From IMG/VR virus record IMGVR_UViG_3300010376_000015, positions 1 to 46,957 of that record: a DNA stretch of 46,957 nt. One strand, written 5' to 3'. The position numbers and the translations under genes were made by a program. Numbering within the stretch: the stretch's first letter is position 1; every line of letters begins with the position of its first letter. The notes beneath the pieces are model-generated. The model saw only the letters and a program-made list of their open reading frames with translations. It was not told where the DNA came from and made no database searches. Below, one piece after another: positions 1-46,957 of the stretch. The stretch is from a virus.

Positions 1-123
1 CTCGGCGAAGGTCAGCACGCCTAGCAGCAACGTCACACCGTAGTACCTGAGTACCTGTCAACGCGCGCGTCGCGTCACGCAGCATCATCGGTCGGGCCGC
101 GTCACATCACAAGCGCCACGCGA
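1..123. repeat. Left copy of an exact 123-bp direct terminal repeat
   Basis: Bases 1-123 are letter-for-letter identical to 46835-46957. The window is therefore one complete genome, either DTR-bounded or a circularly closed assembly. It contains the tandem heptamer GTACCTG-a-GTACCTG (43-57) and three CGTCAC motifs. Confidence 0.9.
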
Positions 124-264
124 CGCTAGGGAGATGATGTGACGCGAGCCTGGCCCCGCTTTTTTTCGTCCACAGGGCCAGATGGCCGACAGGCCGAACG
201 GCCCGAGGCCAGCCAAAGCTCCAGCTGTCTACGGCCACAGGGATGACAGGTTGGTTGGAACGGA

Positions 265-690
265 TTAGGATTCCTCATCGTCAGGTTTGAGACCAGGTCT
301 CGCCATATCGATGGTAATTTTGATCTCACCCGAGTGCTCTTGCTTTGTCCGAGGCGTGTGAAATCCCGTGGCCTCCATCACAAGCTTTGCAGCGTCCGTT
401 CTGCCACGTGATGCTCTTCTCACTTGGCCAGCCGTAGCTGATGGAAGGCCAACCACCATGTTGGCGCGTGATCGCTCGACTATCGTCCGCTGAAACTGCT
501 CATCTTTCCGAACCATGCGCCAGATCCGCGCACGAAGACGTTTTGCCTTCTTCTTGTCGGGGCCAGCTAGAGCTTTGGCGATTTGAGAAACGGTTTGGCC
601 CGCTTCGAGCTTTTCAATGATGGCTTCGTGAATCTCTTCGGTGCGCTCAGTGGATTTGGATTCGGGTTTTGTGGGTGCAGGTGTGGCCAT
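265..690 (-). CDS. HTH DNA-binding protein, possible terminase small subunit
   Basis: 141-aa ORF with an HTH-like 'GQTVSQIAKALAG' and a basic middle. The 'RTDAAKLVMEATG' segment resembles HTH-type small terminases (recalled pattern, not searched). It lies beside the terminal repeat and motif array. It has no SD and is preceded by TGGTAACAT-N6-ATG. Confidence 0.45.
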   Translation of the reverse strand: MATPAPTKPESKSTERTEEIHEAIIEKLEAGQTVSQIAKALAGPDKKKAKRLRARIWRMVRKDEQFQRTIVERSRANMVVGLPSATAGQVRRASRGRTDAAKLVMEATGFHTPRTKQEHSGEIKITIDMARPGLKPDDEES

Positions 691-696
691 GCCATG

Positions 697-705
697 ATGT
701 TACCA
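697..705 (-). promoter_or_regulatory. Extended -10 like element TGGTAACAT, 6 nt before the ATG of 265..690 (leaderless-type promoter candidate)
   Basis: The plus-strand ATGTTACCA at 697-705 reads TGGTAACAT on the minus strand. The same 9-mer at the same 6-nt distance precedes the ATG of 43434..45590. Neither gene has an SD. Confidence 0.4.
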
Positions 706-757
706 ACCATCGGTCCCAAAAAGTCGGTTGGTCCAAGCAGGAATTTCTCGGAAGAAA

Positions 758-1030
758 TCACGGGCAAGGGTAGCGAGTCGCACGGTAGTCGCGTATTACC
801 TCATCGAAAGCTCGCGGATCGAGTTCGGTGTGCTTACCGCAGGAACAGTTCTCTACAACCTGATCCCCGCCTTCGGTATACTCAGCCACAATCCCTTGGA
901 GGATGTCGAAGGCTCTGAGCATTTGGAATTCGGAGCCGTCGGACTCGTGTGGATCGTCGAAGGCTTCCCATATTTTTTCGGTCAGCTGTTTCCGCTCCTG
1001 AACGGATTGGCAAAGCTTCGGGTTAGGCAT
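758..1030 (-). CDS. Hypothetical early protein (90 aa)
   Basis: ORF with a GAGGAGG SD upstream of the ATG. It is tightly packed in a minus-strand operon. Confidence 0.65.
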   Translation of the reverse strand: MPNPKLCQSVQERKQLTEKIWEAFDDPHESDGSEFQMLRAFDILQGIVAEYTEGGDQVVENCSCGKHTELDPRAFDEVIRDYRATRYPCP

Positions 1031-1033
1031 CGG

Positions 1034-1255
1034 TTATTCCTCCTCTCGGATTACTTCACCGTATTCGCGAGCTGCCTCTTCGAGTGTGTGAAGCTCTTGG
1101 TGAATGATGGCGACCTGTCGGTCGATGTCGGTTTGCGGCGGACGAGCTTGTACGACGCCGATGAGATGAGCAATCTCACGGATGACTGCGCGGTTACTGA
1201 TCTTCAGCTTCCGTTGTGCGTCCTGAAATGCTGCGGGTCCCTTTGACGGGTCCAT
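1034..1255 (-). CDS. Hypothetical early protein (73 aa)
   Basis: ORF with a GGAG SD 8 nt upstream of the ATG. It sits 3 nt from its neighbours. Confidence 0.65.
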   Translation of the reverse strand: MDPSKGPAAFQDAQRKLKISNRAVIREIAHLIGVVQARPPQTDIDRQVAIIHQELHTLEEAAREYGEVIREEE

Positions 1256-1257
1256 TA

Positions 1258-1482
1258 TTAGTTCTCCTTGTTTTGGAATGTGGACGTGAACAGCTCGCGG
1301 ACGTGTTCGAGTGCGAGTAGGTCCTCAACTCGACCCTTGTTGGATTCGTCGCGGAACATGAGATCGAGCTGTTCCCGCTCGTTGTGTGTGGCTGACTGGG
1401 ACAGGACGTCGTCGGCGATGAACTCTTCGGTTGCCTCGATCATGCCGTCGAGTTCGATGAGAAAGCTCTCTTGCTGTTCCAT
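1258..1482 (-). CDS. Hypothetical acidic early protein (74 aa)
   Basis: Start placed at ATG 1482, which overlaps the upstream stop as TAATG. The longer 103-aa track ORF would overlap the upstream gene by 88 nt. Confidence 0.55.
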   Translation of the reverse strand: MEQQESFLIELDGMIEATEEFIADDVLSQSATHNEREQLDLMFRDESNKGRVEDLLALEHVRELFTSTFQNKEN

Positions 1483-1739
1483 TAGTTCTGCCCCAAGTTC
1501 AGGTAGCGTTCGGCGTAACGGTTGAGTGGGTCGTCGGAATTGGTAGCGAGTGAAAGCTTGAGCGCGCACAGGGCATCGCGGTACATGGCGGCGCGGACGT
1601 TCGTTTCGGGACAGTCGGGTTTGCGGATGTCACAGGCTTCGAGCACATCCTGGATGAAGTCGGGGTAAGCAGGCGTGTGGGTTTTGTATTGGTAGTTGGT
1701 CATGACTTTCGCGTGATTCGTGTTTACGTACACACGCAT
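1482..1739 (-). CDS. Hypothetical early protein (85 aa), first gene of the minus-strand early operon
   Basis: ORF without an SD. An in-frame GTG at 1733 lies 7 nt downstream of the GATCAT -10 box, so translation may be leaderless from there. Confidence 0.6.
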   Translation of the reverse strand: MRVYVNTNHAKVMTNYQYKTHTPAYPDFIQDVLEACDIRKPDCPETNVRAAMYRDALCALKLSLATNSDDPLNRYAERYLNLGQN

Positions 1740-1768
1740 ATGATCGCAACCAGAGATCCATGGGTCAA
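1740..1768 (-). promoter_or_regulatory. Sigma-70/SigA-like promoter TTGACC-N17-GATCAT
   Basis: On the minus strand, TTGACC (1768-1763), a 17-nt spacer and GATCAT (1745-1740) lie directly upstream of the operon. It shares the TTGAC-N17-GAnnAT layout with three plus-strand sites. Confidence 0.45.
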
Positions 1769-1864
1769 ATAAAAAACACCATCCACAGCCACAATCCCGT
1801 CATGCTAGGCCAACCGAAGCTTTGGACACCATTCCGCGTCAGGTTGCAAAAATGCCACAGGTAA

Positions 1865-1893
1865 TTGAAACCCTAGAATCCGCGTGCGACAAT
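1865..1893 (+). promoter_or_regulatory. Sigma-70/SigA-like promoter TTGAAA-N17-GACAAT
   Basis: TTGAAA at 1865-1870, a 17-nt spacer and GACAAT at 1888-1893, in the divergent intergenic region upstream of the plus-strand early genes. Confidence 0.45.
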
Positions 1894-1942
1894 GTGTGCG
1901 AACACGTACATGTTCCACATCACGCAACAGGGAGAAACAACC

Positions 1943-2125
1943 ATGCCGCGTTCCATATCCGAACTCGACGCTGCACGCCGCATCGTCAAAGAGCTCGCAC
2001 ATACTGCCTATGAGGTGCGAGGACCCGAGCACGACATTACCGAAGCTCTCATGCTCACTCAAGCATTCATGGCATCCGTGATCGAACACGAGCTCAATCT
2101 CATCGACTTCAACAACTCGCAATGA
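1943..2125 (+). CDS. Hypothetical early protein (60 aa)
   Basis: Start placed at ATG 1943, 8 nt after a GGGAG SD. The longer track ORF start at 1892 overlaps the predicted -10 box. Confidence 0.55.
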   Translation: MPRSISELDAARRIVKELAHTAYEVRGPEHDITEALMLTQAFMASVIEHELNLIDFNNSQ

Positions 2126-2251
2126 CTCGCTCGCTCGCGCGACGGATCCACAACAACGTCCATCGACGCCCAAGACCGAAGAATCCAACTCAATTCCGTA
2201 ACCGAATCAACCAAGCAGCACACACCTACCGAGTTCCTGAGAGGAAAGTTC

Positions 2252-2488
2252 ATGCCGCGCTCACCGCAATCCGCAACGCCTAACCGCACATACCTCGTCA
2301 ACCAACGTGTCAAGCTCATCTGCTGCACCGATCCGTACGTCTCAATGCCGCAAGGGATGGAAGGAACGGTGAAGTTCGTGGATGCCCTCGATACTGTCCA
2401 CGTGCAATGGGACGACGGACGATACCTCGGCATGTGTCACGCCGCAGGAGATCGCTTCATCGTCCTCAACCCAGACCCAATCGACTGA
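2252..2488 (+). CDS. DUF4314-like small SH3-type protein
   Basis: 78 aa. 'RVKLI...DPYVSMPQGMEGTVKFVD..DTVHVQWDDGRYLGM..GDRF' matches my recollection of the DUF4314 pattern. A GAGAGGAAA SD is present. Confidence 0.55.
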   Translation: MPRSPQSATPNRTYLVNQRVKLICCTDPYVSMPQGMEGTVKFVDALDTVHVQWDDGRYLGMCHAAGDRFIVLNPDPID

Positions 2489-2489
2489 C

Positions 2490-2654
2490 ATGGTCCCACC
2501 CCGAAAGCAACTCATCGCCATCACCATCGTCTCAATCCTGATTCTCATTCTCCTGTACGCGGCGCGGGAATGGGAACACAGCGAAGCGTACCGACAAGAT
2601 AAGATCGCTGTCGGAGTCGAAGCTCAAGAAGAAAGGGAAGGTAAGCAACCGTAA
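2490..2654 (+). CDS. Small membrane protein (54 aa)
   Basis: ATG 2 nt after the upstream stop. One clear hydrophobic helix, 'LIAITIVSILILILLYAA'. Confidence 0.5.
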   Translation: MVPPRKQLIAITIVSILILILLYAAREWEHSEAYRQDKIAVGVEAQEEREGKQP

Positions 2655-2824
2655 TGCCAGGACCCTGGGACCATCTCACAGATGAGGAAAAGCTCGAAAA
2701 TGGCGACTACATCAACGAGCTGAGATTCGGAGGATCCAGCGAGTCAGACCAGGAGATCAAGGAACGAGTGTACCACGAGATAATGGAAGACGAATTCCCC
2801 GAGCTCGAGGAGGAAGAGTACTGA
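2654..2824 (+). CDS. Small acidic protein (56 aa)
   Basis: Read by hand because it is below the track's size cutoff. It is linked to both neighbours by TAATG and TGATG overlaps and fills an otherwise empty gap. Confidence 0.5.
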   Translation: MPGPWDHLTDEEKLENGDYINELRFGGSSESDQEIKERVYHEIMEDEFPELEEEEY

Positions 2825-3126
2825 TGCCCAAAAAGACCAAGCAGCACACACAGACCACAAGCATCGAGGGTAAAGACAAGTTCGGCAGCTTTGAGCTTGT
2901 GGCGAGCACAGCCTGCAATGTGTGCCGACCGTCCCCGAGAACGGCGGATCCGAACATCTGCGTCCGATACCGAGGCATGATCCTACCGCCGGGCATCGCG
3001 CTCGAAGACACCATTCTCAAGCCACCAGTCAAGGAGATCGGCATCCTGTGTGGCTGTTACGCCAAGTTTCACCGACAAGTCGCTCACATCCAAGACAAGA
3101 TCAAGCAGAAGGAGGAAGAAGAGTAA
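2824..3126 (+). CDS. Cys-containing hypothetical protein (100 aa), possible zinc binding
   Basis: ORF coupled by TGATG. Contains 'CNVC' and 'CGC' cysteine pairs. Confidence 0.55.
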   Translation: MPKKTKQHTQTTSIEGKDKFGSFELVASTACNVCRPSPRTADPNICVRYRGMILPPGIALEDTILKPPVKEIGILCGCYAKFHRQVAHIQDKIKQKEEEE

Positions 3127-3458
3127 TGGCAAAACTCGACGAAGTTCCACAGCTCATCATCGAGGGAAAGTTCGACACCATGCTCGACGCCATCGGACAC
3201 GCAATTCGTAGCCGACGAGAACACATGGAGGCAAGACAAGCAACTGAAAACTTGGCGAAGCTCAAGCCAGGAACGCGCGTTGTCCTGCGGAAACTCAAGC
3301 CCAAATACCTGAACGGGATGGAAGGTATCGTTTCCGACAGACCATCCAGACGCCCCGGAGACATCTCAGTCGACATGGACTACGCACCGTCCGACCGTTA
3401 CGGAACACATCTCAACGTCCCCGCTGCCTGTCTCGAAAGGATCAAGACACATGCCTAA
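3126..3458 (+). CDS. Hypothetical protein with SH3/KOW-like segment (110 aa)
   Basis: Start at ATG 3126, overlapping the upstream stop as TAATG. 'KPGTRVVLRKLKPKYLNGMEGIVSD' resembles the DUF4314-like neighbour. Confidence 0.55.
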   Translation: MAKLDEVPQLIIEGKFDTMLDAIGHAIRSRREHMEARQATENLAKLKPGTRVVLRKLKPKYLNGMEGIVSDRPSRRPGDISVDMDYAPSDRYGTHLNVPAACLERIKTHA

Positions 3459-3618
3459 ACTCAGCCGCGAGAGCCACAACATCGTGGAAGCACACATCAC
3501 AGAGGCGGAAAGGCAGATCAAGCAGGCGATCAAGATTCTCAGAGACAACGGACTGACTGCAAGAGCGATGGATTTGGAGGAGTCGCTCGTCTACATCTCA
3601 GAAGGAAGGGATAACTGA
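3451..3618 (+). CDS. Small hypothetical protein (55 aa)
   Basis: Read by hand. Its ATG overlaps the end of the upstream gene by 8 nt, and it fills the gap before 3620. Confidence 0.45.
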   Translation: MPKLSRESHNIVEAHITEAERQIKQAIKILRDNGLTARAMDLEESLVYISEGRDN

Positions 3619-3619
3619 C

Positions 3620-3811
3620 ATGGAGAAAGATCGCACATACGTCATCACCGCATCCGTCTACGTGGACGGTGTCGCAGACCCGAGAGAGGCAACGGAAGCG
3701 GTTGAAAGCTTCAACGAAAACGAGAACGAGGGCTTCAATCCCGTGAAAATCGAGATTCGGTTGCCGGACAGACACGAGGGAAACAGTCGCTGGGAGCAAT
3801 CCGGGAACTAA
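3620..3811 (+). CDS. Small acidic hypothetical protein (63 aa)
   Basis: ORF starting 2 nt after the upstream stop. Confidence 0.55.
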   Translation: MEKDRTYVITASVYVDGVADPREATEAVESFNENENEGFNPVKIEIRLPDRHEGNSRWEQSGN

Positions 3812-3842
3812 ACACAGCCACAAAAGAAAATGCCACGCCGCC

Positions 3843-3871
3843 TTGACCACACAGCTTCCAGGTGATACATT
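3843..3871 (+). promoter_or_regulatory. Sigma-70/SigA-like promoter TTGACC-N17-TGaTACATT
   Basis: TTGACC at 3843-3848, a 17-nt spacer and TACATT at 3866-3871 with an upstream TG (extended -10). The ATG at 3882 follows 10 nt after the -10 box with no SD. Confidence 0.55.
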
Positions 3872-3881
3872 AGACTTGTAG

Positions 3882-4892
3882 ATGCACACAGCTCAGTGCA
3901 CCCTACACAACAACCGCATCCATGAGATACCCGACAAGCAAACACGCCCTCACGCGGCGAAGGGAGGTGATGTGCCAAGATCCAGGTCCCGGTCAAGTAA
4001 GTATTCCCGACCGATCCGCGAGACTGCGCCACGCCACATCCATTGGCGCACGATACGGACCTACGAAGGGATCTACCGAACAGGCAAGACCAAACGACAT
4101 CCAAAACCAATCAGGGTAAGGGTTCGACAACTCACGCCCTTACCGAAAACCAAGACCCTACACACACCACAAGGTGTGCGTAAGCTCACACTGATCCCAA
4201 AATCCAAGAAAGTCATACGGAAAGAGGTAATCATCGTGGCAAAGACAGCCACCAAAACCAAAAACCGCACCAAAACGAAAGACCCGAAGTCCGACAAAGC
4301 CAAGGCCAAAACGCGGAAAAAGGCTGTCGAGGAAGACGAGCTCGATGACGAGCTTGACGACCTCGAGGAGCTCGTAGACGACGACGAGACGGACGTCGAG
4401 GACGAGGAGGACGAGGACACCGAGGACTCAGCCGACGAGGATGAGGACGAGGATGAGGACGAAGACGAGGATGAGGACGACGAGGACGTCGAACCTCCCA
4501 AGGCAAAGAAGAAAAAAGGCAGGAAGAAAGGAACAAAGGGCGCATCGCCCATCGGACGGAAAGGTCCGCGCGACGGAAAGGTTGGATCGTCGGAGGTTGC
4601 AGAACACTTCGACATTGACGCCCGTTCCCTGCGGATGCTCCTCAGGAAGTACGAAGTCGAGAAGGACGAGGAGACAAGCAGATACGAATGGGACTCGGTC
4701 GACGACCCCGCCCTCAAACCAATCGCCAAAGCAGTCAAAAAGGGCGAGCACACGAAAGCTCGGGCTGAACAGTTCGAGAACCTGAAGCAGAAAGGTGAGG
4801 AAAAGAAAGCCGCGAAGAAGGAAGCGAAGGAAGCAAAGAAAAAGAAGAAAAGGAAAAAAGAAGCTGAACTCGAAGACGAGGACGACGAGTAA
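3882..4892 (+). CDS. Hyper-charged protein: basic N-terminus, Lys-rich blocks and a poly-Asp/Glu block
   Basis: 336-aa ORF. The part from GTG 4236 onward (AGAGG SD) is certainly coding: a Lys-rich run, then an uninterrupted acidic run, then 'KKKKGRKKG', a small globular segment and a Lys/Glu tail. Whether translation starts at 3882 (near-leaderless, right after the promoter) or at 4236 is unresolved. Confidence 0.55.
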   Translation: MHTAQCTLHNNRIHEIPDKQTRPHAAKGGDVPRSRSRSSKYSRPIRETAPRHIHWRTIRTYEGIYRTGKTKRHPKPIRVRVRQLTPLPKTKTLHTPQGVRKLTLIPKSKKVIRKEVIIVAKTATKTKNRTKTKDPKSDKAKAKTRKKAVEEDELDDELDDLEELVDDDETDVEDEEDEDTEDSADEDEDEDEDEDEDEDDEDVEPPKAKKKKGRKKGTKGASPIGRKGPRDGKVGSSEVAEHFDIDARSLRMLLRKYEVEKDEETSRYEWDSVDDPALKPIAKAVKKGEHTKARAEQFENLKQKGEEKKAAKKEAKEAKKKKKRKKEAELEDEDDE

Positions 4893-4920
4893 AGCTTCAG
4901 CTTCAAGCACTACGGATCAT

Positions 4921-4952
4921 GGGCGGCGGCGTTTTCCCAGGCGTCGTCGCCC
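4921..4952 (+). terminator. Strand-specific GC-rich hairpin after the charged-protein gene
   Basis: GGGCGGCGGCG (4921-4931) pairs with CGTCGTCGCCC (4942-4952) across a 10-nt loop. Two of the 11 pairs are G-U, so they form only in plus-sense RNA. No U-tract follows. Confidence 0.4.
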
Positions 4953-5259
4953 ACTCAAACAAGCTTCAACCAAAAACCCAACCCACCAACCCAACAACTC
5001 AACAACTTCGTCAGTAGTCTCCCTGCTGGCGGAGCACACATTCTGAGGATGGCATCCAGAGCAACTCGATGCTGACACCCAACCACGGGGCGCGTCGAGG
5101 GATAGACCCTCAGATGTGTGTCGCGTGACGGAATAGCTCCCGTCGCCTGCCTATATCGCACACCATAGGTGTGTGCGGCGGGAGCGTTCCGTCCCAAGAC
5201 AAAAGCTCAGCGAACCAAACGAACTCGAAACGAACCCGAAAGCTCAACCGGAGAAGCAA

Positions 5260-6042
5260 GTGACACCCGACCAAAAGCTACTGAACCGATTGCGCTCAGT
5301 CCGCACTATGCGCGAGCGTGGGGGAACTCCGGGCGAGAGACAAGCAGCAGCTCACTTGCTGCAGAGATTACTCGCCAAGCACAATCTGACCGAGTCCGAC
5401 ATTCCGCGAGACGACGAACGGTCCCACGCACGCAGCTACTGGGGCTACGAGCCACCACCTCGCTACACGCGCAGACGCCCACCACCAAGAAGCTACAACC
5501 GCCCACCACCACGCCAACCACCCCCCAGAACGGGCCCGGACCAATGGGAGGAATTCAGACGACGAGCACAACAGCAAGCCGACGACTTCGCGCAGCAGCA
5601 GCGTGAGCACGCAGCGGGCATGGGCAATCCATTCTCCAGATCAATCCGTACCAAAGGACGAGTCAAATGGCAGGGCGAACTCTTCGTGCGTCTCGCTAAA
5701 GCCTACAAACACCCAACTTCAACCACACAAATCAAAGGTACCAAAGAAACGGAATGGACGGCGTACTTCAGCCTCGAACGCGAGCGAGAGCAATTCGTCG
5801 CTACCTACACGGGAATTACCGTCGAACTCAAACGGAAAGCCACACAATCCAGAAAGTTGCACGCTCCCAAAAACCCCAATGCCTTCAACCGTGCCTACTT
5901 CGCGGGAGCCACACACCGTTTGGTGGAGCGGCTCATGATCCGCGAGTTCCGTGACCCACACGCCAGGAAATACAAGGACAAGAACGCCTACGCAGCGGGT
6001 TACAGCGACGCAGATGCGGTGATATTCGCACGGCGTTCCTAA
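5260..6042 (+). CDS. DUF2786-like protein
   Basis: 'KLLNRLRSVRTMRERGGTPGERQAAAHLLQRLLAKHNL' resembles the DUF2786 N-terminal helix pair (recalled). A Pro/Arg-rich linker follows, then a C-terminal domain. Start placed at GTG 5260 (GGAG SD 7 nt upstream); the ORF is open from GTG 5173. Confidence 0.5.
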   Translation: MTPDQKLLNRLRSVRTMRERGGTPGERQAAAHLLQRLLAKHNLTESDIPRDDERSHARSYWGYEPPPRYTRRRPPPRSYNRPPPRQPPPRTGPDQWEEFRRRAQQQADDFAQQQREHAAGMGNPFSRSIRTKGRVKWQGELFVRLAKAYKHPTSTTQIKGTKETEWTAYFSLEREREQFVATYTGITVELKRKATQSRKLHAPKNPNAFNRAYFAGATHRLVERLMIREFRDPHARKYKDKNAYAAGYSDADAVIFARRS

Positions 6043-6141
6043 ATCGTCCCTCAGCGAAAGAATCGTTCACACGTATATCGACACACATTTTTCGATTCGA
6101 GATCCTACGGACGTCCCAAGAACGCTCAGATTTGACGTCCG

Positions 6142-6171
6142 ATCGACGCACATCGACGCACATCGACGCGG
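6142..6171. repeat. Tandem 10-bp repeat ATCGACGCAC x3 (third copy ATCGACGCGG)
   Basis: Read directly from the sequence. It lies in the 740-bp block that has no convincing gene, next to two GACGTCC copies (6110-6116 and 6134-6140). Confidence 0.85.
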
Positions 6172-6188
6172 GAATCAAACCAACGACA

Positions 6189-6229
6189 AAGCCCCCGGTT
6201 GCAGATCCCAACATGCAAACCGGGGGCTT
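6189..6229. terminator. Strong GC-rich hairpin between convergent transcription units
   Basis: AAGCCCCCGGTT (6189-6200) pairs perfectly with AACCGGGGGCTT (6218-6229), a 12-bp stem. It lies between the plus-strand DUF2786 gene and the minus-strand helicase operon. There is no U-tract. Confidence 0.5.
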
Positions 6230-6483
6230 CGTGTCCTGCAACTGCACCTACGCGAGTTTCCTTCAGATCCGACAGCTCGTTGCGCACGAGCAATGTTCCC
6301 GACCAACCCGGAATCCGCATCCGCAACCCGCGACTCACACGCGGCGAAGTTTGGTTAGTCAGTATGTGAAACACATCGTATCAACCTCACTTCTCAATTC
6401 TCTCTCGCGAGATCACGTGGTACTCGTGGAGCCTATGCCAGTCTACTCGGATGGCTTTGTACTGTCCCCTAGCATCTATTCTC

Positions 6484-6591
6484 TCACAGATCACCAGGCA
6501 CAATCTTCACAACCGTTTTTGGAAGAGAACCTCTCTTCTTCCGATAAAGCACATCATCGATGCCGACAATCCTGCGGACAACTCTCACCAT
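6484..6591 (-). CDS. Candidate 35-aa basic micro-ORF
   Basis: ATG at 6591 is preceded by GAGGAGGAG with a 2-nt gap. The peptide is 'MVRVVRRIVGIDDVLYRKKRGSLPKTVVKIVPGDL'. No homology recognised. Confidence 0.25.
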   Translation of the reverse strand: MVRVVRRIVGIDDVLYRKKRGSLPKTVVKIVPGDL

Positions 6592-6697
6592 TTCTCCTCC
6601 TCGCGCGTGCGTGCGTATGCACCCGCTCGCTGACGCTGGGACATAAATCCCTTCGGGATTGTCCCATGCGTCGCGCGCGAGGAGTGCATTACAACAG

Positions 6698-6770
6698 GTT
6701 TTCAAGATCCGCAAAGCGATCTCATAACAGTTTTCAAGATCGTCTTTTTAGCGCCCAGGGGTTTTCAAGA
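6698..6770. repeat. Three iteron-like direct repeats GTTTTCAAGA at 31-32 bp spacing
   Basis: Copies at 6698, 6730 and 6761. The first two extend to AACAG(G)TTTTCAAGATC. A fourth copy, GTTTTCAAG, sits at 6903 inside the helicase 3' end. The array lies immediately 3' of the primase-helicase operon. Confidence 0.8.
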
Positions 6771-6784
6771 CTCACCACGTATGC

Positions 6785-8185
6785 TTATTCCCCGTTAGCC
6801 TTTACGACGATGGAAATCGGTCGTCCACCATCCTTCCGTTGGCGTGTGCTAAGTTCGAGATACGGTGACTTCTCGACTTTCCTTCGGATCACCATATCAG
6901 AGGTTTTCAAGTGTTTTGCAAGTGCTTTTACAGAGGTTCCCAAGTGCTTCAAGCACAGTCGATCGAAGGATGTACGCGGGGGTCGCTTTGGCTTTTTCTC
7001 TACAACCTGCACATCGTATCTTTCATTTCCCCCGAGATACTCCACATCGAAGTCGGGCATCGGCTCGAAGTTGCGGAACTCACGCTGCACCCGCGTAACC
7101 GACGGCTCAGGCTTGTCGAGGTAGAGAGCCGACTCGCACCATCCATGAAATGCTTGTGTGCCCAGCATCCGTTGTCCACCTTGTTTCTCCTGGTTCTTGG
7201 AGTAATGATGGACGATGATGATCCCAACCCCTGTGGCCTCCTTCAGCTTGAGGAGATTTTGTAGGATAGGTCTCACCTCATGGGCATGGTTTTCGTTTGC
7301 CTGTCCCAGCATCAACTGCAAAGGATCGAGAATCAGGAGAATGATTTCCAATTCTACAACCACGTTGGTCATCTTTTCCATTTCCTCAACCGAGGTCAAG
7401 TCAAAGCTTTTACGATTGCGTAGATACAGAGGGACAGAATTAGGAAATACAACAGAAATCCCACTGCGACCAACCTTCTCACTCTCTCCTCCCAACCCTT
7501 TAGCAACTGCCATGTAACGCAGTCGCTTTTTCTGCTCCGCGTCGCTGATCTCCTCCTGAATCAGCAAGACGGGCCCGCGTTGCTTCACGGGGAAATGACC
7601 CAGCACCCCTGTACCTGTGGCCACGGACAGTCCGATGTCATCCGCTAGGTATGACTTGCGGGTCTTTGGCTCACCTGCGATAATCCCATGTGATTGCGCT
7701 GTCCACAATCCCTCGATCATCCATGCGGGATCCCTCGACTCCTGAGCCATGTAGCGATCAAACGGGATGGACCACGGTTCGCTGTGGGCAGTTGATCGTT
7801 TCCGTGCCCGACGACCAGCTCCATTACTTTGAGGATCAGAATCCTGAAGGCGCGCTGCGCCCTTCTTCACATCCGCCCACAGACGAGAACGATCTTCACC
7901 GAACTTGTTCCACACTGTGGACTCAACTAAGATCACGACCTCGCCAGGTTTTAGACCTGCTTCGAGGAGATCGATGATGATTTTCCACAGCACCTTCGAT
8001 CTGTCGCCGTGCGCCTTCCTTGCTCCAAGCTTTGACCGAAGGGCTGGAGAGATGAGATTCTTATAGTTCGTGAAGATTTCCTTCGCGGACGCAGTCGCCA
8101 TGTTCCCAGGCTCTGACTCGCCCATGATAGGGATCTGCACATCACTGAGTATTTCTTCGAGCTTGTCCGCATCTATGATCGCCAC
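6785..8185 (-). CDS. RepA/DnaB-like (AAA_25-type) replicative helicase with C-terminal wHTH-like tail
   Basis: 466 aa with a GTG start (GAGG SD). It has the P-loop variant 'AGEPKTRKS', the Walker B-like 'ILLILDP' and 'IIIVHHYSK'. It is coupled to the upstream primase gene by a 13-nt overlap. Confidence 0.7.
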   Translation of the reverse strand: MAIIDADKLEEILSDVQIPIMGESEPGNMATASAKEIFTNYKNLISPALRSKLGARKAHGDRSKVLWKIIIDLLEAGLKPGEVVILVESTVWNKFGEDRSRLWADVKKGAARLQDSDPQSNGAGRRARKRSTAHSEPWSIPFDRYMAQESRDPAWMIEGLWTAQSHGIIAGEPKTRKSYLADDIGLSVATGTGVLGHFPVKQRGPVLLIQEEISDAEQKKRLRYMAVAKGLGGESEKVGRSGISVVFPNSVPLYLRNRKSFDLTSVEEMEKMTNVVVELEIILLILDPLQLMLGQANENHAHEVRPILQNLLKLKEATGVGIIIVHHYSKNQEKQGGQRMLGTQAFHGWCESALYLDKPEPSVTRVQREFRNFEPMPDFDVEYLGGNERYDVQVVEKKPKRPPRTSFDRLCLKHLGTSVKALAKHLKTSDMVIRRKVEKSPYLELSTRQRKDGGRPISIVVKANGE

Positions 8186-8682
8186 AGTAGTTTCACCTCA
8201 GGCTCCTCAGCGTACTTGTGATTGATAGTTCCCGGTACCCTTAGTACCTGTGTCCGATCCCAACCTCCCTTGTCTGCCCCGATGAGATAGGTCAGTTTCT
8301 GATTGACTGTGCTATGCAGCTCTGGATCCAAGAAGCGATCTAACTCCCACAAAGCTTGATATCTGCCCGGCGACGATTCCCAAGCTATAGACGGCCTCAG
8401 AATGCTGCCGTATTTGGGACCAACCTCAGCAGGATCAACTTTGTCCAGGTCGGCATACAACCACTTGGACGGTAGCATCAGATCCTTGCTACGTCTTGGC
8501 CGACTGAAGATATTGGGACAGAAGTACACATCTCCCAGCTTCGCGTCGGGAATAACAATCTCGTCTCTGCCGAACTTATAGCACAGATCGTGCCACCCAG
8601 TATCATCCTTGAACGAGAGAAATACGAATCCATCCTGCTCCTGCGTCTCCCACACACGAGAGAGCAGGCGGCGTGACTTCAC
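8173..8682 (-). CDS. Primase-polymerase (prim-pol / RepB-type primase) domain protein
   Basis: 169 aa with a GTG start 7 nt after AAGGAGG. Motifs are 'YFCPNIF', 'LYADLD', 'SSPGRYQALWEL' and 'LRVPGTINHK'. Confidence 0.65.
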   Translation of the reverse strand: MKSRRLLSRVWETQEQDGFVFLSFKDDTGWHDLCYKFGRDEIVIPDAKLGDVYFCPNIFSRPRRSKDLMLPSKWLYADLDKVDPAEVGPKYGSILRPSIAWESSPGRYQALWELDRFLDPELHSTVNQKLTYLIGADKGGWDRTQVLRVPGTINHKYAEEPEVKLLWRS

Positions 8683-8830
8683 ATCGACACCTCCTTACCC
8701 TAACGGGACGGCCTTTGCGCGTGATTCACATATCATACGACCCGGGGACGGGGAGCACAGTGTGCCCTGGCATTTTTTCATAGGCTGTGAAAATGGAGAT
8801 AATGGGAAGATATTGACAGGGGCACGATCC

Positions 8831-9103
8831 ATGCGCGATCATATACACACGCACACGCACGCGAAAAGGAGATCCCAAATCCGTACTATCGAGAAGGAAC
8901 GACGGAGACTCGAACGTTGGCGTATGATCGAGCTCATGTACGAAGACGGCTATTCGTACAGGGAGATCGCTGAGCTCGTGGGATACGCTGAGAACTCGGT
9001 CGCAAACACCATCTATGTAATGCGTAAGGCAGGATGGGAACTGCCGTACAGATACAAGCGCACAGAAACACTGGCAAACGAGCTACTGAAGGAGGCACCG
9101 TGA
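8831..9103 (+). CDS. Sigma region-4 / LuxR-type HTH protein (90 aa)
   Basis: 'RRLERWRMIELMYEDGYSYREIAELVGYAENSVANTIYVMRKAG' is a typical region-4-like HTH. Start at ATG 8831 is tentative. Confidence 0.5.
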   Translation: MRDHIHTHTHAKRRSQIRTIEKERRRLERWRMIELMYEDGYSYREIAELVGYAENSVANTIYVMRKAGWELPYRYKRTETLANELLKEAP

Positions 9104-9363
9104 GGTCTCTCTACGATGCGCGGATAATGGTGTCCGACCGCATGAAAGCCACCACCATCCCGAATGGAGGATTCGCAGACGAGGCAACCACTCGTCTCTT
9201 GCTCTCGGGCATCTCGGATCTCGAGGAGTTCAATGAGTTCGCCGCTGAGCTGTGGTTCAACGTCCTAAATCACCTGGATGACGAGGGCGTAGTAGAGGAT
9301 GCTGCCCCTGTCTTCATGGGCATGATTCTCTCTGCGTTTCTCGTAGGACACTACACCGCATGA
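9100..9363 (+). CDS. Hypothetical protein (87 aa)
   Basis: GTG start 4 nt after GGAGG, overlapping the upstream stop as GTGA. Confidence 0.55.
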   Translation: MRSLYDARIMVSDRMKATTIPNGGFADEATTRLLLSGISDLEEFNEFAAELWFNVLNHLDDEGVVEDAAPVFMGMILSAFLVGHYTA

Positions 9364-9875
9364 CCCTATCCCAAAACTCCCTGAACAATCAAGCACACTG
9401 GAGTGTGTACTGGTTCGGTAAAGGGAGGTGGAAACGCAAACGGTTCCGTACGGAATATGACTCCGCGCTCAAATGGTACATCGAGAATCTACACCGCACG
9501 GGCATTACGCTCCACTCGGACAATGTGGCCTTTCCCGCACCCAGACGACTCACGCACTACGAGGAAACTCAATGGCGTGTGGTCACAAAGAAGGGCAAGA
9601 AGTACAAGAAACGCTACACCGTCGTGACTAACCGCATGAGAGAGCTCAACGCGCGAGGAATCTGGTGGTGCCCATACTGCATCAAGCTCAGACGTTTCAG
9701 GGAAATACGGACGGACCGGGGGGTTGAGACATATTGTCCTGTCTGCACCGTGAGCAACTATCTCATGGCGGTAAGACAGCACAATCCAAAGGCAGTAATC
9801 ATAGAACACCACAAACCCCAAAGGAGTCCACGTGGCAGAAGACGACGCAGACGCAAGGTTCGAGAATCTGCCTGA
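9360..9875 (+). CDS. Zinc-ribbon protein (171 aa)
   Basis: ATGA overlap with the upstream gene. 'CPYC...CPVC' pairs and an Arg-rich tail. Confidence 0.6.
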   Translation: MTLSQNSLNNQAHWSVYWFGKGRWKRKRFRTEYDSALKWYIENLHRTGITLHSDNVAFPAPRRLTHYEETQWRVVTKKGKKYKKRYTVVTNRMRELNARGIWWCPYCIKLRRFREIRTDRGVETYCPVCTVSNYLMAVRQHNPKAVIIEHHKPQRSPRGRRRRRRKVRESA

Positions 9876-10182
9876 GAACATGCGGGCACTTCTCGACGTG
9901 GTGGGAATAGCACACGTCACGGTCGAGGATCAGGACGAGCAGCGCATCTACACGTTGCTCAAGGAAGGACGTTGTATGCTGTGTGCTAACCCTGTCGAGG
10001 AGGACGCCGTGTTTCTCGTCGCCCGACACGGCATCGTGGGGATCTTCTGTGCGGGCAAGTGTGCTACCGACATGGCAGTGCTAGGATTCCTGCAGGAAGC
10101 ACACGACGAAATTACTTCCGCCGTGAAATTCCGAGGGTCGTTAGATGCTGACCGTCCGGAGGGTGAAGTCTCGGATGAGTAG
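9832..10182 (+). CDS. Hypothetical acidic Cys-containing protein (116 aa)
   Basis: GTG start 5 nt after AAGGAG. It overlaps the upstream gene by 44 nt. Confidence 0.5.
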   Translation: MAEDDADARFENLPENMRALLDVVGIAHVTVEDQDEQRIYTLLKEGRCMLCANPVEEDAVFLVARHGIVGIFCAGKCATDMAVLGFLQEAHDEITSAVKFRGSLDADRPEGEVSDE

Positions 10183-11512
10183 CTATGCGTTCAAGACGAA
10201 GCCGTACGCGCATCAAAGACGCGCGCTCCAGAAGCTCCTCCCGCGACGACGCGGAGGAGGCCTTTACATGGAGATGGGCACAGGCAAGACGAAGGTCGCT
10301 ATTGACTACGCTGCTGTGCGCCACCAGAAAGGCGAAATCTCTCAGGTACTGGTTCTCGGACCGCTATCTACACTAGGCGTGTGGGATTCCGAGGTTCGCA
10401 AGCATTGCCCCACCGATGAGCTCAAGTGGAAGGTCATCAACTACGACAAGGCACGCATGCCATTCTACTTGCAGCAATGCATGGACTACATACGTCTTGG
10501 GGGACCTACGTTACTCGTCTGTGATGAGGCACACAAGTTGAAGAATCCACAGAGCAAGCAAAGCAAGGCAGCATACGTCCTGTCCAAGAGATGTGTGGCT
10601 TGTCTCGTTCTCACTGGGACGCCGATTACCAAGCACGCACTCGATCTGTTTGGAGAGCTACGCTGCGTCGATGAGGGTATCCTCGGCACGTCGTGGGGCG
10701 TCTTCAAGCGGCAGTATGCTGTGTGGGGCGGATACGGCGGCTATCAGCTTATCAAGTACATGAATCTCAAACAGCTCAGAAAACGTGTAGAGCCACACAT
10801 ATTCCAAATCAAGAAGGAGCAATGCCTTGATCTCCCGAAGCGAACTCATGAGATTGTACCTGTCAGTCTGCGCGAGAGTCGTCATCGATATGAGTCGATG
10901 GCTCGTAATTCAATTGTGGAATTCGAGAATGGGAAAGTCAGTGATGCACCCATCGTACTCACTCGGTTACTTCGCCTCAGCCAAGCAACTGGAGGTTACC
11001 TCAGGACAGACGACGGTCGTTACCAGAATGTGGGTACAGAGAAGCGACGAGCCTTTGAGGATCTAGTCACTGAGATGTGGGAGCAGGAGGTAAAGAAGAT
11101 CGTAGTCTTTTGCCGGTTCCTCAACGAGATACGAGATGCCTCGCACGTAGCGAAAGACATCGGCTACAAAGTCCTGCCTTTCTACGGTGCCGTCAAACCT
11201 CGTGTCCGTGAGCAGCGACTGATCGAGTTCGATGAGACTGAGAAGCCTGCTGCGTTCATCGCCCAAGTCAGCGCCGGATCGCTTGGTATCTCATTGACTG
11301 CTGCTAGCGTCGCCGTGTTCTATTCCCACACGTTCAACTATGCAGAGTTCGCTCAAGCCTGTGATAGACTACACAGAATCGGGCAACGACACGCGGTGAC
11401 TTACTACCATCTCATTGCTCGGGACACAGTTGATGAGCTCGTGTGGCTTTCGTTGAAAACCAAGCGGAATGTCGCTGAGCTTGTCATGCAGAGACCGGAG
11501 CTGTTGGTATGA
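10175..11512 (+). CDS. SNF2-family DEAD/DEAH-box helicase
   Basis: Motifs 'MEMGTGKTKVAI' (motif I) and 'LLVCDEAHKLKN' (DEAH), plus a helicase-C region ending '...CDRLHRIGQ'. Start placed at ATG 10175. Confidence 0.8.
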   Translation: MSSYAFKTKPYAHQRRALQKLLPRRRGGGLYMEMGTGKTKVAIDYAAVRHQKGEISQVLVLGPLSTLGVWDSEVRKHCPTDELKWKVINYDKARMPFYLQQCMDYIRLGGPTLLVCDEAHKLKNPQSKQSKAAYVLSKRCVACLVLTGTPITKHALDLFGELRCVDEGILGTSWGVFKRQYAVWGGYGGYQLIKYMNLKQLRKRVEPHIFQIKKEQCLDLPKRTHEIVPVSLRESRHRYESMARNSIVEFENGKVSDAPIVLTRLLRLSQATGGYLRTDDGRYQNVGTEKRRAFEDLVTEMWEQEVKKIVVFCRFLNEIRDASHVAKDIGYKVLPFYGAVKPRVREQRLIEFDETEKPAAFIAQVSAGSLGISLTAASVAVFYSHTFNYAEFAQACDRLHRIGQRHAVTYYHLIARDTVDELVWLSLKTKRNVAELVMQRPELLV

Positions 11513-11683
11513 GGCTTCGGGACACACGCGCGCATCTGCGATGTGCGGAAACGAAGAAGGAGACCATGAACAATTCCACGCATACTAGCAGCAGTAGCAG
11601 CGGGGGTTGCAGCGGCCACACCTCTCCATTTCAAGCATCATCCAGAGTGCCACACTCTGCGGTGTGCTCGCCACGCCGACAGA

Positions 11684-11962
11684 ATGTGGAACGAACGACA
11701 TAGACCACAATCCACGACCACAGCCTCATGGTTCGACGACTCCGAAAGCCTCGCCTGTCCGCGCGTAAGCGGATATGGTGTGGCTAACAAGTATGTGCCG
11801 TGCGGGACGCCCATAGAAATATGTCTCGAAGGGAGGTGTATAACAGCCACAGTCGAGGACCGAGGTCCTTATGTGGTTGGTAGAGAATTAGATCTAGATC
11901 CTCAGTCACGGGACGCACTGGGCTGTCCAGGCCTTTGCCATGTGAGTTACGCGGTGAAGTAA
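11684..11962 (+). CDS. RlpA-like double-psi beta-barrel (DPBB) domain protein; the ORF is probably 5'-truncated by a frame break
   Basis: 'ASWF...VANKYVPCGTPIEIC...ITATVEDRGPYVVGRELDLDPQSRDALG' matches the RlpA/DPBB pattern. The same frame is open back to 11570 and encodes a signal-peptide-like 'RILAAVAAGVAAATPL' with no canonical start. Confidence 0.6.
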   Translation: MWNERHRPQSTTTASWFDDSESLACPRVSGYGVANKYVPCGTPIEICLEGRCITATVEDRGPYVVGRELDLDPQSRDALGCPGLCHVSYAVK

Positions 11963-11998
11963 CCCAGGATCTCCATATCGTCCCGTGCGTTTGTGACG

Positions 11999-12004
11999 TA
12001 TAAT
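11999..12004 (+). promoter_or_regulatory. Consensus -10 box TATAAT upstream of the nucleotide-metabolism cassette
   Basis: Perfect TATAAT 27 nt upstream of ATG 12032, followed by an AAGGAGG SD. No clear -35 box. Confidence 0.4.
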
Positions 12005-12031
12005 GTACGTATACACTAAAAGGAGGATCAC

Positions 12032-12310
12032 ATGGCGTCCCCTGGTGACGCACGGGGCGATGTGGGAACACACGACGACGACGCGCAACACATAAACCCA
12101 TTGACCGGGGCTCCCATCGAGGATGAGGTCACGATGCACGAGCTCAGGGATGGAATCGACGTAGCGCCCCCACAACACGAGGAGCAGGAAAGTGATAGTG
12201 ATAGAGGGCTGCGATGGCAGCGGCAAAACAACCCTCGCCAACAAACTCAGCGAGGATCTATGTCTGAACATTGGGGTGAGGGGCACAAAGAATCGGGCAG
12301 AGTTGTATAA
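12032..12310 (+). CDS. Small acidic protein (92-aa ORF; the last ~40 aa overlap the kinase gene out of frame)
   Basis: Strong AAGGAGG SD. The first ~53 aa look like a plausible acidic protein. The remainder overlaps 12192..12728 by 119 nt. Confidence 0.45.
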   Translation: MASPGDARGDVGTHDDDAQHINPLTGAPIEDEVTMHELRDGIDVAPPQHEEQESDSDRGLRWQRQNNPRQQTQRGSMSEHWGEGHKESGRVV

Positions 12311-12728
12311 GGTCACCAAACCTGACGCATACCGAGCCCTCGAACGCGCAGTCGCAGGAGACGAGCCTCCACTGATCTGGGATCGGCTGGGCCCAATTAG
12401 CGACCCCATCTATTCCCGCGTACAGGGACGCACGGATGCATTCTCGCCTGCAGAGAAGAAGCATTTCTTCGCCGTCGTCCGCGCGTTAGGGATCCCAGTC
12501 ATAGTGTGCGATGTTCCACTGTATCTCGCCCAAGAAAATGCGAAGAAGGCAGATCAGATGGACGGGGTTCGTCAGCATCTGCCCTTCATCCATGGGCTCT
12601 ATAGAGACTTCATCAACCTTTCCCAGTCGTGGACTCTTCGCTACGACTACGGTGAGGATCGCTACAGCGATCTGCTGTCGGTACTGGAAATGTATACGAG
12701 GAAAAGGAAGGACAGAGAATGGCACTGA
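12192..12728 (+). CDS. Thymidylate/dNMP kinase-like P-loop kinase
   Basis: 178 aa beginning 'MIVIEGCDGSGKTT', a thymidylate-kinase-type P-loop. GTG start 7 nt after GAGGAG; this frame is closed upstream at 12162. Confidence 0.7.
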   Translation: MIVIEGCDGSGKTTLANKLSEDLCLNIGVRGTKNRAELYKVTKPDAYRALERAVAGDEPPLIWDRLGPISDPIYSRVQGRTDAFSPAEKKHFFAVVRALGIPVIVCDVPLYLAQENAKKADQMDGVRQHLPFIHGLYRDFINLSQSWTLRYDYGEDRYSDLLSVLEMYTRKRKDREWH

Positions 12729-13003
12729 TTGTGCTCGACGACTTCAGATGCGGAATGGGAGGGAACCCAGCTCAGACTTCGGCAGCCCTCAAGATCAGCG
12801 AGATTCCCGGTTTCAGCCACGAGGTCATGCTTGTGTTTGGACCCGAGCTGACTCAGGCCGTCTATGACCACTTCGGCGAGATACTGGGGAAAACAGAGCC
12901 GAAGATTGTTGTTCCCGAGTCCCCACAACAAGCTCAACAGGAGGCTGCACAGCATGATCGACTTCGCCGCACTACGAGACCTGCACATATGGAGGGTTCG
13001 TAA
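12719..13003 (+). CDS. Hypothetical protein (94 aa) inside the nucleotide cassette
   Basis: ORF overlapping the kinase end by 10 nt and the MazG start by 50 nt. No motif recognised. Confidence 0.45.
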   Translation: MALIVLDDFRCGMGGNPAQTSAALKISEIPGFSHEVMLVFGPELTQAVYDHFGEILGKTEPKIVVPESPQQAQQEAAQHDRLRRTTRPAHMEGS

Positions 13004-13262
13004 CTTCCCCGACGCCGACGCCGATCAACAACTGCTGGGTATGATCGAGGAGCTGGGTGAGTTAGCACACGCGAATCTGAAGCAGAAACAGGGCATCCGC
13101 GAGAAATCAGCTGCAGACGAACAGGACGCCATCGGAGATATGCTGATCTACTGTCAAGGATACTGTGCTTATCGCGGATGGAACATGGCACAGATCTTCG
13201 AGAGAACGGCAGAGCAGGTAATGCAGCGTGACTGGGTCAAGAACCCGAAGGATGGATCGTGA
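12954..13262 (+). CDS. mazG: MazG-like nucleoside triphosphate pyrophosphohydrolase
   Basis: 102 aa starting at ATG 12954, 9 nt after AGGAGG. 'MIEELGELAHA...EQDAIGDMLIY' is the MazG EExxE...D..D metal-binding pattern. Confidence 0.7.
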   Translation: MIDFAALRDLHIWRVRNFPDADADQQLLGMIEELGELAHANLKQKQGIREKSAADEQDAIGDMLIYCQGYCAYRGWNMAQIFERTAEQVMQRDWVKNPKDGS

Positions 13263-14098
13263 GAACCGCACATTACAAGGACCTGACTGAGCTCTGGCAC
13301 AGAGAGGCGGAGAACATGGTTATGTCCACGAACGAGGAGATAGACTTTGTCTCTGGACTTGATGTCATCCGATATGACAATCTGGTTGGGGCTGACTCGA
13401 TGGCATACAAGTTCGACTTGGGGCGGGATCTTTGGCTCAATCGAAGCAGATTCACCGTGCTCCAGCGTGAGTATCTTGACTTGTCCCAGCTTGAAAGCTT
13501 CCTGGATCGTGCTAAGGAAATTGGACTTGGTGGAGTCAAGCACGGAGTTGTTACAAGTATGCCTTTTCGTGCTCAGCAGCTAAGAGCGAAGAAGCACAGA
13601 TGGGGTGGCTGCATGTCCTCACTCAACTTCCGGGTCTCGAAGACAGGACAACCTGTGCTCATTCTTCAGTCCCGTGTCACCTACATCACCTACATGGGGG
13701 GAGCGGATCTTGCGCTGTGCCACGTTATCGCTCGAGAGATTGGGAAGAGGATTGGCGTTGGACCTGAGGATTTCGCATTCCGATGGAACTGTGCGTCATA
13801 TCAAGCTCACAGTTTCAAGGGTATCCCGTATCTCTTCCGGGCAGGACTTTGGCCTCTCATCGTGGACGAGGAGGCACAGATTGAGTATCCGAGCGACACG
13901 TATCCCGCCCTCCGTCTTATCCGCAAGTGGGCGCTCGGAATCGTCGAGAAGTATCAAAATGGGGTTCCGCTTGAGTCCGAGAAGTATGGTCCGTACAAAC
14001 GAGTCCGAAGACGCTACACGGAGTGGATGAAAGGGGAACCACTCCCGAAGTGTCCTGTGTCTACCCTCACGTTCCAGCCCCTCCGAGAACGAGGGTAA
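13259..14098 (+). CDS. Divergent thymidylate synthase / dNMP hydroxymethylase-fold protein 1
   Basis: 279 aa with a GTGA overlap to the upstream gene. 'WGGCMSSLNFRV' looks like the Cys strand, 'LILQSRVTYITYMGGADLALCHVIA' the RS.D region (degenerate), and 'FRWNCASYQAHSF' the strand equivalent to 'WNVGSLHVYSRHF' in T4 gp42 as I recall it. Confidence 0.45.
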   Translation: MRTAHYKDLTELWHREAENMVMSTNEEIDFVSGLDVIRYDNLVGADSMAYKFDLGRDLWLNRSRFTVLQREYLDLSQLESFLDRAKEIGLGGVKHGVVTSMPFRAQQLRAKKHRWGGCMSSLNFRVSKTGQPVLILQSRVTYITYMGGADLALCHVIAREIGKRIGVGPEDFAFRWNCASYQAHSFKGIPYLFRAGLWPLIVDEEAQIEYPSDTYPALRLIRKWALGIVEKYQNGVPLESEKYGPYKRVRRRYTEWMKGEPLPKCPVSTLTFQPLRERG

Positions 14099-14115
14099 AA
14101 AAACACCAAAGCTGT

Positions 14116-14144
14116 TTGACCCTCGGTCATCCAGGCACGACAAT
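14116..14144 (+). promoter_or_regulatory. Sigma-70/SigA-like promoter TTGACC-N17-GACAAT
   Basis: TTGACC at 14116-14121, a 17-nt spacer and GACAAT at 14139-14144, in the 75-bp gap after TS-like 1. It has the same boxes as the 1865 and 3843 sites. Confidence 0.5.
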
Positions 14145-14173
14145 ATACATACGACGCGAAAGGGGCGCTGGAA

Positions 14174-14341
14174 ATGCCAGACCCGAAGAACGCCGTGGTA
14201 GAACTCCATGTCAAGATCAACAACCAGCAAACGTCGCCAGGTGTGCTCAAGCAGAAGTTGGAATCTGCTGTAACGAGCATTCCCTTGGAACCGAATGAAA
14301 CCGTCGAAGTGCTGAACTACTTGGCGACAGAAGCTGCGTAG
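14174..14341 (+). CDS. Small hypothetical protein (55 aa)
   Basis: Read by hand. ATG after AAAGGGG. It fills the gap downstream of the predicted promoter. Confidence 0.45.
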   Translation: MPDPKNAVVELHVKINNQQTSPGVLKQKLESAVTSIPLEPNETVEVLNYLATEAA

Positions 14342-14351
14342 AAAGGCAATC

Positions 14352-14783
14352 ATGGTGAAGGCGAAGGAAACAGCAAAAACCAAAAAGAAGTTCGATCCCG
14401 AGGAGTACATGAGTACTGCTGTGCTCGAGCTCGACGAGAAGATCGAAGCGATTGACCGTCGACTCGCACCCTATCAGGATCTCATCAACACCAAGAACAA
14501 GTTGATGGCTGCTAGGCGCGCACTCCTCGGGAAGAACTCCGCAACTGGAGGAACAGGAACTCGGATTACGCTCGAGGAGGTTGTCGACTATCTCGACAAG
14601 AATCCAGGCACGACCGCGTCCCTGATCGCCGAGGAGTTCGGCGTGCAGCTTAGCACCATCACGTCGCACGTCTACAGGAATCCCGGTCGATTCGTCAAGA
14701 AGGACGGGCGTCTGTGGAAGCGTGATCCCGAGGCAGGAGTCAACGGTCCTGATGATGTAGAGGAGGAGGCAGATGACGAGTGA
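14352..14783 (+). CDS. Winged-helix DNA-binding protein (143 aa)
   Basis: Lys-rich N-terminus, a coiled-coil segment, the wHTH-like 'ITLEEVVDYLDKNPGTTASLIAEEFGVQLSTITSHVYRNPGRFVKKDGRLW' and an acidic tail. Confidence 0.5.
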   Translation: MVKAKETAKTKKKFDPEEYMSTAVLELDEKIEAIDRRLAPYQDLINTKNKLMAARRALLGKNSATGGTGTRITLEEVVDYLDKNPGTTASLIAEEFGVQLSTITSHVYRNPGRFVKKDGRLWKRDPEAGVNGPDDVEEEADDE

Positions 14784-15006
14784 CCCCGATGCTCTCGTAG
14801 TGACCTACGCTGACATCTACGGCGGATACCAGAATCACTATGCGCTCGTGGACAAGTACACCCGAGAGATCATCATGCAGGATCGCAGCAAGTCCGCCGT
14901 AATCGCGGAAGCGCAGCGCCGTAAGGGATGGAAGCCTATCGATGGGGATGAGCGAACGTATGGAAAGCAGACCGTCGAGCACTCCAGAATTAGGGAGGTC
15001 AGATGA
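14773..15006 (+). CDS. Hypothetical protein (77 aa)
   Basis: ATG after a GGAGGAGG SD. It overlaps both neighbours by a few nt. Confidence 0.55.
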   Translation: MTSDPDALVVTYADIYGGYQNHYALVDKYTREIIMQDRSKSAVIAEAQRRKGWKPIDGDERTYGKQTVEHSRIREVR

Positions 15007-15785
15007 TCGATCTGTTCCATGAGATAGGGAAGATCCTACTCGAAGATGGTGTGGTCGTTGAGGTACCCACGTGGCAAGCGTTAGATGTGACGGACAAACC
15101 ACAAGGCAGGACATACGAGACTCTCAACATGTCCTTCCAATACATGATTCCTAATGGCATGAAGGCCTTACAGCATGACTGCGATCCCAATCTGCCCTGG
15201 GCAGAGAATCAGTTTCAGGAGCGTGTATCCGGGGAGCCACTCAATCCGGGCAACACGTATTGGGAATGGCCGTGGTACACGGGCAACGTCGAGGAGCACA
15301 AGCCTCAGGGACAGTTCAGCCACACGTACATGGAGCGGTACTTCCCAAAGCAAGCAGGCAACGACGTTCTCGAGGGCGACGACACCATCTACAAACACGG
15401 CATCCGTTACCCATACGGGGATCTGGACGACGTGGTCAATCTGCTTAGCAGAGAGCCTAATACTCGACAGGCATACTTGCCCGTGTTTTTCCCTGAGGAC
15501 ACAGGGGCTGTTCACAAAGAGAGGATCCCCTGCTCTATCGGCTATTGGTTCTACATGAGAGAAGGTGTGCTTGGCATCACATACTTCATTCGATCCTGCG
15601 ACTTCTTCCGCCATTTCCGTGACGACGTCTACATGACTTGTCGTCTAGTACAATGGGCTCTCGATCAGCTTAGGGACGGGGAGGGCGTGTGGAAAGACGT
15701 AGCGCCCGGCAAGCTCATCATGCACATCGGATCGCTCCACTGCTTCGAGGGGGATCTTGCGAAACTGAGGAGGGAGTATGGCTAG
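15003..15785 (+). CDS. Thymidylate synthase / dCMP-dUMP hydroxymethylase-fold protein 2
   Basis: 260 aa. It has 'EPNTRQAYLPVFFP', the catalytic-Cys strand 'RIPCSIGYWFY', 'FIRSCDFFRHFRDDVY' (RS.D motif) and 'IMHIGSLHCFEGD'. It looks closer to the gp42-type hydroxymethylase pattern than to canonical ThyA (recalled). Confidence 0.65.
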   Translation: MIDLFHEIGKILLEDGVVVEVPTWQALDVTDKPQGRTYETLNMSFQYMIPNGMKALQHDCDPNLPWAENQFQERVSGEPLNPGNTYWEWPWYTGNVEEHKPQGQFSHTYMERYFPKQAGNDVLEGDDTIYKHGIRYPYGDLDDVVNLLSREPNTRQAYLPVFFPEDTGAVHKERIPCSIGYWFYMREGVLGITYFIRSCDFFRHFRDDVYMTCRLVQWALDQLRDGEGVWKDVAPGKLIMHIGSLHCFEGDLAKLRREYG

Positions 15786-16212
15786 AATCTCTCGTGACGA
15801 TCTTTACATGGGACTTGCTCAGGAGTTCGCATTGAGAAGCACTTGTCTCCGAGGGCATGTAGGCTGTGTGATCGTCCGTGACAACCATCTCATTGGCGGT
15901 GGTTACAACGGTGCCCCGCCCCACATGCCCCATTGCGAAGAGATAGGCTGCGAAACCGAGGGAGACGTTGACCCCGGGTGCAAACGTGCGATACACGCCG
16001 AGCTCAATGCTGTCGCATTCTCCGCGCGCTTCGGAGTCTCGACGGACGAAGGAACGGTGTATTGCACGCACGCGACGTGCCGCGCCTGTGCCCAGGCGTT
16101 AGCAAGCGCAGGAATCGTCGAGTTCCATTATGAGGTTCCCTACCGTGACGAAGCAGGATTGAACTTACTCAACGAAGCAGGAATCGAGGTGTTCAGGTAT
16201 GGAAGATCTTGA
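15778..16212 (+). CDS. dCMP deaminase (CDA-fold zinc deaminase)
   Basis: 144 aa. 'HAELNAV' (H-A-E zinc and catalytic motif) and 'CRAC' (C-x-x-C). The N-terminal 'LAQEFALRSTC...VGCVIV' is typical of dCMP deaminases. Confidence 0.75.
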   Translation: MARISRDDLYMGLAQEFALRSTCLRGHVGCVIVRDNHLIGGGYNGAPPHMPHCEEIGCETEGDVDPGCKRAIHAELNAVAFSARFGVSTDEGTVYCTHATCRACAQALASAGIVEFHYEVPYRDEAGLNLLNEAGIEVFRYGRS

Positions 16213-16354
16213 GAAGTACGGCATCAAAAACCCAGAGTTACTGCAGATCATTCAGATTGTGGTCGAGGGAACGAACGTCGAAGGAGAGACCATACAGATT
16301 CTACTCTCCAGTAACCGTCGTGTCCTTCCAATCCCATACACCGAGCAGCCTTGA
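16199..16354 (+). CDS. Small hypothetical protein (51 aa)
   Basis: Read by hand: 'MEDLEKYGIKNPELLQIIQIVVEG...'. Its composition is much more protein-like than the overlapping Arg/Ser-rich 5' half of track ORF 16209..16529. Confidence 0.4.
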   Translation: MEDLEKYGIKNPELLQIIQIVVEGTNVEGETIQILLSSNRRVLPIPYTEQP

Positions 16355-16355
16355 C

Positions 16356-16529
16356 ATGGAGCCACACCCTTTCCAACCGCACACCGATCAGAACCACTAT
16401 CGCGCTTGCCAGAAGTGTGGCAAGGTCGCGGACCATCCTGTCCACAAGATTCAGGATGAGGTTCCTGAGGCAGTACGAAGAATGAAGCGCTGGGTCGAGG
16501 AAACCCGACACGTCCACTGGCCCTCATGA
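16356..16529 (+). CDS. Small Cys/His-containing protein (57 aa)
   Basis: ATG 2 nt after the previous stop: 'MEPHPFQPHTDQNHYRACQKCGKVADHPVHK...'. It ends in an ATGA overlap with polA. Confidence 0.45.
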   Translation: MEPHPFQPHTDQNHYRACQKCGKVADHPVHKIQDEVPEAVRRMKRWVEETRHVHWPS

Positions 16530-18919
16530 CATTCCAAGACAAGATCCGCGATCCCGGCTGCACACTGTGTCCGCTCCACGAGAGCGCGGAATATGTGTGC
16601 TTGATGGGCACTGGGAAGAAGAACTCCCAACTATTGATAGTCGGAGAGGCGCCGGGGCAGAGGGAGGATGAAGAGCATGCAGCGTTCGTCGGGCCCGCGG
16701 GAGCGTTACTTACGGAATTACTTGAGGAAGCTGGGTTCTCGCGCTCAGATTGCTACATCACCAATGCGGTCAAGTGCCGTCCAGCGGACAACGCTACCCC
16801 TACACGACTCAACGTCCGCGCTTGTAGCGACTTCCTTGCGAAGGAGATCGATAAGGTACAGCCTAAGCTCATTCTGGGTCTCGGTAACACTGCGCTCCTT
16901 GCGCTTACAAGAAGGTCGGGAATCACCAAACATCGAGGTAAGCTTTACTCGGCGCAAGGGATCCCTGTCATCTGCACGTTTCATCCTGCGGCGGCGCTTA
17001 GATCTGCGGGATATCTTCATCCAATTCGAGCGGACCTACAAGCAGCAGCAAGGAGGCTCAACGGAGGTTCCACCCTACGTACCCGCACAGTCCTCGTCAC
17101 AAACAAAGTCCACCTCAAATCCCTCATCCGAGTCCTCGAGCGAGCAGACACAATCGCCTTCGACCTCGAGACCTCCGGACTCCACGAGTGGGCAGACGAC
17201 GCAGCAATAGTCACGCTAGGTGTGTCCTGGGGCGAGGGACGATCAGCTGTGATCCCTCTATGGCACAGCTGTATCCCTCAAGATCAGTTCGCTGCCAACT
17301 GGATCACAACCGTCTTGCACGAACTCAAGCCTGTGCTCGAGGATAAGACAAAGAAGTACGTAGCACACAACGGTAAGTTCGACTGCAAGTGGCTCGCAAG
17401 ATTCGGCGTATACGTCCCGCTGACCTTCGACACCATGATCGCCGCACACCTGCTCGATGAGAACAGAAGCAAGGGTCTCAAGCCTCTCGCGCAGATGCTG
17501 CTGGGCGCCGACGACTGGGACGAGGAAGTCAAGTCAGCGTACAGTCTCCCGATCAAGCGTCTCGCGATCTACAACGGTAAGGACTGCGACTACACGCTGC
17601 GTCTGTACTACATCTTCAGGAAGGAACTGCTCGAGCAACCTCGCGTAGCGCGCGTGTTCCAGAAGCTGATGATGCCCGCATCTGCAGTATTTACTCGTCT
17701 CGAGCTCGGCGGAACATACCTCGACGAGGAACGTCTCGAGGACAGATACATCGAGGCCACACGCAACGTCGAGAAGCTAGAAAGATACATGCTCAAGTCC
17801 GTACCCAAGAAGTTGCAACCCATCAACTTCAACTCACCGGCTCAAGTGTCGGTGTGGCTGTTCAAGTCCCTGAAACTACCAATACTAGAGGAAACGAAGA
17901 CAGGTGCTCCGTCGACTGCTGAGTCGGTTCTGTTCCGGCTCGAGAAGAAACACAAGGTTGTGTCCGCATTGCTCAAGTACCGCAAGTGGTCAAAGTATCT
18001 CAGTACGTATCTTGGACCTTGGATCGAACGAAGAGATAAGAGGGGCAGAATTCACCCATCTTACCGACTCACAGGAACTGTCACTGGGCGCCTTAGTTCT
18101 AGCGAACCTAATCTACAACAAGTCCCTCGCAATTCGCTCATACGAGGATGTATCGGGGCACCACCCGGATGGACATTCATGGAGGCGGATTACTCTCAGA
18201 TAGAGCTTCGCATCGCTGCGTGGATGGCAGGAGAGCGAAGCATGCTTCGCCTACTCAATTCTGGACACGATCTGCACCGCAACACGGCAATGGCAATCAC
18301 AGGGAAGGACGACATCGATGGTGAAGACAGAGTCATCTGGGGGAAGCACCCGAACTTCGGGCTCCTCTTCGGAATGTACCCCAAGAAATACCAAGAGTAC
18401 TGTAGAGACAACGGTGGGCAAGAGATTACGTTGGCTACTGCGGAAGAGGTGTATCAGACTTTTCATAACACTTACCCCGCGCTCCGTCGATGGCACTCTC
18501 GCCAGATACGACTCGCACATCGTTATCTATCCATTTCCAACCCGATTGGTCGTGTCCGTCACCTCCCCGACGTCCGAAATCCCAATGACTCGGTACGAAT
18601 GGAAGCTGAGCGCCAAGCTATCAACTCGCCGGTACAGGGCTTTGCATCCGACCTCATGGTCTTCAGCGCTATCCGCCTCGCAAGGATCTTCGACGGAAGG
18701 TACGCGCGAATGGTCGGGTCAGTCCACGACTCCCTCCTATTCGAGGTCCGTGATGAGATGGTGGACGAGGTTGCGCGTACGGTCAAAGATGTGATGGAGG
18801 ATAAAGACGACCTGAAGAAAATGTTCGGTGTGAAGCTCGAAGTGCCCATCGTGGTAGAGATTAGCGTCGGGCAATTTTGGTCTGAGTCCGAAACATGGAC
18901 GGACGAAAAGCACGTATAA
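16526..18919 (+). CDS. polA: Family-4 uracil-DNA glycosylase domain fused to 3'-5' exonuclease and family-A DNA polymerase
   Basis: 797 aa. The N-terminal ~190 aa carry 'C12xxC15', 'VGEAPG', 'FVGPAG', 'VKC84RP...C100' and 'FHPAA', which are the UDG family-4 motifs and Fe-S cysteines. Then come 'AFDLETSGL' (Exo I), 'DYSQIELR' (Pol motif A), 'KHPNFGLLFG' (motif B) and 'SVHDS' (motif C). Confidence 0.85.
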   Translation: MTFQDKIRDPGCTLCPLHESAEYVCLMGTGKKNSQLLIVGEAPGQREDEEHAAFVGPAGALLTELLEEAGFSRSDCYITNAVKCRPADNATPTRLNVRACSDFLAKEIDKVQPKLILGLGNTALLALTRRSGITKHRGKLYSAQGIPVICTFHPAAALRSAGYLHPIRADLQAAARRLNGGSTLRTRTVLVTNKVHLKSLIRVLERADTIAFDLETSGLHEWADDAAIVTLGVSWGEGRSAVIPLWHSCIPQDQFAANWITTVLHELKPVLEDKTKKYVAHNGKFDCKWLARFGVYVPLTFDTMIAAHLLDENRSKGLKPLAQMLLGADDWDEEVKSAYSLPIKRLAIYNGKDCDYTLRLYYIFRKELLEQPRVARVFQKLMMPASAVFTRLELGGTYLDEERLEDRYIEATRNVEKLERYMLKSVPKKLQPINFNSPAQVSVWLFKSLKLPILEETKTGAPSTAESVLFRLEKKHKVVSALLKYRKWSKYLSTYLGPWIERRDKRGRIHPSYRLTGTVTGRLSSSEPNLQQVPRNSLIRGCIGAPPGWTFMEADYSQIELRIAAWMAGERSMLRLLNSGHDLHRNTAMAITGKDDIDGEDRVIWGKHPNFGLLFGMYPKKYQEYCRDNGGQEITLATAEEVYQTFHNTYPALRRWHSRQIRLAHRYLSISNPIGRVRHLPDVRNPNDSVRMEAERQAINSPVQGFASDLMVFSAIRLARIFDGRYARMVGSVHDSLLFEVRDEMVDEVARTVKDVMEDKDDLKKMFGVKLEVPIVVEISVGQFWSESETWTDEKHV

Positions 18920-18935
18920 TGTGAAAGGAGGTACC

Positions 18936-19148
18936 ATGAAGAAGAAGCGAATTGCATATGCTGCCCAGTTGTCGGCTGCGTCGATCATGCTTCAAACCTT
19001 CCAACATATCTCGCTCAAATGGGATGAGTATGGTCAGATTCTCGAAGAGGAGGAGAAGAAGGAAATTGAGAAACTGCAGAAGGCATTGCACACCATCAGC
19101 ATGCGGCTCCAAAAGCTCGTTTGGAAACTGAGGAAGGATGCGCGTTAG
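18936..19148 (+). CDS. Hypothetical coiled-coil protein (70 aa)
   Basis: ATG 18936 lies 4 nt after AAAGGAGG. The track start at 18921 is a GTG inside the SD region. Confidence 0.55.
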   Translation: MKKKRIAYAAQLSAASIMLQTFQHISLKWDEYGQILEEEEKKEIEKLQKALHTISMRLQKLVWKLRKDAR

Positions 19149-20106
19149 CAACTCTAAGCTCAAGACGTATCGGCGGTGCCCCAACAAGTACCGTTACAAG
19201 TACCCGATGAAACTGCGGCCCAAGGCGAAGGCGCTGCCGATGGAATTGGGCTCCTGGTTGCACACTTTGCTCCAGGTTCACTACGACGGCGGGAGTTGGA
19301 AGGCCACACACAAGGAACTTATCAAGCGCTTCAATAACCTGTGGGACGAGGAGCGCGAGGCGATGGGTGAGTTGCCCACAGAAGCATCGCGGATCATGCG
19401 GGCGTATCTGCGTCGGTACTCACAAGAGGACGAGACACGGTACGCAGTCATAGACAGCGAGATGGATGAGATTGTCACCCTCCCGAACGGCTTGCGTCTA
19501 GAGGTGGTGGTGGATCTCATCGTGGAGGATCTGATCGAAGGAGGACTGTGGCTGTGGGACCACAAGTTCCGGAACAAGCTCAGTGATCCTGAGGACCAGA
19601 TTCTTGATCCTCAGCTCACACTGTACTTCTGGAGTCTAGAACACATGGGCTACGTACCCTTGCGCGGTGTGGTTTACAACGAAGTTCGTACAGCCGCTCC
19701 AAAAGTTCCTGAGCTCACAGCAAAGACACAGGAACTCAGTCGTCGGAAAGACATAGACACCGACGTCTACACGTATATGAAAGCCATCAAAGACAACGAC
19801 CTGGATCCTGACGACTACACGGAGATTCTCAACACTATCGCTCTCCGCGAGCCCGGTCGGTTCTACATGCGGACTCGCATTCCGAAGGATCCACCCGTCG
19901 TCAAAACCATGATGAAGGAGCTGGTCCAGACGGCCCAAGAAATGCAGGTTGCCGATCAACGGCAACGGTATCCACGCGCCTTCGATACCTCGTGCAAGTG
20001 GCAATGCGAGTACAAGTCCTTGTGCATAGCTGAGTTGCATGGTGCGGACATAGATTCCATAATCAAACAAAGCTTCGAGGTGGTAACACGTGGCAAAGAG
20101 GTCTGA
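19138..20106 (+). CDS. PD-(D/E)XK Cas4/RecB-like exonuclease
   Basis: 322 aa. N-terminal 'YRRCP', 'VVDLIVED...LWDHKF' (D...D-x-K) and the C-terminal Cys cluster 'SCKWQCEYKSLC'. It is the first gene of the classic exonuclease / Sak4 / DUF669 trio. Confidence 0.7.
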   Translation: MRVSNSKLKTYRRCPNKYRYKYPMKLRPKAKALPMELGSWLHTLLQVHYDGGSWKATHKELIKRFNNLWDEEREAMGELPTEASRIMRAYLRRYSQEDETRYAVIDSEMDEIVTLPNGLRLEVVVDLIVEDLIEGGLWLWDHKFRNKLSDPEDQILDPQLTLYFWSLEHMGYVPLRGVVYNEVRTAAPKVPELTAKTQELSRRKDIDTDVYTYMKAIKDNDLDPDDYTEILNTIALREPGRFYMRTRIPKDPPVVKTMMKELVQTAQEMQVADQRQRYPRAFDTSCKWQCEYKSLCIAELHGADIDSIIKQSFEVVTRGKEV

Positions 20107-20851
20107 TAAAGAGTCCCGCATCAAGGACGTTGAGAGGCGCATTGTGCCCGTGAGAGAGATAGAGAACTACGTGCGCGTCCTCTTGTACGGACAGAACGGC
20201 AAGGGCAAGACCCGAACGGCCGCCACAGCCCCCAAGCCTTTGCTCATAGACATCAACGAGGAGGGGACCAAGAGCATAAGGAACTACAACGGTGTTGAGG
20301 TTTTCCCCGCGAAGAACTGGGAAGACGTGCACTGGGCCTATTGGTTTCTGCGTAGCGGCGAACATGAGTACGAGTCCGTCATCATCGACACCCTGACCAT
20401 GATGCAGAATGTCTGCATGAAGCAGGTGCTGCGCGAGGCTGAGGATAGGGACCCGGCGAAGGACCCTGCGACTGCGTCTCAACGCGACTGGGGGAAGGTA
20501 GCACAGCTGATGAAGGATCTGCTGCTCAACTATCGCAACCTTCCCATGAACGTGATCTTCGTGTGCCAGGAGCGCAGCATAGATAACGAAGAAGGCGAAA
20601 CGGAAAAGGTGCCTGATTTATCGCCGGGATCCCGCGCAACAGCCACAGCGTGCGTGGACTTCATCGGTAGAATCTACACGCGCGAGGTCCGTGTAGTCAA
20701 AGGCAAGAAAACCACAAAGGCTTGGCGGACGCTCATGCTAATCGGACCGCATGACGTCTATCTCACCAAGGACAGGTCAGGGGTTCTACCTCGGATCGTA
20801 CCAAACCCATCGATACCGCAGATGATTGCGGCAACCGAAAGCGAGGAGTAA
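20090..20851 (+). CDS. Sak4-like (AAA_24) RecA-fold ATPase, single-strand annealing/recombination
   Basis: 253 aa with a GTG start after GAGGTGG. Walker A 'LLYGQNGKGKT' and Walker B-like 'SVIIDTL'. Confidence 0.7.
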   Translation: MAKRSDKESRIKDVERRIVPVREIENYVRVLLYGQNGKGKTRTAATAPKPLLIDINEEGTKSIRNYNGVEVFPAKNWEDVHWAYWFLRSGEHEYESVIIDTLTMMQNVCMKQVLREAEDRDPAKDPATASQRDWGKVAQLMKDLLLNYRNLPMNVIFVCQERSIDNEEGETEKVPDLSPGSRATATACVDFIGRIYTREVRVVKGKKTTKAWRTLMLIGPHDVYLTKDRSGVLPRIVPNPSIPQMIAATESEE

Positions 20852-21405
20852 TGGCTCAAAAGCTCATTGTCGACTTCCGAGGCGTAGACTCGGGAGGAGG
20901 TGGCAACGACCGCGTACCCGAGGGTGATTACCACGCAGTCGTAGACGAGGTGAAGGTCGGTACGGCGAAATCGTCCGGCAACACCATGCTCGTGTGGACG
21001 TTCAAGATCAATCAAGGGAAGCAGAAAGGTAAGAAGCTCAAAGATTACACGAGCCTCAACGCAGAGGCATTGTGGAAGCTCAAGGGGTTGCTGGAGTCTC
21101 TTGGTGTGAAGGTACCCGACAGCAGAACCGATCTTCAGCCAACACTCAGGAAGCTTCTCGGCAAAGAATGCGGTATAACAGTAAGTGACGAAGAGTGGAC
21201 ACGGGACGATGGCAAATCCCGCATGACCTCGAAGATCACGGACTACATGGATCTGGACGTGCTCGACGAGGACACAGATGAGGAAGAGGAGGACGAAGAG
21301 GAGGACGAAGAGGAGCAACCGAAGCCCAAGGCAAAGAAGAAGAAAAAGAAGAAAAAGGAAGAAGACGACGAAGAAATCGAGGATCTTGACCTCGACGAAC
21401 TCTAG
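20851..21405 (+). CDS. DUF669-type phage single-stranded DNA-binding protein with acidic tail
   Basis: 184 aa with a TAATG overlap. 'VPEGDYHAVVDEVKVGTAKSSGNTMLVWTFKINQGKQKGKKLKDY' matches the DUF669 pattern. The C-terminus is a poly-Glu/Asp and Lys run ending 'DLDLDEL'. Confidence 0.7.
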   Translation: MAQKLIVDFRGVDSGGGGNDRVPEGDYHAVVDEVKVGTAKSSGNTMLVWTFKINQGKQKGKKLKDYTSLNAEALWKLKGLLESLGVKVPDSRTDLQPTLRKLLGKECGITVSDEEWTRDDGKSRMTSKITDYMDLDVLDEDTDEEEEDEEEDEEEQPKPKAKKKKKKKKEEDDEEIEDLDLDEL

Positions 21406-21414
21406 GAGGCAGGA

Positions 21415-22050
21415 ATGGCAGATGAAAAGCACAGACTGAAAGAACTCATCGATCAAACCCACAAACATGGTGAAAAGATCCAAGGAGAAATCAGTCATCT
21501 TGAAGGATGGAAAAAGAATCTGGAAAAGCTGAACAAACAGCGATGGGACAGGCTGCACAAACTCGAACATCCCCAGGCTCCCCCACAGTCCCATGTCACC
21601 ATGTTCGATTCCGTGGACGTCGGTGAGTACCCGTCGAACCCTGAAGCTGTGGCTGGATACGTCGATGGGCACTGGGCGAACTACAACGAGTTGGTGCGTA
21701 GATTCCCCAACGCTCACCACGTGTCCATCGCTGTGTTTCCCTCCGACGACGCCATGGCTCTGGACATCGAGACAGGAGACGCGACACCGTCTCAGGCCCC
21801 AGCGTGGGTAAGAAGGCAGCACGCGAGGGGGGTCCATCGTCCCATCCTCTACGCCAATCTCAGCACGATGCCTGCTGTTAGGGAGGCTATCGTGAACGAC
21901 CACATCGGTGTTCACGAAGTGAAGTTGTGGGTAGCGCACTACAACTATCAGCCACACATCCCGGACGGCTACGACGCCTGCCAGTGGACCGACAAGTCCA
22001 AAGGCAAAAATCTCGACGAGTCCCTCTGTTACCACGAGTTCTTCGAGTGA
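21415..22050 (+). CDS. GH25-like / DUF1906-like glycoside hydrolase (endolysin candidate) with N-terminal coiled coil
   Basis: 211 aa. 'ALDIETGDA' and the C-terminal 'LWVAHYNYQPHIPDGYDACQWTDKSKGKNLDESLCY' resemble the GH25-type 'LWIA.Y...WQYT...vD.n.f' ending (recalled). Confidence 0.45.
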   Translation: MADEKHRLKELIDQTHKHGEKIQGEISHLEGWKKNLEKLNKQRWDRLHKLEHPQAPPQSHVTMFDSVDVGEYPSNPEAVAGYVDGHWANYNELVRRFPNAHHVSIAVFPSDDAMALDIETGDATPSQAPAWVRRQHARGVHRPILYANLSTMPAVREAIVNDHIGVHEVKLWVAHYNYQPHIPDGYDACQWTDKSKGKNLDESLCYHEFFE

Positions 22051-22334
22051 CTGAGTCTGAGTTACAACGAAGAATCGTCAGCTGGCTCAACAAGCAGCCG
22101 AAGACGTTCGCAGCGAAGATTCACGGGGGTCCGCACCAAGTTGCGGGCCTCCCGGATATCGTCATGTGTAGAGAAGGGAGGTTCTATGGGCTTGAGGTCA
22201 AGCTTCCTGGTAAGGAGAAGACGCTTACTCCGCGTCAAAGAAGTAAGATCAAGAAGATCCGTCAAGCGGGAGGATGGTCAGCTGTTGTCACTTCGCTTGA
22301 GGATGTAACAACTCTCTTAGGGATGGGAGAATGA
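22047..22334 (+). CDS. VRR-NUC domain nuclease
   Basis: 95 aa from GTG 22047 (GTGA overlap). 'LQRRIVSWLNK...GLPDIVMCREGRFYGLEVKLPGKEKTLTPRQRSKIKKIRQAGGWSAVV' is the VRR-NUC PD-ExK pattern. Confidence 0.7.
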   Translation: MTESELQRRIVSWLNKQPKTFAAKIHGGPHQVAGLPDIVMCREGRFYGLEVKLPGKEKTLTPRQRSKIKKIRQAGGWSAVVTSLEDVTTLLGMGE

Positions 22335-22624
22335 GTAAAGCGACTATCAAAAAGGCGCGTAAGAATCGCGCCAAAATCGCCAAGACGTTCGCCAACTTAC
22401 AATCACACCGATTGCACGCGACCACTGTCCTAAAAGATCCCCCAGAATGCTTAGATCGAATGACAGTGTTCGATGTGTTGCGCCGTTTTCCGCATTTGGG
22501 GCGTGATGGCGCCGAGAAAGTTCTGAGAAATGCGAAGGTGTGGCCCTTGACTCGGTTTGGTTATTTGACCGAGGAAGAGAGGAGCAAAATCATCGCTAAT
22601 CTTCCTCCTCGTGCGAGACGTTAG
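22331..22624 (+). CDS. Actinobacterial-type integration host factor (sIHF/mIHF-like) nucleoid protein
   Basis: 97 aa. 'ARKNRAKIAKTFANL...TVLKDPPECLDRMTVFDVLRRFPHLGRDGAEKVLRNAKVWPLTRFGYLTEEERSKIIANL' lines up along its length with the Streptomyces sIHF sequence as I recall it. Confidence 0.55.
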   Translation: MSKATIKKARKNRAKIAKTFANLQSHRLHATTVLKDPPECLDRMTVFDVLRRFPHLGRDGAEKVLRNAKVWPLTRFGYLTEEERSKIIANLPPRARR

Positions 22625-22781
22625 ATTCGTGACGAAGAATACGGAGATTCTCCTCGAGACGAGCGAGACGTTCTCGGATTCCAACTTGCCTCTTGATTAG
22701 AGCTCCTATCAGGCCCAATATTCCTGAGTCGATAGCCAAGAAGACGGAATCAGGAACCTTGTGTTCACCAAGCAGGCTCAC
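22596..22781 (-). CDS. Small single-pass membrane protein (61 aa), holin-like candidate
   Basis: GTGA overlap with the upstream hydrolase gene. One TM helix, 'VFLAIDSGILGLIGALI', then a charged coiled tail. It is the last gene of the virion strand, and its 3' end overlaps the convergent IHF-like gene by 29 nt. Confidence 0.45.
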   Translation of the reverse strand: MSLLGEHKVPDSVFLAIDSGILGLIGALIKRQVGIRERLARLEENLRILRHESNVSHEEED

Positions 22782-24049
22782 CGATTTCCTAGGCCCATCA
22801 TTCTAGCCATTTCGGCGCCGTTGCCGGTCGGACCGCTAGGACCCCACAGTCCTATCTCCGCCCAGCCAGGCGTCCTCGCGTTCCCCTCCCTTGGAGTGCC
22901 AGTTCCCGTGCGCGAGAGAATCTGACCCGCGCGGAAATGGTCTCCTTCTTTGAGCACAGAATGCGTGTGGCCGATGTATACTTCTCGTCCTCGCCACGGT
23001 CCTGATGTGAATCTGACGACCGGGTAGTTGAAGCCGAAGCCACCGGGGTTATTGAGGGTGTGAACTACTACACCGTCGCCTGGTGCTAAGATGGCCCCAC
23101 CTGTGTTCGTCTGTATGTCCTGGCCCTGGTCTATGCGATTGAGGACGAGCTTAGCGCCGTGTGGGAGGAATCCCCTGAGCTGTGTCTGGCCTACGTGTAC
23201 AGCACCAGGGTGTTCTAGGGGTGTGGCTTCAGTCGGGTGTTCCACGGCTGCGCGTGCTTCCTGTCCCTGTTTGAGTGATTGATCTTCTTCGAAGTGCTGG
23301 CTCATCAAGTCGAAGTTCTTCTGGAGCTGCCCCTCTATAGATTCGTCGTAGTTAGCTTCAGTTTCCGGTTCGTTCGGGAGAGGTTCTTTTTCTTCTTCAC
23401 CGCGCGCAGCCACAGGAGTAATGGACTGGCGTGTGAATTGTCCGGGTTCCGGAGACGTCATCATACCCTGGTTGATGAGGGCTATGAGACCTAAAATGTT
23501 AGGTTCCTGAGGTTTCATGCCAGGTTCTGCTGAAGGGGCTCCCCGACGCACAGCTTCTGCTGCGGCTGAGATTTTCGGAACCACCATGCGACTGGCCCCA
23601 GCCATGAGCTTCGCGCGTTCGCCCCCCAGCTCGTTATAGAGCTGACGGAGTGTGCTGCCTCCGTTGTACCCGCTTGACGCCCAGCCCGAGTTAGCTATCG
23701 CGTTGATCTCTGCGTCTTTGCCTTGACCTGCGGTGTGCAGAATGTTGCGGATACCTGTGGCTGGCGCACCGTATTCGTGTGCTATTCTCCCCTGCCCTCG
23801 CATCCAGTTGGCAGATTCCCGTGCAGCAGACACAGGATTACGCCAGACACTGCTGTGTGCGCCACTTGCCGGGCCTGAGTCAGTGTTAGCGATGTTGAGC
23901 CAGTTGTTGTACCCTTTCCCTTCGTAGTAATGAGCAGCAGAACCGCTCTGCTCGGCAAGCAACCACGAGCCAACGACGCCTGGGTCTAAGCCTGTACCTC
24001 GTGCAAATTCCCGCGCGAACGTCTGCTGATTGGGAGTGAGGAGACTCAT
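22778..24049 (-). CDS. Virion-associated peptidoglycan hydrolase: GH73/FlgJ-like glucosaminidase N-domain plus LytM/M23-like C-domain
   Basis: 423 aa with an ATGA overlap. The N-terminus has 'LLAEQSGSAAHYYEGKGYNNWLNI' and 'NSGWASSGY', which are glucosaminidase-like. The C-terminus has 'GGAILAPGDGVVV...VYIGHTHSVLKEGDHFRAGQILSRTGTG' (M23 beta-barrel), but the H-x-x-x-D and H-x-H zinc ligands are not evident. Confidence 0.5.
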   Translation of the reverse strand: MSLLTPNQQTFAREFARGTGLDPGVVGSWLLAEQSGSAAHYYEGKGYNNWLNIANTDSGPASGAHSSVWRNPVSAARESANWMRGQGRIAHEYGAPATGIRNILHTAGQGKDAEINAIANSGWASSGYNGGSTLRQLYNELGGERAKLMAGASRMVVPKISAAAEAVRRGAPSAEPGMKPQEPNILGLIALINQGMMTSPEPGQFTRQSITPVAARGEEEKEPLPNEPETEANYDESIEGQLQKNFDLMSQHFEEDQSLKQGQEARAAVEHPTEATPLEHPGAVHVGQTQLRGFLPHGAKLVLNRIDQGQDIQTNTGGAILAPGDGVVVHTLNNPGGFGFNYPVVRFTSGPWRGREVYIGHTHSVLKEGDHFRAGQILSRTGTGTPREGNARTPGWAEIGLWGPSGPTGNGAEMARMMGLGNR

Positions 24050-27000
24050 TCAGGTTCTTCGCGCTTCGCCTGTTCCTTGGCGATAGTTTTAGGATTCTTT
24101 TTCTGAGCTTCAAGGATAGACTTGAGCAGATTCGTCTGGTATTTCCCGAGGTCGATCGTCCGGGGCTGCACCCCAAACTCCTGCTCGAGGCCAGATACCA
24201 AGTTGCCACCTTTGCGTGAAACAGGATTGACACCGATAGGTTTCTCATCGAATAGTGGGATAGATTCGGGAAAGACGGGATTACCGTGTGTAGCTCCAAG
24301 CTCAATCGCCCTGATCTCCGGGAACTCACGCAGCAATGTCCCGATGAACCGCTGTGGAGCATGGACAGCGAAGATCCCAGGTGCCTCTGTACCTTCCGCT
24401 ACATTGATGAGGTTCCCGTATCTGTCGGATTCGTACCCTGATTCCGGGGACACACGCTCCAAACCACCTGTCAACGGGTCAATGCCGTACGCAGCGAGGC
24501 CAGCCTGTAGAAGGGGTGAAACTTGCCCCATGCGGATTACACCTTGGAACATGCCTTCTTTACCCAGGGGGTTAGCTACATCTGCGAACGGATTGAGACC
24601 GTACAGATTGATGTAGCGGGCTTTGGACATATCGCCATGATTGAGCCACAGTGCATTCTCGAGGTAATTGGGGATGGTGCCCATGTTCTGGTCGACCTCT
24701 TCTTGACCGAGGTTCCCGAGCATGTGTATAGCGGCTGTGCGTCCCGGATAATTCAGCGGCATCTTCCACACGAACTTTGAGATGAACTTGTACCATCCCC
24801 AGAATGGGAGAGCGACCTTGATGATTCTCCGCTCCCAGGGACTCATCTCGCCGAACGTGTAACTCACGTTACTGAGTTGGTCGAAGGCGTCCTCGATCAG
24901 ATTCGGATGCTGTAGAACCTCGTTCGTCCAGTTGGGATCGAGCACAGCATCGATGTTCTGGCGGTTCCAGAACCCTCCTGGATGATCGAACTCCCTTCCC
25001 AGATTCGCCATGTCCTGTTTGGCCATCACGTCGAGCTTGCGGAAGAAGATCGCACGGCGTTGGAAGTTGGTGATCGTATGGACGTTGCGCCCAATGAATC
25101 TAGCCCAGGGGTTCTGATTGACTTTGCCACGCCCAATTTCCGCCATCTCCTGCGTCATCTGACCACCCTGATTGACCCCGGGCGGAAGCTCTTTCGGTGG
25201 ATTGAGAACCTCATCTCCGTATTTTTTCCCGAACATCAATCTATCCATGATTCCTGGAGCTATCGTCTTGCCCTCTTGTGGGTAACGTAGCGCAGCAAAC
25301 CAGTGCCTAGGATTGAGTGTCCCATCGACGAGGGCAATGATGCCGTGTCCGATAGTTGTACGAAGCAACCAAGCAGGACTCAGTTGGAGTTGCATGTACT
25401 TCCAGCGACTCAACACCCACGAGAACGCTCGTGTGGCCGCATTGCCTTGCTCTGCGATCTTCATATGGTCAAGCATAGTCTTGACAAAGTTCACGGGGAG
25501 AGCCACACCTTGCCCGTATCGTGGCCCCTTTGTTCCTAACTCGTCTCGCTCGCCCGCGACAAATTCCTGTGCTCGCTCATCCGCAAGGTCCTCCATAGCG
25601 CGAGCCATCTCTTGAGGACTTTTGTTGCTCGTGAGAATCTCAGCGACGTCCCCCTCGAGCTCAGCAGCTGTGCGGAAAAAGTTACGATACATGTTGACTG
25701 GAACCACCATCCATCGAGAAGCTGCCTCTGGCCCTATATGATTCTCAAGATCTTTCTGCCCATTCCACCATCTGATGTTGCCATCCTCACCCTTGAGACC
25801 GAGTCGTTCGATGACTGGGTCACTGAGCTTCTTTTGGAGAATGTCACGGATGATCTGGAAGTGTGTGCGGGCGATCATTTCCGGATCAACGCGCATGGTT
25901 CCGTTGAGAAAGTCGGTGTAGTCCGCGTCCTTGGTATACGCCATCTTGGGACCGATAGTCGCCATGGCCGCATTGATGTCTCGCGGACGAAAGGGTCTAG
26001 CGAACTCGTGGTATACGGGTGCCTCCTCGCCCAGTTGCCTCTGTTTCAGAAGGCGCTCAAGTGGTTTCTCAGCAGGGACCCCGAACTTCATGCCGTATCC
26101 ACCCTGCGAGTGGAAGTACGAGGGCATTATCTCACCCAATTCCTCGCCAAGTGGTATCCCTCGCGCGAACGCTTGTGCTTGCTCCTCGGGCATCCCCATG
26201 AAATGCTGCATTCCAACAGCCATCTTCTCGAACATGGTTTTGCCTGGAAGATAATCAGAGCCTTGGCTGCGCGCAATCACTCCACCCTTCTCATCTCTCA
26301 GGTCTTCGCCGAAGGATTTGAGTGTTTTTTCTACGACGTCTAGCTTCGTCTGAGGGTCGCCGAAGGGAATCATATCCGCTAGATCTTGTGACGTTGGCAA
26401 CTCGCCGGGCGCTATTTCCTCCGCATTCTTCGGTCTTAGGAATGCATCTTCAACCTGTTGTAGTCCCTTGGCGAAGCGATTATCGAGTTTCTGGCCCTCA
26501 GGAAGCTCGTGCGCCACTTCCTCGATTGTCTTGCCACTAAGAACTGAGAAGGGCCCAAATGCTGCTCGCTCCGACGTCTCGGGAGACACACCACGACGTC
26601 TGAATTCCTCCATGAGCATACGGGACTGTTGCAACTCCATGCGGCGCATGTTGTAAGCCATGCGTCTCATATCGTCTGTAGGTTCCAGTACGAGCTTCCT
26701 GAATTCCGGGTCCTGATACAGGGTGTTCGCCCTCCACTTCGCAGCTGCCTCTTCCTGCGGAGCAATTTTCGGATCGTCAGGATTGGCGAGCACATCCATG
26801 TTCTGGTTGATCTGATTGCTGTACTCGTCTAGCTTCTCAGTCGTGTTGATTCCTCGCGCGCGGAGGTACATGGCCTCGAATTGATACTGATACCCCTTCT
26901 GTGTGAGAGTTTTGGCCTTCATTTCCCGAACGGATTTGAGAAAGTCTTGGACAGGGCCAGGTTTCGTGAACTGCTCCGTCGTCCCCGCTTCGAGACGTGC

Positions 27001-27843
27001 GCGGGCACGGTTCCCGAGTCTGCGTGCCTGATAGTCAAATCTCAGCTCTGCAGGTGTAGTAGACGTGAATGGGATTTTAGTGCTGCCCACACGTTGCATC
27101 AGGGCGTCGATGGGCTTCTGCACGGCGAAGCGTGTGAACGGGTTGGTGGAGTAATAGCGTGGGATCTCACCTGCTTTGACCGCTGTGCCTGGCCTGAATC
27201 CTTCCGCTACCTTCTCTCCCACACTTGGAGACTCAAGACTTGGCCTAGCGACCTCACCAGCTTTCGCTATCTTGGAAATGAGTCTGCTTGTTGCCCCTGC
27301 GCGCTCAGCCACACCTGCTGCTTTGACTGCAGCTGAACTTCCCCCAGATGCGAGCGCTGCTATGTTTAGCAGAGCTTCTATCGGGTGTTCGGTCGGGTGT
27401 GTGGTCGTCTCATAGATTTGCTTCGCCTGAGCGCCCACTAATTTGGCCTCAGCGCCAGGTTTACCCTGATAGAATTCTCCTGCAGCCTTACCGAGGGTCA
27501 GGAGTCCCTCAGGAACTTTCCCAAAGCTACTAACGATCTGACCTGTTTCTTTAGCGGCTGTACCTGCCAAATGACCAAGGAAGCCAAATACACCGCCAGA
27601 ACCCCCGGGCGCGTGGGGTTTGAGAGACTGCCCTAGTAGGGCAGCATCAGATGCAGACAGAGATTGAGGCTTGATCTTCCCTGAAGCCACACCTGCCCGC
27701 AACGTAGCCCGGCGTTCGCCTTCCGCTCGTGTGGCTGCGTTTTGGGCTGCGAGTCCTCCGAGGGTTTCCCCGGACTGCTTCGCTATCGATGCGCCAAGGA
27801 GAGCAGCATTGTAGAGCTGCTGAGTTGCTTCGTTGACGGCCAC
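24046..27843 (-). CDS. Large internal virion / ejection-type protein (1265 aa)
   Basis: Largest ORF, with a GTG start after AAGAGG. It lies in the podovirus-style block between the head genes and the wall hydrolase. No catalytic motif recognised. Confidence 0.6.
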   Translation of the reverse strand: MAVNEATQQLYNAALLGASIAKQSGETLGGLAAQNAATRAEGERRATLRAGVASGKIKPQSLSASDAALLGQSLKPHAPGGSGGVFGFLGHLAGTAAKETGQIVSSFGKVPEGLLTLGKAAGEFYQGKPGAEAKLVGAQAKQIYETTTHPTEHPIEALLNIAALASGGSSAAVKAAGVAERAGATSRLISKIAKAGEVARPSLESPSVGEKVAEGFRPGTAVKAGEIPRYYSTNPFTRFAVQKPIDALMQRVGSTKIPFTSTTPAELRFDYQARRLGNRARARLEAGTTEQFTKPGPVQDFLKSVREMKAKTLTQKGYQYQFEAMYLRARGINTTEKLDEYSNQINQNMDVLANPDDPKIAPQEEAAAKWRANTLYQDPEFRKLVLEPTDDMRRMAYNMRRMELQQSRMLMEEFRRRGVSPETSERAAFGPFSVLSGKTIEEVAHELPEGQKLDNRFAKGLQQVEDAFLRPKNAEEIAPGELPTSQDLADMIPFGDPQTKLDVVEKTLKSFGEDLRDEKGGVIARSQGSDYLPGKTMFEKMAVGMQHFMGMPEEQAQAFARGIPLGEELGEIMPSYFHSQGGYGMKFGVPAEKPLERLLKQRQLGEEAPVYHEFARPFRPRDINAAMATIGPKMAYTKDADYTDFLNGTMRVDPEMIARTHFQIIRDILQKKLSDPVIERLGLKGEDGNIRWWNGQKDLENHIGPEAASRWMVVPVNMYRNFFRTAAELEGDVAEILTSNKSPQEMARAMEDLADERAQEFVAGERDELGTKGPRYGQGVALPVNFVKTMLDHMKIAEQGNAATRAFSWVLSRWKYMQLQLSPAWLLRTTIGHGIIALVDGTLNPRHWFAALRYPQEGKTIAPGIMDRLMFGKKYGDEVLNPPKELPPGVNQGGQMTQEMAEIGRGKVNQNPWARFIGRNVHTITNFQRRAIFFRKLDVMAKQDMANLGREFDHPGGFWNRQNIDAVLDPNWTNEVLQHPNLIEDAFDQLSNVSYTFGEMSPWERRIIKVALPFWGWYKFISKFVWKMPLNYPGRTAAIHMLGNLGQEEVDQNMGTIPNYLENALWLNHGDMSKARYINLYGLNPFADVANPLGKEGMFQGVIRMGQVSPLLQAGLAAYGIDPLTGGLERVSPESGYESDRYGNLINVAEGTEAPGIFAVHAPQRFIGTLLREFPEIRAIELGATHGNPVFPESIPLFDEKPIGVNPVSRKGGNLVSGLEQEFGVQPRTIDLGKYQTNLLKSILEAQKKNPKTIAKEQAKREEPE

Positions 27844-27846
27844 AAC

Positions 27847-29340
27847 TTATTTACCTCTTGCCGCATTGACAAGGGTTCCGGCGAGTTTCTTGCCGACGTT
27901 CGGACCAAGCGCCCTCGCAGAACCGGGTGCATACTTGCCCCTGTGGTAGAACGCTTCTTCGTGTTCGTCTGCGAAGACTTTGAAGTACCCACCTGCCGTA
28001 CGCAGCAGACGGAACGCTTCGGGAGCGTGCAGACCATAGGCCTGAGTAAGCGTGGTGTAGGCCTGCATCGCGTTCCGTCGATAGGGCACCATGTTTTTTT
28101 CTTGGTGAGCTTTCTGTTCGGCCTTGTTGTATCCAGGACCTTCGCGGAATTCGCTCTTTGGATTGAACTTGACGTAGTTCGTGAACCACGAAGTCGCCGC
28201 CTGCCATTGTTTGGCGCGTAGCTGAGCTTCTTTTTCTGCGCGTTTCTGGCCTGCGGATTCGTTGGCGATTGCGGCTTTCTCTGCCGCGATTTCCTTCTTG
28301 GCTCGGTTGGATTCTGCGGCAATTTCGCGGGATGCCCTGTTCCGTTCGTTGGCCGCAGACGCACGTTCCTTCGCGGCTTCGCCGAGGGCTGCTTTGTATG
28401 TCCCTTCGATGCCCAGCTTCTGGGACGCGAGTTCGCGCTCGAGACGTGTGGACGCCCTGTTGAGTTCCTCCTTCGAGAGAGCTTCCTGTGCCTTGGCCAC
28501 ATCTGCTGGGATCTCTTTGGTGACCCCTGCTCGCTCTTCGGTGATTTTGGCGAGGGCCTTGGTAAGAGCGTCTCGCTCAGTGATCTGGAAGTTTTTGAGC
28601 CCGGCAGACGGAGCGTTCGCTGCGTTCTGCGCGAGCTCATTGACGATGCCCGTCTGTTGGGCGGCTATGTTGCCCTGAGTCAGATTGGACTCTGCGAGAG
28701 CTGCGTTCATGTATGCAGATTGATCGGCGACTTGGGGCAAGCCGGCGATGGGACTGGTAAGGGCAGCTTGTAGTGCCTGTTGGGATTGGGTTGTACCTGC
28801 CTGCTGACGGGACGCAATTTCAGCCATAGCAGCCTGAGCACGCTGCATCGCTGCTTGAGCTTGTTCTCCGTATTGCTTGTAGATCTGCTGTGCGTCTGTT
28901 TCTCTGGCCTGCGATAGATTCCGCTGCCCAATTTCTTCTTCTTTGAGCTGCGTCATCTTCGGTTCGTATGTGGACTTCGCGAGGTTCTGTACTCCCTGGT
29001 TGAACTGAGCTTGGGTCTTGAACTGGGGTTCCCAGGGGTTGTATGCAGGACTCTTTGCGGGCGCCTTCTTGGGTGCAGCCTTCGCAGCAGGTCTCCCTGG
29101 TTGCTTGGGGACGCCCGTAGGCGTCACGCGCGGCTTCGTTACACGCGCGGGCGTGGTAGGGTTACGTGGACCCTTTGCTATCCTCGTGGGCTGATTGGTG
29201 CGTGGGACACGCCCTCCTCCTGGAGCACGGCTGCCACCTCCTGCACCGACTTGACCCGGCGTGGTTCCGGTCGTGTTGAAACTTCCGGCTCCGGGTATCT
29301 TGAGGGGCTTCGCCTTTGCGGCTTCAGCTACGATTGCCAT
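27847..29340 (-). CDS. Coiled-coil internal virion protein (497 aa)
   Basis: TAATG overlap. Basic Pro/Gly-rich N-terminus, then long Ala/Gln/Glu/Lys heptad-like segments. Confidence 0.6.
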   Translation of the reverse strand: MAIVAEAAKAKPLKIPGAGSFNTTGTTPGQVGAGGGSRAPGGGRVPRTNQPTRIAKGPRNPTTPARVTKPRVTPTGVPKQPGRPAAKAAPKKAPAKSPAYNPWEPQFKTQAQFNQGVQNLAKSTYEPKMTQLKEEEIGQRNLSQARETDAQQIYKQYGEQAQAAMQRAQAAMAEIASRQQAGTTQSQQALQAALTSPIAGLPQVADQSAYMNAALAESNLTQGNIAAQQTGIVNELAQNAANAPSAGLKNFQITERDALTKALAKITEERAGVTKEIPADVAKAQEALSKEELNRASTRLERELASQKLGIEGTYKAALGEAAKERASAANERNRASREIAAESNRAKKEIAAEKAAIANESAGQKRAEKEAQLRAKQWQAATSWFTNYVKFNPKSEFREGPGYNKAEQKAHQEKNMVPYRRNAMQAYTTLTQAYGLHAPEAFRLLRTAGGYFKVFADEHEEAFYHRGKYAPGSARALGPNVGKKLAGTLVNAARGK

Positions 29341-30418
29341 TACCCGTACACTTTCTTCCGTGCGGCCATTTGTTTTTCTCTTACTGCGGGGTTACGGGAC
29401 CATTTTATTGTACCAATTCCCGCCTGTTCAGCTTGAGCTTCCCTCACGTATGGATCCCTCGACCATGCGATGTTCTGCGATGCTGGATTCGCTATCGGAG
29501 TGGTCGGGAGCTTCTTTTCCGCTTGTTCCGCTTCTTCGACGCGCTTCTGTTCCTGCGCGCGGTTGAAAGCGATCTGAGCTTTGGCGATGAGGTCGTCTGC
29601 TTCCCTGACGGCTTTTTCGTAGTTGTCTTTAGCTTCTAGATCTGCTCTTGCCTGCCCAGCAGCGATGAGGTTCTTTCCTTCGCCAAACAGTGAGGACTCA
29701 ATGGTTCCTGCTGCACCACGAGCTGCAGTTTCACCCCTTAGCGCCTTTTCTGCGGCCAGTTGTGCTTTCGCTAGAGCTGAGTCTGGCCCACCTGAGTACG
29801 CATATGCAGCTTCCGCGATCTTTCTGTTGGCTTCATTGATTTCCTGATTCTCTGTGTTTTCCGCTGCGTTGACCCCGGTAACAGACTTGAGGGTGGGTTC
29901 GAGATATGCGGTAGGTGCGGGAGCAGGAGTCACTACCGGCGCTACAGGAGCAGCCACACCTCCTGTCGGCCCGACTACTGTGCCAGGTGCAGGAGCAGGT
30001 GCTGGCGCAGGACTTGGTGCAGGGGTTCCGCCGTTGTCGCTGCTGCTGGTGCTGCTGCCGCTGCAGCTTTTGGTGCGGGGGCCGAAGTAGGAGCAGGCGC
30101 AGGAGGAGTTCCCACGGGCGCAGTGGCTGCCGGTGCTGCAGCTGTCTGTGCTTTTGGAGCCGCTGTTGCGGTCTGCTGTTGAGGAGGCGTTGTAGGAGGT
30201 ATTGCAGCTTTCGCAGTTGCAGGAGTGATGCCTTTGACTCCTACTTCTCCGCCAGGTGGGATGGGTTTGCCTTTGGCTTGGTTGTCCGATAGCTGTTGCT
30301 GCGCCGCAGTCATGATCCGAGGCGACGCGAAGCTCGGGGCGTGTGTGGCTTCTGTTGGGGCTCTGGGAGCTTCCTGGGGAAGTTTTTCTCTGAGTTGCGT
30401 GGGAATTGCAGCTGCCAT
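29340..30418 (-). CDS. Ala/Pro-rich virion protein that needs a -1 frame change (or one extra base) near 30020-30045
   Basis: ATG 30418 (TAATG overlap) opens a natural-looking frame, 'MAAAIPTQLREKLPQEAP...', that stops at 29975. The -1 frame carries the natural-looking C-terminal two thirds down to 29340. The length of 1079 nt is not a multiple of 3. Confidence 0.5.
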
Positions 30419-31086
30419 TATTGCGGCCACCAGGAGTAAGGTTGCGTGTCACCGTAGCCCATTGTGTCGGCCACAGTTGCTGGTTCGTCGAGCTCCATTT
30501 CTGCGTACTTCCACTTCAGTTTGGTCATAAGATTGTCGTATTCCGCCTGAAGAGCCTTTGCCCGTTCCTCCTCGTTCTCCGCGTTGAGTGCGATAACTGC
30601 GGCCCGCAGAACGATGGGGAATTGAGCTTGGAGAGGCCAGAAAGCACCAGCCGTTTGTGGGACAGTGCTAGGTTCACGGAGAGGTTCAGTTTCTTCCTGA
30701 ACCATCGCCGTGATTTCGATGGGCGATTCAGGGATCCTCCAGAATTTGATCTGCATGTTGCTGTACCCCATCTTGACGATGGTATACAGCTCAGTCTTTC
30801 CTTTTTCCTTGGGTTCCCTGATGTCTCGCTCGAATCTGTGCCACTCGTAGTAACGGTACTTGTAGATGTTGGTTTCGTCTTTGATGGTGACGATCTTGAT
30901 TACTCCACCCTGTGGCGAGTAGATCTCTTCACCGGCTTTGATGTTCCACGTTTCCTTCGTATAGAGCCAAGGCCAGTCATGCTCCATCTCTACGTCCCGC
31001 ATCCCAGCTTCGAGCCACTGCTTGAGAGGGTCTTTCGAGTCGAAGCCGTACCGTTTGAGCAGGGTTTCCATTTCTTCGCGAGTCAT
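30418..31086 (-). CDS. Possible head-tail adaptor / tail tubular protein A-like (222 aa)
   Basis: ATGA overlap. Its size, its position after the head genes and 'HDWPWLYTKETWNIKAGEEIY' loosely recall T7 gp11-type proteins. Weak call. Confidence 0.3.
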   Translation of the reverse strand: MTREEMETLLKRYGFDSKDPLKQWLEAGMRDVEMEHDWPWLYTKETWNIKAGEEIYSPQGGVIKIVTIKDETNIYKYRYYEWHRFERDIREPKEKGKTELYTIVKMGYSNMQIKFWRIPESPIEITAMVQEETEPLREPSTVPQTAGAFWPLQAQFPIVLRAAVIALNAENEEERAKALQAEYDNLMTKLKWKYAEMELDEPATVADTMGYGDTQPYSWWPQ

Positions 31087-31544
31087 CGTCCTGCCCCTGC
31101 CTTCTCGTTCCTCATCGATGGTCCGAAGAAGAACTGATTGACGGGAAGCACAACATCCTTCAGCGAGTGTTCGAGACGTTCAAGGGGTTCTCCTATCGTC
31201 TCAGAGAATGCGTGGTCCTTGTCGCGCTCAGCCTTGTCCGACTCTTTCTCGAGCTTGTCCGCTATATCCCCTTGCGCGTGCGCGGCCGCGTCAATTCGTT
31301 GGAGCTTATCGAGAACGTGTGGCCCGAGGGCTTTCGTGGTCATCACCAGACGTTCGGCGCCATCTTGGCATTTCTCCACGATAACCCACTCCAGCTCGCA
31401 GGTATCGAAGTAGCATTCCAACACGCCAGGCCAACGCGCGTGAATCTCATCCTTGATCGATAGCACGTCGGGACCCTCCGTAATGAGGCGTCCGCGGTTG
31501 GCATCGAAGTAGGAGAGACCCCCGCGCGCTGGTTGACGTTTCAT
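31083..31544 (-). CDS. Hypothetical virion-module protein (153 aa)
   Basis: ORF in an operon with the capsid genes, starting 2 nt after the upstream stop. Confidence 0.6.
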   Translation of the reverse strand: MKRQPARGGLSYFDANRGRLITEGPDVLSIKDEIHARWPGVLECYFDTCELEWVIVEKCQDGAERLVMTTKALGPHVLDKLQRIDAAAHAQGDIADKLEKESDKAERDKDHAFSETIGEPLERLEHSLKDVVLPVNQFFFGPSMRNEKAGAGR

Positions 31545-31545
31545 G

Positions 31546-31905
31546 CTAGCTCCCGATGCAGAAGAGCCTAACTGCGGCTCCTGTGACTCCTGCTGGTAAC
31601 GCCCCGGCTGGGAGTTCTTCGAGTTTCCCTTTCAGAGCCGCACCCGTCTGGTAGATCTGCAGCTTCCCGTTGCTGTAGTTCCAGTTGAGCACGTATCCTT
31701 CCGTGTTACCCGAAACGTCCACATAGTCGATGGCGTTGACTCCGAGCTGCCTGAGGATCGCTTCAATTTCCCCAAGCAGCCCTGTTTCTCCACCGGCGGT
31801 GTAGTTCCCCGAGAATTTCAGGCGCCCAGCAATCGTCCACTTGTCTCCAGTGGCGTGTGGCCTGAGGACACCTTCCTCCGCGAGGGGTTCCAGGACAACT
31901 GTCAT
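31546..31905 (-). CDS. Hypothetical virion-module protein (119 aa)
   Basis: ORF immediately downstream of the major capsid gene. Confidence 0.6.
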   Translation of the reverse strand: MTVVLEPLAEEGVLRPHATGDKWTIAGRLKFSGNYTAGGETGLLGEIEAILRQLGVNAIDYVDVSGNTEGYVLNWNYSNGKLQIYQTGAALKGKLEELPAGALPAGVTGAAVRLFCIGS

Positions 31906-31911
31906 GGGGCA

Positions 31912-33228
31912 TCAGCTCCAAACGCCAGCTGCGTCGTCCTGGAGTTCGACCATGCGGCCGAGGCGATTACGCCCGACCGTGGCGAAGTCGTGGTCCGCAG
32001 CGAGATAGGCGTCGAAGTTGTCCGTACGGTCGACCGCACGGCAGAGGATGGCTCCATCGTCGTCCACCCATTTCCATCCGCCCTTCCCATCTTCGCCGGC
32101 GTCCAGATAGACCCACATCATGGCGTCAGCGTTGAGGAACCACATTTCGCCCTTCGGGCAGTCGTCGTCGAAGACCACCGGCATCTCGTTGAAGAGAATG
32201 GCCTTGAAGCCACCCCTCAGCGTGACGCTGTCCGAGTCGTTGAACCGCTTCTGCGACTTCAGCGTGTTCACGTATCGGCGGCGGATTCCACGAGTGGTGA
32301 CGACGAGCTCGACCTCGGCCTGACCTCCCGCCCCAACTTTGTCGACTACCTGCTGCCCCTGGTCCTCGGAGAATGGGTTCCCCGCGGCAGAAATCACGGG
32401 TGAGTTCCACCACACGTTGGTCGATGGGCTGACACCGTGCAGGGTTGCCCCTGTCGGTCCCGGTCCCGCGACGTTGGTGATGATGTTGCCCAGTCCGTTG
32501 ATCTCGTTTTCCCAGGATTCCGTGCGGACTACACGGTATTCGCTGGTCGTTGTGACCGCGGTTCCCGAGTATTCCACTTTCTTCGTAGCGGCCGTGATTT
32601 TGGTGATGGTGTATTTGGCGGCCAGTACGGTACCACCAGATTCTTTCACCAAGTCGATGACCATGCCAACGCGCAGGAACTGCACGGTGTTGACCACGAA
32701 TTCTTTGGTCGCTTTTTCGTCCGTCACGATTTCGGCGAGCACACCCTTCTGTGACCCGAATCCCTGACGGTTGAGGTCCTTCCGGAGATCTTTGACCATC
32801 CCTTTGGTCTCTCCGTCCAACAGGCGCAGGAATGCACCTGGCTTCTTTTCGCTCAGCTTCAGAGCGAAGCGCGAGAGACGGATTGACCCGAGGTTGTGAT
32901 GCAACTTGTCCTTCAGATCGGTCCATCCCTGGTTCCCGGCCGTGGGCAGCGCGCCACCCTCCAGTCGGGCACCGATGCCCTCGTTACGAGTGGTGTGGAC
33001 GGGTAGAACCCACTCTTTCCCGGCGAACTCGATGCCTTCCGACTCCCGGGTGAATCCACGCCAGTCGTAATCCTGGCCCTTCCCTTCATCTCCTGACGAA
33101 GACGCCTCGCCTGGCTCGTCGTCATCCGCGGCGAACATGAGAACGCAGCGTTGGTTGAGCTGCTCGCGGATTGGAGTGAGGTAGTACTCCTTCAGAACCG
33201 CGTCAGCATTGGCTGTGGTCTGAGCCAC
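31912..33228 (-). CDS. Major capsid protein (HK97-fold presumed)
   Basis: 438 aa with a GTG start after AGAAGG. It follows the scaffold-like gene directly. Its size and its position in the portal-scaffold-capsid order support the call. Confidence 0.65.
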   Translation of the reverse strand: MAQTTANADAVLKEYYLTPIREQLNQRCVLMFAADDDEPGEASSSGDEGKGQDYDWRGFTRESEGIEFAGKEWVLPVHTTRNEGIGARLEGGALPTAGNQGWTDLKDKLHHNLGSIRLSRFALKLSEKKPGAFLRLLDGETKGMVKDLRKDLNRQGFGSQKGVLAEIVTDEKATKEFVVNTVQFLRVGMVIDLVKESGGTVLAAKYTITKITAATKKVEYSGTAVTTTSEYRVVRTESWENEINGLGNIITNVAGPGPTGATLHGVSPSTNVWWNSPVISAAGNPFSEDQGQQVVDKVGAGGQAEVELVVTTRGIRRRYVNTLKSQKRFNDSDSVTLRGGFKAILFNEMPVVFDDDCPKGEMWFLNADAMMWVYLDAGEDGKGGWKWVDDDGAILCRAVDRTDNFDAYLAADHDFATVGRNRLGRMVELQDDAAGVWS

Positions 33229-33252
33229 TGGGTTGTCACCTTCTTTCTGACC

Positions 33253-34158
33253 TTAGGCGCCCATCTGAGCCTGCTGACGAAGAAACTGCTCAGCACCGAG
33301 TTTGGCGGAGTCAAACCCTTTGTCGTCCTTGGACGACGGGCGTCCTCCTTTTTTCCCCTCGGTGGGCTGTGGCAGTTGGCCTTCGACGCGCGGAGCCTGT
33401 GAGCCACCGTTCCGTGAGTTAGTGAAATTCCCGAGGAACTGGTCGCGCATGTTCTGTAGCATGGTCGCCGTAGCCACAGGGTCGCCGTTGTTGGCGATTA
33501 TGGATGAGACGATCATGTTGTCATCCACGATGTTCTCGGGGATCCCTGCCTGTGTCAATTGAGCCCGGATGTCGGCCTTGGCCTGATTGAGAACAGCATC
33601 TTGCTCCGCCTCTATCTGCGCGGTCTCCTGAGCCTGTTGCGCCTGGTCGTATGTGTCCATACGTCCCATTAGCTCTTGGGCCCATGAGGGGATCTGCTCT
33701 GGTCCTGGCTGTGCCTCTTCCGGTGCTGGCGCCCCGAGTTGCTGTCCTCCAAGGAACTGCTGTAGACCGTCAATCGTGACCGACTGCGGAATTGTCCCGT
33801 CTTCCATGAGCTGGGCGGCGATACCCAGCAGCGTGTTCATCGGGTTCTCACCGTAGCCGTTCAGAAACGCGAGCAGATTTTCAACCTGTCCCGGTTCCAC
33901 TGCCTGTATGAGTCCCTGGTACGGCGCGTACTGCTGCTCCATCCGGGTCACATGCCCTTGGATATTTTTGAGATGTGGCTCGAGAAGCTCGCGCTGAGTT
34001 TCGGGTACGTCGGGGAAGAGTCCCCAATTGAAGCCATCGCTCTTGCCTGCAGCTGTAGGCTGACCCTGCTGCGCGCCTTGACCGGGTGCCCCCGGTTGTG
34101 CGCCGCCTGCTGGGGCCCCTTGGCCCGGTGTTGCTGTAGCTCCAGTTGCGTCTGCCAT
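33253..34158 (-). CDS. Scaffolding protein candidate (301 aa)
   Basis: Gln/Ala/Gly/Pro-rich, largely helical-looking protein located between the portal and capsid genes. Confidence 0.5.
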   Translation of the reverse strand: MADATGATATPGQGAPAGGAQPGAPGQGAQQGQPTAAGKSDGFNWGLFPDVPETQRELLEPHLKNIQGHVTRMEQQYAPYQGLIQAVEPGQVENLLAFLNGYGENPMNTLLGIAAQLMEDGTIPQSVTIDGLQQFLGGQQLGAPAPEEAQPGPEQIPSWAQELMGRMDTYDQAQQAQETAQIEAEQDAVLNQAKADIRAQLTQAGIPENIVDDNMIVSSIIANNGDPVATATMLQNMRDQFLGNFTNSRNGGSQAPRVEGQLPQPTEGKKGGRPSSKDDKGFDSAKLGAEQFLRQQAQMGA

Positions 34159-34172
34159 GCTTGCCTTTCTGA

Positions 34173-34216
34173 GTTGTACCTAGCCTTGACCCCGGAGGGT
34201 TGTACCTAGCCTTGAC
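34173..34216. repeat. Exact 18-bp direct repeat x2 (plus strand GTTGTACCTAGCCTTGAC) separated by 8 bp
   Basis: Copies at 34173-34190 and 34199-34216 fill the 58-bp gap between the stop of 34217..34663 and the scaffold ATG at 34158. Confidence 0.9.
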
Positions 34217-34663
34217 TCAACCTCGTGCTTTCGCGCGTGTGCGCTCTGTACGTTGCTCTTCTCCTGGTGCTCCGCGAGGATTGAAGTGTCCTCGCTCTCG
34301 CATGTTCGCCATGGCGGCCTTGTTGGCTCCCTTGAACGACTTTGAGGGGGCGCCGATGTGGATAACGAGAGCGGGATGCTCTCCACCCTCACCACCACGC
34401 TCGCCTGGCTCTGGCCCTCCTCCAGGAGGACCTCCCAATCCCCCACCTTCTTCGGCGGGTGGACCTTCGCCCATGCCTCCTGGCGCTGCTAGACCGGACT
34501 GCATGTCTTCCATGTCGTCTTTGCCAGCAGCTTGTTGGAGTTGTTCTATGGGCGCTTGTGCCTGCTTGATGAGACGCTGAATGGCAGGGTCTGGCTCTTC
34601 TTGCGCCAGCTGTGCCAACAGGGTTTCGATCTGCTGGACGATCTGTGCGCTTTGACCAGCCAC
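34217..34663 (-). CDS. Hypothetical Gly/Pro/Glu-rich protein (148 aa)
   Basis: GTG start directly after the upstream TAA, with a GGGAG SD. Confidence 0.55.
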   Translation of the reverse strand: MAGQSAQIVQQIETLLAQLAQEEPDPAIQRLIKQAQAPIEQLQQAAGKDDMEDMQSGLAAPGGMGEGPPAEEGGGLGGPPGGGPEPGERGGEGGEHPALVIHIGAPSKSFKGANKAAMANMRERGHFNPRGAPGEEQRTERTRAKARG

Positions 34664-35104
34664 TTATGCTCCCACCGGTAGAACTTCGTGTTCTTCGCCT
34701 TCGGCCGGTTCCGGTGCCTGTCCACGCCCCCATCCGGCCACAGTGCTGAGGGGGGTGACCTTGTCTGCGGGCACCGTCAGCAGCTCGTTTCGGGAGTCCC
34801 TCGTTCTCACGACGTATCCCTCTACGTTGCCGAAGAACCGATATGGGTTGTCGGCCTGCTGGAACTGCATCTGATCCTCAACCGTAGCGAAGACATGCCC
34901 AGTGACGTATGCCATTCGGGGCATACCCTGAGCATCCTCCACGACGACACGCTGGCCCTCGAGAAGGGTCGGTGTACCGAGAGATTGCTCCTCAGCTTCG
35001 GCTGCGGCCTTCTCTTCTTCCACCTTCTGCTTTGCCTCGTCGACCACACCTTCGTCTTCAGGCGCTGCTTGGGATGTGGTCGATTCTTCTGTCGGTGCTG
35101 CCAT
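34664..35104 (-). CDS. Hypothetical protein with acidic N-terminus (146 aa)
   Basis: ATG 6 nt after AGGAGG. First gene after the portal gene. Confidence 0.6.
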   Translation of the reverse strand: MAAPTEESTTSQAAPEDEGVVDEAKQKVEEEKAAAEAEEQSLGTPTLLEGQRVVVEDAQGMPRMAYVTGHVFATVEDQMQFQQADNPYRFFGNVEGYVVRTRDSRNELLTVPADKVTPLSTVAGWGRGQAPEPAEGEEHEVLPVGA

Positions 35105-35146
35105 TACGGACCTCCTATCGTCCGCGATCGGTGGTCAGTTGGACAG

Positions 35147-35155
35147 AGTATATCA
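35147..35155 (-). promoter_or_regulatory. Extended -10 like element TGATATACT overlapping the portal stop codon
   Basis: The minus strand reads cagTGATATACTctg; the TGA is the portal stop. It lies 43 nt upstream of ATG 35104, which has its own SD. Confidence 0.3.
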
Positions 35156-37276
35156 CTGCGGTCCACTTTCCATCAAACTGCGAGGAGAAGTCGCCGAAGT
35201 GAACTGTGAAGGAGGACCTTGTGGAACTTGTTGTCCGTTCGCGCCAGCGGGGACAGTTGACCCAGGCGGTGCACCTTCTCCGCCCCCTCCTCCACCTTGT
35301 TGTGGCTGAGCGTTTGCCTGTTGGGCAGCCACCTCTTGAGCTTGTTCTTGCTCGATCCGTGTGTGCTCCTCGTCGTGTTGGAGGAAGACTTGCTTGGCTT
35401 GTTCGGGTAGCTTCTGAAACTCAGCGCCCTTCATAAAGTTCCTGTGGATGTAGTGATGTGCCGGGTGGTTGTACCACTCCATCACGCCAGGATCGATGCC
35501 TTCCTTCAATTCGTGATTCTCCCGCTCTGCCTGGTCCAAGTCAACTTCCCACTCATCAGGCTCGCCTTCTGATAGCTCCAGGTATTGCCGTACCTTGCGG
35601 GGATCCTGCTCGATCTTGCGGTCCCAGAGGTCCAAAATGAACTGCTGCTTTGCCGCCTTGCTACGGGGAAGTGCGGATCCCGCTTGCACAATAACGGACT
35701 CAGCACCAGCCAGCATAGATCCAGTGAAGTCAAAGATTTCCGCCTCTCCGTGGTTTTTGTAGATGGCCACAGTCCTGGGTGTGTCGTACTTCTCTGCCAT
35801 CATACGGAGAATCTGGTATGCGGCGCCCTCGCACACTTCCTCGAACTCTGCTACCGTCGGGCCCAGCCGAGTGTCGTCCTCCTCCTGTAGATACGCAATA
35901 GCCACTCCAGATCGTGCCCCTGGGGGTACCTTACCCTGCGAAGTTTCCCCCTGGCCGGCGATTTCACGTATGTCCTCCTTGAGGCTCTCCTGCATATCTT
36001 GGACATATTTCGGCATCTCCGGCATCTCTACAGGTTTTGGCTCGGGAATGTTGGGCATGAACGTGAAGTCGATCCGCATCCCTGGGCGGTTCTGCAGCTC
36101 CTTGGTGATTTGCAGCTGCTTAGGAATCAACCAGGGGGGATTCGCCATGAGGTTTCGGTTCTCGATCAGCTGCGACTTCGTCTTCGACAACTCGAGATTC
36201 GGTCCCTTCAGCGCCTGAATCACGCTCATGGGGAACTGAGACATTGGCAGAGGTATGTGTCCCATCCAGTGGATCGGTAGCTGCCCGTGGCCGTAGTTAT
36301 AGGATTTTTTGTCCACGATCACGTTTTTGGTGAAGACGAGACAAAGGCCGTCGGGGAATTTTGGGTGTCCTGGCTTGAGCCACATCTGATGTATGAAGCA
36401 GAGACGCTGGGCATGCACGGGTTTTTCCCTCAGCTTCCCCGTGAGATCGTATCGGGAAATCAGTCGATCCTCGACCACAGAAGGCAATGCGGACTCGTCG
36501 GGCTCCACACGCACTTTCCATCTCCGGTAGACCTCCTCAACGTCGTAGACGTGGGAGTAAATCACCCAATTGGCTTCATCGAACTCGTTGGTCGAGAAGT
36601 CGAACATGACTTCAAATGGGCTCACTGCCCGGATGACCATCTCGCCCTGTGGGATCTTCTGGTACTGTGGAGATTTACCTTCTTCCTCGTACTGCCTCTT
36701 GTACTCTTCGATCATGCGTGGGTCGAAGACAGGGTCGCCTTCTGGCGTGTGTAGCACGTTTATCTCACCCATCGCCGTCTCGTCCCAATCGACCAGCATT
36801 CCCCCTGAGCCACACATGAGAACCCATTGCAACATACGTCTGCGCACGCGAGGCATAGAGAATGTGCGCTCGACGTAGTTGTTGAGCAGCTTGTTGCCTA
36901 CCTTCGCCGAGTTCAGATCCTCCTCATCTGCTGATCTGGCAAGCACATCCATGATTGGGCGGTTCTTTGTGAGCTTTGCCAGCTCCGTCCGTACTGCGGG
37001 TTGAGTGAGATTCACCGTCATACGTACCCTGTGGTCTGGCCGTTTGATGGGCTCCACGAGACGCCGCTTGTGAATGTCCCACTCAACCCAGAAGTCCCCC
37101 ATGTAGAAGGCAATGTTTTCCCACCATATACCTTCCCAATGACGTCTACGCGACCGACCCTCTTTGAAGAGAGCGTTAGCCCAACCGAGAACGTCGCTGT
37201 CTCTTGACCCCTCTTTAGGGGCCTTCTTCAGATCGACGTTGAGCTCCTCTGCGAATTGGGCTACATTAGACGCCAT
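35153..37276 (-). CDS. Portal protein
   Basis: 707 aa with an AAGGAGGTGA SD. The N-terminal 'WEGIWWENIAFYMGDFWVEW' resembles the portal 'W..N..FY.GdQW' motif. It lies upstream of the scaffold and capsid genes. Confidence 0.7.
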   Translation of the reverse strand: MASNVAQFAEELNVDLKKAPKEGSRDSDVLGWANALFKEGRSRRRHWEGIWWENIAFYMGDFWVEWDIHKRRLVEPIKRPDHRVRMTVNLTQPAVRTELAKLTKNRPIMDVLARSADEEDLNSAKVGNKLLNNYVERTFSMPRVRRRMLQWVLMCGSGGMLVDWDETAMGEINVLHTPEGDPVFDPRMIEEYKRQYEEEGKSPQYQKIPQGEMVIRAVSPFEVMFDFSTNEFDEANWVIYSHVYDVEEVYRRWKVRVEPDESALPSVVEDRLISRYDLTGKLREKPVHAQRLCFIHQMWLKPGHPKFPDGLCLVFTKNVIVDKKSYNYGHGQLPIHWMGHIPLPMSQFPMSVIQALKGPNLELSKTKSQLIENRNLMANPPWLIPKQLQITKELQNRPGMRIDFTFMPNIPEPKPVEMPEMPKYVQDMQESLKEDIREIAGQGETSQGKVPPGARSGVAIAYLQEEDDTRLGPTVAEFEEVCEGAAYQILRMMAEKYDTPRTVAIYKNHGEAEIFDFTGSMLAGAESVIVQAGSALPRSKAAKQQFILDLWDRKIEQDPRKVRQYLELSEGEPDEWEVDLDQAERENHELKEGIDPGVMEWYNHPAHHYIHRNFMKGAEFQKLPEQAKQVFLQHDEEHTRIEQEQAQEVAAQQANAQPQQGGGGGGEGAPPGSTVPAGANGQQVPQGPPSQFTSATSPRSLMESGPQ

Positions 37277-37374
37277 GTGTCACCTCCTTGAAGTTTGGGG
37301 CCTAGTCTCTACGCCGCCGAAACCCGACGTCCAGAGGCGGAGCCAGGGCCCCCTGATGGGCAGCTCAAAACCCA

Positions 37375-37776
37375 TCAGCCGCCAGGACTCCCAACCGCAC
37401 CGGAGGGCCCAGCAGTCAAGGATCGCAACGCTGCTAACTGAAGTTGCTGTTGGAGCATCGCCTTCTGGTCGGGGGGCGTTCGTGGGTCTTGGATCATGGC
37501 GATCATCTGCTGTGCGGCGCCACCCTGTTCCGATCCTACGCCCATTTGATTTTGGAGATCCGACGTTGAAAGCACACCGGAGTTTTCAGCTCCGACCGGT
37601 TGAGCGCCAGCGAATTCTGCTGGGAGAGAGTCCTGCATTCCTCCCTGGGGTCCGGTAGCAGCTCCGGCCGCCGGTCCCGCAGCTCCTGGTATGGGCATCG
37701 AATCGAGTGGTGCTCCACCCGAACCACCTCCTGCCATCGCAGCTTCCATTAGTGCCTTCGGATTTATCTGTGCCAT
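37375..37776 (-). CDS. Gly/Ala/Gln-rich small protein (133 aa) with shared N-terminal motif
   Basis: SD GAGGCGGTGA. The N-terminus 'MAQINPKALMEAAM' resembles those of the two upstream genes. Confidence 0.6.
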   Translation of the reverse strand: MAQINPKALMEAAMAGGGSGGAPLDSMPIPGAAGPAAGAATGPQGGMQDSLPAEFAGAQPVGAENSGVLSTSDLQNQMGVGSEQGGAAQQMIAMIQDPRTPPDQKAMLQQQLQLAALRSLTAGPSGAVGSPGG

Positions 37777-37777
37777 G

Positions 37778-37981
37778 TCACCGCCTCACGAATGTACGGG
37801 ACCCACCGGGTCCTGGATAAGGTCCAAACTTGCCTCCCATTCTGCGGGAAGCATCACGTTGCATAGCGCCCGCAGAACCAGGAGGTGCCAGTCGACTCTC
37901 ACGCGCGGTGAAGCGATCTTCCGGCCGAGTCTTCGACAGCTCCCTCATCGCGGCGGCCTTCAGTGCAGGATTCGCCGCCAT
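37778..37981 (-). CDS. Small basic protein (67 aa) with shared N-terminal motif
   Basis: GGAGG SD. N-terminus 'MAANPALKAAAMRE'. Confidence 0.6.
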   Translation of the reverse strand: MAANPALKAAAMRELSKTRPEDRFTARESRLAPPGSAGAMQRDASRRMGGKFGPYPGPGGSRTFVRR

Positions 37982-37983
37982 TT

Positions 37984-38199
37984 CTATTTCCTCCGCCCGT
38001 GGTAGTTGCGTTCGCCAGGCGCGGCGTGCGCCGCACGCGCGAGATTGCCGATCACGCCCCCAGGCACGCCTTTAGCCTTCAACTGAGCGGCACGTCCCCC
38101 GTGTCCTAAGGCGTTAGATTTGCCGGCGTATGTACCTGACGTACGCACACCTTTCTTCGCCCTCATGGCTGCTTGTCGCAGATTTGCATTGGACGCCAT
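37984..38199 (-). CDS. Small basic protein (71 aa) with shared N-terminal motif
   Basis: GGAGGAGG SD. N-terminus 'MASNANLRQAAMRA'. Confidence 0.6.
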   Translation of the reverse strand: MASNANLRQAAMRAKKGVRTSGTYAGKSNALGHGGRAAQLKAKGVPGGVIGNLARAAHAAPGERNYHGRRK

Positions 38200-38457
38200 C
38201 TACTCCTCCTCCATCAACTCGACGTGACTGTTTCCGCCATCCTGAAGATTCCACTCAGCCTTTTCATCTACGTAGCTGACATCTCCGGGCTCAGGATTCT
38301 CGAGAGCCTTGTGAGCCACAAGCGCGTCCGGTGTCGCCAGTGCCATGAGACGATCCTCGAGAGTCGCACGTTCCTCTCGACCCCATTTGATGAGGAAGAG
38401 CACAGTGGCTGCGTACAGAACGAGTTGCAAACCACACAGTATGCCGAGTATGGTCAT
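38200..38457 (-). CDS. Membrane protein (85 aa), N-terminal TM helix, acidic tail
   Basis: TAAGGAGG SD. 'MTILGILCGLQLVLYAATVLFLIKW' is a clear hydrophobic helix. Holin or membrane-anchor candidate. Confidence 0.55.
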   Translation of the reverse strand: MTILGILCGLQLVLYAATVLFLIKWGREERATLEDRLMALATPDALVAHKALENPEPGDVSYVDEKAEWNLQDGGNSHVELMEEE

Positions 38458-38465
38458 TGTCCTCC

Positions 38466-39437
38466 TTAGCCTACGCGGACAGGACGTACTTGCAGATCAC
38501 GGCGCAGGAACTTGGCTGTGCCTGTACCACCAGGCGTACGATACTGCACTTCAAGAACTGAGTTGCCGTTAGGGACTCCGCGAGTCATGCTGCGTGCCAT
38601 GGTCGACAGCGCGTTTGCAGCCGGTGCCGCTGCTTGGATGCACCATTCATCGGATGCGGCTGCAGTCCCAAGCTTGACGGTTGCTGCGGCCTGCGACGGA
38701 GCAATTTGACTTTGCCCCGAGACCATCGCAAACGCAATTTCATAGTCGCCGGCAAGTGGCACTGTGACTGCGGGTCCTCCCAGCGCGACATAAGCTTCAG
38801 AAGATGTGGACACTTCAGGTTCTGCGTGGGACCAGAGGGCCGCCCCTCCCACGAACTCCCACTTGTGCGCGGACGCAGATGTGGCTCGGTAGCGGAAACG
38901 CCAGATCACACCGTTGACCGAGTCCGCGATGTAGTCGTATTCTGCTCCGTCAGCAGGACCAACAGGAAGAGAAGTCCCTCGTTCGATGATGCCCGTGGGA
39001 CCGGTCGGTCCTGGAGGGCCCATCATGCCTTGTTTTCCTTCTGGTCCAGTCGGTCCTGTAGGACCGGCCACACCTGTGGCGCCCGTAGCACCTGTCAGGC
39101 CCTGTTTGCCTTCTTTTCCTTCTGGTCCAGTTTTGCCTTCCGCACCAGGAGAGCCTGTTGGACCCGTCAACCCTGTTGGACCCTGTTTGCCTTCTGGTCC
39201 TGTGTTGCCAGTTGCCCCCTGTACGCCAGTTTCCCCTTTAGCCCCTGTGGCTCCAGTTTCGCCTTTCGCTCCAGTTTCGCCTTTCGGTCCGGTCGGCCCA
39301 GTTTCCCCTTTAGTTCCAGTTTCCCCTTTAGCTCCTTCTGGGCCAGGCGGCCCCACGGGCCCCTGTGGTCCCATCGGACCGACGAGATTGGCTTCACCTT
39401 CGAGATGTGGTGCGGGCAGACCGACTATAAGGGGCAT
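38466..39437 (-). CDS. Collagen-like tail fibre protein
   Basis: 323 aa. Residues 20-148 form 43 uninterrupted Gly-X-Y triplets, followed by a ~170-aa globular C-terminal domain. TAATG overlap with the upstream gene. Confidence 0.8.
   Translation of the reverse strand: MPLIVGLPAPHLEGEANLVGPMGPQGPVGPPGPEGAKGETGTKGETGPTGPKGETGAKGETGATGAKGETGVQGATGNTGPEGKQGPTGLTGPTGSPGAEGKTGPEGKEGKQGLTGATGATGVAGPTGPTGPEGKQGMMGPPGPTGPTGIIERGTSLPVGPADGAEYDYIADSVNGVIWRFRYRATSASAHKWEFVGGAALWSHAEPEVSTSSEAYVALGGPAVTVPLAGDYEIAFAMVSGQSQIAPSQAAATVKLGTAAASDEWCIQAAAPAANALSTMARSMTRGVPNGNSVLEVQYRTPGGTGTAKFLRRDLQVRPVRVG
38991..39380 (-). repeat. Gly-X-Y triplet-repeat coding tract
   Basis: A 9-bp-periodic GGN-NNN-NNN repeat. 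It explains the long spurious ORFs in other frames and on the plus strand. Confidence 0.85.
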
Positions 39438-39634
39438 TACTCTCCTCCAGCTCCGTTGAGCTCGTTCAATTTCTCTTCTGTGTCCTTCATCTCGTTGTAG
39501 AAGCGGTCGATGTAGTCGTGGTTCCAGTCTTTACCCGCCACTTCGTGAAACTCCTCTGGAACCTCGGCGAGATTCACCCCGTCGTCGGTCACGAACACGG
39601 GACGAACTAACACCTTGACGAGACGAAGTTTCAT
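39437..39634 (-). CDS. Small acidic protein (65 aa) between the two fibre genes
   Basis: ATGA and TAATG overlaps with both fibre genes. Function unknown (fibre assembly is a guess). Confidence 0.5.
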   Translation of the reverse strand: MKLRLVKVLVRPVFVTDDGVNLAEVPEEFHEVAGKDWNHDYIDRFYNEMKDTEEKLNELNGAGGE

Positions 39635-40914
39635 AGACTGAATGATAGGCCATCGAAGCTGGGAATGACTGCGGGTTTCCAGGCAGGCGCTTGAAGTTCA
39701 ATTTCCCCGTTGGGCTTTATCACCCAGTTGAACGTAGTTGTGCCGGTGTTAGAGGCGCCAACGACCATACGAGTGACTACGGACGGTCGAAAGCCTACAG
39801 GCAACGTAGCGGCGGGGGATTTGACTGTGCGTTCCGTTTTGCATTTCAGGGCTCCACGGAGCAACACGGTATTGTCGGGTCCCAGAGTTGCTTCCAGCGT
39901 GTTGAATTCTACACCTGGAGCTTCAATTTCCGCCGCTAGGGATTCCATCGCGGTCCATTTCGGATTACTTGTAAGGAGTCCGTTGACTTGAAGGGTTTTC
40001 GCGGAGAAGTCACCAAGAATCAACGGAGTTGCGGTGTTGGTAGCGTCGATCCACAGTTTGTTGGATATCGCCGTCTGCGTCTGTGCCGCGAGATTCCCGA
40101 TGATGACGTTCGAGTTCCCAGAGACTTTTTCCGCTGCGGAGTAGCCAACGACCGTATTGCGTTCCCCCGTAGTGCTAGCGGTCAGTGCTTCAACCCCTAT
40201 GGCTACATTTTTTTTGGCAGTCGTTCCGGCGTTGAGAGCCAAATAGCCAATGCCGACGTTTTCGCTCCCAGACGTGAGGGCTTTACCAACGAGGCCACCC
40301 AGTAGCACGTTCTGTTCGCCAGTGGCCGTACCTTCGACCCCCATGCCAGCTTCGTGCCCGACGGCTGTATTTTTGGAACCTACTGCGTTTTCTAGGGTTT
40401 TGTTGCCGATGGCGACGTTGTAGGAGCCGGTCGAGTTCTGCTGGAGGGCTTTGTAACCAATGCCCATATTGGGACCACCAGACGTGTTTTCTTTCATTGC
40501 TCGGAACCCTATGGCGGTGTTGTTGCTCTGTGTCGTCTGCGACACGAGGGCTTCGGTGCCAATCACCGTGTTTTCTTCCCCAGACGTCAGCAACCCCCCA
40601 GCCACATGTCCGATCAGCACGTTTCCGGAGCCTGTGGTCAACGAGTGCCCAGCCCTCACCCCAATCGCGGTGGTGAACCCGGACGTTTTGGCCACGTTCA
40701 TGGCCCCGTAGCCAACAGCAGTGTTGAATGTCCCCGCAGCTTCTATTGCGCCAAGCGCACCTTGCCCAACAGCCGTGTTTTCGACCGGGAAGATCCCCTT
40801 GCCGACTTGGGTATTGACCGTGGTGCTGGCGATTGCTTCTACTTCGGCTTTAGTCAACCCCCCGCCGGTTCCACCACCGCCGCCAGAGAGAGGAAAGCCG
40901 AGAATGAATGTCAT
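39631..40914 (-). CDS. Tail fibre/spike with YadA-head-like (Hep_Hag-type) repeats
   Basis: 427 aa. Gly-rich N-terminus, then many copies of the pattern N-[TV]-[AV]-[IV]-G-x-x-A (NTAVGYGAM, NVLIGHVAG, NTVIGTEAL, NTAIGFRAM, NVAIGNKTL, NTAVGHEAG, NVGIGYLAL, NVAIGVEAL, NTVVGYSAA, NVIIGNLAA), then a beta-rich tip domain. Confidence 0.65.
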   Translation of the reverse strand: MTFILGFPLSGGGGGTGGGLTKAEVEAIASTTVNTQVGKGIFPVENTAVGQGALGAIEAAGTFNTAVGYGAMNVAKTSGFTTAIGVRAGHSLTTGSGNVLIGHVAGGLLTSGEENTVIGTEALVSQTTQSNNTAIGFRAMKENTSGGPNMGIGYKALQQNSTGSYNVAIGNKTLENAVGSKNTAVGHEAGMGVEGTATGEQNVLLGGLVGKALTSGSENVGIGYLALNAGTTAKKNVAIGVEALTASTTGERNTVVGYSAAEKVSGNSNVIIGNLAAQTQTAISNKLWIDATNTATPLILGDFSAKTLQVNGLLTSNPKWTAMESLAAEIEAPGVEFNTLEATLGPDNTVLLRGALKCKTERTVKSPAATLPVGFRPSVVTRMVVGASNTGTTTFNWVIKPNGEIELQAPAWKPAVIPSFDGLSFSL

Positions 40915-41222
40915 GGTCCTGTCCAGGCCACAGTTAGCTTGTCGAGGGCTTTGGTGCCGTTCATCCAGATCTTGCCGCCACCAGAAATGTCGATGGAGAG
41001 CATGTCCCCTGCGGCAAGTTCAAAGCCAGTCGCTGCTTCAGCTTCTGCCGCAGAACCCCCCAGATACAACACGCCACCGTTGCTCTTCATCGCCCGGAGC
41101 ACCATGGAATTGATCTGGGGGTTCTCCTGGCCGGGAATGTTGCTTGGTTTCTGCACCTGCTGGGACGTACCAGCGGTTGTAAGTGTTACCTGGAACGTCC
41201 CAAATCCTAGGTTTTGTCCCAT
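40911..41222 (-). CDS. Hypothetical beta-rich protein (103 aa)
   Basis: TAATG and ATGA overlaps with its neighbours. Confidence 0.55.
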   Translation of the reverse strand: MGQNLGFGTFQVTLTTAGTSQQVQKPSNIPGQENPQINSMVLRAMKSNGGVLYLGGSAAEAEAATGFELAAGDMLSIDISGGGKIWMNGTKALDKLTVAWTGP

Positions 41223-41575
41223 TACTTCACCGCCTTAGCTTCTTTGACAGCTTTTTTGCCGTCGTTGATCCGCTCGAGGAGTCCTCGCGCCTTCGCCAGT
41301 CCTTTTTCAAGTTTCCTCACCTTGGTTTCGAGTTGCTCGTTCTTGGTAACCAGTTTGTCGTATCCATCTACGGTCACGCGCCCGTACAGATCAGCGATGA
41401 GTTGGCCACACGAGTGACAGACGTAGACGGAGGAGCCCCAGTCGACGTCCACGCCAGGAGCGAACACATGCTCCAGTTGCCTGCCTGTCTGTTCGTCTAC
41501 GGGATTGTTGCCACAGAGAACGCAGTGGTGAGGGGTCAGTGGCATCCCCTCGACGAGTTCCAGGGGTGCGATCAT
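41222..41575 (-). CDS. Zinc-ribbon plus coiled-coil protein (117 aa)
   Basis: 'CVLCG...CHSCG' pairs followed by a Lys/Glu-rich helix. ATGA overlap with terL. Confidence 0.55.
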   Translation of the reverse strand: MIAPLELVEGMPLTPHHCVLCGNNPVDEQTGRQLEHVFAPGVDVDWGSSVYVCHSCGQLIADLYGRVTVDGYDKLVTKNEQLETKVRKLEKGLAKARGLLERINDGKKAVKEAKAVK

Positions 41576-43011
41576 GCCTCGCTCCCCAATACGGAATGTG
41601 TCCTGCCATCACCCATTCGATCCATCCTTTCCCGATGCCGTTCCCAATAGATTTCCGCCGGGGTTTTCATTTTCTCTGGCTCAGGGATGGTGGTTGGGTT
41701 CGGCCTCGTCATCAGTATATACCCCAGGCAATCTACGTCGTGATCGTCCTTAGCAAGTGGCTCCTCCTTCGCATCTGCCTCTTGCGTGGGCGGCTTTTTC
41801 TTCCACTGATACTGCTGGATGTGCTCGATCAGCTCGACGCAGTTCTTGAAGATGTAGAGGCGCGGCCAACCCTCCTTACGAAACTCACCCGTAACCGGAT
41901 GAGGATGCTCAGGGTCAAGCATGAACCACTCCGCGATGCGGTTGATACGGGCTGCCACGTGTCGATCAGAAGGTATTGTGGGTATGCCATGGTCCCAGTA
42001 CTCATCGATAACGCTCCTCCCCGTGTTTGGGTCTTTCTGAGCAGCCGAAGCATCTATGACCGTGTACGTTGGAAGTTTGAAGTGCACACGGTTCTGGAGT
42101 ATCTTCTTGGCGTGGTAAGCCACAAGTTGCCCTGCCTCATAGTGCTCGTCCACGATGAAGCAGTTGCCTTTGTCGTCGAGAGCGGCCCAGAGCACAGCAG
42201 TGGGATTACGTCGCCCATGGTCAATTCCCTCGATAACTTCCCACTCCATGGGAATCTCGAAGGGCTTGATGGTGTGGACGTCAACGTCAAACTCGGGCCA
42301 TATCTGTCCGGAGAATACATCGAAGCTCCCTTCCATGAATCTCTCGACCCATGCTTTGGGCATTTTTTCAAGGCTCTCGATGTAGTCTTTGGGCAGCATG
42401 GGATTGTCCTTGGTCTTGGCGTGGACCATCCCCATTTCCGGAAAGTCTACGGGACGCTGCACACAGTACATCCAGATCCAGTTGTGTCCTTCTGGGTTCG
42501 CCAAGATAAGGCCACACCTAGGGGCATTCCGCTGGCGCAGGCGCCCGCGAAGCATGATGAACATCTCCTCGGGGACCTCCTCGGCCTGGTCGACGAGGAA
42601 CCACCCCAGATTCATGTTGCTTAGCTTCTGTGGCTCATCAAGGGGCCAGAAATGTATGACGGATCCATTGATGAGTTCGAGTTTGCCTTCCGTCTTGTTG
42701 AATGTCCGTATCAGCTCTTTAGGACATCCTTCATAGTCCCCCACACGGTCCCCTCCCCCACCGTTGAAGAAGTGGTGTTGTGTGGTCGCCTTGAGCTCTG
42801 GCCGCGTCTTGCGGCAGATCAAGCCAGTAGACCCTGGATGTTCTATCGCGAGCATAAGTGCCTCGACCACACCTGCTGAAGTCTTGCCGTTGCCCCACCC
42901 CCCGACGAAGAAGCGGAACTTCTTTCTCATACCGTGGAATTCTTCTTGCTTGGGAAGAGGACGGTACGAGATATTGATATCTATGGGCTCGCCGGTTTGC
43001 TTTACCTTCAT
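41572..43011 (-). CDS. terL: Terminase large subunit
   Basis: 479 aa. Walker A 'GGWGNGKTS', 'GWFLVDQAEE' (Walker B), and a C-terminal nuclease-type region containing 'VIDAS...D'. Confidence 0.8.
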   Translation of the reverse strand: MKVKQTGEPIDINISYRPLPKQEEFHGMRKKFRFFVGGWGNGKTSAGVVEALMLAIEHPGSTGLICRKTRPELKATTQHHFFNGGGGDRVGDYEGCPKELIRTFNKTEGKLELINGSVIHFWPLDEPQKLSNMNLGWFLVDQAEEVPEEMFIMLRGRLRQRNAPRCGLILANPEGHNWIWMYCVQRPVDFPEMGMVHAKTKDNPMLPKDYIESLEKMPKAWVERFMEGSFDVFSGQIWPEFDVDVHTIKPFEIPMEWEVIEGIDHGRRNPTAVLWAALDDKGNCFIVDEHYEAGQLVAYHAKKILQNRVHFKLPTYTVIDASAAQKDPNTGRSVIDEYWDHGIPTIPSDRHVAARINRIAEWFMLDPEHPHPVTGEFRKEGWPRLYIFKNCVELIEHIQQYQWKKKPPTQEADAKEEPLAKDDHDVDCLGYILMTRPNPTTIPEPEKMKTPAEIYWERHRERMDRMGDGRTHSVLGSEA

Positions 43012-43433
43012 AGCACGTAACTCGACCCTTCAAACCATATTTCGTTTCCTGGCGCTCCCCCCGGTCCCAGCCATATCCACTGTCCATTTGTCTGTGCGGA
43101 AAATGGCTGAGCCACGTGTGTGGAGGCGTTCATCATGACACAGAGCCGCGATGATCCAGAAGGTCTATAAGCAGTCGGGACGGTCACCATACCGTTGCCT
43201 TCGGCGAATGCTTCTTTACATCTGAAACTGCCCCTGATTCTTACAACCCCTCCTAGTTCTAATCGTATCTGGAGAGTTATTGCTTCCGCACCCGTGGACA
43301 CGGCAGGCGTGATCCATCCACCTATTCCAAGGTACTCTTCAAGAGCCTCAAAGTTGGCACGGATTTCGTCGCTGTGGATGTGCGGCGTGTATGGACCATG
43401 GAAACCGGGAAGATTACCAGGAGGCGTAGACAT
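43008..43433 (-). CDS. Stand-alone receptor-binding-tip-like protein (141 aa)
   Basis: 'HIHSDEI' is a H-x-H segment. Its C-terminal ~100 aa are collinear with the C-terminal tip of fibre 39631..40914 ('RGSFRCK...TVPTAYRPS...NGQ...FEGSSYVL*' against 'RGALKCK...TLPVGFRPS...NGE...FDGLSFSL*'). Confidence 0.45.
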   Translation of the reverse strand: MSTPPGNLPGFHGPYTPHIHSDEIRANFEALEEYLGIGGWITPAVSTGAEAITLQIRLELGGVVRIRGSFRCKEAFAEGNGMVTVPTAYRPSGSSRLCVMMNASTHVAQPFSAQTNGQWIWLGPGGAPGNEIWFEGSSYVL

Positions 43434-45590
43434 CTAGTGCTGCTTTCCTCCACGTATCGCAAGCTCAGCACCGTTGATGAGGAAGGGATTCCCCGCTGCG
43501 TTCGTACGGAACCGTACGGCGTGGTAACGCCCGTATGTCTCTGGCCGAATTCTAGCGAAGCGATATGCAAGCCCAGTCGCAGGAGGTTCGTCGAATTCCC
43601 CTTTTTCCCCCGCTTTCGGAAGTGCTTCAGAGAACCGTGGTTCCGCTTCAAAGTCCGTAAAGACGTCCACAATGCAATCCCCACTCAACTCAACGTCCAT
43701 GCGTCGGACCCTCTCACGTGGCTCTTGTTCTTGGATCGCTATCCACGAGGTTTGATAGTGGGCTTCAATTGCGGACCCGTCGTCGGTTTCGCCACTGAAG
43801 ACGCGATGGAACACGGTTTCTTCTGGGATTTCACCGGCCATGAAGATCTTGTATGTGGCGTATGCTTCTTTGTTTTTGCTGACGAATCCCGTGTATCCTT
43901 TGGTATACGTGGAATCTTTGGCTGAGAGTATCTTGGTCCACCCGGAGGTTTTTTTCTGCCACGCGGATATGGTTCCATTGATGACGGTCATACCTGCGCC
44001 GCCATCGGTTTCCAGCGCATACGGACCAAGCCCAGCAGTCATTTCTGTTTCCGCCAGGAGCGTCTTAGCGCCTTTGACATACCTCCAGATCTGGACGTCT
44101 GTCCCCGGGCCCCACACAACTTCGTAGCCAGATTCTTCGGTTGCGTTCCAGCACGCGCGTAAACCGGTTGTTTGTCCCCCCGCGGGCCAGAAGTGCACGG
44201 TCATAGCCACAGCAGTTCTGGTGAATTCTGAGACGTTGTAGCGAGCCCCTTCGTAGGTGTTCCATTTCCTCTCGGTCCACCCTTCTAGTCGTTTTTCCCC
44301 TTTGCCTGAGAGTGTGGGGAATTCGCTGAACTGCGCCATGACCCAGGGATTCTGTGGCCCCCCCACGCTCCAGTCCACTATCTGGGGCGGGACGTAGAAC
44401 ACCGCCCATTCATTAGCAGACGTTGTGGTAGCCACAATCAACTCTTCGACCCCCGAGGGATTCCACGCGGCGATGGAGTCGCAGGGCAGGGAATGGAGCA
44501 TGAACGCGGGAAGCAGCAAGTATCGGCGTCCACCGATGCGTCGGAAGTTTATGTGAGGAACCATCTCGATCAAGGTATTGTTGACCAGAGATGTCCCAGT
44601 GCACATGGTGAGCAGCAATCGCGGATAGGTGTCCTTGGTAACAATCAATCTGGCTTTGCTGAGCGCGTTGGCGCTCTTGTTCAGGTTCTGTGGGAACCAG
44701 TTGTTGATGGAACCGGATTCCATCGCAATGGTCACACCTGCTGTACCGAAGACACCCTGTGGATTGAAGAAGTAAAGCTTGTCCTCCATTTCTATCGTCT
44801 GGAATCGATCCCACACACCAGGGGCGCCGATGCGGCGATTGAGCAAGGTCACGGGCGAGGAAATGAAGTGGACGGAGCGACGCTTGAGCACAAATAGACG
44901 AGATCCTAGGACGGCCAGATCCTGGATCTTGTCCACGTCTTCTTCAGAACTACGAATGTCGAGCATGCCCCATTGTTTGATTGTGGCTTCTGGGTCCCCA
45001 AATTCCGAGAAGTAGACCCGTGTGTTTTTGCCTTTCACGTAGGTCGCCCACATGCGGTTTTCCCACACACAGAGCACACCAGGAGATGCATTTTCAGCCA
45101 GGAAGTTTTCTTCTTTGATGGACCCGTCCGGTTGGACTATGCCTTTTTTGGTTAGAGTCCACGCTGTAGTGAACGCTGCTTCCCCGTCCCACTTGCGAGC
45201 TTCGTTGACCCCATTGGACATGTAGATGAATTCTTCATTGGCCGCGTTTAGAAAGACTTCGAAGTCCCATACTTGCCCAGCGGTCCCCCCGGAACGTTCC
45301 ACGAGGTTGTTGGCTTCGTCGAGGGAGAATACGCGCCCGTCGGACACAGACAGCATCAGGTAGCGTTTCCCTCGGACGATGCACTGCTTGGAGTAGTTGA
45401 CCGTCAGATTCAGCAGGGAGGCGCTAGTATTGATTTTGACCTTCCCTGCGCGCGTGCGTAATTGTCCCACGAGAGACGAGATGGTCACATTGAGCAGATC
45501 CGGACTCTCGTTCGGCTGCAGATCGAACGGCCCGTCGCGGGTGTTCAGTCCCCCGCGGAAGTTATTGATGGCCACACGCTGTAGTGCCAT
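43434..45590 (-). CDS. Tail tubular protein B / nozzle-like protein
   Basis: 718 aa. The N-terminus 'MALQRVAINNFRGGLNTRDGPFDLQPNES' resembles the T7 gp12 N-terminus as I recall it ('MALISQSIKNLKGGISQQPDILR'). No SD; preceded by TGGTAACAT-N6-ATG. Confidence 0.45.
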   Translation of the reverse strand: MALQRVAINNFRGGLNTRDGPFDLQPNESPDLLNVTISSLVGQLRTRAGKVKINTSASLLNLTVNYSKQCIVRGKRYLMLSVSDGRVFSLDEANNLVERSGGTAGQVWDFEVFLNAANEEFIYMSNGVNEARKWDGEAAFTTAWTLTKKGIVQPDGSIKEENFLAENASPGVLCVWENRMWATYVKGKNTRVYFSEFGDPEATIKQWGMLDIRSSEEDVDKIQDLAVLGSRLFVLKRRSVHFISSPVTLLNRRIGAPGVWDRFQTIEMEDKLYFFNPQGVFGTAGVTIAMESGSINNWFPQNLNKSANALSKARLIVTKDTYPRLLLTMCTGTSLVNNTLIEMVPHINFRRIGGRRYLLLPAFMLHSLPCDSIAAWNPSGVEELIVATTTSANEWAVFYVPPQIVDWSVGGPQNPWVMAQFSEFPTLSGKGEKRLEGWTERKWNTYEGARYNVSEFTRTAVAMTVHFWPAGGQTTGLRACWNATEESGYEVVWGPGTDVQIWRYVKGAKTLLAETEMTAGLGPYALETDGGAGMTVINGTISAWQKKTSGWTKILSAKDSTYTKGYTGFVSKNKEAYATYKIFMAGEIPEETVFHRVFSGETDDGSAIEAHYQTSWIAIQEQEPRERVRRMDVELSGDCIVDVFTDFEAEPRFSEALPKAGEKGEFDEPPATGLAYRFARIRPETYGRYHAVRFRTNAAGNPFLINGAELAIRGGKQH

Positions 45591-45596
45591 ACGTGG

Positions 45597-45605
45597 ATGT
45601 TACCA
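45597..45605 (-). promoter_or_regulatory. Extended -10 like element TGGTAACAT, 6 nt before the ATG of 43434..45590 (leaderless-type promoter candidate)
   Basis: Identical 9-mer at identical spacing to the one at 697-705. It follows two strong hairpins. Confidence 0.4.
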
Positions 45606-45608
45606 TTT

Positions 45609-45697
45609 GGGGACGGGCTCCACTCTCGGACCGTTAGCAGAACCCGTCCCCCCTGGTGAGGGGAAGAAACAGCTGATGTGCCGTGACTGTTCTTCCC
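45609..45697 (-). terminator. Two tandem GC-rich hairpins in the 112-bp gap upstream of the nozzle gene
   Basis: GGGGACGGG (45609-45617) pairs with CCCGTCCCC (45643-45651). GGGAAGAAACAG (45661-45672) pairs with CTGTTCTTCCC (45687-45697), leaving one bulged base. No U-tracts, so these may be I-shaped terminators or RNA processing sites. Confidence 0.4.
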
Positions 45698-45702
45698 GTC
45701 GA

Positions 45703-46176
45703 TTATACCGAACTGCGGGGTTCTGTCTCCGTGACGTTGGATGCGTCGGTCACAGCTTCCCCCTGCGGGTTCGTCGGCGCCTGGCCCGCGGCCTGATCCG
45801 CTTCACTGGCGGCCTGTTCTGCTGCTGGGCTTCCCCCAGGCGCAGGATTCGCAGCAGCAGCAGGCGGATTGGCTTTGAGGGTGTCGACCTGGTCGGCCAC
45901 AGTGCCCAGAGTGGTGATGGCGTCTCTGAGGGGTGCCAGGTCGAGTTCGTTCGCGGGCGTAGTTGGAGCGTTTGCGATCTGCTCCTCCAGGGTTGAGAAC
46001 TCTTCTTCGATGCTTGTCCGGCCTGCTTCCAGGCCCGTCTGGATAGCACCGACAGCGTTGGTCAGGTCCTGGATTTCCTGCTGTGTGGCCACAGTTGTCG
46101 CCTCGATTCTTTGTAGTGATGCCAGTACTGGGTGTTTCTGGAGTATGGAATTCAAGAGTCCCATCGCTGGATCCAT
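45703..46176 (-). CDS. Coiled-coil protein with Ala/Pro-rich C-terminus (tail/fibre-associated candidate)
   Basis: The ORF is open from GTG 46335, but that stretch lies inside the motif array. Start placed at ATG 46176. ATG 46164 is 10 nt after a TGATAAAAT element (46183-46175) and is an equally good choice. Confidence 0.5.
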   Translation of the reverse strand: MDPAMGLLNSILQKHPVLASLQRIEATTVATQQEIQDLTNAVGAIQTGLEAGRTSIEEEFSTLEEQIANAPTTPANELDLAPLRDAITTLGTVADQVDTLKANPPAAAANPAPGGSPAAEQAASEADQAAGQAPTNPQGEAVTDASNVTETEPRSSV

Positions 46177-46287
46177 TTTATCACGAAGGTAGGGATCTAC
46201 GTGGAGTATGGAAATGGGCAAAACTCGCTGGTTTTCCACGTGGACTTCACTTTTTGCGCGTTGCGATCCGAACGCCCGCGTACCACC

Positions 46288-46521
46288 GTGACGTGTGTTC
46301 GTCACATTGCGGACCAAACTTGTTTGCAACGTCACCTGCTAGCGCGACGTGATGTGACGCAACGTCACGTTGCACAGTACGTGCTTGACACGACGTGACG
46401 TAGCTGATAGCGTCAGCGTCACAACGTGATATGTGAGCAAAGCGATAGCCCCGCGTCACGCGGCCACGCGCGCTAGCTACACCGTCACGCACATACCGGG
46501 ATGATGCTACGTGACGTGACG
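46288..46521. repeat. Dense array of 11 CGTCAC/GTGACG motifs with embedded inverted and composite repeats
   Basis: Motifs at 46288(-), 46300(+), 46330(+), 46354(-), 46363(+), 46395(-), 46417(+), 46454(+), 46483(+), 46511(-) and 46516(-). The array lies in the divergent intergenic region beside the terminal repeat, which itself holds three more copies; another is at 139-144. Confidence 0.9.
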
Positions 46522-46552
46522 CGCGCCAACTTTCACGCGAAAGGGAGAAGCA

Positions 46553-46858
46553 ATGGCAACGTCAACGAAAACGCGAAGCAACGCGAAAACGAAAACGACA
46601 CGGTCCCGCAAGTCGAAAGGTTCGGACCTTGTGACGCTGTCAAGCGTCTACGCTGTCAAGGCGTCACGCCTGAACATCGACACCACGCGCGCGGCGAAGC
46701 TCGTACGCGGTCGGATGCGGAGCAACTTCGCGAAGGTGTGCGAGTTGTCCCCCAACGTCAAGGACCACAAGCAGGCGGCCAACGACCGCAAACCGTGGCC
46801 CAAGCAGGTGACGCGCGATCTCGCCGCGTTCGTACTCGGCGAAGGTCAGCACGCCTAG
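46553..46858 (+). CDS. Small basic protein (101 aa), DNA-binding candidate
   Basis: ATG 5 nt after AAGGGAG. Lys/Arg/Thr-rich N-terminus. The last 24 nt, including the stop, lie inside the terminal repeat. Confidence 0.6.
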   Translation: MATSTKTRSNAKTKTTRSRKSKGSDLVTLSSVYAVKASRLNIDTTRAAKLVRGRMRSNFAKVCELSPNVKDHKQAANDRKPWPKQVTRDLAAFVLGEGQHA

Positions 46859-46957
46859 CAGCAACGTCACACCGTAGTACCTGAGTACCTGTCAACGCGC
46901 GCGTCGCGTCACGCAGCATCATCGGTCGGGCCGCGTCACATCACAAGCGCCACGCGA
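46835..46957. repeat. Right copy of the exact 123-bp direct terminal repeat
   Basis: Identical to bases 1-123. Confidence 0.9.

Follow-up and report, generated by a model that had tools for sequence, protein, structure and literature searches.

Gene organization

The window, a stretch of 46,957 nucleotides of viral DNA (IMG/VR record IMGVR_UViG_3300010376_000015), carries on one strand a group of genes that handles nucleotide metabolism, as one half of a phage replication module that is conserved (Table 1). The original prediction had recognized a kinase (a), a MazG-type enzyme (b), two thymidylate synthase (TS)-fold proteins (c and d) and a deaminase (e). In the ORF listing all five frames, with the motifs quoted for them, are found at the coordinates claimed, and the enzyme set is borne out by ORF and profile searches. 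The motifs include 'WGGCMSSLNFRV', 'LILQSRVTYI' and 'FRWNCASYQAHSF' in protein (c), and 'RIPCSIGYWFY', 'FIRSCDFFRHFRDDVY' and 'IMHIGSLHCFEGD' in protein (d). The frame of protein (b) is open from 12864, with M31 as its likely start. The module reaches as far as the UDG-exonuclease-polymerase gene, which had been left out.

Table 1. Genes of the module and their positions in the window
Feature	Position	Strand	Remarks
dNMP kinase-like protein (a), P-loop	12192..12728	+	178 aa; includes 'MIVIEGCDGSGKTT'
MazG-like all-alpha NTP pyrophosphatase (b)	12954..13262	+	'MIEELGELAHA...DAIGDMLIY'
Protein (c), cryptic TS-fold, Muddy gp47 family (phrog_13667)	13259..14098	+	279 aa
ORF between (c) and (d)	14352..14783	+	143 aa; weak winged-helix match
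Protein (d), divergent cytosine-type TS homologue	15003..15785	+	260 aa
Zinc deaminase (e), dCMP-deaminase family	15778..16212	+	144 aa; 'HAELNAV', 'CRAC'
Family-4 UDG + 3'-5' exonuclease + family-A DNA polymerase fusion	16526..18919	+	797 aa

About 40 related loci share one fixed order: kinase, MazG-like protein, (c), (d), deaminase and UDG-PolA. This order, together with the number of database homologues of (c) (292, in 238 clusters at 50% identity) and of (d) (2766), indicates that the ORFs are real genes and not chance frames. Cultured phages have the cassette too (Muddy, Zuko, Serbin, CPAS-15 and 68 Gordonia phage records); it is a core conserved across a large group of phages and not a peculiarity of this contig. 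In every (d)-type module examined, a gene of the (c) superfamily lies immediately upstream and often overlaps the start of (d). The deaminase gene directly follows (d) in nearly all relatives, and the UDG-PolA gene always comes after the deaminase. Polewnik and CPAS-15 retain (c) and (d) with no annotated deaminase. Two relatives, MW202455 (no module deaminase annotated) and L019 (which has one), also carry ThyX, so that dTMP there does not depend on (c) and (d).

The ORFs interleaved in the cassette had been regarded as a possible source of further pathway steps. About half of the related loci have a homologue of the 143-aa ORF between (c) and (d). The HTH_24 match of this ORF (E 0.0016) is below the cut-off, and the gene is accessory, interleaved in the cassette, and does not encode an enzyme of the pathway. 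The small ORFs beside it (14174-14341 and 14773-15006) are not conserved; the ORFs of 55, 77, 94, 51 and 106 aa are each present in at most one relative. The small interleaved ORFs are poorly conserved among related loci and are unlikely to act as enzymes of the pathway.

Kinase, pyrophosphatase, deaminase and polymerase

Protein (a) matches phrog_761 'thymidylate kinase' over its full length (E 1.1e-10), while the Pfam and NCBIfam matches reach the P-loop alone and fall under the cut-off. The same slot holds annotated thymidylate kinases in Muddy (gp49), Zuko (gp73) and Serbin (gp53). The kinase is undetected in about one third of the related loci that cover its slot; in seven of these (L022-L026, L028 and L038) the flanking genes are present on both sides, and in L022 the slot is occupied by a DUF6378 protein. 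Protein (b) matches phrog_715 and phrog_1992 'MazG-like pyrophosphatase' (E ~8e-6) and has EExxE and ExxD motifs, with no match in Pfam or by PDB sequence search. The gene in its slot matches PRA-PH in Polewnik (E 7.6e-5) and dUTPase_2 in CPAS-15 (E 1.4e-11), the match being weak or faint in L011-L013.

Deaminase (e) has the HAE and CxxC motifs and matches PF00383 (E 5.7e-18; 65 bits against a 25-bit cut-off), MafB19-deam (E 1.8e-11) and phrog_174 'dCMP deaminase' (E 9e-47). The preference of (e) for dCMP or for 5-methyl/5-hydroxymethyl dC nucleotides is not predictable from sequence; this specificity is reported to be polyphyletic (bioRxiv 10.1101/2024.12.05.627091). In the polymerase fusion, Pfam finds UDG (1.3e-31), DNA_pol_A_exo1 (4.6e-26) and DNA_pol_A (3.1e-88). 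The UDG part matches the active family-4 enzymes TM0511 and T. thermophilus UDG (E ~1e-33) and retains GEAPG, the HP motif and four Cys.

Protein (d)

Protein (d) matches phrog_160 'thymidylate synthase' (E 5.8e-26). Its Pfam TS score (18.2 bits) is under the 24.3 cut-off, which many of its relatives exceed, and among PDB sequences the CMP hydroxymethylase MilA matches it best (E 8e-6). The predicted model (pLDDT 82.7) superimposes on TS and MilA with a Foldseek TM of ~0.65 (E 3e-11). In E. coli numbering, C146 corresponds to C177, and R166, S167 and D169 to R197, S198 and D200, so that R-S-x-D is present. L143, H147 and R127 are replaced by R174, S178 and Q156. The ThyA C-terminal lid is absent and the chain ends 14 residues past the H207 equivalent; archaeal short TS proteins likewise have no lid. 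By the MilA criteria, R155 and S198 are of the deoxy type.

The residue equivalent to Asn177 is an invariant Asp (D208). Three independent alignments place it there: with the L. casei N229D TS, with MilA, and by MAFFT with E. coli ThyA, T4 gp42 and Xp12 TS. Exchange of Asn177 for Asp switches the substrate of TS to dCMP, and the Asp of (d) is the cytosine-type signature. The residue at the L143 position is hydrophobic in methyl-forming enzymes and Asp or Glu in hydroxymethyl-forming ones, with Asn in Xp12; since Arg fits neither pattern, it does not assign a methyl or hydroxymethyl product to (d). The absent lid, along with the absence of a DHFR gene from this genome, would slightly favour hydroxymethyl.

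Protein (c)

Neither protein (c) nor any of 113 relatives matches Pfam, and (c) has no match in NCBIfam. Its AF2 model (pLDDT 92.6) nevertheless retrieves with Foldseek a top 50 of PDB structures that are all TS, dCMP hydroxymethylase, MilA or dCMP hydroxylase (E 1.9e-6, probability 1.00, TM 0.40-0.48, ~10% identity). Both (c) and (d) have the TS fold, as the original prediction held; neither is a canonical ThyA, and each has Asp at the Asn177 position. The register given by hhalign pairs C118 with C146, R139 with R166, Y142 with D169 and D150 with N177. The R-S-x-D motif is lost, as had been noticed: the segment reads S138-R139-V-T-Y142, and in this register (c) is without an Asp169 equivalent. 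The folate loop is apparently gone, judging from the order of secondary-structure elements rather than from coordinates.

Y72, G116, C118, R139 and W176 are invariant in the family, and R64, S138 and D150 are at least 90% conserved. Across the superfamily, in TS register, Cys and Arg are found in all 113 sequences and Asp in 110 of the 113. A sister subfamily, which shares ~20% identity with that of (c), retains Y-R-S-T-E and A-D-L motifs and is aligned by hhalign both to (c) (97.5% probability) and to the TS references (E 7e-4). The kinship of (c) to TS rests on structure and weak profile alignments. Among close relatives, no other protein of the module is as well conserved as (c) (79-84% identity), which is under the strongest constraint.

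Comparison with known systems

Of the published systems, the Xp12/MetaGPA module, which is linked to C5-modified cytosine, comes closest, rather than the T4 system taken as the model in the original prediction. The enzymes and folds of that prediction stand. As in Xp12, PaMx74 and the MetaGPA contigs, an Asp177-type TS homologue adjoins a gene of the dCMP-deaminase family, with an all-alpha NTP pyrophosphatase upstream and a family-A polymerase with exonuclease alongside, and the deaminase may draw on a modified dC pool for dTTP. Xp12 and PaMx74, however, encode DHFR and a TS with a ThyA-like C-terminal lid, both missing from the window. No second TS homologue is annotated in their records, and protein (c) has no tblastn match in the two genomes, whereas a second TS-fold gene is obligatory here.

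T4 and the window have in common their functional categories (dNMP kinase, all-alpha enzyme resembling dCTPase/dUTPase, TS homologue of the Asp type and dCMP deaminase), the presence of two TS-fold proteins per genome and, in gp42 as in (d), the lack of the ThyA lid. In contrast to T4, both TS-fold proteins of the window are of the Asp type, with no equivalent of the Asn177 enzyme Td; no glucosyltransferase is found; gp42 has Asp at the L143 position where (d) has Arg; (c) has no sequence-detectable relation to gp42; and the polymerase is a family-A UDG fusion instead of family B.

RB69 gp48, DLP3 gp80 and HY126 AfhB are flavin-dependent 5-hydroxy-dCMP synthases (NAR 2026, PMC13326640), a precedent for a TS fold that keeps the Cys and Asp177 chemistry and gives up folate. 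Structurally, AfhB ranks with the best matches of (c) (9iqu, E 2.5e-6, TM 0.47/0.58). These synthases, unlike (c), are recognizable as TS by sequence, whereas (c) is undetectable with Pfam TS; their diagnostic D169N is Tyr in (c) and Glu in the sister subfamily; and (c) is not accompanied by glycosyltransferases. MilA, from mildiomycin biosynthesis, is the top Foldseek match of (c). It shares with (d) the Asp at Asn177 and an Arg two residues past the D169 equivalent, but it is ribo-specific through K133' and A176, its L143 position is occupied by Asp, and its C-terminal helical domain is large, all unlike (d).

Proposed function

The module may serve the pre-replicative synthesis of a C5-modified dCMP that feeds the phage's own polymerase, a reading to which we give about an even chance. 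From the genes so identified, we infer the substrates and products of the flow. Protein (b) would turn dCTP and dUTP back into monophosphates, depleting canonical dCTP and supplying dCMP, and the deoxy-specific protein (d) would place a one-carbon group from methylene-tetrahydrofolate on C5 of dCMP, giving 5-methyl-dCMP or 5-hydroxymethyl-dCMP. Protein (c), a paralogue that always accompanies (d) and stands on a deeply diverged TS-superfamily branch with no annotation, would lack the canonical folate site and be a Cys-dependent catalyst with a cytosine deoxynucleotide as substrate. It could add another C5 group with a different co-substrate, in the manner of the flavin-dependent 5-hydroxy-dCMP synthases, or process the product of (d), and may form a heterodimer with (d). 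The identities between closest relatives (~80% for (c), ~50% for (d)), however, do not fit tightly co-evolving subunits. The final C5 group may therefore be methyl, hydroxymethyl or another. Kinase (a) would phosphorylate the modified dNMP, deaminase (e) would divert some of the (modified) dC nucleotides towards dUMP, dTMP or dTTP, and UDG-PolA would copy the genome and keep uracil out.

The non-canonical pyrimidine dNTP foreseen in the original prediction is a reasonable proposal, given Asp at the Asn177 position in (c) and (d) and the MetaGPA association with C5-modified cytosine: metavirome contigs experimentally selected as cytosine-modified are enriched for Asp177 TS accompanied in cis by a deaminase, PRA-PH and PolA/exo (bioRxiv 10.1101/2024.12.05.627091; eLife PMC8670742), and five of seven Asp177 TS homologues from such neighbourhoods made 5mdCMP. 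Weakly contrary to it is the avoidance of palindromes, tested on C-containing 6-bp sites normally protected by 5mC or 5hmC. Observed against expected, the window has ACGCGT 0 vs 14 and CGATCG 4 vs 16, and Muddy has ATCGAT 0 vs 11 and CGCGCG 0 vs 11. The summed observed/expected ratios are 0.74 and 0.80 for the window and Muddy, a stronger avoidance than the 0.88 in the fully 5mC-substituted controls Xp12 and PaMx74, and since these controls show some avoidance too, the test argues only weakly against full replacement.

The avoidance would also suit a virion DNA with no modified base, in which the module provides thymidylate and excludes uracil. Here (d) would convert dCMP to 5-methyl-dCMP, with (c) assisting or regulating, and the deaminase would turn it, or its triphosphate, into dTMP or dTTP, bypassing dUMP; the kinase would be a dTMP kinase, the MazG-like protein a dUTPase, and UDG would clear stray uracil. 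The names under which cultured relatives are deposited (thymidylate kinase, dUTPase, thymidylate synthase, dCMP deaminase) are in line with this, as is the intact UDG, which implies concern over uracil. A 5mdC-to-dT route has been proposed, as a dTTP side branch in phages whose cytosine is fully 5mC, and slightly fewer than half of Asp-type or other non-dT TS homologues lie in contigs scored as unmodified (bioRxiv 10.1101/2024.12.05.627091). In the literature we found no report of modified DNA for Muddy or the Gordonia phages, widely handled as they are. This reading is nonetheless unlikely: the ThyX carriers and the phages with no annotated deaminase still keep (c) and (d), the same neighbourhood is enriched among the cytosine-selected contigs, and a route to dTMP only leaves a second, highly constrained Cys/Asp TS-fold enzyme unexplained.

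That constraint also makes it distinctly unlikely that (c) is a non-catalytic subunit or regulator, for example a nucleotide-binding sensor or a heterodimer partner that gives (d) phosphate-binding residues or a lid. In its favour, TS active sites span the dimer interface, (d) has lost R127 (Q156) and the lid, and (c) keeps a K/R-R/H pair at the equivalent site and carries in addition a conserved helical region, rich in Arg, at its C terminus; the two genes are always adjacent, and their frequent overlap suggests translational coupling. A pure scaffold, however, would have no need of the Cys, Arg and Asp, which are conserved as in active TS across two subfamilies.

Replacement of thymine as in SPO1, with (d) forming 5-hydroxymethyl-dCMP, the deaminase converting it to 5-hydroxymethyl-dUMP for phosphorylation and incorporation in place of dTMP, and UDG-PolA enforcing base choice, is very improbable: although UDG-PolA fusions with intact UDG are known in the 5hmU phages SPO1, SP-10 and SP-15 and are proposed to bear on uracil or 5hmU handling, seven phage deaminases gave 5hmdU from a 5hmdC pool (bioRxiv 10.1101/2024.12.05.627091), and hydroxymethylases predict the lidless (d) and a genome with no DHFR, no dTTPase, dTMPase or other thymidylate-exclusion function is recognized, two relatives make dTMP with ThyX, and some have no annotated deaminase. 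Among the 30 larger ORFs scanned there is no recognizable glycosyltransferase or other decorating enzyme, as the original prediction had also reported, and scanning of the ORFs revealed neither a 5hmU kinase nor another downstream enzyme; several large ORFs outside the cassette have no match.

On the reading preferred here, the synthesis of a C5-modified dCMP, protein (c) would be a never-annotated TS-fold enzyme, always paired with a cytosine-type TS relative, and the therapeutic phage Muddy carries the same (c)/(d) pair. Because the pairing is conserved, in Muddy as elsewhere, phages that have it may bear an altered cytosine that nobody has sought.

Organization and distribution of the module

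The window is an entire metagenomic phage contig. Replication and nucleotide-metabolism genes occupy the plus strand to about 22 kb, and the structural genes lie on the minus strand beyond. The module has the order SNF2 helicase, (kinase), MazG-like protein, cryptic thymidylate synthase (TS)-fold protein (c), (small ORFs), divergent TS homologue (d), deaminase, UDG-PolA, PD-(D/E)XK nuclease and Sak4-like ATPase, in which parentheses mark slots that vary. This fixed order was judged in related contigs long enough to show all slots, and the alignment used in the locus search was a set of 32 sequences of (c). The five ORFs that the original prediction named on this strand are all present, with the motifs it quoted, although its account of the cassette left out the UDG-PolA gene.

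Features of the module in the window and in related loci
Feature	Position	Strand	Match, motif or label
Kinase (a), P-loop dNMP kinase-like	12192-12728	+	phrog 'thymidylate kinase', E 1e-10; Pfam and NCBIfam match the P-loop only
MazG-like protein (b)	12954-13262	+	phrog MazG-like pyrophosphatase, ~8e-6; EExxE and ExxD motifs
Protein (c), 279 aa	13259-14098	+	
Protein (d), 260 aa	15003-15785	+	
Zinc deaminase (e)	15778-16212	+	PF00383, 65.1 bits (cut-off 25); HAE and CxxC zinc-binding motifs
Polymerase	16526-18919	+	fusion of family-4 UDG, exonuclease and PolA; Pfam UDG, E 1.3e-31
RepB-primase/AAA_25 helicase	6785-8682	-	split into ORFs 8173-8682 and 6785-8185, which overlap in different frames
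LAGLIDADG homing-endonuclease ORF, one close relative	L016:7765-8205		
DUF6378 protein, ~105 aa, one relative	L022:5760-6068		
ThyX, one relative	L019:4668-5573		
ThyX, MW202455	L046:1839-2495		198 bits
(c)-slot protein, CPAS-15	L045:4184-4933		'colanic acid biosynthesis glycosyltransferase WcaC'
(c) equivalent, MW202455	L046:2909-3679		'pyrimidine hmase synthase'

The deaminase clearly belongs to the dCMP-deaminase family. PDB sequence searches with the kinase and the MazG-like protein were uninformative; in relatives, the equivalents in the MazG-like slot match PRA-PH or dUTPase_2. The polymerase is a replicative family-A enzyme, and its N-terminal UDG domain has TM0511 and the T. thermophilus UDG as its best PDB matches (E ~1e-33, with motifs aligned). 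GEAPG, FVGxAG, NxVKCRP and HPAA are intact and the four Fe-S Cys residues are kept, and the domain retains every motif found in active family-4 enzymes. Elsewhere, UDG-PolA fusions whose UDG is intact are known from the 5hmU phages SPO1, SP-10 and SP-15. In a distant relative (L010), UDG is a separate gene located between (c) and the TS.

The helicase gene of the window is split by a frameshift. In relatives it is one ORF of about 630 aa, of which tblastn places residues 10-163 in frame -2 and residues 185-633 in frame -1 of the window. The frameshift could stem from misassembly, mark a gene that is truly split, or be programmed.

Far from being peculiar to this contig, the cassette is a conserved module of common occurrence. 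Genes gp50-gp42 of phage Muddy form the same module, with gp47 equivalent to (c) and gp46 to (d), as do gp72-gp81 of Zuko. The module is found in 68 Gordonia phage records and in Microbacterium, Curtobacterium and other Mycobacterium phages, while Serratia phage Serbin, Brevundimonas phage Polewnik and Clostridium phage CPAS-15 have it with a sister subfamily of (c). In every (d)-type module examined, a gene of the (c) superfamily sits directly upstream of (d), and often overlaps its start. The deaminase and the kinase are frequent across relatives, though not universal; seven relatives with genes flanking both sides of the kinase slot (L022-L026, L028 and L038) have no detectable kinase. The DUF6378 protein sits in this slot in L022 and has homologues at least in L023-L025. 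The homing-endonuclease ORF of L016 lies between (c) and (d). The flavin-dependent thymidylate synthase ThyX is found inside the module of two relatives, L019 and MW202455, giving each of these cassettes three TS-type enzymes; MW202455 has no deaminase annotated in its module and carries a DNA ligase between (d) and the polymerase.

No other protein of the module is as conserved as (c) among the closest relatives (L014-L017), where it is 79-84% identical to that of the window. For (d) identity is 48-66% and for the polymerase 55-64%; in the same contigs (d), deaminase, polymerase and MazG-like protein together span only 45-66%. The excess reflects either exceptional constraint on (c) or recent exchange. 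The small interleaved ORFs of the window, which the original prediction named, beside (c), as possible sources of any further step, are not conserved across relatives, except for a 143-aa ORF with a weak winged-helix match, and are ruled out as hidden decorating enzymes. Larger ORFs in the equivalent gaps of relatives encode the LAGLIDADG endonuclease, the DUF6378 protein, a collagen-like repeat and similar products.

Protein (d)

The sequence of (d) scores 18.2 bits against Pfam TS, under the cut-off of 24.3 that many close relatives pass, and matches phrog_160 at E 5.8e-26. A PDB sequence search returns the CMP hydroxymethylase MilA first (8e-6) and the dCMP-methylating N229D mutant of L. 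casei TS second. The AF2 model (pLDDT 82.7) has 396 Foldseek matches in the PDB at E<=1e-3, with TS and MilA at the top (TM ~0.65). The model places (d) in the TS / dCMP hydroxymethylase superfamily fold, and the catalytic Cys and the R-S-x-D motif are present.

Active-site residues, given here in E. coli ThyA numbering, were compared in an alignment of (d) with E. coli ThyA, T4 gp42 and the Xp12 TS, a proven 5mdCMP synthase, and separately in 35 family members. C146, R126, R166, S167, D169 and H207 are all retained, and four of these (C177, R197, S198 and D200 of (d), equivalent to C146, R166, S167 and D169) are invariant in the 35 members. N177 is replaced by an invariant Asp (D208), which is also found in gp42 and the Xp12 TS, while H147 is replaced by Ser (S178) and R127 by Gln. 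The chain ends 14 residues past the H207 equivalent, so that the C-terminal lid is absent, whereas E. coli ThyA and the Xp12 TS each run more than 50 residues further. Protein (d) lacks Asn177, His147 and the folate-closing C-terminal segment, all of which belong to a canonical dTMP-forming ThyA. According to the literature, Asp at 177 redirects TS to dCMP, and a non-His residue at 147 tracks modified contigs. By the MilA criteria, R155 and S198 mark (d) as deoxy-specific. Since these marks accompany Asp177 and the other active-site residues, (d) is predicted to be a dCMP-type, deoxy-specific C5 one-carbon transferase.

The group transferred would be methyl or hydroxymethyl. At the L143 position, Asp or Glu predicts a hydroxymethyl and a bulky hydrophobic residue a methyl product. 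The residue in (d) is an invariant Arg (R174), which fits neither class; in the same alignment gp42 has Asp, and the Xp12 methylase itself has Asn. The missing lid tilts (d) towards a hydroxymethylase, as does the lack of a DHFR gene among the window ORFs scanned, in contrast to Xp12 and PaMx74, in which DHFR lies beside the deaminase. The lid is, however, also missing from short archaeal TS proteins.

Protein (c) and its sister subfamily

Protein (c) has no Pfam, NCBIfam or PDB sequence match; PDB searches with the single sequence and with profiles of 32 and 113 sequences gave chance matches only, and a Pfam scan of 113 diverse relatives found no domain in any of them. The AF2 model is confident (pLDDT 92.6). 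Its top 50 Foldseek matches in the PDB are all TS-family structures (probability 1.00, TM 0.40-0.48, identity ~10%), including MilA, the HY126 dCMP hydroxylase AfhB, T4 dCMP hydroxymethylase and ThyA. In the viral structure library BFVD, the two best matches are uncharacterised and are followed by TS or gp42. The TS fold that had been proposed for both proteins is borne out by their models, and the original view that neither is a canonical ThyA is upheld. These fold matches, with no Pfam match at all, rule out (c) as a thymidine hypermodification enzyme of the aGPT-pyrophosphorylase type.

An exhaustive profile search with (c) found 238 clusters at 50% identity. Across 113 clusters Y72, G116, C118, R139 and W176 are invariant, and R64, S138 and D150 are at least 97% conserved (D150 in 110 of 113). 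Alignment with TS references by hhalign is statistically weak (5% probability), yet its register is always identical: C118 corresponds to C146, R139 to R166, V140 to S167, Y142 to D169, D150 to N177, W176 to W201 and Q182 to H207; W115 is at the L143 position. A narrow (c) profile gave no hhalign alignment with the (d) family; weak alignments, consistent in register, came from broader profiles only.

The folate elements of TS are not kept in (c). Position 169 is Tyr (Y142), and the helix-B equivalent has no conserved Glu (E58). From the order of secondary-structure elements, (c) has about 27 residues where ThyA has about 62, and the segment of about 35 residues bearing W80, W83 and Y94 is probably missing. 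Because of these three changes, (c) is unlikely to use folate in the canonical manner.

The sister subfamily, which includes Serbin gp51, the slot proteins of Polewnik and CPAS-15 and the MW202455 equivalent, links (c) to TS. It matches (c) by hhalign with 97.5% probability (E 8e-12) and TS with 26% probability (E 7e-4), in the same register as (c). Its motifs are G-x-C-M ... Y-R-S-T-E ... A-D-L, with Glu at position 169. Given this register and the stronger link of the sister subfamily, (c) belongs to a TS-superfamily branch that has diverged deeply and keeps the nucleophilic Cys, the R166 arginine and the cytosine-type Asp. The name WcaC, under which the CPAS-15 protein was deposited, is probably wrong, since a six-sequence search gave a match of the protein to a (c) profile at E 3e-20 and Pfam finds nothing in it. 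The depositor label of the MW202455 equivalent is, among the records examined, the sole functional hint for the (c) superfamily, which is otherwise unannotated.

Likely function

The original interpretation, which took the cassette as T4-like, is supported in part. Cassette and T4 share their categories of enzyme, but the true counterparts of the cassette are the Xp12/MetaGPA modules. Metavirome contigs experimentally selected for cytosine modification show a strong enrichment of Asp177 TS homologues that have a deaminase in cis together with PRA-PH, PolA and exonuclease, and five of the seven such homologues tested made 5mdCMP (bioRxiv 10.1101/2024.12.05.627091; eLife PMC8670742). Some TS-fold enzymes have abandoned folate for flavin and hydroxylate dCMP (PMC13326640). 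These 5-hydroxy-dCMP synthases carry D169N, a signature absent from (d), which has D200, as well as from (c) and the sister subfamily.

We give about an even chance to a pre-replicative cytosine-C5 modification pathway, in which (d) would act as a folate-dependent dCMP (hydroxy)methylase and (c) as its second, catalytic, folate-independent TS-fold partner. A more specific form of this pathway is unlikely: (c) would use a non-folate co-substrate to place an undescribed group on C5 of deoxycytidylate, or would convert the product of (d).

A rather unlikely alternative is that the DNA is canonical and that the module provides a dUMP-independent route to dTMP, from dCMP through 5mdCMP. Palindrome avoidance in the window and in Muddy speaks for it. 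TTAA is absent from the window (24 expected, z -5.7), and several 6-bp palindromes are depleted (observed/expected: ACGCGT 0/14, TGATCA 0/11, CGATCG 4/16, TTCGAA 2/12, AACGTT 2/10); Muddy avoids an overlapping set, CGCGCG, ATCGAT, CGATCG and ACGCGT. Such avoidance is treated as weak evidence because the 5mC genomes Xp12 and PaMx74, taken as controls, also avoid palindromes, although less strongly. The stronger avoidance in the window and Muddy speaks mildly for incomplete protection of cytosine in these phages. Several of the avoided palindromes are sites of actinobacterial enzymes (MluI, NruI), which hints at host range and exposure to type II restriction. A literature search found no report that the DNA of Muddy, Gordonia phages or other actinophages is modified. 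Against the canonical route, (c) and (d) persist in relatives that bear ThyX and also in relatives for which no deaminase is annotated, and this speaks against the pair being a mere source of thymidylate.

It is quite unlikely that (c) is only a non-catalytic subunit, an arrangement that would be compatible with the modification pathway. Replacement of thymine by 5hmU through deamination of 5hmdCMP is very improbable, even though at least some phage deaminases convert 5-methyl or 5-hydroxymethyl dC nucleotides to dTTP or 5hmdU.

Significance

The TS superfamily is the entry to nearly all known phage pre-replicative pyrimidine modifications: methyl, hydroxymethyl and, since 2025-26, hydroxyl. 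The new element here is the (c) superfamily, a TS-fold branch that is not visible to sequence models and has a cytosine-type TS as its obligatory partner in a widespread replication module. This module occurs in cultured, easily obtained phages, among them Muddy, which has been given to patients. If (c) does add an undescribed group or convert the product of (d), Muddy-like actinophages, Serbin-like phages and a large clade of ~47-kb soil phages would carry an undescribed cytosine modification. Dozens of deposited genomes (85 records), in which the gene is now called 'hypothetical' or even 'glycosyltransferase', would need re-annotation. The modification would also bear on evasion of restriction and CRISPR and on how innate immunity senses the DNA of therapeutic phages, and (c) could be a source of a new nucleotide-modifying enzyme. 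If instead the DNA is canonical, these phages would have a dUMP-independent route to thymidylate with an unexplained accessory enzyme.
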